This document shows, piece by piece, positions 1 to 32,000 of a stretch of 32,000 nucleotides of DNA (the first letter of the stretch is position 1; the number at the start of each line of letters is the position of its first letter). The position numbers were made by a program, and so were the translations under genes. The stretch is taken from positions 6,090,001 to 6,122,000 of the forward strand of contig NZ_RSDW01000001.1 in assembly GCF_003945235.1 (NCBI RefSeq). Reading direction: 5' to 3'. The DNA comes from Edaphobacter aggregans. GTDB taxonomy: Bacteria; Acidobacteriota; Terriglobia; Terriglobales; Acidobacteriaceae. The notes beneath the pieces are model-generated. The model ran no database searches, was not told where the DNA came from, and saw nothing but the letters and a program-made list of their open reading frames with translations.

Positions 1-100
1 GCGATAGGCATAGTTGCGGGCCAAGCTTGCTGCGTACAAAGTGGAGTCAGGTTACATGAATGGGGAAATTGTAGCTGAGTTGTTGGGAAAGGGAATTTAT

Positions 101-736
101 CTAATATGCGGGGAGGAATTTTGATGGCGGGAATCCGTGAATGCGAAGTTGGAGGCAGCGCACGGCTTCTCCGTAGTCGAGGAGGAGCTCGCGGGGGAGG
201 CTGTACTCCTGCGGCCAGGGGGCGGGGTGGGTGTGCCAGTGGATGGAGAGGGTGGGCTGGGCGTTGTCGAATGTGGAGAGGATGAGGGCTGTGCGGCCGA
301 GGTGGTAGGGAGAGCTAATGACTTCGGCGGAGGACCAGTTGTGCTGGTGCATGAGCTGGGCCGAGTAGTAGATGTTCTGGATGGTGTTGAGGGCCTGGGG
401 CTCTTCGAGGATGACGTCAGTTGGGATGCCTCGGGTCTGCGCGAATTGGGCCATGGTGTGGGCCTCGACGAAGTTGTTGTGAGCTGGGCCGCCGGTCATG
501 ATGATGTGGGGGGCGACGCCGGCTTTGTACTCGCGGATGCCTTCGAGGACGCGCTCGCGTTGTTCGGGGGATGGGGTGCCGTCGGAACGGCTGGGTGTGC
601 CGAGGACGATGATGGTGTCGAAGTGGGTTTGGGCGGTGTTGCTGGTGGGAAGGGTTTTGTAGTTGATCGTGACGATAAGGGCCAAGACGAAGGCGATCAG
701 GGCAATGACAATGAGGGTTCGGTTGAGGAGCTTCAC
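101..736 (-). CDS. DUF218 / YdcF-SanA-type membrane-anchored protein
   Basis: 211-aa ORF with GTG start at 736. N-terminal membrane anchor LIVIALIAFVLALIV, then the IIVLG ... IIMTGGP ... EA core I recognise as DUF218. The + strand ORF 137..769 is its antisense shadow. Confidence 0.7.
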   Translation of the reverse strand: MKLLNRTLIVIALIAFVLALIVTINYKTLPTSNTAQTHFDTIIVLGTPSRSDGTPSPEQRERVLEGIREYKAGVAPHIIMTGGPAHNNFVEAHTMAQFAQTRGIPTDVILEEPQALNTIQNIYYSAQLMHQHNWSSAEVISSPYHLGRTALILSTFDNAQPTLSIHWHTHPAPWPQEYSLPRELLLDYGEAVRCLQLRIHGFPPSKFLPAY

Positions 737-765
737 GCGGGTAGGGTATCAGGGATGATTTGCGG

Positions 766-1149
766 TTAGGTTAGGGCTTGTTCGATGACCGCGCTTAGGC
801 CTGTGATGGGCGCGAGGAGTTCGTCGGGGAGGGAGAAGCGGGTTTTGAGATATTGCGGGTCGTTGTAGCTTAGCCAGACTTTGCCTTCAGCGTCCTGCCA
901 GGCTAGGGCTTTGATGGGGAGGTCGATGGCTGAGAGGGGCGCGGCTAGCATGATGGGGGTTCCGCCTTTTGGGTTGCCGAAGATGAGGAGTTGGGTGGGA
1001 GGCATTTGGAGGCCGGCTTTTTCGGCTTCGCCGCTGTGGTCTACGCGGGTGAAGACTTTTATGTTTTTGGCTTGGAGAAGAGATTCGAGGCGGTCTAGGG
1101 TTTCGGGGACGGTGTAGGGGCTGGGGTGGGTGATGATGCCGGTGGCCAT
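766..1149 (-). CDS. DUF302 domain protein
   Basis: ORF 766..1266 trimmed to the internal ATG at 1149 (GGGAGA upstream). 127 aa. FTRVDHSGEAEKAGL ... LLIFGNPKGGTP ... DLPIKALAWQD..VWLSYNDP is a typical DUF302 sequence. The discarded N-terminal extension lies in repeat A. Confidence 0.85.
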   Translation of the reverse strand: MATGIITHPSPYTVPETLDRLESLLQAKNIKVFTRVDHSGEAEKAGLQMPPTQLLIFGNPKGGTPIMLAAPLSAIDLPIKALAWQDAEGKVWLSYNDPQYLKTRFSLPDELLAPITGLSAVIEQALT

Positions 1150-1189
1150 GCTTTTTTCTCCCAAGATGCTGGATGATATTGTGGCGATT

Positions 1190-1362
1190 TTTTTGTGATG
1201 GTGAACAGTGTTTTTTGCTGGGGTTTTTGTGAAAACAGCTCGTAGTTGTGGTGGTTTGGTGGTCAATTAGCGGTAAAAAGTGTGGCAAACGTGGTGAGTG
1301 GACGCGCACTTTTTTGGAGCGCGAAATTGTGCCACTTTCGGTAGCTTTATTTTTTCACAGGT
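1190..1362. repeat. Dispersed ~172-bp intergenic repeat, family A, copy 1
   Basis: Aligns along its whole length, with scattered substitutions and 1-nt indels, to 2029..2200 (shared blocks TTTTTGCTGGGGTTTTTG, TTAGCGGTAAAAAGTGTGGC, GCCACTTTCGG, AGCTTTATTTTT, CACAGGT). Same orientation in both copies. Confidence 0.9.
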
Positions 1363-2000
1363 GTCTTGATGTGGGCTTTTGGTGATCGGGTTTTGGTGGT
1401 TTCGCTGGTGAGGAAGCGGAGGGGGCGGTCGGCGGCTTTCGAGAGGCCTATGCGTGGGGTGATTTGGATGTCGGTGGGGTGTGTGCCGTCGTCGGCGATC
1501 TGGATGGGGGAGTTGGGTGAGGTTAGGTCGAGATCGTTGGAGTTTTTGCGGGTGATGTCGAGGGCCTGGCAGAGGCGGCCGGGGCCTCCGGTGAGGAGCT
1601 TGGGCCTGGCGTTGAGGGAGACGCGGCGGAGGTGGGCCATGGTCTCGATGCCGTCGATGGGGGTGATGGCGCGGATGAGGACTCCGCCGGCCTCGCCGGG
1701 GAGATGGGCGGCTGCGTTGAGGCAGTAATACATGCCGTAGATGAAGTAGACATGGGTGTGGCCGGGTGGGCCGAAGAGGGGGAAGTTGTTGGGGGTGAGG
1801 CCGCGGTAGGCGTGGGATGCGGGGTCGGTGAGGCCGAGGTAGGCTTCGACTTCGGTGATGCGGCCGGTTAGGCGCTCGCCGTGTAGATCACGGATGAGGA
1901 GTTTGCCCAGGAGGGCTCGGGCTACGGTTTCGGGGGAGCGGGAGTAGAAGGCTCTTGTGAGGAGCTTGTTGGTGTGACGGGTTTGTGGGGATGCGCTCAT
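1347..2000 (-). CDS. mpg: DNA-3-methyladenine (purine) glycosylase, Mpg/AAG family
   Basis: 217 aa. ITEVEAYLG..DPASHA, GHTHVYFIYGMYYCLN, LIRAI and GPGRLCQAL motifs of the Mpg/AAG family. The last 16 nt, including the stop codon, lie inside repeat A copy 1. Confidence 0.9.
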   Translation of the reverse strand: MSASPQTRHTNKLLTRAFYSRSPETVARALLGKLLIRDLHGERLTGRITEVEAYLGLTDPASHAYRGLTPNNFPLFGPPGHTHVYFIYGMYYCLNAAAHLPGEAGGVLIRAITPIDGIETMAHLRRVSLNARPKLLTGGPGRLCQALDITRKNSNDLDLTSPNSPIQIADDGTHPTDIQITPRIGLSKAADRPLRFLTSETTKTRSPKAHIKTPVKK

Positions 2001-2028
2001 ATTTTTTTGCTGATTTTTTTTGCTGTTT

Positions 2029-2200
2029 TTTTTGCGATGGTGAAGTGTATTTTTTGCTGGGGTTTTTGAGAAAACGTGTCGTTGTTGTGGTGTTTTGGTG
2101 GTCTGTTAGCGGTAAAAAGTGTGGCTAGCGTGGTAAACGGACGTGTACTTTACGGGAGCGGAAATCATGCCACTTTCGGCAGCTTTATTTTTCCACAGGT
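2029..2200. repeat. Dispersed ~172-bp intergenic repeat, family A, copy 2
   Basis: Near-full-length match to 1190..1362. Lies directly upstream (minus strand) of the mpg start, as copy 1 lies upstream of the DUF302 gene start. Confidence 0.9.
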
Positions 2201-2327
2201 TTGGGCAGCTTCACTTATTCGCGATTGGGTTCGATGAAAGGTGCGCGGCTGAGGATTATTCGTTAGGTCGGGATGGAGTAGGGTGCTATCTTCTTCCGGG
2301 AATGAATCCAGAGAAAGAGAGTATGCG

Positions 2328-2780
2328 ATGAGTTTGAAGGGCGGTGTGGTGGATGTGGAGGAGATTCGGTTGGGCGGGATTGGGCTGCGGTTTTTGATTG
2401 ATGGGCCTACGAGCGGGTCGGGCGTGACGATGTTTGAGATGACGGTGGCTCCGGGGGCGGGGATGCCGGTTCCGCACCATCATGTGGGGTTCGACGAGAC
2501 GGGGTATGGGGTGAGCGGGAGGCTGAAGTTCACGCTGGAGGGGGAGACTCTCGACGTGGGGGCGGGGGATTTGGTGTGGATTGAGCGCGGCAAGGTGCAT
2601 GGATTTATGAATCCGTTTGATGAGCCGGCTGTGGTGCTTTGCACGATCACGCCGGGGGTGTTGGGGGCAGAGTATTTTCGGGAGATTCGTGGGCTGCTGG
2701 CAGGGGGTGGGCCTCCTGATCCTAAGGCGATGGGGGCAGTGATGTTGAAGCATGGGTTGGTGCCGGTGAAACCCGCTTAG
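2328..2780 (+). CDS. Cupin domain protein
   Basis: ATG 2328 (AAAGAGAG upstream) inside ORF 2283..2780. 150 aa. Single cupin barrel with PVPHHHVGFDETGYGVSG and GDLVWIERGKVHGF motifs. Confidence 0.75.
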   Translation: MSLKGGVVDVEEIRLGGIGLRFLIDGPTSGSGVTMFEMTVAPGAGMPVPHHHVGFDETGYGVSGRLKFTLEGETLDVGAGDLVWIERGKVHGFMNPFDEPAVVLCTITPGVLGAEYFREIRGLLAGGGPPDPKAMGAVMLKHGLVPVKPA

Positions 2781-2839
2781 GCGAGAGTGGTGCATGATTT
2801 TGCCTTTACTGTGCCTTGGCTATCGCTTACCTTAGGTCT

Positions 2840-3067
2840 ATGGACTACTCGCAGATCATCACGATTGAACCGGGTAAGCGTAGCGGGAAGCCTTGCATTC
2901 GGGGGCTGCGTATCACGGTGGGAGATTTGCTGGGATATCTTGCGTCGGGGATGTCGCATCAGGAGATTCTGCGCGACTTCCCGTATCTGAATGAGACCGA
3001 TATCCTTGCTTGCCTTGCGTTTGCGGCTGATCGCGAACGCAAGCTCGAAACTGTGACCGCCGCTTGA
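2840..3067 (+). CDS. DUF433 (COG2442) antitoxin-like protein
   Basis: 75 aa from ATG 2840 (the track starts at the alternative TTG 2816). GKRSGKPCIRGLRITVGDLL..G.S..EIL.DFP.L...DI..CL matches DUF433. Its TGA stop overlaps the TTG start of the next gene (TTGA). Confidence 0.8.
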   Translation: MDYSQIITIEPGKRSGKPCIRGLRITVGDLLGYLASGMSHQEILRDFPYLNETDILACLAFAADRERKLETVTAA

Positions 3068-3402
3068 AACTCCTGCTAGATGAGAACCTGTCGCTGCGAT
3101 TGGTAGAGTCTTTGGCGGACCTCTATCCGGGATCTGATCACGTTCATAATCTCGGCCTGGGCGGTGCTGGTGACTCCGAGGTATGGGACTATGCCAAGTT
3201 GCATGGGTTTGCCATTGTCTCCAAAGACTCGGATTTTGCTGAGCGTAGCGTTTTGGAGAGAGACCCGCCGAAGATCATCTGGATACGACTGGGCAACTGT
3301 TCGACTGGGGATGTTGAGAGGCAGCTTCGCTCTGCCCACGAGGTGATTCGGGCATTTATTGAAGAAGATCAGGAGACTTGTCTGCTGCTTGGGCGAGGTT
3401 AG
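3064..3402 (+). CDS. PIN-like DUF5615 (COG4634) toxin-like protein
   Basis: 112 aa with TTG start overlapping the upstream stop. LLLDENL ... D.EVW.YA...G..IVSKDSDF is the PIN-like family usually paired with DUF433 in predicted type II TA modules. Confidence 0.75.
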   Translation: MKLLLDENLSLRLVESLADLYPGSDHVHNLGLGGAGDSEVWDYAKLHGFAIVSKDSDFAERSVLERDPPKIIWIRLGNCSTGDVERQLRSAHEVIRAFIEEDQETCLLLGRG

Positions 3403-3439
3403 CGCGGACGATCGGATACTTCGGGAGCGCACGGAGAGG

Positions 3440-3545
3440 GATGGGAAGGGTTCGCGCGTTTGCGCGAATGTCCCACTCACCGCGATGAGACTGCGATGAA
3501 TGGGGCACCCGATTTGTGTCGGGATTGGATGTGTGGGCCACCCGC
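3440..3545. repeat. Structured intergenic repeat-like element, family B (single copy in window)
   Basis: Contains the perfect hairpin TTCGCGC-gttt-GCGCGAA (3451..3468) and CCCGA-tttgtg-TCGGG. Its translations (RDETAMNGAP on +, VPHSSQSHRGEWD on -) resemble spurious peptides I recall from a repeat family abundant in Acidobacteriaceae genomes. The family call is from memory only. Confidence 0.4.
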
Positions 3546-3700
3546 CGCGCCCAGGTTATGGGTGACGTAAGTGGGTCCAGATACCTTCGAGAAATGCAAA
3601 CATTTTCGTAGATTCGATACGGATGGTCTAGGGTGTAATCTTACATTCGACTTGAACAGGTGATTAACTCGTTAATTCGAGCGTTTCAAGGGGGTGAGAA

Positions 3701-4855
3701 GTGAACGCCGACCCTACCGATGGGCTTGCGAAATGTAAGGTCTGCAACACCGCGAATCTGCCAGATAGCTCATTTTGCCGTGGCTGTGGCGTTCGGATCG
3801 AGGGTCAATCGCAACTGATTGATCAGGTACGTCTAATCATCAAGAATGAGTTGAAAGATCAGAAAGTGGTCGAACTCGAGACGGCGCAGCTGATTGCGTC
3901 CCGAGTTTCGGATTGGGTAAAACTCGTCGGCATATTCGCAGCTGCGCCCCTCGCGCTTTTGCTTGCGACTCTGACCGTCTGGGGTATAACTAAGTTTGTC
4001 GATGTAAATGATAAGCTGAAGCTCGCTCAAGACAAGGCGAGTGGGCTTGACGCAACGTCGGGTGCCCTAAGGTCTAGATATACCAATCTTCAGAAAGACC
4101 TGGCCGGATACGAATCACTCGAGAAAGACGTTAAGCAGAACCTAGCCACGATTGACGCAGTCAGTAAGCAAGTCCAATCAATACAGAGCAACGTCAGTGC
4201 AATAAACAAACGCCTTGGTTTTGCTCCATCAGCGTACCTGAGTCCCGATTTGCAGCGTCAGCTCGAGTCACAGGTTAGGACCTACGAGGTTTTCCTGGAG
4301 CATCTCGGTTATTCGATAGGTAATCAGCGGGTTACTGTTTCTGTTGTAGATAATCTTCCGGGTAATATGGCTTCTATATATGATCCGAACAAGCACAAAT
4401 TAGAAGTGATCAAAGAATCTGCCGCCACGGAAGGCTGCATATTAACCGAATATACCCCTATAGTGTTGCGAGCAAGAATGGGGGAAGATGACAGCACTTC
4501 TTATGACTCTGTAATGTTCGGGCTTGAGAGGTATTTGCCAGCGAGCTTTTTTGGGCGCAGTGTGTGCGGACGCACAACTGAGTCCGGACCCGAAAAGTGG
4601 CCCGAAATCAAAGCGGGCACGGATGTCAACCTAGACGAGCATGCGCAAGTTCTTGTCAAGGCGCTTTGGACGCTTAGAAATTACATGCCCCCCGGTGTCC
4701 TCGATAGGGCCGTGCTTAAAGCTTGGGTATCAACTCAAGACAAAAACCAACTTCCTACCTACCATCGAGAATTTTGTGGTGAGCTATTAAAAAATTTGCC
4801 ACTGGCCCAACGTGAATCTGCGAGCCGAGAGCTGGCTACTCGTGACCTCCTTTAG
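3701..4855 (+). CDS. Hypothetical zinc-ribbon / single-TM / coiled-coil protein (low-GC orphan)
   Basis: GTG start preceded by GGGGGTGAG. 384 aa: zinc ribbon CKVCNTANLPDSSFCRGCG, one TM helix LVGIFAAAPLALLLATLTVWGI, a ~90-aa coiled coil, and a ~190-aa C-terminal domain I cannot assign. Hand-counted 60-nt samples give ~47-50% G+C versus ~60% nearby. Confidence 0.7.
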   Translation: MNADPTDGLAKCKVCNTANLPDSSFCRGCGVRIEGQSQLIDQVRLIIKNELKDQKVVELETAQLIASRVSDWVKLVGIFAAAPLALLLATLTVWGITKFVDVNDKLKLAQDKASGLDATSGALRSRYTNLQKDLAGYESLEKDVKQNLATIDAVSKQVQSIQSNVSAINKRLGFAPSAYLSPDLQRQLESQVRTYEVFLEHLGYSIGNQRVTVSVVDNLPGNMASIYDPNKHKLEVIKESAATEGCILTEYTPIVLRARMGEDDSTSYDSVMFGLERYLPASFFGRSVCGRTTESGPEKWPEIKAGTDVNLDEHAQVLVKALWTLRNYMPPGVLDRAVLKAWVSTQDKNQLPTYHREFCGELLKNLPLAQRESASRELATRDLL

Positions 4856-4867
4856 CTATAGGATCTT

Positions 4868-6856
4868 TTAGCTGAACAGGAATTCCTTCGTTCTTAGATC
4901 CTTGACGGTATCTCTGAGCTTGGCGGCTTTTTCGAATTCGAATTTTTTGGCGGCTTCGCGCATGTCGGATTCTAGTTTGCCTATGTAGGTGTCTAGTTCC
5001 TGTTGGGTGGAGAAGTCGGGCATGCCTTCGGCTTCGTCGGTTAGGTCGGCGTAGTCGGCGTTGATGATGCCGGCGAGGGTCATCTCGGTGGAGCGGATGA
5101 TGCTTTGTGGGGTGATGCCGTTTTCTTCGTTGTAGGCTTCCTGGATTTCGCGGCGGCGGTTGGTCTCGTCGATGGCTCGCTGCATGGAGTCGGTCATCTT
5201 GTCGGCGTAGAGGATGGCGCGGCCTTCGAGGTGGCGGGCGGCTCGGCCGATGGTTTGGATGAGGGAACCCTGGGAGCGGAGGAAGCCTTCTTTGTCGGCG
5301 TCGAGGATGGCTACCAGGGAGACTTCGGGGAGGTCGAGGCCTTCGCGTAGGAGGTTGATGCCGATGAGGACGTCGTACTCGCCTTTGCGGAGGTCGCGGA
5401 GGAGCTTGATGCGCTCCAGGGTCTCGATCTCGGAGTGCATGTAGCGGCAGCGGACGCCGACTTCGGTGTAATAGCTGGCGAGGTCTTCGGACATGCGTTT
5501 GGTGAGGGTAGTGACGAGGACGCGTTGGTTTTTTGAGGCTCGGTCGCGGATTTCGGCGAGGAGGTCGTCGATCTGGCCTTTGACGGGGCGGATTTCGACG
5601 ACGGGGTCGATGAGGCCGGTGGGGCGGATGATTTGTTCGACGACTACGCCGGCGGATTTGGTGAGCTCGTAGGGGCCGGGGGTGGCGGAGACGTAGATGA
5701 TCTGGCCAGAGCGGGATTCGAATTCTTCGAAGCGGAGGGGGCGGTTATCGAGGGCGGAGGGGAGGCGGAAGCCGTAGTCGATGAGGTTTTGTTTGCGGCT
5801 GCGATCGCCGTGCCACATGCCGTGGAGCTGCGGGATGGTGACGTGGGACTCGTCGATGAAGATGAGGAAGTCGCGGGGGAAGTAGTCGAGGAGTGTGGGT
5901 GGGGGCTCGCCGGGGAGACGGCCGGACATGTGGCGCGAGTAGTTTTCGATGCCGTGGCAGTAGCCGACGGACTTGATCATCTCGAGGTCGAAGCGGGTGC
6001 GCTGGTGGATGCGCTGGGATTCGACGAGGCGGCCTTCTTTTTCTAGCTGGGCTTCCCACTCGAAGAGCTCGGCGAGGATGGATTCGGTGGCGGTTTTCTT
6101 GCGCTCGGGTTGGACTACGTAGTGGGACTTGGGGTAGATGGGGAGGCGCGAGTAGCGCTGCTTGACGGAGCCGAAGAGTGGGTCGATTTGGGAGAGCGAG
6201 TCGATTTCGTCGCCGAAGAGCTCGATGCGGTAGGCGTTTTCGTCGTAGGTGGGGTAGATCTCGATGATGTCGCCGCGGACGCGGAAGGTGCCGCGGCGGA
6301 AGTCGACGTCGTTGCGTTCATAGAGGATCTCGACGAGGCGGCGGGTGATGTCTTCGCGCTTGATCTTCTGGCCTTTTTCGAGAAGGAGGAGCATGCCGTA
6401 GTAGGCTTCGGGCGATCCGAGACCGTAGATGCAGGAGACGGAGGAGACGATGATGGCGTCTCGGCGCTCGAAGAGGCTGCGGGTGGCGGAGAGGCGGAGC
6501 TTGTCCAGCTCCTCGTTGATGGTGGCTTCTTTTTCGATGTAGAGGTCGCCGGAGGGGATGTAGGCTTCGGGCTGGTAGTAGTCGTAGTAGGAGACGAAGT
6601 ACTCGACGGCGTTGTTGGGGAAGAATTGCTTGAACTCGTGGTAGAGCTGGGCGGCGAGGGTCTTGTTGTGGGCGAGGATGAGGGCGGGGCGGTTGAGCTC
6701 CTCGATGATCTTGGCCATCGTGAAGGTCTTGCCTGAGCCGGTGACGCCTAGCAGGACCTGGTCCTTCTCGCCGGCGTTGAGGCCGGAGACGAGTTCGCCG
6801 ATGGCGCGGGGTTGGTCTCCCTGGGGTTTGTAGGTGGTGGTGAGCTGGAAGTCCAT
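4868..6856 (-). CDS. uvrB: Excinuclease ABC subunit B
   Basis: 662 aa, full length. Walker [21 protein letters not shown] region, DESH box, helicase C motifs and a C-terminal UVR domain ([11 protein letters not shown]). Confidence 0.98.
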
Positions 6857-6896
6857 GTTTAAAGAATAAGATGCTTACCTATCTGCGTTCGATTTG

Positions 6897-7946
6897 CTAA
6901 TTTCGTTCTTCGCCGTGATCAACCTGTTCAGATTTTTGCAGAATAGGGAAGCATAGGGCGGTCCATTCTTCCCAGCTATCGATTCCGTCTATGAGATTCA
7001 TGATGAGTTGAAGGCAGTGATACCTTTGAAACGACACTCCAGATACATATCTCAACGTGTCTTCGTTGAGTTCACCTACAGTGTCATAAGCCACCAGAAC
7101 GTCACGGCGATCTGAATCTCTAGCTGCGTCGAATACTTCTGCTGCCCAGGTATGCGTGTCAGCGTTCACCCCGGTCATAATGCCGCGCCCAATTCCTTCG
7201 GCATAGCAGCGTGAGAAAAATGCGTCGGCTTCATTTCGTTCTACTCGAATATCCCATGTATCTACCATTCCCGCGCCTGAAAGCAAACGCGCCGGCTTCT
7301 CGGTCAGCTCAAAGGCCGATCTGTAGTCCATCTTAGGAAGGTAAGTGAGTGGTTCCAGTCGTTCGTCCAGGCGAAGGACCCAGCGTATGCAACGTAAAGT
7401 TTCGAACGATTGCCAAAGATCGATGATATTTTCAGGCCAATGGCCGTCAGGCATAAGTAAGAGATTGCGCAAACCGCCGTCTAGACCGTTCCATATATCG
7501 AGTTTGCGGAGCTGATCCAAGTGCGTTCGACGCGTAATGACTTCTATTCCCGACGGCATTTGCTTTTCTCTAAGCATTTGCTCGCTTCCCGCTCGAGCTA
7601 ATACAACTGATAATGCGAAGCCGTCTGAGGCGAGTCTGTTGCGAATATCTTTATTCACAAATTGATCGGACTCTCTTCGGGATTTCCTTTCGTCCAGTTT
7701 ATTGTTTACCCACCTTCCAAGGATGGCTGTAACAAAAAAGAAGGCAAAGATAGAGGCTATTACACCTGTTCCTGCATCGAATCCTGCGCGTGCATTCCAT
7801 AGGAGAGAGCCGTAATAGAGAATAAAAAACAGAATTAACACCGAGAGACGGAGTGCGAGTTTCCGGTCACGCGAGTCTTTTTTGCTGCGACGGAGGGATA
7901 CCCAATAGGCTCTCCAAAATGCACTTGAGAAGATGGAATGTTTCAT
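6897..7946 (-). CDS. Hypothetical two-TM membrane protein (low-GC orphan)
   Basis: 349 aa. Two N-terminal TM helices (LSVLILFFILYYGSLLW, VIASIFAFFFVTAILG), then a ~250-aa soluble domain with no motif I recognise. Sampled G+C is ~43-52%. The stop is 40 nt upstream of the uvrB start on the same strand. Confidence 0.65.
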   Translation of the reverse strand: MKHSIFSSAFWRAYWVSLRRSKKDSRDRKLALRLSVLILFFILYYGSLLWNARAGFDAGTGVIASIFAFFFVTAILGRWVNNKLDERKSRRESDQFVNKDIRNRLASDGFALSVVLARAGSEQMLREKQMPSGIEVITRRTHLDQLRKLDIWNGLDGGLRNLLLMPDGHWPENIIDLWQSFETLRCIRWVLRLDERLEPLTYLPKMDYRSAFELTEKPARLLSGAGMVDTWDIRVERNEADAFFSRCYAEGIGRGIMTGVNADTHTWAAEVFDAARDSDRRDVLVAYDTVGELNEDTLRYVSGVSFQRYHCLQLIMNLIDGIDSWEEWTALCFPILQKSEQVDHGEERN

Positions 7947-7978
7947 CTTGATATTTCAAGGATAGAGGATAAATAAGA

Positions 7979-8569
7979 ATGAGCGCAGGTATAGAGCTGT
8001 GGCTGGTGAGGCATGGGGAGACGGAGTGGAGTCTCAGTGGGAAGCATACGAGCCGGACGGATATTTCGCTGACGGATCAGGGGCGGAAGAGGGCGGAGAG
8101 GCTGCGGGATTATTTGAAAGGCACCAAGTTTGACGCGGTGTTTGAAAGTCCGATGCAGCGGGCGCGGGAGACTTGTGCGATTGCGGGGTTTGGTTCGCAG
8201 GCGGTTGTCGACGATGGGCTGATGGAATGGGACTACGGGGTGTATGAGGGGCGGACTACGAAGGAGATTCAGGCGGAGATACCGGGGTGGTCGGTTTGGG
8301 TGAATGAGATTGTTGGGGGAGAGACGGTCGAGCATGTGGGGGAGCGGGCGGATGGGGTGATTGCGCGGGCTTTGGCGGCTGCTCCTGCTGGGGGGAAGGT
8401 GGCGCTGTTTGCTCATGCGCATATTCTGCGGATTCTGGCGGCGCGGTGGATTGGGTTGGAGGCTTGTGCGGGGAGTTTGTTTGCGCTGGGGACGGGGAGC
8501 GTCAGTGTGTTGGGGTGGGAGCGGGAGACTCGGGTGATTGAGGCTTGGAATCGCGGCTTCGAGAAGTAG
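7979..8569 (+). CDS. Histidine phosphatase (PGAM-like) family protein
   Basis: 196 aa. LVRHGETEWS catalytic RHG motif, ESPMQRARET, and a second His in FAHAHILR. Confidence 0.85.
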   Translation: MSAGIELWLVRHGETEWSLSGKHTSRTDISLTDQGRKRAERLRDYLKGTKFDAVFESPMQRARETCAIAGFGSQAVVDDGLMEWDYGVYEGRTTKEIQAEIPGWSVWVNEIVGGETVEHVGERADGVIARALAAAPAGGKVALFAHAHILRILAARWIGLEACAGSLFALGTGSVSVLGWERETRVIEAWNRGFEK

Positions 8570-9839
8570 GGTGTTTGCGGGCGCTTAGGCGTTGAGAGCG
8601 GTAGATGCCGTGGTGTCCGCTGAAGAGGTAGCTGGTGACACAGGCGATGGCGGCGAAGGCTCCAGCTTCGGGACCGAAGAGTTCGATGGCCATGAGGCTG
8701 GCGGCGATGGGGGTGTTGGCGGCTCCGGAGAAGACGGCTGCGAAGCCCATCGCTGCGAGTAGCGATGCCGACAGTGGGAGGATGCTTGAGAGGGCGTTTC
8801 CGAGTGTGGCTCCGATGAAGAAGAGTGGGGTGACTTCGCCTCCTTTGAAGCCGGCTCCGAGAGTGAGGCTGGTGAATGCGAATTTGGCGGCGAAGTCGTA
8901 GCGAGGGAGATGCTGCGAGAAGGCCGCGACAATAGTGGGGATGCCGAGTCCGATGTATTTTGTCGTGCCGATGGCGAAGACGGCGAGAGCAACGAGGATG
9001 CCTCCGGTGAAGGGGCGTAGGGGTGGGTAGGGTATGGCGCGGCGGAAGAGGTGGGAGATGGCGTGAGTGCAACGGGCGAAGAGGAGGGCGGTGAGGCCGA
9101 AGGCGATTCCGGCGGCTACGGCTGAGAGCATGGTGGTGGGGTTGAGGGGGGATAGCTGCGTGACGGTGTACTGGGTGTGGTGGATGTGCCAGAGGTGCGC
9201 GGTGGTGTAGTCACCGACGAAGGCGGCGATGAAACAGGGGAAGATGGCATCGTAGCCTACGTTGCCGATGGTGAGGACCTCGAGGCCGAAGACTGCTCCT
9301 GCGAGTGGGGTGTCGAAGACGGAGCCGAAGCCGGCGCTGATGCCTGCCATGAGGAGGGCTCGGCGGTCATGCTCGGAGAAGCGAAAGGGGAGACGGCGAA
9401 GGAGGCGGGTGATCTGGTCGGCGAGAGCGGCTCCGGTTTGGATGGCGGTGCCTTCGCGACCGGCGGAGCCTCCGAAGAGGTGGGTGATGGTGGTGCCGAG
9501 GAGGATGAGCGGCGTCATGCGGGCTGGGATTGTGGTGCGAGGGACGTGCGGGTCGGTGCTGATGTCGGTGTGGATCTCGTCGAGGATGAGGTTGTGTCCG
9601 CCTTCGACGGAGCGACCGAGATAGTGATAGATGAGGCCTACGGCGAGACCGGCGAGAGGGAGCAGGCCGATGAGCCAGCGGTGGGCTTCGCGGGTGTCGG
9701 TGGCCCAGTCGAGGGAGAGGAGAAGGATGGCGGAGGCGGAGCCGGCGAGGAGTCCGACCAGAGTGGAGAGCAGGAGCCAGCGGAGGGTGTGGCGGATGAG
9801 GGACAGACGTTGAATGAGGGCGTGGAGTTGAAGCGGCAA
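8502..9839 (-). CDS. CLC-family channel, probable CLC-F fluoride/proton antiporter
   Basis: ORF 8502..10571 trimmed to TTG 9839 (GGAGG just upstream). 445 aa. GGSAGREGT (gating Glu, Thr instead of canonical Pro), EGGHNLI in place of GSGIP, and GFKGGEVTP. It sits directly behind a fluoride riboswitch. The clade-specific motif assignment is from memory. Confidence 0.85.
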   Translation of the reverse strand: MPLQLHALIQRLSLIRHTLRWLLLSTLVGLLAGSASAILLLSLDWATDTREAHRWLIGLLPLAGLAVGLIYHYLGRSVEGGHNLILDEIHTDISTDPHVPRTTIPARMTPLILLGTTITHLFGGSAGREGTAIQTGAALADQITRLLRRLPFRFSEHDRRALLMAGISAGFGSVFDTPLAGAVFGLEVLTIGNVGYDAIFPCFIAAFVGDYTTAHLWHIHHTQYTVTQLSPLNPTTMLSAVAAGIAFGLTALLFARCTHAISHLFRRAIPYPPLRPFTGGILVALAVFAIGTTKYIGLGIPTIVAAFSQHLPRYDFAAKFAFTSLTLGAGFKGGEVTPLFFIGATLGNALSSILPLSASLLAAMGFAAVFSGAANTPIAASLMAIELFGPEAGAFAAIACVTSYLFSGHHGIYRSQRLSARKHPTSRSRDSKPQSPESPAPTPTH

Positions 9840-9843
9840 AGGG

Positions 9844-9911
9844 CCTCCTACAGAGTCGTAGGAGTCATCAGCACCGGGTTTGGCCGGGCGGTTCAGGCGA
9901 ACTCCATCACC
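9844..9911 (-). promoter_or_regulatory. Fluoride riboswitch (crcB motif) with SD-sequestering expression platform
   Basis: The minus-strand RNA GGUGAUGGAGUUCGCCUGAACCGCCCGGCCAAACCCGGUGCUGAUGACUCCUAC matches the crcB-motif pattern (P1 GGUG/CGCC, GGAGU/ACUCC pseudoknot, conserved AAC, CUGAUGA, CUAC). It is followed by the CUCCUAC-GACUCU-GUAGGAG hairpin covering the SD. Confidence 0.85.
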
Positions 9912-9927
9912 TTGAAGATGTATTGGT

Positions 9928-9956
9928 AGGGTAGCAAGCGGTGGAATGTGGGTCAA
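9928..9956 (-). promoter_or_regulatory. Candidate sigma70-type promoter of the riboswitch-CLC transcript
   Basis: Minus strand TTGACC (9956..9951), 17 nt, TACCCT (9933..9928), about 16 nt upstream of the aptamer. Confidence 0.5.
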
Positions 9957-10027
9957 AAGGAATTTGCGATTGTGGTCGTGATTTTGCTGTCCCCTAGAGT
10001 GGGCTTTATAAAGGCGAGATGCACGCC

Positions 10028-11251
10028 CTAGTGGGGTTGGATGTGTTCGGGGCGGACTCCCATGCCGATGAATCGGGCGAGGAGGCGGCGGAAGAATGGG
10101 TGAGGGGAAAGGATGCGGAGGATGGGGGGTGGCTTGATTGGGGCTGGGTCGCCGAGGGTCTTTGAGAGGAAGCCGTGGACTATGGCCTGAAAGGATTGGG
10201 TGATGCGGGTGGGGAGTTCGCGGCGGTGCTGGATTCGTTCGAGGGTGAGTTCGGTGACGATGCTGGTGGAGAGAACCGGTGAAAGGATTCGGGCGGCGGC
10301 TACGGCGTCCTGAATGGCGAGGTTGATGCCGATGCCTCCGACAGGGGACATGGCGTGGGCGGCGTCGCCGATGCAAAGGAGGCCGGGGCGGTGCCAGCGG
10401 GTGAGGCGGTTGATCTGGACGGAGAGAAGCTTGACCTGATCCCAGTCGGTGACCTCGTCTACGCGGTCGGCAAGAGAGGGAACAAGACGGGCGATACAGG
10501 CGCGGAAGGCGGGAAGGCCGGCGGGCTGGATCGAGGTAGTGAAGCTGTCTTTGGCGATGAGGAAGGCGCACTGAAAGTAGTCGTCGCGAGGGATGAGGAC
10601 GGCGAAGGTGCCGTAGTTGGCGTTACCGAGGACGTTGGAGGGGTCGGTTTCATCGCGGCGCAGGCGGAACCAGAGAACGTCGATGGGGACTCCGGTCTCG
10701 TGGAGCGGTAGTCCAGAGGCGGCTCGAGAGATGGAGTGACGACCGTCGCAGCCTACGACAAGGGTAGCGTGAATTTCGGTGGGACCGGAGGGGGTGTTGG
10801 CGCGGACGCCTATGACGCAGTGGCTGTCGTTTTCTATGAGGTCGGTGACCTCGTGCTCCATGAGGAGGTGGAAAGTGGGGAACTTTGCTGCCTGTGAGGC
10901 GAGGAAGTTGAGGAAGTCCCACTGGGGCATGAGAGCGACGAATTTTGAGTGAGTGGGAAGATGGGTGAGGTCGGCTATGGGGAAGTATTCGCCGCCGATG
11001 GCGAGGGTGAACGCGGAGATCTGCTGATGGGGAAGAGCCAGGAAGGCGTCGAGGATGCCTAGCTCGTACATGAGTTCGAGGGTGGAGGGGTGGATGGTGT
11101 CGCCGCGGAAGTCTCGGAAGAAGTCTTTGTGCTTTTCGAGGACGGTGACGTGGTGGCCGTCGCGGGCGAGGAGGTAGCCGAGCATCATGCCAGCGGGGCC
11201 TCCGCCTACGATGCAGCATGTGGTTTGGAGTGCTGGCGTGGCGGTGGCCAT
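10028..11251 (-). CDS. FAD-dependent monooxygenase (UbiH/PheA-type)
   Basis: ATG 11251 chosen (the track starts at 11338). 407 aa. Dinucleotide fold CCIVGGGPAGMMLGYLLA...VTVLEK, VGCDGRHS, and GDAAHAMSPVGGIGINLAIQDA. Confidence 0.85.
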   Translation of the reverse strand: MATATPALQTTCCIVGGGPAGMMLGYLLARDGHHVTVLEKHKDFFRDFRGDTIHPSTLELMYELGILDAFLALPHQQISAFTLAIGGEYFPIADLTHLPTHSKFVALMPQWDFLNFLASQAAKFPTFHLLMEHEVTDLIENDSHCVIGVRANTPSGPTEIHATLVVGCDGRHSISRAASGLPLHETGVPIDVLWFRLRRDETDPSNVLGNANYGTFAVLIPRDDYFQCAFLIAKDSFTTSIQPAGLPAFRACIARLVPSLADRVDEVTDWDQVKLLSVQINRLTRWHRPGLLCIGDAAHAMSPVGGIGINLAIQDAVAAARILSPVLSTSIVTELTLERIQHRRELPTRITQSFQAIVHGFLSKTLGDPAPIKPPPILRILSPHPFFRRLLARFIGMGVRPEHIQPH

Positions 11252-11330
11252 AGTGGGATGAGGGTAGCAAGGGTTTGGTGGGAGGTCAAAAGGTCGGGGC
11301 TTGAGAGGGGATGGATTTTGCTGGAGAAAT

Positions 11331-11400
11331 AGAGACAACTACAACGACAGAAGCAGATCCCTGCGGGATGACAACCTGAAAGCAAAGGCAAGGGCAAAAT
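11331..11400. repeat. Hairpin plus triplet-array repeat, family C, copy in divergent promoter region
   Basis: CAACGACAGAAGCAG-ATCCC-tgc-GGGAT-GACAAC followed by an A/G-rich array (CTGAAAGCAAAGGCAAGGGCAAAA). The same GGGATGACAA(C/G) core occurs four more times at 20.8-21.1 kb and 22.55 kb. Confidence 0.8.
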
Positions 11401-11467
11401 ACTGCGGCATGCTTCGCTTGGGAGCGTGCTAGATTCAACGCATCCCCATTTTTGCTGGAGAGTGACT

Positions 11468-13123
11468 ATGCGTCTGCTTCGCACCGTGTGTGTTCTGGCT
11501 TCGATGTTGAGTTGCGTTGTGGTGGAGGGGCAATCGGCTTCGAGTGATGAGGAGCGGGGTAAGGCTTGGTGGGCGCATGTGCAGTACCTGGCGGATGATT
11601 CGATGCAGGGGCGGCTGACGGGGAGTGAGGAGTATTTGAAGGCCGCGGCTTATGTGGTGGACAAGTTCAAGTCGTATGGGTTGCAGCCGGCTGGGGTGAA
11701 TGGTGGGTTCTATCAGCCGGTGAAGTTTGATGTGCAGCGGGTGTTGGCGGATAAGTCTTCGATGAGTTTGGTGGCGGATGGTAAGACGGAGCCGCTGGTG
11801 CTGGGGACAGATGCGATTCTGGGGTCGCGGGCGGCGCAGGTGGGGAAGGTGGATGCTCCGCTGGTGTTTATTGGGTATGGGCTGCATCTCCCGGAGGCGA
11901 AGTATGACGACTTTAACTCGGCTGAAGTGCCGATGTCGGAGTTGAAGGGGAAGATCGTTGTTTATATCAATGGTGGGCCGGCGGATTTACCGGGGCCGCT
12001 GAAGTCGTATGCGAGGACGGCTCCGTTTGCGAAGGCGCTACGGGATGCGGGGGCGGTGGGGGCGATTTCGATACCGACGCCGAAGTCGATGGACTTTGGT
12101 TGGGAGCGGGTGGCGAGTGGGGCTTCACAGCCGGGGATGCGGTTGGCGGCTACTCCCGATGCAGCTGCGGTGGCGGCGAAGCATCCGGCGCTGGCGGATG
12201 AGCATGGTGCGATGTTTGGGGCTACGTTCAATCCGGCTGAGGCAGAGAAGTTGTTTGCTGGGACGGGGCATACGTTTGCCGAGATACTGGCGTTGGCGGA
12301 TGCGCAGAAGCCGCTGCCTCGGTTTGCTTTGAATAAGAGAGTGACGGCTTCGGTGGTGGGAGAGCACTCGCAGGTGGAGTCGCCGAATATTGTGGCGATG
12401 CTGCCGGGGTCGGACCCGGTGTTGGCGAAGGAGTATGTGATCGTGTCGGCGCATCTGGACCATCTGGGTGTGGGGGCTCCGATCAAGGGGAAGACGATTT
12501 ATAACGGCGCGATGGACGATGCTTCGGGTGTGGCGTCGGTGCTAGAGGCGGCGCGGGAGTTTGGCGCGGCGAAGGTGAGGCCGAAGCGGTCGATGCTGTT
12601 TGTGGTGTTTACTGCTGAGGAGAAGGGGCTGCTGGGGTCGCGGTACTACGCGGGGCATCCGACGGTGCCGGAGGGGTCGATTAAGGCGGATTTGAATTTA
12701 GATATGTTTATGCCGATCTTTGCGCTGAAGAAGCTGCATGTGCAGGGGTTGGAGCAGTCGACGCTCGCGGTGGATGCACAGAAGGTGGGTGAGGCGCACG
12801 GCATTGTGATTGCGCCGGATCCGGAGCCGGATCGGAACTCGTTTATCAGGACGGATCAGTACAGCTTTGTGCAGGCGGGGATTCCGGCGCTGGCGTTCAA
12901 GTTTGGATGGACGGCGGGGTCTCCGGAGTACAAGGCGTGGAGAGGGTGGCTGGCGCAGCGGTATCACTCGACGGAGGATGATTTGTCGCAGCCGGTGGAT
13001 TTGGCTGCGGCGGCTCAGTTCAATAGTTTCTTTGCGGATTTGGCTCGGACGGTGGCGGATGATCCGGCTACACCGCATTATCTGGATAGCAGCTTCTTTA
13101 GGAGGTTTGAGGCGGGACGGTAG
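11468..13123 (+). CDS. Secreted PA-domain M28 family aminopeptidase
   Basis: ATG 11468 yields the signal peptide MRLLRTVCVLASMLSCVVVEGQSA. PA domain (GKIVVYINGG) within an M28 fold (VSAHLDHLG, GAMDDASGV, FTAEEKGLLGS). Confidence 0.85.
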   Translation: MRLLRTVCVLASMLSCVVVEGQSASSDEERGKAWWAHVQYLADDSMQGRLTGSEEYLKAAAYVVDKFKSYGLQPAGVNGGFYQPVKFDVQRVLADKSSMSLVADGKTEPLVLGTDAILGSRAAQVGKVDAPLVFIGYGLHLPEAKYDDFNSAEVPMSELKGKIVVYINGGPADLPGPLKSYARTAPFAKALRDAGAVGAISIPTPKSMDFGWERVASGASQPGMRLAATPDAAAVAAKHPALADEHGAMFGATFNPAEAEKLFAGTGHTFAEILALADAQKPLPRFALNKRVTASVVGEHSQVESPNIVAMLPGSDPVLAKEYVIVSAHLDHLGVGAPIKGKTIYNGAMDDASGVASVLEAAREFGAAKVRPKRSMLFVVFTAEEKGLLGSRYYAGHPTVPEGSIKADLNLDMFMPIFALKKLHVQGLEQSTLAVDAQKVGEAHGIVIAPDPEPDRNSFIRTDQYSFVQAGIPALAFKFGWTAGSPEYKAWRGWLAQRYHSTEDDLSQPVDLAAAAQFNSFFADLARTVADDPATPHYLDSSFFRRFEAGR

Positions 13124-13169
13124 ATTGGGAGTCGTCAGGTTTTAGGTATCAGGTATCAGGTTTCGGGTA

Positions 13170-13865
13170 TCAGGTTTTGAGGATGCGGGGCCAATCGGTG
13201 GGGCTGTGGGCCAGGTAGTTGGGCTGGGCGGCGGCTAGCGTGTGGGGCGCGAGGCCGAAGGTGCAGCCTATGGAAGTGGCTCCGCAGTTGCGGGCGGTGA
13301 GGATGTCTACGTCAGAGTCGCCGATCATGATGGTTTGGGCGGGTGTGATGGGGTCGCCGGCGATGGTGGAGGCTTCGGCTATAAGGGTGAGCAGGCCGTG
13401 GGGGTCGGGTTTTTTGGTGTGGAAGCTGTTGCCTCCGTAGTTTTGGAAGAAGAAGCGCGTGAGGCCGAAGTGGTCGCAGATATCTCGGGAGGGGTTGACT
13501 GGCTTGTTGGTGAGGACGGCCATGAGGGTGTCGGGGTGGGCGGCGCGGATGGCTTCGAGTGAGTCGATGACGCCGGGGTAGACGTAGGTGAAGTCGAGCT
13601 TGTGGATGCGGTAGTAGCTGAGGAAGAAGGTGAGGGCTTCGGTGACGTACTCTTCGTCGTGGATGTCGCCTTCGGGGTCACCGAGGGCGCGGCGGACGAG
13701 CATGGAGGCTCCGTCGCCGATGTAACTGGCGATGACGGGGTCAGGGAGCTGGGGCTTGCCGAAGTGGAGGAGGGTGGCGTTGATCGAGTTGCAGAGGTCG
13801 ATGCGGGAGTCGATGAGGGTGCCGTCGAGGTCAAAGATTAGGAGGCGCGGGGTGAGGGACGGCAT
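13170..13865 (-). CDS. HAD-IA hydrolase, phosphoglycolate-phosphatase-like
   Basis: 231 aa. Motif I LIFDLDGTLIDS, motif II VLTNK, motif IV GDSDVD. Confidence 0.8.
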   Translation of the reverse strand: MPSLTPRLLIFDLDGTLIDSRIDLCNSINATLLHFGKPQLPDPVIASYIGDGASMLVRRALGDPEGDIHDEEYVTEALTFFLSYYRIHKLDFTYVYPGVIDSLEAIRAAHPDTLMAVLTNKPVNPSRDICDHFGLTRFFFQNYGGNSFHTKKPDPHGLLTLIAEASTIAGDPITPAQTIMIGDSDVDILTARNCGATSIGCTFGLAPHTLAAAQPNYLAHSPTDWPRILKT

Positions 13866-13879
13866 GGATTGAGTTTAAT

Positions 13880-13907
13880 GGAAGAAGGGACGGCTGGGCG
13901 CCGTCCC
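13880..13907 (-). terminator. Intrinsic terminator after the adaptor/DUF4097 operon
   Basis: Perfect 8-bp stem GGGACGGC / GCCGTCCC (13887..13894 and 13900..13907) with a 5-nt loop. On the minus strand it is followed by TTCTTCC. It lies 39 nt downstream of the DUF4097 stop. Confidence 0.65.
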
Positions 13908-13945
13908 TTGATCAGATCGAATCTACGAAATATGACGTTGGGCTG

Positions 13946-14797
13946 TTAGCGGATCTGGATGTCGCCGGAGCCGGTTTGGGCGCGGAGGGTGGGGCCGCCA
14001 CCGTTGACGGCGCCGTTGATGTGGTGGCGGTTGAGGCTGCCCTGCATCGTGATGGGCTGCTGGACGTTGATGGTGCCGGAGCCTGTATCGGCGTCGAGGT
14101 TGAAGCGGGCTCCGCTGCCGACGGCCATGTGAATGTTGCCGCTGCCGGTACTGAGCTTCCAGTCGGAGGTGGGTTGGCCGGAGACTTCGATGTTGCCGGA
14201 ACCGGTGCTGGATTTGAGTGCGCCGGAGAGATTGCGGAGGACGATGTTGCCACTGCCAGTTTCTGCTTTGACATCGCCGGGAGCGGATTGGTCGAAGTCG
14301 ATGTCGCCGGAGCCAGTGCCAAGAGTAGCTGCGCCGCCGATGCCGTGGGCCTTTACGTTGCCGGAGCCGCTCTGGGCTTTGAGGCTGGCGCCGACGCCTT
14401 GAATGTCAACATCGCCGGAGCCGGAGGAGGCGTTGATGACGGAGGCTCTCGGGAGGGTGACTTCGTAGTCGATGGAGATGTTGCGGAAGAGGTCGTTGTT
14501 GTGGCGCTCGCCGATGGTGATCTCGTTGCCGCTCTGGGTGATGGGCGGGTTATTGGCAATCTCCTGGGCGCGGGAGTCAGCGTCTCCGCCCATCCAGCCG
14601 CGGTTGGAGTGGACGTGGCCGATGATGTGGACCTGGTTGTCGGAGCCGGCGCGGAGGTTGATGTTGCCGGAGCCGGTAGAGACGGAGACCTCAGGTGCGT
14701 TGCCAGTGCTGAGCGTGCGCTCGAATCTGGCTTCGGCGGCGAAGGCCGTGGTGGCGATGGCGAAGGTTGCTGCGGTGAGAAGGATTCGGAGTTGCAT
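13946..14797 (-). CDS. DUF4097 / putative-adhesin beta-helix repeat protein, secreted
   Basis: 283 aa. Signal peptide MQLRILLTAATFAIATTAFAAEA, then nine or more (T/S)GSG(N/D)(I/V) repeat units. Confidence 0.8.
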   Translation of the reverse strand: MQLRILLTAATFAIATTAFAAEARFERTLSTGNAPEVSVSTGSGNINLRAGSDNQVHIIGHVHSNRGWMGGDADSRAQEIANNPPITQSGNEITIGERHNNDLFRNISIDYEVTLPRASVINASSGSGDVDIQGVGASLKAQSGSGNVKAHGIGGAATLGTGSGDIDFDQSAPGDVKAETGSGNIVLRNLSGALKSSTGSGNIEVSGQPTSDWKLSTGSGNIHMAVGSGARFNLDADTGSGTINVQQPITMQGSLNRHHINGAVNGGGPTLRAQTGSGDIQIR

Positions 14798-14860
14798 CGT
14801 TGGCTCCTTGAGGATTCGTTCCGGCGCGGAATTTATGTGACGATTTCGAACTATTGCCCG

Positions 14861-16066
14861 CTACTGCTGGAGGATGACTGTGTCTCCTGCGTTGACGCCA
14901 GAGAGAACTTCGGTTCTAGTGCCATTGGAGATGCCGGCCTTGATGGAGACTTTGCGGCGGCCTTTCTTCTCCTTGGGGTCGGGGACTTCGACGCTGGCGT
15001 TGCGGTCCTTGTCGTAGATAACGGCCTGCTCGGGGACAGTGAGGACGCCTTTATGCTCTTCGAGGAGGATTTCAGCATTGGCGGTCATGTTGGCTTTGAG
15101 TTCGCCGCCCGGGTTTTCGATGGAGACGCGGACCTCGAAGGTGGTGACGTTGTCTTTTTCTACGCCAAGGGGAGCGATCTTGGTGACCTTGCCGAGGAAG
15201 GTCTTGTCCTTGAAGGACTCTACCTTGATGCGGGCGGGTTGACCCATGTAGACCTTGCCGATGTCGGATTCGTCGACCTTGCCCTGTACGTAGACCTGCG
15301 TAGTGTCGCCGATGGTCATGACGAGGGTTGCGGTGGAGCCCATGACGAGGATGGAGCTGACCGCGTCACCGAGTTCGACGTCACGAGAGAGGACAACGCC
15401 GTCCATTGGGGAGGTGATGGTGGTGTAGCTGAGCTGCTCTTCAAGTTGCTTGAGTGAGGCTTGGGCCTGCTCCGTCTGTGCCTGGGCCTGGTGGAGCTTG
15501 GAGTTGTCGACGGTGATCTGGGCGACCGCTTTATCGCGGGTGTTGGCGGCGGCGAGATACTTCTGCTCGGCGTCATCAAGAGCCTGCTGGGAGACTACGC
15601 CGTCTTTGGACATCTGGAGGGCGCGGTCGTAGGTGTGCTTGTACATGGGCAGGTCGGGGGCTTCGGCGTTGACCTTGTCGTACTGGATGGCGGCGGCGGC
15701 GGCGCGAGCGTTGGACTCGGCGGCGGCGAGTTGGGCGCGCTGGGCGTTGACCTGGGCCATGATCTCGATCTGGTCGAGCTGGGCGAGGACCTGTCCCTGC
15801 TTGACGTGGGCGTTGATGTCGGTGTCGAGACGAGTGACGATGCCGGAGGCTTTGGATTTGACCTCGACCTTAGTGATGGGCTGGACCTTGCCGGTGGCGA
15901 CGACGGAACGGGCGATGTCGCCGCGCTCGGCCTTGGCAAGTTGGGAGGGCTCGAGTTTGGTGCTGTTGCCGCGTGCGGCTACCGCGACGCCGAGGATGAC
16001 GGCTAGGATGAGGAAGCTGAGGCCTCCCCATATCCAGATATTCCGTTTGCTTTTGCGTGTCGCCAA
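14861..16066 (-). CDS. MacA/HlyD-type periplasmic adaptor (membrane fusion protein)
   Basis: 401 aa. N-terminal TM anchor, lipoyl-like halves flanking a long coiled-coil hairpin (AQVNAQRAQLAAAES ... QAQAQTEQAQASLKQLEEQL), and a C-terminal beta-barrel domain. Confidence 0.85.
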   Translation of the reverse strand: MATRKSKRNIWIWGGLSFLILAVILGVAVAARGNSTKLEPSQLAKAERGDIARSVVATGKVQPITKVEVKSKASGIVTRLDTDINAHVKQGQVLAQLDQIEIMAQVNAQRAQLAAAESNARAAAAAIQYDKVNAEAPDLPMYKHTYDRALQMSKDGVVSQQALDDAEQKYLAAANTRDKAVAQITVDNSKLHQAQAQTEQAQASLKQLEEQLSYTTITSPMDGVVLSRDVELGDAVSSILVMGSTATLVMTIGDTTQVYVQGKVDESDIGKVYMGQPARIKVESFKDKTFLGKVTKIAPLGVEKDNVTTFEVRVSIENPGGELKANMTANAEILLEEHKGVLTVPEQAVIYDKDRNASVEVPDPKEKKGRRKVSIKAGISNGTRTEVLSGVNAGDTVILQQ

Positions 16067-16303
16067 GGTGTAGCTCCAAGATTCTTGAGTAATGACCGTC
16101 TCGGAGTTTGGTTACGCAGAATGGTGTGGTCTGGTTCCGTAGACAGTGGAGAAAGTTTCAGACGAGGGACGGCAATGGGACCTATTTTAGACGAGCGGGG
16201 GAGAGGGGCGGGAGCAGGCGTAAGTGAGGGGTGGTCAGAAGATTACTGCAACTAAGGTGTTGCAAGACACTCTCGGACAGCAGTTAGTGGGATTGAGGGA
16301 GGG

Positions 16304-16909
16304 TCAGGCATATTTGCGGAGGACTCCGAGGACCTTGCCCTGAATGCTGACGTTGGTGGCTGGGGCGTAAATTGGGGCCATTTCGGTGTTGGAAGGCTGG
16401 AGACGGATCATGTTGCCTTCGCGGTAGAAGCGCTTGAGGGTGGCGTCGGAGCCGTCGACCAGTGCGACGATGATCTCGCCTTCGCGGGCGGTGCGAGTGC
16501 GCTCGACCAGGACGTAGTCGCCGGAGACGATGTGCTCGTCGCGCATGGAGTCGCCACGGACCTCGAGGGCGAAGACTTCGCGGTTGCCAATGATGTCGTT
16601 GAGGGAGATGCTCTCGGCGGTTTCGATGGCTTCGACAGGCTTACCGGCTGCGATGCGGCCCAGAAGTGGAAGGCGGTCGGAGCCTTTTTTGCCTGAGCGT
16701 GCCGGAAGTACATCGATCGAGCGGCTGCGGTTGTGGGCTCGCTGCAGGAGACCTTTGTTCTGCAGATTGGTGATGTGCTTGTGCACGGTGGCCAGAGAAC
16801 TGAGACCTAGACCGCTGGCGATTTCCTCGTAGGAAGGGGAATAGCCGTTCTTCTGCGTGAAGCCTGAGAGGAAGTCGATGACCTCTTTTTGCCGCCGTGT
16901 GATAGCCAT
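16304..16909 (-). CDS. lexA: LexA repressor
   Basis: 201 aa. Winged-helix N-domain (SPSYEEIASGLGLSSLATVHKHITNLQNKGLL), Ala-Gly cleavage site (RIAAGKP), catalytic Ser (GDSM) and Lys (TLKRF). Confidence 0.97.
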   Translation of the reverse strand: MAITRRQKEVIDFLSGFTQKNGYSPSYEEIASGLGLSSLATVHKHITNLQNKGLLQRAHNRSRSIDVLPARSGKKGSDRLPLLGRIAAGKPVEAIETAESISLNDIIGNREVFALEVRGDSMRDEHIVSGDYVLVERTRTAREGEIIVALVDGSDATLKRFYREGNMIRLQPSNTEMAPIYAPATNVSIQGKVLGVLRKYA

Positions 16910-16990
16910 GCAGGAATTGTAGCGAATAAAAAGCGAATTGCAATATCTATTTTGGTTCCTGACAAGTCTGAGTGAGGGGTTGGTGTTGAG

Positions 16991-17025
16991 CGCCTCCGTA
17001 CCTTTTATAAGGTCTCACGGAGGCG
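16991..17025 (-). terminator. Strong hairpin downstream of the OMP gene (terminator-like, no U-tract)
   Basis: CGCCTCCGT (16991..16999) pairs with ACGGAGGCG (17017..17025). An inner ACCTT-ttat-AAGGT stem extends it. It lies 67-100 nt downstream of the OMP stop and upstream of the lexA promoter region. Confidence 0.45.
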
Positions 17026-17091
17026 TTAGTCGTTTGCTCTATATAGAAAGGAACTTTGCTGAACATTGTCGGGCTTGGATGGGCTCAAGTA

Positions 17092-17982
17092 TTAGAAGGC
17101 GTATCCGAAGCCGATGGAGAAAATGGGGAAGAAGGAAGCGTAGCTGAGGTTGTTGTTGTTGCGTGCGATGAAGGCTGCAAGGTTTTTCTGGAACGACGGA
17201 TCCTGGCTGACGGATTGGCATCCGACCGATGCGGGAAAGACAGGATCGCAGGCGCTGCCGGTGAAGTTGACCTGCAGGTTCGGTTGACCTACGTAGTAGA
17301 AGCCGAGCTCGATTGGGATGCTGAGACGGCTGCGGGTACGCGGAATGATGTTTCCGAGGCCGAGCGTGAAGCCGGGGGAGACTCTGCGGAAGTCGATACG
17401 TCCGTTGCCGTGTAGTGGATCGGTGAAGCTGCTGACGTAGTCGTTGCCGTTGAGGGTGATGGCGCTGCCGGAGGGGATGAGGGCGGTTGCGAGGATTCGG
17501 TTGTTATTGGCGAAGACAAGCAGCGGGCTGAGACGGAAGCGGCCGTTGAAAGGGAACCAGTCGAGAGAGGCGCGTCCGGTTTTCATACGGAGATTGATGG
17601 CTACGTTGGCGCCCTGCTGCTGGAAGGCAGTGGCGTAGGAGAAGAAGTCGGCGCCCGCGCGGAGGTTTAATTTTTTGGCCAGAGGTGTGGCGATGTCGAA
17701 ACCTGTGCCAGCGAGTCCTGTGTGCGAGTCGAAGCCTATGGCGGAAAAGGGATGGAAGGTTTTGGGTTTGATGGCGGTGGACGGAGGAAGGGTCACGAAC
17801 GACGTGGGACCGGAGGTTGCATTGGCGTCGGTGCTGGAGCTGAAGGTGCGCATGGCCTCGTCGGCGAGGTTTGCTGTGACCGAGTCGGGGTCAATCAGGT
17901 TCTGTGCGAACACGCATGGGACTGAGAGAAGCATGACGAAGAGCGCTGCGTTCCATGGAGTGATTGGGGATTTCATTTGCAT
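17092..17982 (-). CDS. Outer-membrane beta-barrel protein, family unknown
   Basis: ATG 17982 (or 17976) gives the signal peptide MKSPITPWNAALFVMLLSVPCVFAQ. Alternating beta-strand pattern, and a C-terminal FSIGFGYAF with terminal Phe typical of BAM substrates. Confidence 0.7.
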   Translation of the reverse strand: MQMKSPITPWNAALFVMLLSVPCVFAQNLIDPDSVTANLADEAMRTFSSSTDANATSGPTSFVTLPPSTAIKPKTFHPFSAIGFDSHTGLAGTGFDIATPLAKKLNLRAGADFFSYATAFQQQGANVAINLRMKTGRASLDWFPFNGRFRLSPLLVFANNNRILATALIPSGSAITLNGNDYVSSFTDPLHGNGRIDFRRVSPGFTLGLGNIIPRTRSRLSIPIELGFYYVGQPNLQVNFTGSACDPVFPASVGCQSVSQDPSFQKNLAAFIARNNNNLSYASFFPIFSIGFGYAF

Positions 17983-18231
17983 GCCGCCTGTCTTTGTCGA
18001 GAGATGTTTGAGCGTGAAGGTCTGCTTGTTTTTCTCTATCGGCAAGAGGCTTCGAGAGTGCAGGGGGAAGGGAAGAACGGCGTGCGATTCCCATTTTGAA
18101 ATTGAGACATGCAAAAAACTCGTGTAGAGGGTTGTGTGCGCGGGGGTCTATGCACCAAGGTAATAGGACGCCACCGACAATGGTCACGTGACGACGGTGC
18201 AATTTGCGATGGCGTGATCGAGGAGATAGGA

Positions 18232-18978
18232 ATGCGGGTTCTGATTGTTGAAGATGATGCGGCTCTGGGGTTATTTCTGCAGAAGGGTTTGAAGCTGGAA
18301 GGACATGAGGTTGCATGGGTGGGCGATGGAGTTGCTGCGCTGGAGCAGGTTGAGGCGCTTCAGCCCGACCTGATGGTTTTGGATTTGAGTCTGCCTCGCA
18401 AGGATGGGACTGAGGTGCTCGAAGGGATGCGCGGAAAGTATGACGACACGGCTGTACTGGTGTTGACGGGCCGAAGCATGGTGGAAGAGCGAGTGCGGTG
18501 CTTGAATTTGGGCGCGGATGATTGTCTGTTGAAACCGTTCAGCTTTCATGAACTTACGGCTCGGTGCAGAGCTTTGTTGCGGCGGCGGGAGCGGTTTGCC
18601 GATCCGGTGTTGCGACATGGAGATGTGGAGTTGAACCGCATGGAGCGGAGAGTGAGTCGCAATGGCCGTACGGTGGAGTTGACGGCGAAGGAGTTCAGCT
18701 TGCTTGAGTTTCTGATGCAGCGGAAGGGCGGCTGCTGTACTCGTTCGGAGCTGTTGCGAGAGGTTTGGCAGATGTCGCCGGATGCGGGGACGAATGTGGT
18801 GGATGTGTACGTGAATTATCTGCGGAAGAAGTTGGGCGCGGTGAGTGTGGATGAGGATTCGGGTGGCTTGGTGATTGAGACGGTGCGCGGAGAGGGGTAC
18901 CGGATGGGTGGGACTCAAAAGAAGATCACTGCGCGGGTGAGTGCGTATTCGGCTGGCGTGCAGTTGGCGGGGGCTTGA
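18232..18978 (+). CDS. OmpR/PhoB-family response regulator
   Basis: ATG 18232 after AGGAGATAGG. 248 aa. Canonical receiver (EDD, D in VLDLSLP, T in LTG, K in LKPF) plus a winged-helix output domain (ELTAKEFSLLEFL ... VRGEGYR). Confidence 0.92.
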   Translation: MRVLIVEDDAALGLFLQKGLKLEGHEVAWVGDGVAALEQVEALQPDLMVLDLSLPRKDGTEVLEGMRGKYDDTAVLVLTGRSMVEERVRCLNLGADDCLLKPFSFHELTARCRALLRRRERFADPVLRHGDVELNRMERRVSRNGRTVELTAKEFSLLEFLMQRKGGCCTRSELLREVWQMSPDAGTNVVDVYVNYLRKKLGAVSVDEDSGGLVIETVRGEGYRMGGTQKKITARVSAYSAGVQLAGA

Positions 18979-19208
18979 TGGTTTTGGATCAAGAGAGTCT
19001 TGTGGAGCGGATCGACGGAGTGCTGCATGGGCTGTGTCAGCCGCTGACGGTACTGCAGTGCAGGCTGGCGCTCGGAGAGTTGAGCGGCGAGCCGGGAGCT
19101 ATGCGTGAAGCGATTGGTGAAGCTTTGGGTGAGTGCGCTCGTTTGAATGCGGGAGTGAGCGCGATTCGTGAGATGTTGCGTCAGGCAATGGGAGTTGAGG
19201 AGAGCTAA
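18978..19208 (+). CDS. 76-aa stand-alone DHp (HisKA-like) two-helix protein
   Basis: The start ATG shares its A with the upstream TGA, and the stop TAA shares its A with the next ATG. His17 in LHGLCQPLTVLQ resembles the HisKA H-box (hELRTPLt.i). The second helix ALGECARLNAGVSAIREML resembles DHp helix 2. There is no ATPase domain. Confidence 0.55.
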   Translation: MVLDQESLVERIDGVLHGLCQPLTVLQCRLALGELSGEPGAMREAIGEALGECARLNAGVSAIREMLRQAMGVEES

Positions 19209-20512
19209 TGGTCAGCGAGATGATTGTGGGACGGGATGTTGCTCCAGTTGTGATCGATGGGGTTGTGGCGCGTACTGTCGTACTGGCTAGTGCAGATGCG
19301 GGTTTGCGGCAGCGGTTGAGGGCTTCGCTAACCGGGTTGCGCTGGCAGGTGCGTGAGGCTGGTGGTGGGGCAGAAGCTATGGCTCAACTGGATGCTTCGC
19401 AGCCCGAGGCTTTGTTGGTGGATAGCTGGCTGCCGGATCTTGAGGTGGGTGAGTTTGCGGGTCAGATACGGATGCTGTATCCAGGGATGGAATTGCTTCG
19501 GGTGGATGGAGGTGTGGATGGTGCGGCACGGAGTCCCAGGCGGAATGAGTTACTGCATGCTTTGCGGGAGGCCCAGGATGGGGCAGGGAACGACACTGCG
19601 GCTTGGGCTGCGGCTCCGGTTGCAGTACCGAGGAGTGTTGGGCGGGGTTATGGAGGGGCGCAGGAGGCTCCGCGGCAGGTGTTGTCGGTGCTGATGGGAC
19701 GTGAGGAGCTGGTGTGGCAGGAGAGTCCGGCGAGAGTGCAGCCGGTTGTGACTCTGCCTGAGATGGTGGGGGCGAGTGAGGCGATGCAGGAGTTGGCGCG
19801 ATTAATTCGGCTGGTGGCTCCGCGGTCGACTACGGTTTTAATTGAGGGTGAGACGGGTACAGGAAAAGAAGTGGTGGCGAAGGCGATTCATCGATTGAGT
19901 GAGCGGGCGGGGAAGCCGTTTGTGGTGTTGAATTGTGCGGCGATTCCTGAGGCTCTGCTTGAGGCTGAGTTGTTTGGACATACGCGCGGGGCCTTTACTG
20001 GAGCGGTGCAGTCGCGTACGGGACGGATCGAGGCGGCGCATGGCGGAACGCTTTTTTTAGATGAGATTGGCGAGATGCCTTTGGCCTTGCAGGCTAAGAT
20101 GCTGCGCTTTTTAGAGTGTGGGGAGTTGCAGCGGGTTGGCGATAACGAGACGATGCGCGTGGATGTAAGGGTGATTGCGGCGACACATCAACCATTGGAG
20201 CAGCGGGCGGGGGAACGGACGTTTCGGCTGGATCTTTATCATCGGCTGGCGGTGTTTCCGGTGGAGGTGCCAGCGCTGCGGATGCGGATGGAGGATTTGC
20301 GGTTGCTGGCGGAGCATTTTCTGGATTTGATGGGGCAGGAGATGCCTCGGAAGCGGTTGACGATTGAAGCGGAGGCTCGGCTGTACGAGCATAGCTGGCC
20401 GGGAAATGTGAGGGAGCTAATGCATGTGCTGGAGCGTGGGGCGATTCTGGCGGGGGATCGGATGGAGATTGGGGCGGAGGAGATACGGTTTCGGCGTGCT
20501 ACTCGGGGTTAA
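19208..20512 (+). CDS. Sigma54-dependent activator (bEBP) lacking a C-terminal DNA-binding domain, FlgR-like architecture
   Basis: 434 aa. Short atypical receiver-like N-domain (D in LLVDSWLPD) and an AAA+ sigma54-interaction core (GETGTGKE, GAFTGA, LFLDEIGE, GNVREL). The protein ends ~28 aa after GNVREL, so there is no room for a Fis-type HTH. Confidence 0.88.
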   Translation: MVSEMIVGRDVAPVVIDGVVARTVVLASADAGLRQRLRASLTGLRWQVREAGGGAEAMAQLDASQPEALLVDSWLPDLEVGEFAGQIRMLYPGMELLRVDGGVDGAARSPRRNELLHALREAQDGAGNDTAAWAAAPVAVPRSVGRGYGGAQEAPRQVLSVLMGREELVWQESPARVQPVVTLPEMVGASEAMQELARLIRLVAPRSTTVLIEGETGTGKEVVAKAIHRLSERAGKPFVVLNCAAIPEALLEAELFGHTRGAFTGAVQSRTGRIEAAHGGTLFLDEIGEMPLALQAKMLRFLECGELQRVGDNETMRVDVRVIAATHQPLEQRAGERTFRLDLYHRLAVFPVEVPALRMRMEDLRLLAEHFLDLMGQEMPRKRLTIEAEARLYEHSWPGNVRELMHVLERGAILAGDRMEIGAEEIRFRRATRG

Positions 20513-20519
20513 TTTTTTT

Positions 20520-20640
20520 AGGTTTTTTTGAGATGGGTTTTGAGGGAAATTGGCCGTAAAACATGGTGTTTTGGTGGTTAGGTTGTGGTGAAAAGCGTGG
20601 TAATGGTGGTTGGTTGATGGGTGTTGTTTTCGGATCTTAG
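20520..20640. repeat. Diverged partial copy of repeat family A (copy 3)
   Basis: GGTGTTTTGGTGGTtaggttGtGGTgAAAAGcGTGGtaa... aligns with GGTGTTTTGGTGGTctgttaGcGGTaAAAAGtGTGGcta... of copy 2, in the same orientation. Similarity is clearly lower than between copies 1 and 2. Confidence 0.55.
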
Positions 20641-20716
20641 CGACCTTGTGCGGAATGATTATGTCGTGTCGGATTCTTGTGTGGCTCCCTTGGGCAGTCT
20701 TGATTGGGATAGGAGA

Positions 20717-21118
20717 GCATACCCCAGGGGTTGAAGCCCCTTTCCCGCAGTTGGTGGAGAGGCCAAGGCTGAAGCCTTGGCGTACCTAGAAGCGACGGCA
20801 AAAGCTGTCCCGGCGGCAATAACAGACGCAGGTTCCTCCGGGATGACAAGGCAACAGCAGCGACAGAAGCAGATCCTCCGCCTTCGGCGAAGGATGACAA
20901 GCAAGAAAAGCAAGAGCAAAACAACTGCAACGGCAAGAGCAACAGCAAATGCGGGGGTCTCTCCACTACGGCGGCAAAAGCACCGCCTTCGGTCGAGATG
21001 ACGAGTTTTGTTGGTTGAGCTGAAGAAACCGGGACAGAGACAAAAAGCAGATCCCTACGGGATGACAACCAGAAGGACAAAGGCAAAAGCAACGACAAAG
21101 GCAGATGCAACGGAAACG
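20717..21118. repeat. Mosaic repeat block (family D module plus three family C hairpin/array units and one Ala-rich hairpin unit)
   Basis: The D module 20717..20793 (GCATACCCCAGGGG ... GCCAAGGC-tgaa-GCCTTGGC ... TACCTAGAAGC) recurs at 22444..22523. It is followed by hairpin-GATGACAA(G/C) cores at ~20831, ~20871 and ~21049, separated by CAA/AAG/GCA-type triplet arrays. Confidence 0.85.
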
Positions 21119-21158
21119 ATGGTGGATAAGAGCGCTCTCATTTGAGGGCGCTTTTGTT

Positions 21159-21174
21159 TGGGCTTTGGGGTGCA
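21159..21174 (+). promoter_or_regulatory. Candidate sigma54 -24/-12 promoter upstream of flgB
   Basis: TGGGCTTTGGGGTGCA. GG (21160-21161) and GC (21172-21173) have the canonical 12-nt register of TGGCAC-N5-TTGCA. It lies 22 nt upstream of the flgB ATG. This is the weakest of the three candidates. Confidence 0.4.
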
Positions 21175-21195
21175 TGGGTGGGGGCGGAGGTTTCT

Positions 21196-21552
21196 ATGCA
21201 AGTGGCTACTCCCTTGAGCGATGCGCTGGGACGGTATCTGGATCTGACGAGTGAGCAGATGAAGTTGACGGCCAGCAATATGGCCAATGTCGACACGCCT
21301 GGATTCAAGACGCAGGGTTTTGATTTTGAGCAGGAGTTTGCGCGGCAGTTGCAGAGCGGCGCGGATGCTGTTGATTTGGCGCAGGCGCAGGAGGTCGATG
21401 GGTTGGTGGCTCGGCCGGATGGGAACAATGTGTCGATGGATCGGGAAGGGATGCAGCTGGCGAAGTCGCAGTTGCAGTTCCGGATGGGCGTGGAGTTGTT
21501 GAAGCATGAGTTTTCGAGCGTGATGAGTGCGATCCATGCGGAGGCGAAGTAA
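21196..21552 (+). CDS. flgB: Flagellar basal-body rod protein FlgB
   Basis: ATG 21196 after GGCGGAGG. 118 aa. LTASNMANVDTPGFK rod N-terminal motif. First gene of the cluster. Confidence 0.88.
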   Translation: MQVATPLSDALGRYLDLTSEQMKLTASNMANVDTPGFKTQGFDFEQEFARQLQSGADAVDLAQAQEVDGLVARPDGNNVSMDREGMQLAKSQLQFRMGVELLKHEFSSVMSAIHAEAK

Positions 21553-21555
21553 GCG

Positions 21556-22062
21556 ATGAATCTGTTTGGGGTGATGGATGTGAGCGCTTCGGCGCTGCAG
21601 GCGGAGCGGGTTCGGGCTGAGGTTGTGGCTTCGAATATGGCGAATGCGGAGACGACCAGGACTGCGGACGGTGGGCCTTATCAGCGGCATCATGTGGTGT
21701 TTGAGGCTGAGGATGGAGGGAGCTTTCAGCAGACGATGGCGAATCAGTTGGGCGGGGTTGGTGCTTCGAGTGGATTGAATGGTTTTAGCGGCGGGCTTCT
21801 GGGGAGTGGTGTTACTGCGGCTCAGGCGGTTCCGGGTGGTGTTGCTGTGACGGGAGTGATCAGCGATGCGAGCGCTCCGCTGCGGCGGTATGACCCTCAG
21901 CATCCGGATGCCGGGCCGGATGGGTTTGTGGACTATCCGGATATCAATCCACTGACCGAGATGGTGGATCTGATGGGCGCGACGCGGTCGTATGGGATGA
22001 ATGCTTCGGCGGTGCAGGCGGAGAAGAACATGGTTGGTTCTTCGCTGGATCTTTTGAAGTGA
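21556..22062 (+). CDS. flgC: Flagellar basal-body rod protein FlgC
   Basis: 168 aa. SASALQAERVRAEVVASNMANAETT N-motif and C-terminal VDLMGATRSYGMNASAVQAEKNM. Contains a ~30-aa Gly/Ser-rich insertion. Confidence 0.92.
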   Translation: MNLFGVMDVSASALQAERVRAEVVASNMANAETTRTADGGPYQRHHVVFEAEDGGSFQQTMANQLGGVGASSGLNGFSGGLLGSGVTAAQAVPGGVAVTGVISDASAPLRRYDPQHPDAGPDGFVDYPDINPLTEMVDLMGATRSYGMNASAVQAEKNMVGSSLDLLK

Positions 22063-22096
22063 GACAAGGGTTAGGGAACAGGGAATAGGAGGATTT

Positions 22097-22417
22097 ATGA
22101 GTGGATTTTGGAATGGTTCTGGGATGTCGGGAGTTACGAGTGGTGCTGCTAGCGTTTTGAGCGCGGCTACTGCTGGTGCTTCGGGGGCTTCGACTGGTGC
22201 GCCGTTTGCTGGGATGTTTCGGTCGATGGTGGAGCAGACGAGTGCTTTGGATCAGAAGGCTTCGGATACTGTGACGGCTTTGCTGAATGGTCAGGGCGTG
22301 GAGATTCATGACGCGATGATCGCTACGCAGAAGGCGGATATGGCGTTTGAGTTGGCTTTGCAGGTTAGGAATAAGGTTGTTGGGGCTTATCAGCAGATGA
22401 TGGCGATGCAGTTTTGA
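22097..22417 (+). CDS. fliE: Flagellar hook-basal body complex protein FliE
   Basis: 106 aa with AGGAGG RBS. C-terminal IHDAMIATQKADMAFELALQVRNKVVGAYQQMMAMQF is the FliE signature. Confidence 0.9.
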   Translation: MSGFWNGSGMSGVTSGAASVLSAATAGASGASTGAPFAGMFRSMVEQTSALDQKASDTVTALLNGQGVEIHDAMIATQKADMAFELALQVRNKVVGAYQQMMAMQF

Positions 22418-22443
22418 TTTGGGAGTTTCGACTGGATATGAAG

Positions 22444-22630
22444 GCATACCCAGGGGCTAAAGCCCTCCTTAATTGCGGAGAGGATTAGAAGGCCAAGGCT
22501 GAAGCGTTGGCTTACCTAGAAGCAACAGCGAGAACGACGGCGAAAGCAGGTCCCCTTCGGGGATGACAACCAGAAAAGCAACTGCAAGAGCAACTACAAA
22601 AGCAACGACAACTACAAAGGCAACAGCGAA
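22444..22630. repeat. Mosaic repeat (family D module plus family C hairpin and hexamer array) between fliE and fliF
   Basis: 22444..22523 matches 20717..20793. It is followed by TCCCC-ttc-GGGGA-TGACAAC and a degenerate hexamer array (AGCAAC TGCAAG AGCAAC TACAAA AGCAAC GACAAC TACAAA GGCAAC). Confidence 0.88.
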
Positions 22631-22637
22631 GAACTGA

Positions 22638-24446
22638 GTGAGTGAACGGATGGCTGAGACGGGACAGGCGGGTTCGGTGGAAATTCAGAAGGTCGGTTCG
22701 CATAGTGCGGCCGGCGGTGGTGTTGGTTCTGCGGCTGCGGAGAAGGCGCTGGCGATGGTGGGTGGGCTGCGTGAGCGGGTGATGGCGTTGCCTGTCGGGA
22801 AGAGAAACTGGCTGCTGGCTTCAGTGGCTTTTTTGGCGGCGACTTGTGCGGGCATGGTTTGGTTTGCGGGGCGCACGGATTGGAAGGTTCTGTTCAGTGG
22901 GCTGGATGGGAAGGATGTGCAGCAGGTTTCGCAGGAGCTGGCGGCGGCCGGGATTCCTTATGAGATGACTGCGGATGGTGCGGGTGTGCAGGTTCCGGCG
23001 GAGATGCTGGATAAGGCCAGGATGGAGGTTGCGGCGAAGGGGATGCCGCAGACGGGGCGGCTGGGGTTTGAGCTGTTCGACAAGCCGAACTGGGTGGGGA
23101 GTGAGTTTGATGAGAAGGTGAACTATCAGCGGGCGCTTGAGGGTGAGTTGGAGCACACGATTGAGACGCTGGGTATGGTGCGGTCGGCGAGGGTGCATTT
23201 GGTGCTGCCGCAGCAGTCGCTGTTTTCTGCAGAAGAGAAGGTGGCGAAGGCTTCGGTGGTGTTGAAGCTGAAGCGAGCAGCGCTGGATCCAGAGCAGGCG
23301 GATTCGATTCGGAGCTTGGTGGCGGGGGCTGTGGAGAATCTGAGCTCGGAGCAGGTGACGCTGGTGGATGCGGATGGGCGGGTGAATTTGAAGCCGCGAT
23401 CAAAGGATGCCACGAAGGCTGATATGGAGGCGGCGATGGAGGCGAAGCTGGTGGCGATGCTGGAGCCTCTTGCAGGGCGCGACAATGTGCGGGCTACGGT
23501 GAATGTGAGTTATGACGAGGGCAGTGAAGAGCGGACGGATGAGGTCTACGATCCGAACCAGACGGCTGCGCTGACGCTGCAGAAGAGTGAACAGACTTCG
23601 GCGCAGCGGGGCGTGGCTACGGGGGTTCCGGGGACGGCGAGCAATTCTCCGGCGGGTGCTCCGGTGGGCGCGGTGGCGGGGTCGCAGGCGGCTGCTTCTC
23701 CGAATACGCCGCCACTGCTGCAGAAGGAGGCGCTTCCGGTGTATCCGCAGCAGGGTGGCGGCGTGGGGCAGAGTCTGCGGCAGGAGAACGGAACGTATGG
23801 AGTGACGAAGCATCTCTCGCACACGGAGGAAGGGCCGGGGCGGATTCGTCGCGTGACGGCGGCGGTGGTAGTGAACGATCGCAGCGTGATGGAAGGTGCG
23901 GGCAAGATGGAGCACGCGGTGTGGAAGCCGCGGAGTGTGGACGAGATGCGGCGGCTGGAGGAGTTGGCTCGTGCAGCGGTGGGGTTTGATGCAAAGCGCG
24001 GCGACGAAGTGGCGATGGAGAATGTGAGCTTCAGTTCGAATGCTCCGGAGGTTACGCCGCCGGTGGTGGATCGAGTGATGGAGGAGGTTCGGGTGCTGTT
24101 GCATTCGCAGCCTGGGTTGATGCGGACAGCGATGATTGGGCTTTGCGGCGTGCTGCTGGTGTTGTTTGTGCTGCGGCCGGTGGCGAAGCAGGTGACGGCG
24201 ACGTTGCGGGAACCGGCGTTGTTGACGGCGGGTGCGAGCAGTGTGGCTGCGCTGGAAGTGCCTGCGGGCGAGCCGATGTTTGAGCCGGTCATGGAAAAGG
24301 TTGCACTGCCGGCGAGGGTGAAGACGAGGGCGCAGCAGGAGCATCAGGGAATCTTTGAGTATGTGTCGGAGCATATACGACGAGAGCCGGCGCAGAGTAC
24401 TCGGTTGCTTGAGGCGTGGATTGGATCGCATGAGGAGATGAACTAA
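22638..24446 (+). CDS. fliF: Flagellar M-ring protein FliF
   Basis: GTG 22638 (alternative ATG 22650). 602 aa. YscJ/FliF ring motifs (GIPYEM..DGAGVQVP, YQRALEGELEHTIE, VRSARVHLVLP), plus a C-terminal TM helix and tail. Confidence 0.93.
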   Translation: MSERMAETGQAGSVEIQKVGSHSAAGGGVGSAAAEKALAMVGGLRERVMALPVGKRNWLLASVAFLAATCAGMVWFAGRTDWKVLFSGLDGKDVQQVSQELAAAGIPYEMTADGAGVQVPAEMLDKARMEVAAKGMPQTGRLGFELFDKPNWVGSEFDEKVNYQRALEGELEHTIETLGMVRSARVHLVLPQQSLFSAEEKVAKASVVLKLKRAALDPEQADSIRSLVAGAVENLSSEQVTLVDADGRVNLKPRSKDATKADMEAAMEAKLVAMLEPLAGRDNVRATVNVSYDEGSEERTDEVYDPNQTAALTLQKSEQTSAQRGVATGVPGTASNSPAGAPVGAVAGSQAAASPNTPPLLQKEALPVYPQQGGGVGQSLRQENGTYGVTKHLSHTEEGPGRIRRVTAAVVVNDRSVMEGAGKMEHAVWKPRSVDEMRRLEELARAAVGFDAKRGDEVAMENVSFSSNAPEVTPPVVDRVMEEVRVLLHSQPGLMRTAMIGLCGVLLVLFVLRPVAKQVTATLREPALLTAGASSVAALEVPAGEPMFEPVMEKVALPARVKTRAQQEHQGIFEYVSEHIRREPAQSTRLLEAWIGSHEEMN

Positions 24447-25534
24447 TGGGAGCGACGATGCAGATGGCTGAGGTAGATGCGATGCAGCGGAATCCGCTGT
24501 TGCTGACGTCGGAGTCGGGGTTTGCGCCGGCGGAGCTGCCGGGATTGCGGAAGGCGGCGATCCTGATGGTGGCGCTGGGTGATGAGCTGGCGAAGACGTT
24601 GTTTCAGGCGCTGTCGGAGGCTGATGTGCATCGGGTGACGGATGAGATCACGCGACTTGGCGAGATTCCGGCGACATTGCTGACGCAGGTTTTGACGGAG
24701 TTTTACGGCTTGCTTGAGACGCAGCAGTACATGGTGCGAGGCGGTCCAGAGTATGCGCTGAAGGTTTTGACGGAGGCGTTCGGTTCGCAGAAGGCTGAGA
24801 ATTTTCTGTCGCAGGTGAAGAAGATTCGGGAGCGGTCGAATGGCGATATGGCGCGGCTTCAGAAGATGGATCCGCTGCAATTGAGCAAGTTTCTGGAGAA
24901 CGAACATCCGCAGACGGTTGCGCTGGTACTGGCGCATCTGGATGCAAAGCTGGGATCGACCGTCCTGATGCAGTTGCAGCCAGCGGTGCGGGTGGATGTG
25001 GTGCGAAGGCTGGCGGAGATGCGGCAGTTCTCGTCGGAGATGGCGCAGACGGTGGCTATGGTGTTGCATAAGCGCATGGAGGGCATGGGAACGGGTGGAA
25101 GGAAGTCTTACTCAGGGTTCAAGGCGGTGGCTGAGTTGTTGAACCGGGTGGATCAGAGTGCGAGTAAGGGGATCCTGGAGGAGATTGAGCAGGAGCAGCC
25201 GCAGCTTGCGATTGGGATCAGAAATTTGATGTTTACGTTTGAAGATTTGACGACGGTACCGGCAGAGAGTATTCGCGAGTTTATTGCGGCGGCAGATAAG
25301 AGAGTGCTGGCGGTGGCGTTGAAGGGATGTCGCGATAACTTGAAGGCGCATCTGTTCAAGGCGATGAGTTCGCGTGCGGTAGAGATGTTGAAGGAAGACA
25401 TGGAGGCGATGGGGCCAGTGCGGATGAGGGATGTAGGACTGGCTCAGCAAGAGTTGCTTGCGTTGGCGAGGCAGTTGGAGAGCGATGGACGGATGATGCT
25501 GAAGCTGGAGGTCGATGATGATCTCGCCGTCTGA
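24446..25534 (+). CDS. fliG: Flagellar motor switch protein FliG
   Basis: 362 aa. RKAAILMVALGDELA, EHPQTVALVLAHL and MFTFEDL motifs. Its ATG overlaps the fliF TAA. Confidence 0.95.
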   Translation: MGATMQMAEVDAMQRNPLLLTSESGFAPAELPGLRKAAILMVALGDELAKTLFQALSEADVHRVTDEITRLGEIPATLLTQVLTEFYGLLETQQYMVRGGPEYALKVLTEAFGSQKAENFLSQVKKIRERSNGDMARLQKMDPLQLSKFLENEHPQTVALVLAHLDAKLGSTVLMQLQPAVRVDVVRRLAEMRQFSSEMAQTVAMVLHKRMEGMGTGGRKSYSGFKAVAELLNRVDQSASKGILEEIEQEQPQLAIGIRNLMFTFEDLTTVPAESIREFIAAADKRVLAVALKGCRDNLKAHLFKAMSSRAVEMLKEDMEAMGPVRMRDVGLAQQELLALARQLESDGRMMLKLEVDDDLAV

Positions 25535-26225
25535 GACTTTGGGACCGGCGCGTTTGCTGGGTGGGGCTTTGCAGGGTGTTTCGCGGCTTGAGTTTCTTTC
25601 GTTTGAGCTTGGAGGCGCGGAGACAGTTGTGGATGTTGTAGAGAGTTCGGAGGCTACCGAGATTGAAGGTGCATTGCGAGAGGACGTCGACGCCGCGGAG
25701 GTGATGCGCGAATCGCAGGTGGTAGAGATACGTGCGCATGTGGAGGCGGCGCGCAGAGAGGCTAAGGCTGAGGCGCGGATTGAGTGGAAGGACGAGCTAG
25801 AAGAGCGGGTGCTCGAGGAGCGCGCAAGTGTGGTGCGTGTGTGTGACGAGTTTGGGCGAGAACGGGCGAAGTACTTTGCTTCGGTTGAATCAGAGGTGGT
25901 GAAGCTGGCGCTGGCGATTGCGGCTCGAGTATTACATCGCGAGGCGAAGATGGATCCACTTTTGCTGACGGCCGCGGTTCAGGTTGCATTGGGTAAGGTG
26001 GTCGAGGATAGTTCGACGGTCTTGCGTGTGCCCGCTCTTGATGTGGAGATGTGGCGGGGTGTGTTTGGTTCGAATGATGCTGTGCAGGTAGTGGGAGACG
26101 AGCGGATGGTGGCGGAAGAGTGTGTGCTCGAGACAAATGTTGGGAAGGTGGAGTTGGGTGTGGGCGCTCAGTTGGAGGAGATTGAGAAAGGGTTCTTTGA
26201 TCTTCTGGAGCAGAGGCCGTCTTGA
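25515..26225 (+). CDS. fliH: Flagellar assembly protein FliH (export ATPase regulator)
   Basis: 236 aa between fliG and fliI. Charged coiled coil (AARREAKAEARIEWKDELEERVLEE), then a FliH/YscL-like C-terminal domain. Overlaps fliG by 20 nt. The assignment is partly positional. Confidence 0.75.
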   Translation: MMISPSETLGPARLLGGALQGVSRLEFLSFELGGAETVVDVVESSEATEIEGALREDVDAAEVMRESQVVEIRAHVEAARREAKAEARIEWKDELEERVLEERASVVRVCDEFGRERAKYFASVESEVVKLALAIAARVLHREAKMDPLLLTAAVQVALGKVVEDSSTVLRVPALDVEMWRGVFGSNDAVQVVGDERMVAEECVLETNVGKVELGVGAQLEEIEKGFFDLLEQRPS

Positions 26226-27544
26226 TGATGGAGAGGGATGGGATGCATCTGGCGTCGTACTTTTCGCAGCTTGCGGCGCGGCCAGCGTGGCGTTGGAGCG
26301 GGCGTGTGGTGGAGGCGAATGGGCAGACGATAGAGGCTGAAGGACCGCTTTGTTCTGTCGGTGAGTGTTGCGAGATTGTGGGTAGTGATGGGCGACGGCA
26401 TCGTGCAGAGGTGATTGGATTTCGTGGACGGCATGTGCTGGCGATGCCGGTGGAGGCGACGCAGGGGATTCGGTATGGCGATGCAGTGATGGCGATGGGG
26501 ATGACTCCTGGGATTGCTGTAGGAGAGCAGATGCAAGGGAGGATCCTGAATGCTTTGGGTGCACCGCTCGATGAGTTGCCGGCGGTGCGGGCGGAGGGAG
26601 TTTGGCCGCTCGATGGTGCGGTACCGCATCCGATGGAGCGCAGGCCGATCAAGGAGCCGCTGCAAACGGGACTGCGGGTGCTGGATGGAATGTTGACGGT
26701 GGGACGCGGACAGAGGATCGGAATTTTTGGTGGATCGGGTGTCGGTAAGAGCACGTTGATTGGGATGATGACACGGAATACGGCCGCCGATATCACGGTG
26801 GTGGGACTGGTGGGTGAGCGCGGGCGTGAGGTTCGGGAGTTTGTGGAGGACTCTCTTGGGGAAGAGGGACGGAAGCGGTCTGTGGTGCTGGTTTCGACTT
26901 CAGACCAGAGCCCTTTATTGCGGATGCGGGCGGCGATGGCTGCGACGGCGGTTGCGGAGTTTTATGCGGCGAGAGGGAAGCATGTGTTGTTGGTGCTGGA
27001 CTCGCTAACTCGGTATGCGATGGCAGCTCGGGAGATTGGATTGGCAGCGGGAGAGCCTCCTGCGAGCAAGGGATATACGCCGAGTGTGTTTGCTCGCCTG
27101 GCAAAGCTGGTGGAGCGGGCGGGGAACTTTGAGACGGGGAGTATCACTGCGTTCTATACGGTGCTGATGGAGGGGGACGATCAACAGGATCCAGTGGTGG
27201 ATGCGGTGCGGTCGTTGCTGGATGGGCATGTGGTGTTGTCGCGGCGGATGGCGGCGGAGGGTTGGTATCCGCCGGTGGATGTCCTGGACTCGTTGAGCAG
27301 GTTGATGCCTGCTGTGGCGACACCGGAGCATCGGGAGCGGGCTGCGATTGCACGGAGATTGCTGGCGGTTCATACGCGGTCGGAGGACCTGGTTCGAATT
27401 GGCGCGTATAAGACCGGAACCGATGAGGAGTTGGATCGGGCTATGCGGGCGATGCCGTTGCTGCGGGATTTTCTGGAGCAGGGAAGCATGGAGCGCGTGA
27501 CGATGGAGGATACAATTTCGCGGCTTGCGGGGATGGACCTTTAG
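26225..27544 (+). CDS. fliI: Flagellum-specific ATPase FliI
   Basis: ATG 26225 (TGATG overlap with fliH; the track starts at TTG 26222). Walker A GGSGVGKSTL, Walker B LLVLDSLTR. T3SS/F1 ATPase family. Confidence 0.95.
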   Translation: MMERDGMHLASYFSQLAARPAWRWSGRVVEANGQTIEAEGPLCSVGECCEIVGSDGRRHRAEVIGFRGRHVLAMPVEATQGIRYGDAVMAMGMTPGIAVGEQMQGRILNALGAPLDELPAVRAEGVWPLDGAVPHPMERRPIKEPLQTGLRVLDGMLTVGRGQRIGIFGGSGVGKSTLIGMMTRNTAADITVVGLVGERGREVREFVEDSLGEEGRKRSVVLVSTSDQSPLLRMRAAMAATAVAEFYAARGKHVLLVLDSLTRYAMAAREIGLAAGEPPASKGYTPSVFARLAKLVERAGNFETGSITAFYTVLMEGDDQQDPVVDAVRSLLDGHVVLSRRMAAEGWYPPVDVLDSLSRLMPAVATPEHRERAAIARRLLAVHTRSEDLVRIGAYKTGTDEELDRAMRAMPLLRDFLEQGSMERVTMEDTISRLAGMDL

Positions 27545-27547
27545 TCG

Positions 27548-28030
27548 ATGCGGGCGCGGTTGAAGGTGTTGCAGCGACTGGCAATCTTACATGGTGTTGT
27601 TGAGCGGACGCATGCGGCGGTGCTCGAACGGCGTGCGACGGAGGTGCGCGAGGCGGAAGAGGCGATCGATTTGCAGCATGCGGTGGCGCGGTCGGCTGTA
27701 TTTGAGGGACGCGCGGCTTTGATCGTGGATGATCGGATGGGGTGGTCGCTGGCTGAGGCGCAGCGGGAGCTTGCGGGGTGGCGGTGCGAGAGTTTGGAGC
27801 GGATCCGTATGGAGCGTGAGGCGTTGAGGGCATCCGCACATGAGCAATATGCTGTGAGTCGCATAAAGAGCGAGCAAATGCGGTGTGTTGTGCAGGGTGT
27901 TGAAACGGAGATTGCGATCGAAGAGGGGCGACGGAGCCAGGCCGCGATGGATGACCGGTATTTGTCGCGGAGGTCGTGGGTGGAGTTGCAGCGGGCTTTG
28001 CGCGATGGCGCAGAGATAAAGGGCTCCTAA
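27548..28030 (+). CDS. fliJ: Flagellar export chaperone-like coiled-coil protein FliJ
   Basis: 160 aa, apparently helical (Ala/Arg/Glu-rich sequence), directly after fliI. EEGRRSQAAMDDRYL resembles the FliJ C-terminus. The assignment is mainly positional. Confidence 0.65.
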   Translation: MRARLKVLQRLAILHGVVERTHAAVLERRATEVREAEEAIDLQHAVARSAVFEGRAALIVDDRMGWSLAEAQRELAGWRCESLERIRMEREALRASAHEQYAVSRIKSEQMRCVVQGVETEIAIEEGRRSQAAMDDRYLSRRSWVELQRALRDGAEIKGS

Positions 28031-28047
28031 TACTTTTCCCAATTCTT

Positions 28048-28063
28048 TGGCATGTTGAGTGCA
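28048..28063 (+). promoter_or_regulatory. Candidate sigma54 -24/-12 promoter upstream of fliK (internal to cluster)
   Basis: TGGCATGTTGAGTGCA fits TGGCAC-N5-TTGCA, with GG (28049-28050) and GC (28061-28062) in exact register. SD CAGGAGAGG at 28081..28089 and ATG at 28096 follow at a sensible distance. Confidence 0.6.
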
Positions 28064-28095
28064 CTTCTTGGCAGTAGTAACAGGAGAGGCATGAC

Positions 28096-29787
28096 ATGTT
28101 GACTGCTGGAATCGCGATGGTGGGTGGCGGGCAGGGAAAGTCGCTTCTGTTGCCGGCTGCTTCGGGTGAAGGGCAAGAGGGTCAAGGAGCGTTTGCCGAG
28201 GGATTCTTTACGAAGAGCGTGGATGAATTGATGGGAGGCTCTGCTGGGACTAAGGCGCAGCTGAGTACGGAGCAGTCGGTAGCTAGCCCTGAGAAAAAAG
28301 ATGTGATGGCTGCGAAGGATTTGGCCGAGACGGGAACAAAGGCCTCTGCCGGTGGCGAGATATCTGTGAGTGCTGGATTGCCGATTGCAGTTGCGGCGAA
28401 TGTGTCGATCACTTTCGGTGGTGAAGGCTTGCCGGTACCGCAGACAACGAGAGGACTGGATCAGTCTGTCAAAGAGGCCTTGGTCTCTTCTCCGGCATCA
28501 GGTGATGTTGAGAAGGCTGTTGGAGGTGAGACTCCAATAGAAAATGCAAATGAATTGAAGGGGAGTGCTGCGACTGTCGGTGCACCGCAGCAGAGTTCGC
28601 TTGTTGTGGGTGGCCTCTCGACGGGAAAAGGGATTGCGCAGGTTGCAGCAAATGCGACGTTTGTTTCGAAAGAGGTGACGAACGGAGAGAAGATTCGGAC
28701 GACAGCGGAACACGCGGCGGAGACGAAGCGAGAGACAAAAAAGAAGGGAAGTGAGCCGTCGATTGATGTAGACGCAAAGACGGCGGTATCTAGCGTGGAT
28801 ACATCTTTGTTACCACAGGATATTGGAACAGCGACGTTATCTCCGGCGGCAGTCCTTCCTGTGAGTGTCAATGTTCTGGCTGTTTCGAAGGTGGAGACGG
28901 GTGTGGCTTCTGCTAAGAATTCTCGCGTTGGTTCCGTTGGATGGAAGGCAAACGTGGGAATTGCTGCTAACGATGTTAAGGGTGGTGTCGAACGCGAGAA
29001 AGAAATGGTTACGGCTTTTGCTACGACGAATGCTGTTGGAATTCACAGTGCTGTCGGACATTCTCCAAATGCTGAAGCAGTGGGTTCGAAAACGGAGGTT
29101 TTGTCGACGCCAGGGAGCGGAGGGGCTGGGGCGAAGCTAGAGGGCACCGGTGCGATGGTTGCGGCTGCGGGCGTTCCAGTTGCAGTTGTCGATGGCTCTA
29201 GTGTTCAGGGCGTCGTCGTACAGAAGCACTCGAGCGTGTTGGGGAATGATGGCGGACTGCGGGCGGATACAGTGGATGCTGCGGCGACTCAGTCGCAGGG
29301 AGCATCAGGTGGAGATGCTGTGTTGGTAAATGATGGACACACAATGCTGAAGGCCACTCCCACATCGCTGGAGGTTGGGGTTTCGAATGGAAGCCATGGG
29401 TGGTTGAAGATTCGCGCAGAGCTGACGGATGGCGGCGCGGTGAATGCATCGGTGTTCGCGGCGTCTTCTGCGGGACAGGAGATGCTGCATCGGGAGTTAC
29501 CTTCGCTGACTGCTTATCTGCAGGCAGAACGGTTGGGCGTGAACACGGTTGTTGTTCATGCGGCTACTGCGACGACTGATTCGCGCGACTTTTCGGAAGC
29601 TTTGAGCCGTGGCGATCAGAGGGATCAGACAAAGCAGGGTAGTAGCGGCGATGCTCGACAGGGTTGGACGGCGGATGAGCCGGTGTCTTTTGCAGGGCTC
29701 GAAGGAGCGGACGTGGATGCGCATTCTTCGACGATGTATGGGGAAGGAGGTTCCGGCGGCGGAGGTTGGTTGAGTGTGCGGGCCTGA
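28096..29787 (+). CDS. fliK: Flagellar hook-length control protein FliK
   Basis: 563 aa. Low-complexity Ala/Gly/Val/Ser-rich N-terminal ~400 aa and a C-terminal Flg_hook-type domain (LEVGVSNGSHGWLKIRAEL..GAVNASVFAASSAGQEMLHRELPSLTAYLQAERLGV). Confidence 0.8.
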   Translation: MLTAGIAMVGGGQGKSLLLPAASGEGQEGQGAFAEGFFTKSVDELMGGSAGTKAQLSTEQSVASPEKKDVMAAKDLAETGTKASAGGEISVSAGLPIAVAANVSITFGGEGLPVPQTTRGLDQSVKEALVSSPASGDVEKAVGGETPIENANELKGSAATVGAPQQSSLVVGGLSTGKGIAQVAANATFVSKEVTNGEKIRTTAEHAAETKRETKKKGSEPSIDVDAKTAVSSVDTSLLPQDIGTATLSPAAVLPVSVNVLAVSKVETGVASAKNSRVGSVGWKANVGIAANDVKGGVEREKEMVTAFATTNAVGIHSAVGHSPNAEAVGSKTEVLSTPGSGGAGAKLEGTGAMVAAAGVPVAVVDGSSVQGVVVQKHSSVLGNDGGLRADTVDAAATQSQGASGGDAVLVNDGHTMLKATPTSLEVGVSNGSHGWLKIRAELTDGGAVNASVFAASSAGQEMLHRELPSLTAYLQAERLGVNTVVVHAATATTDSRDFSEALSRGDQRDQTKQGSSGDARQGWTADEPVSFAGLEGADVDAHSSTMYGEGGSGGGGWLSVRA

Positions 29788-29848
29788 TGTGAAAGAGATT
29801 GGTTGCGGGACGAGTGAACGAAGAACGACTTGAATGAGAAAGGATGGA

Positions 29849-30202
29849 ATGCAGATGAGTTCAATTTTTGGAGTGGGATCGGCAGCGGCACAGACGGTGG
29901 CGTCGGCGTTGGCTCCGCGAAGTGTAACAACACAGGCAACAGCGAAACCGAAGGATTCGACAGGGAGTACGGACAGTTCAAGCGGAACGAGCGATAGCAA
30001 CAGCGCGACGATTACTTCGAACGATTTTTTAACGTTGTTGGTGAGCGAGTTGAAGAATCAGGATCCGACGCAGCCGACCGACCCTACTGAATACATAACG
30101 CAGATGGTAGGCGTGAACAGCCTGCAGCAGTTGATTGATATCAATCAGGGGTTGGCCTCGGTGGAAGGAACATCGACGTCTTCTTCTACAACTTCAAGCT
30201 AA
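29849..30202 (+). CDS. flgD: Flagellar hook capping/assembly protein FlgD (short form)
   Basis: ATG 29849 (AAAGGA upstream; the track starts at 29834). 117 aa. FlgD N-domain ITSNDFLTLLVSELKNQDPTQPTDPTEYITQM. No Ig/Tudor C-domain. Confidence 0.85.
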   Translation: MQMSSIFGVGSAAAQTVASALAPRSVTTQATAKPKDSTGSTDSSSGTSDSNSATITSNDFLTLLVSELKNQDPTQPTDPTEYITQMVGVNSLQQLIDINQGLASVEGTSTSSSTTSS

Positions 30203-30287
30203 CGGAATGGATGCTAAGGCTGCGGCTTTTCGGCCGGGCATTGACGACAATCGAAGTTCAACTACGAAATAACAAGGGAGCAAGACG

Positions 30288-31514
30288 ATGGGATCATTTT
30301 CAACAGCGCTGACCGGATTGCAGGCTGATACGGTCTCGCTGAATACAATCGGCAACAATCTGGCAAATCTCAACACGACGGCCTTCAAGGATCAGAGCAC
30401 GACCTTTGAAGATCTTTTCTACCAACAGATGGGAACGTCTGGATCGAATAATCCGATCCAGGTCGGCGTGGGAACGAAGGTGTCCGGCACGGATACGAAC
30501 TTCTTGCAGGGGACCTTGTCGACGACGGGGAATTCGGCTGACATGGCGCTACAAGGCAATGGGTTCTTCGTCGTGCAGCAGGGCAATGTTCAGTCATTGA
30601 CGCGGGCCGGCAACTTTCAACTGGATCAGGTGGGAAATCTGACGACTGTAGATGGTGAGCAGGTGATGGGATATCCAGCTCCTGGCGGAGTTGTGAACAC
30701 GAATGCTGGTCTGGTGCCACTGAGCGTCCCCGTAGGCGTGAATGAGGCTGCCCATGCGACACAAAACTTCTCGGTGACGGCAAATCTGGATGCCAGTGCT
30801 GCCACGGGAACGCAGGTAACGAGCCCAGTAAAGGTGTATGACTCACTTGGCCAGAGTCATGAGGTTTCGGTGTCGTATACGAAGACGGGGGCGAATACAT
30901 GGGATTATTCGATAACGCTTCCTGCGGGTGATGCGACGGGAACGCCGGTGAACAATACGGGGACGCTGACGTTTGATACGAATGGGAACCTGGTGTCGCC
31001 AACGGCGAACGTTGCGGGGATTACGTTTCCTGCCTTGGCGGATGGAGCGAGCGATATGACCTTCAACTGGAATCTCTACACTAACGGGAGCCCGACGATG
31101 GCACAGTCGTCGGCGGCCTCGAGCACGGCGAATACAAATCAGGATGGTTATCCGACTGGAACGTATCAGAGCTTTACGGTAGATGCCAATGGTGTGATCT
31201 CAGCGACATTCAGCAATGGTCATACCCAGGACGTTGGGCAGGTTGCAGTGGCGTCAGTTACGAACACCGAAGGCCTGGTTCTGGTCGGCAATAACAACTA
31301 CATGACGACGGCGGCCTCTGGCACAGCGACGGTCGGCGTGGCGGGCGTTGGCGGACGTGGGACGATCGAGGACTCGGCGTTGGAGCAATCGAATGTCGAT
31401 ATCTCGACAGAGTTCGCCAATCTGATCGTGGCGCAGAGAGCGTTTCAGGCGAACTCGAAGACGATGACGACGTTCGATTCGGTGGCGCAGGATACGATCG
31501 CGATGATTCGATAG
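30288..31514 (+). CDS. flgE: Flagellar hook protein FlgE
   Basis: 408 aa with AAGGGAG RBS. N-terminal FSTALTGLQA..IGNNLANLNTTAFK and C-terminal LEQSNVDISTEFANLIVAQRAFQANSK. Confidence 0.95.
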   Translation: MGSFSTALTGLQADTVSLNTIGNNLANLNTTAFKDQSTTFEDLFYQQMGTSGSNNPIQVGVGTKVSGTDTNFLQGTLSTTGNSADMALQGNGFFVVQQGNVQSLTRAGNFQLDQVGNLTTVDGEQVMGYPAPGGVVNTNAGLVPLSVPVGVNEAAHATQNFSVTANLDASAATGTQVTSPVKVYDSLGQSHEVSVSYTKTGANTWDYSITLPAGDATGTPVNNTGTLTFDTNGNLVSPTANVAGITFPALADGASDMTFNWNLYTNGSPTMAQSSAASSTANTNQDGYPTGTYQSFTVDANGVISATFSNGHTQDVGQVAVASVTNTEGLVLVGNNNYMTTAASGTATVGVAGVGGRGTIEDSALEQSNVDISTEFANLIVAQRAFQANSKTMTTFDSVAQDTIAMIR

Positions 31515-31530
31515 TGTGGGTTGCTAGCAA

Positions 31531-31576
31531 AGCGGGTGCTGAGTTGAAGTCTGACTTGGCACCCGCTGCTTTTTGC
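31531..31576 (+). terminator. Intrinsic terminator after flgE
   Basis: AGCGGGTGC (31531..31539) pairs with GCACCCGCT (31559..31567), with inner AAG/CTT pairing, followed by GCTTTTTGC. Confidence 0.7.
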
Positions 31577-31626
31577 TGCCTTGTTGGGGGATTCTAAAGA
31601 TCCGTTAATTTTCAAGAGGCTGGCTA

Positions 31627-31642
31627 TGGCTACTAGCTTGCA
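31627..31642 (+). promoter_or_regulatory. Candidate sigma54 -24/-12 promoter upstream of fliL
   Basis: TGGCTACTAGCTTGCA is a near-consensus TGGCAC-N5-TTGCA, with GG 31628-31629 and GC 31640-31641. It lies between the flgE terminator and the fliL ATG (31657). Confidence 0.6.
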
Positions 31643-31656
31643 GTAATTACGGCATC

Positions 31657-32000
31657 ATGGCTACTTCTTCTCCAGTTGTTCCAGTTAGTGGTTCTGTTGA
31701 GCCGGTAAAGCTTCCGGTTGTTTCGCTGATGGTTGCGGTCGTGGTTGGGATTGTTGTCGCGACTGCAGGAGTTAGTGGGTTTGTTTATCTTCTTGCGCGC
31801 TCGGGCCATCTCCCGATGCCTGTCGCCGCTGCCGCTAAGGCCGAGCCGTCTGGACCGAGTGCAACGCGCGCGCTAGTGTTGGATTCGCTGCTGGTCAACC
31901 TGGCGGATAGCGGTGGGAGTGCGTATCTGCGAGTGGGTATGACGCTACGGGTGGTGGATGTCGTTGAGAAAAGCGGCGCGAAAAAGGACAACAAAGCTGT
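31657..32000 (+). CDS. fliL: Flagellar basal-body-associated protein FliL (5' part, runs off window)
   Basis: Not in the ORF track because there is no stop before the window end. ATG 31657 (alternative ATG 31729). TM helix VVSLMVAVVVGIVVATAGVSGFVYLL, then LVLDSLLVNLADSGGSAYLRVGMTLRV, the FliL core motif. Confidence 0.75.
   Translation, partial: MATSSPVVPVSGSVEPVKLPVVSLMVAVVVGIVVATAGVSGFVYLLARSGHLPMPVAAAAKAEPSGPSATRALVLDSLLVNLADSGGSAYLRVGMTLRVVDVVEKSGAKKDNKA

Follow-up and report, generated by a model that had tools for sequence, protein, structure and literature searches.

A putative stand-alone HisKA-type DHp protein of 76 amino acids, without an ATP-binding domain, in a conserved flagellar locus of Acidobacteriaceae

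DHp-based histidine phosphotransferases are an established mechanism, as seen with ChpT (PMC3433190) and PhyT (PMC5898713). ChpT and Spo0B are dimeric DHp-type phosphotransferases that relay phosphate between receivers, and ChpT feeds the OmpR-family regulator CtrA as well as a second receiver protein (PMC3433190; PMC12471899). In Helicobacter and Campylobacter, the middle flagellar genes are controlled by FlgS/FlgR, in which the sigma-54 activator is enhancer-independent, carries an N-terminal receiver and has no DNA-binding domain (DBD) (PMC9696931). Kinase-like proteins that lack either HisKA or HATPase are collected in P2CS as incomplete histidine kinases (iHKs) (bioRxiv 10.64898/2026.02.27.708494). 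Our literature search found no characterised DHp-only protein, no study of the protein family described here, and no study on flagellar regulation in Acidobacteria.

Here, we analysed a 32,000-nt stretch of the Edaphobacter aggregans genome (contig NZ_RSDW01000001.1, positions 6,090,001 to 6,122,000; hereafter the window), in which three genes precede the flagellar cluster on the forward strand. RR (18232-18978, +; ATG 18232, TGA 18976-18978) encodes an OmpR/PhoB-type response regulator; S (18978-19208, +; ATG 18978, TAA 19206-19208) encodes a 76-aa putative stand-alone HisKA-type DHp with a predicted helical hairpin; and EBP (19208-20512, +; ATG 19208) encodes a sigma-54 activator (bEBP) of 434 aa. 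A first-pass annotation had described the three genes as chained by 1-nt stop/start overlaps, and its coordinates and overlaps (TGATG at 18976-18980 for RR/S, TAATG at 19206-19210 for S/EBP) proved exact. In relatives, the spacing from RR to S is -14 to +15 nt in 56/61 loci, and that from S to EBP is -11 to +28 nt in 55/61 loci; since tight spacing recurs, the coupled arrangement is not due to chance. The idea that S is a fused or frameshifted part of an adjacent gene was ruled out, as the three genes occupy three different reading frames and are separate ORFs in about 55 of the 61 genomes. The gene order LexA/RR/S/EBP/flgB was present in all 61 Acidobacteriaceae genomes (61/61), and both synteny and tight coupling persist between genomes whose S proteins are as little as 33-41% identical. 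The earlier claim that no histidine kinase is encoded in the window also held: Pfam scans of the large ORFs gave no kinase domain, and tblastn of the window, with the cytoplasmic part of EnvZ and a complete histidine kinase from Acidobacteriaceae (locus L148) as queries, gave nothing at E<=0.01. A kinase was likewise absent from 60/61 related loci.

We found 861 homologues of S; at 50% clustering the family has 347 representatives, nearly all of 45-132 aa. With more than 800 homologues, a median dN/dS of 0.24 and conserved coupling, the possibility that S is not a gene was ruled out. S diverges fast outside its H-box (41% identity vs 70% for RR). The AF2 monomer model is a hairpin of two helices, residues 2-31 and 39-75, with a pLDDT of 81.7. 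The S protein of the window had no match in NCBIfam and none in Pfam even at E<=10, while PF00512 (HisKA) was matched by 102 of 130 diverse relatives at E<=10 (best 2.8e-7); thus, the profile search suggested in the first-pass annotation identified the family and not the window protein itself. The best HisKA scorer, P0131, reached 30.9 bits against a PF00512 gathering cut-off of 26.9, and several other relatives scored 18-24 bits, under this cut-off. Alignment of the S family with the PhoR DHp by hhalign gave 90% probability (E=1.6e-6). HisKA membership of the window protein is therefore assigned by transitivity through its relatives, its own sequence being below every Pfam threshold. Neither a PDB profile search nor Foldseek with the S model returned anything significant, kinase DHp domains appearing only at E ~1; both searches are uninformative for S, since helical hairpins also pick up designed coiled coils.

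The S polypeptide contains no HATPase_c: it is 76 aa long in a family of 45-132 aa, and the next ORF is EBP in a different frame. It had no match at E<=10 to the Pfam families SPOB_a and HPTransfase and has no C-terminal domain. There was also no Pfam match to HPt (PF01627), and S has only two predicted helices, in contrast to the monomeric four-helix bundle of HPt. When 1.84 billion proteins were searched, no full-length kinase was among the 150 closest S representatives, and all but one of these were small (45-132 aa). One relative of 298 aa, P0243, has a C-terminal extension; it was considered as an intermediate with DHp plus pseudo-CA and set aside, the extension having no Pfam or NCBIfam match. 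Taken together, the HisKA matches of relatives, the hhalign result and the AF2 hairpin support the first proposal that S is a stand-alone HisKA-type DHp without an ATP-binding (CA) domain. Its origin may lie in the cognate kinase of RR, as is weakly suggested by the NCBIfam matches: the best for RR is the CopR/CusR-type subfamily (under its cut-off), and the only one for P0131 is a CopS/CusS DHp.

The H-box of S is L16-H17-G-L-C-Q21-P22-L23-T24, with the His17 codon CAT at 19026-19028. The family His aligns with position 11 of the HisKA profile, which corresponds to EnvZ H243 and PhoR H213; thus, His17 occupies the phospho-acceptor position, as initially claimed, and it is followed by x-x-x-x-P-L (P22, L23, then T24). 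Of the full-length representatives in which the H-box is kept, all but P0167 (Gln) have the His and all but P0129 (Arg) have the H+4 Gln, so the His is near-invariant; in the alignment of 130 sequences, neither Q21 nor P22 varies. In contrast, H+1 is relaxed (D, E, G, S, Q, A or N) and is Gly in the window clade. The kinase/phosphatase motif defined for HisKA, H-[E/D]-x-x-[T/N] (PMC3510030), is not found in S, which has H-G-L-C-Q in the window and H-[DEGSQAN]-x-x-Q across the family. In the HisKA kinase CrdS, an acidic H+1 is required for autokinase activity only and Asn/Thr at H+4 for phosphatase activity only, and the N375Q substitution abolishes phosphatase activity and leaves ~60% of the kinase activity (PMC3510030). 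By analogy to this one mutated kinase, a fixed H+4 Gln with a relaxed H+1 is the pattern expected of a CA-less His~P carrier that does not hydrolyse Asp~P, which would favour such a role for S. The Cys residues at H+3 and H+11 are mostly conserved. A metal or Fe-S site built from H17, C20, C28 and C53 was considered and weakened, since the Cys residues are replaced in distant members (C20 by A/S/V, C28 by F/V/G, C53 by other residues) while H, Q and P are fixed; a weak PDB match of S to the ferredoxin Bfd (E=0.46) is no better than chance.

S had been described as flanked by two receiver-containing proteins, and we found that this is the case, with a canonical receiver in RR and an atypical receiver fold in EBP. 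RR matches Response_reg (5.7e-26) and Trans_reg_C (5.4e-24) in Pfam, and it has both the D-D-D-T-K receiver residues and the winged-helix Trans_reg_C of OmpR/PhoB regulators. Across 85 orthologues, D8, D9, D51, T79 and K101 are conserved in 100% and E7 in 99%, and by these residues the RR receiver is canonical and predicted to be phosphorylatable. EBP matches Sigma54_activat (PF00158, 2.2e-69) and AAA_lid_14, with a weak match to Response_reg (E=0.006), and it contains GETGTGKE, LFLDEIGE and the GAFTGA motif by which AAA+ bEBPs are recognised. No HTH_8/Fis-type DNA-binding domain was detected in EBP, with no Pfam HTH match and a chain that stops 8 residues past the AAA lid. The atypical receiver spans residues ~22-134; AF2 of residues 1-185 gave the order b1-a1-b2-a2-b3-a3-b4-a5, in which helix 4 is missing, and Foldseek with the receiver model gave 304 PDB matches at E<=1e-3, all of them receivers among the matches listed. 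Across 88 EBP orthologues, D72 is conserved in 100% and D30 in 98%, and around D72 the residues W74, L75, D77 and L78 are invariant and P76 and E79 are 99% conserved. Because helix 4 and the equivalents of the Thr and Lys are missing, the EBP receiver may not be phosphorylatable. A search with the EBP N-terminal domain for distant RR-kinase-EBP ancestors returned close relatives only, mostly fragments.

Upstream of the triad, a 16-nt element, ATTCCCRTTTTGAAAT (18087-18102, +), lies ~130 nt before the RR start and is at least 80% conserved over 58 aligned loci; together with the conserved ACCAAGGTAAT further downstream (18154-18164, +), it is a candidate promoter/operator of the triad operon. 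Downstream of the triad, the flagellar genes are arranged as flgB-flgC-fliE-fliF-fliG-fliH-fliI (Pfam), and flgB (21196-21552, +; Flg_bb_rod in Pfam) is the first gene of the presumed target operon, with its ATG at 21196 and an SD sequence, GGAGG, at 21186. The triad is thus upstream of flgB as first reported, at a distance of ~680 nt from the EBP stop to the flgB ATG and not ~650 bp. RNA folding and cross-locus conservation revealed a stem-loop, AAGAGCGCTCTC-ATTT-GAGGGCGCTTTT, followed by a T-tract (21128-21159, +). The fold of 21118-21165 has -23.1 kcal/mol (z=-5.55), and the stem-loop is present in 55 sequences (54 loci and the window), among which the loop varies and some of the changes are compensatory. 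A simple terminator scan did not call this hairpin; it is probably the intrinsic terminator of the triad operon, and it could also be a protein-binding site, because the palindromic sequence is unusually conserved. A sigma-54-type promoter of the flgB operon, TTGG-N9-TGCAT (21158-21175, +; -24 GG at 21160-21161, -12 GC at 21172-21173), lies 20 nt upstream of the SD and the ATG at 21196. The cross-genome alignment shows that the consensus TTnTTTGG-N9-TGCAT before flgB, a GG-N10-GC element, is kept across loci, in agreement with the initial claim of sigma-54-type promoters in the flagellar cluster. A sigma-54 consensus scan (<=2 mismatches) gave 29 sites in comparison with 28.9 expected, that is, no enrichment, and missed the flgB promoter because this has 4 mismatches to TGGCAC-N5-TTGC.

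In a sister clade, S is located upstream of fliA, which also has a sigma-54 promoter. In many of these fliA-type loci, S is present without RR, without EBP or without both, and the H-box of S is unchanged where these partners are missing. The occurrence of S beside fliA without RR or EBP indicates that the partners can work in trans and that adjacency alone is no proof of partnership. A FlgM-like anti-sigma-28 factor, suggested by the adjacency to fliA, was dropped as the primary reading, the conserved core being a HisKA H-box. In the databases, S of the window clade escapes Pfam and is named "hypothetical protein", and some members of the sister clade are named "signal transduction histidine kinase" (JGI). 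This is an annotation problem, as the sister-clade proteins are called histidine kinases yet cannot be kinases.

The reading that we tentatively prefer, and to which we give nearly an even chance, is that S may be a minimal histidine phosphotransferase without a CA domain, supplied with phosphate by a kinase encoded elsewhere. S would be what is left of a kinase DHp (HisKA) after loss of the sensor, linker and CA domains, and its homodimer would be a four-helix bundle incapable of self-phosphorylation. The phosphoryl group on His17 would come from a donor encoded elsewhere, for which a hybrid-kinase receiver is the most plausible candidate, and would go on to Asp51 of the co-translated RR. The invariant Asp72 in the degenerate receiver of EBP may be a second target, and S would then be a branch point resembling ChpT for CtrA and CpdR. 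The DBD-less EBP would activate sigma-54 RNA polymerase at the conserved flgB-operon promoter just downstream, and in the sister clade the equivalent promoter would drive fliA. We infer the dimerisation of S, the phosphorylation of His17, the donor, the direction and targets of transfer and the pairing of regulators with promoters from the sequence features above. The RR receiver keeps every phosphorylation residue yet has no local kinase, which speaks for phosphotransfer; against it, by analogy, S is without the pseudo-CA domain that the known DHp phosphotransferases, Spo0B and ChpT, have retained. The first-pass suggestion that phosphate is shuttled between the receivers of RR and EBP appears weakened, since the receiver of EBP is without helix 4 and counterparts of the Thr and Lys and since sister loci without RR or EBP keep the H-box unchanged.

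S might instead be a phosphatase, its dimer docking RR~P (charged by an unlinked kinase or acetyl phosphate) and dephosphorylating it, and so setting the off-rate of the flagellar switch, similar to what a bifunctional kinase's DHp could do on its own; we consider this unlikely, although with an appreciable chance of being correct. RR and S look CopR/CopS-like, and the isolated EnvZ DHp reportedly keeps phosphatase activity. The P. aeruginosa CopRS system is phosphatase-based according to a study cited in a review (PMC12471899). Bifunctional kinases use the HisKA H-box as their phosphatase active site, and amides such as that near-invariant at H+4 of S place the hydrolytic water in CheZ, CheX and NarX, but exactly this substitution, CrdS N375Q, had no measurable phosphatase activity (PMC3510030). 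The Gly at H+1 in the window clade and the retention of the His in all but one representative of S also argue against hydrolysis. Phosphatase activity of HisKA kinases is not known to require a near-invariant His.

Quite improbable, in our view, is a non-catalytic adaptor, in which a symmetric DHp dimer would bind the receiver of RR at one face and the receiver-like domain of EBP at the other. EBP, having no DBD, would thereby be tethered close to the sigma-54 promoter through RR bound to DNA, and together they would make up a split enhancer-binding protein. EBP has no HTH_8 and RR brings a winged-helix DNA-binding domain, nearly all flgB-type loci have the three genes translationally coupled, and the EBP face around D72 is conserved despite the missing Thr/Lys equivalents, which fits docking. 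However, DBD-less EBPs such as H. pylori FlgR need no tether (PMC9696931), many fliA-type loci have S without RR and/or EBP, an invariant phospho-acceptor His would be unnecessary, and an RR-type direct-repeat site was not identified near the promoter. A combined reading is a long shot: the S dimer would be both phosphoryl carrier and physical bridge, with RR and EBP docked on its two faces, and would found a class of hairpin-only, CA-less DHp proteins in an undescribed Acidobacteria flagellar circuit. In such a circuit, three co-translated polypeptides would share enhancer binding, phospho-sensing and ATPase remodelling among them. The other early suggestion, a decoy that would form heterodimers with a full-length kinase encoded elsewhere and so block its trans-autophosphorylation or RR docking, is disfavoured and, we think, very improbable. 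S does have a DHp fold without a CA domain, and RetS-GacS is a known case of heterodimer-based inhibition between kinases, but the 150 closest S representatives include no kinase, so that none with a matching DHp is evident. Moreover, strict conservation of His, Gln+4 and Pro+5 would be unnecessary for a dimerisation decoy, and the fast evolution of S outside the H-box is hard to square with helices that pack against, and co-evolve with, those of a separate kinase.

Acidobacteria are a dominant soil phylum, and the locus offers a concrete, conserved and testable flagellar circuit consisting of an orphan OmpR-type RR, a 76-aa kinase remnant, a DBD-less sigma-54 activator and conserved flgB and fliA sigma-54 promoters. 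For two-component signalling at large, it would demonstrate that a DHp hairpin alone can last as an independent signalling protein, whereas Spo0B and ChpT had pointed to retention of a pseudo-CA domain. S would also be the smallest natural scaffold offered for the study of His-Asp transfer and partner specificity.

Like ChpT of Caulobacter and Spo0B of Bacillus, S is a kinase-derived helical-hairpin DHp with a His and no ATP binding; however, those proteins have a C-terminal pseudo-CA alpha/beta domain and ~190-225 aa, S is a hairpin of 76 aa only, and it has no sequence match to their Pfam families. With the HisKA DHp domains of the CopS/CusS/PhoR/EnvZ type, S shares the H-box H-x-x-x-x-P-L-T and the second helix, and the gene just before it encodes an OmpR-family RR, an arrangement also seen in RR-HK operons. 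Unlike these kinases, S has no TM, HAMP or CA domain, and it has Gln rather than Thr/Asn at H+4 and Gly at H+1 in the window clade. The DBD-less EBP adjoining a sigma-54 flgB promoter is FlgR-like, but the FlgR receiver is canonical whereas that of EBP lacks helix 4, FlgS is a complete soluble kinase whereas a CA-less DHp takes the kinase's place here, and this locus has an extra OmpR-type RR. S resembles the iHKs in missing HATPase, the iHKs being a bookkeeping class without an assigned mechanism.

The first-pass annotation had described three chained genes ahead of the flagellar cluster, and our coordinates match it exactly. The OmpR-type response regulator (RR; 18232-18978, + strand) has Pfam Response_reg and Trans_reg_C domains, the 76-aa protein S (18978-19208, +) has zero Pfam matches even at E<=10, and the sigma-54 activator (EBP; 19208-20512, +) matches Sigma54_activat and AAA_lid_14, with a weak Response_reg match (E=0.006) and no HTH_8. 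The stop/start overlaps are TGATG (18976-18980) between RR and S and TAATG (19206-19210) between S and EBP. In the window, LexA lies upstream on the opposite strand, and downstream come flgB, flgC, fliE, fliF, fliG, fliH, fliI, a FliK-like gene and flgE. The claim that the window encodes no histidine kinase was borne out: HATPase_c is absent from all its large ORFs (Pfam), and neither the cytoplasmic part of EnvZ nor a complete Acidobacteriaceae kinase had a tblastn match there. Of 61 related loci, just one yielded a linked kinase with the same two queries.

S is a real, conserved gene. It was found in all 61 recovered Acidobacteriaceae species-representative genomes, including Edaphobacter, Tunturiibacter and Granulicella, with a median pairwise dN/dS of 0.24 across 60 orthologues; a 62nd, cyanobacterial locus had matched by chance. 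A word-indexed search gave 861 homologues, those listed all being 68-97 aa, and an exhaustive HMM search against 1.84 billion cluster representatives recovered 347 at E<=1e-3, of which all but one of the 150 listed are 45-132 aa long. The only long member among these top 150, the metagenomic P0243 (298 aa), has an S-type H-box at residues 45-105 followed by an extension of ~190 residues with neither a Pfam nor an NCBIfam match; by eye it shows faint N-box- and G-box-like strings, and it could be a degenerate ATP-binding (CA) domain, making P0243 an intermediate of the ChpT type, or an artefact of gene calling. Outside the H-box, S evolves much faster than its partners (41% identity between the divergent locus L154 and the window, versus 70% for RR and 71% for EBP).

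AlphaFold2 (AF2) predicts S as a helical hairpin (helices 2-31 and 39-75, pLDDT 81.7). The fold search and the PDB sequence-profile search were uninformative for so small a hairpin, with kinase DHp (dimerisation/phospho-acceptor) domains (SrrB, HK853) only at E ~1. The window copy has no match in Pfam or NCBIfam, yet its relatives match HisKA, so that the HisKA assignment of S is transitive. Of 130 diverse family members, each scanned against Pfam, 102 matched HisKA and 23 HisKA_3, while every other family was matched by five or fewer; the best HisKA match, P0131 (30.9 bits, E=2.8e-7), is above the gathering score of 26.9 bits. In every reported match the family His falls at HisKA profile position 11, as do H243 of EnvZ and H213 of PhoR in the E. 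coli K-12 sequences, and hhalign aligned the S-family profile with the PhoR DHp at 90% probability (E=1.6e-6), pairing LHGLCQPLTVLQCRLALGE with SHELRTPLTVLQGYLEMMN. The family signature is L-H-[DEG..]-[LM]-C-Q-P-L-T-x-L-Q-C-R-L-E/A-x-G. In those full-length representatives where the H-box is kept, the phospho-acceptor His (His17 in the window) is replaced once (Gln, P0167) and the Gln four residues after it (H+4) once (Arg, P0129), and all 130 aligned sequences have Pro at H+5; the substitution in P0167, and that in P0129 together with its other deviations, suggests decay. Taken together, these results identify S, by sequence comparison, as a stand-alone HisKA-type DHp, and the first-pass reading of the domain was correct. 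Three Cys of the family are common but replaceable; from helical periodicity, those at H+3 and H+11 would share a helical face with the His, and redox gating of docking is possible.

The two partners differ in their receivers. RR is a canonical phospho-receiver without a linked kinase, with E7 conserved in 99% and D8, D9, D51, T79 and K101 in 100% of 85 orthologues. In NCBIfam it comes closest to the CopR/CusR-type subfamily, under the model's cut-off, and one S relative, P0131, matches there only the CopS/CusS model, over its DHp region (E=0.0016); these matches hint faintly that S might be a remnant of the cognate kinase of RR. The N-terminal 135 residues of EBP have a receiver fold (304 PDB matches at E<=1e-3 by Foldseek, every match listed being a receiver) from which helix 4 is deleted and the Thr and Lys equivalents are absent; the first-pass annotation had called this receiver atypical. 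D72 after strand 3 and the W-L-P-D-L-E behind it are 99-100% conserved, and D30 98%. The AAA+ domain has Walker A, Walker B and GAFTGA, and the C-terminus has no DNA-binding domain (DBD) by Pfam. FlgR of H. pylori is likewise DBD-less and needs no enhancer to activate sigma-54 (PMC9696931).

The order LexA(-)/RR/S/EBP/flgB-flgC-fliE-fliF is retained in 61 of 61 genome loci, all from Acidobacteriaceae, so the synteny with flgB holds, and the same order surrounds the highly divergent S of L150 and L154 (33-41% identity). RR and S are separated by -14 to +15 nt in 56/61 loci, S and EBP by -11 to +28 nt in 55/61; loci without tight junctions look like assembly frameshifts. From the EBP stop to flgB the median is 51 nt across loci and ~680 nt in the window. 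The atypical, repeat-rich window spacer (20513-21125), with degenerate direct repeats such as GCAG.TCC.C.GGGATGACAA twice and AAGGCAAAAGC-like units, appears to be repetitive DNA from a lineage-specific insertion; L001 has a comparable ~680-nt length, and L002 and L003 have even larger insertions at the same site.

Two elements stand right before flgB in almost every locus. The first is a hairpin, AAGAGCGCTCTC-loop-GAGRGCGCTTTT, with a T-tract (21128-21159, +; -23.1 kcal/mol, z=-5.55), whose stems are kept while loops vary; the second is a sigma-54-type promoter, TTTGG-N9-TGCAT (21158-21175, +), with GG-N10-GC spacing, in line with the sigma-54-type promoters first noticed in this cluster. Since both elements precede flgB, the triad is probably its own transcription unit, ending directly before the flgB-operon promoter. 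The stem AAGAGCGCTCTC (window 21128-21155 and 54 loci) includes a perfect 10-bp palindrome, AGAGCGCTCT, and its conservation is far stricter than a terminator would call for; the hairpin may also serve as a site for protein binding, ~20-45 nt ahead of the -24 element. A further candidate sigma-54 site seen in the window sequence, TTGGCAT-N5-GTGCA (TTGGCATGTTGAGTGCA, 28047-28063, +), is a good -24/-12 match; it lies between genes, after 28030 and 33 nt ahead of the FliK-like gene (28096-29787).

Upstream of RR, ATTCCCRTTTTGAAAT (18087-18102) and ACCAAGGTAAT (18154-18164) are strongly conserved in 58 loci and are candidates for the triad promoter/operator or a divergent lexA control region. ATTCCCRTTTTGAAAT falls within a listed 340-aa ORF (17092-18114, -), and because it overlaps the listed 5' part, the true start is probably later, at the signal-peptide-like MQMKSP.... 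This ORF has zero Pfam matches, a signal-peptide-like N-terminus and an outer-membrane beta-barrel-like C-terminus (...GYAF), and it is inserted between lexA and RR in this lineage only (the window, L001 and L014), being missing from the other 58 loci. Elsewhere in the window, a fluoride riboswitch (9852-9920, -; Rfam RF01734, 50.9 bits, E=1.7e-11) directly precedes the Voltage_CLC domain within the 8502-10571 (-) ORF, so the true CLC gene probably starts downstream of it; the pair looks like an ordinary fluoride-resistance unit.

A sister clade of S, with the H-box H-D-L-C-Q-P-L-T, is found in the context MFS transporter(-)/[RR]/S/[EBP]/FliA, where FliA matches TIGR02479 (250 bits). RR is directly upstream of S in 18 of 32 such loci and clearly missing in at least nine of the remainder, EBP is present in 12 of 32 and FliA in nearly all; on two long contigs S-FliA stands alone, with motAB 5 kb off. 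The H-box is the same with or without a flanking RR or EBP. RR and EBP each form two clades by locus type (54-68% identity between, 64-95% within). A sigma-54-type element, TGGCC[AC]-N5-GTGCT, precedes fliA in 24 of 30 loci, and by its sequence it implies that sigma-54 acts above sigma-28 in a cascade in these Acidobacteriaceae. A conserved TTGAGAGAANNCTAAT motif lies about 20 nt further upstream (L067-L148; e.g. L117 7234-7300, L130 7240-7310).

Because it has no CA domain, S as predicted cannot autophosphorylate. The near-invariant His, the relaxed H+1 (Gly in the window clade) and the fixed H+4 Gln favour a putative His~P carrier over a phosphatase or an inert decoy. CrdS, a HisKA kinase, needs its acidic H+1 only for autokinase activity, and its N375Q substitution at H+4 abolishes phosphatase activity and leaves ~60% of kinase activity (PMC3510030). 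The latter result conflicts with a dedicated phosphatase, which we consider unlikely even though an amide at H+4 would fit it, as would the phosphatase-based logic cited for CopS in a review (PMC12471899). For the triad, a role of S as a non-catalytic bridge linking the DBD-less EBP to RR on the DNA has its appeal, but it leaves the invariant His and the loci without RR or EBP unexplained, and we regard it as improbable. That S heterodimerises with a kinase as a decoy seems very improbable, as the top 150 representatives include no kinase closely related to it.

We tentatively infer a ChpT-like relay through S, including its dimerisation, phosphorylation, donor, direction and targets, and give it not quite an even chance. 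In this relay, His17 of an S dimer would be phosphorylated by an unlinked donor (the receiver of a hybrid kinase being the likeliest), S would pass the phosphate to D51 of RR and possibly also D72 of EBP, and the DBD-less EBP would activate the flgB and fliA sigma-54 promoters.

The literature searched yielded neither a characterised DHp protein that consists of the hairpin alone nor any study of how Acidobacteria regulate their flagella. Some sister-clade members are already labelled 'histidine kinase' by JGI, and incomplete HKs are a recognised database class for kinase-like proteins without HATPase_c (bioRxiv 10.64898/2026.02.27.708494). Within the HisKA superfamily, S is a divergent member that departs from the H-E/D-x-x-T/N motif and is missing the other domains of a kinase. 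It has neither the pseudo-CA domain nor a profile match that would place it with Spo0B and ChpT, but in its proposed function it would work most like these two proteins.
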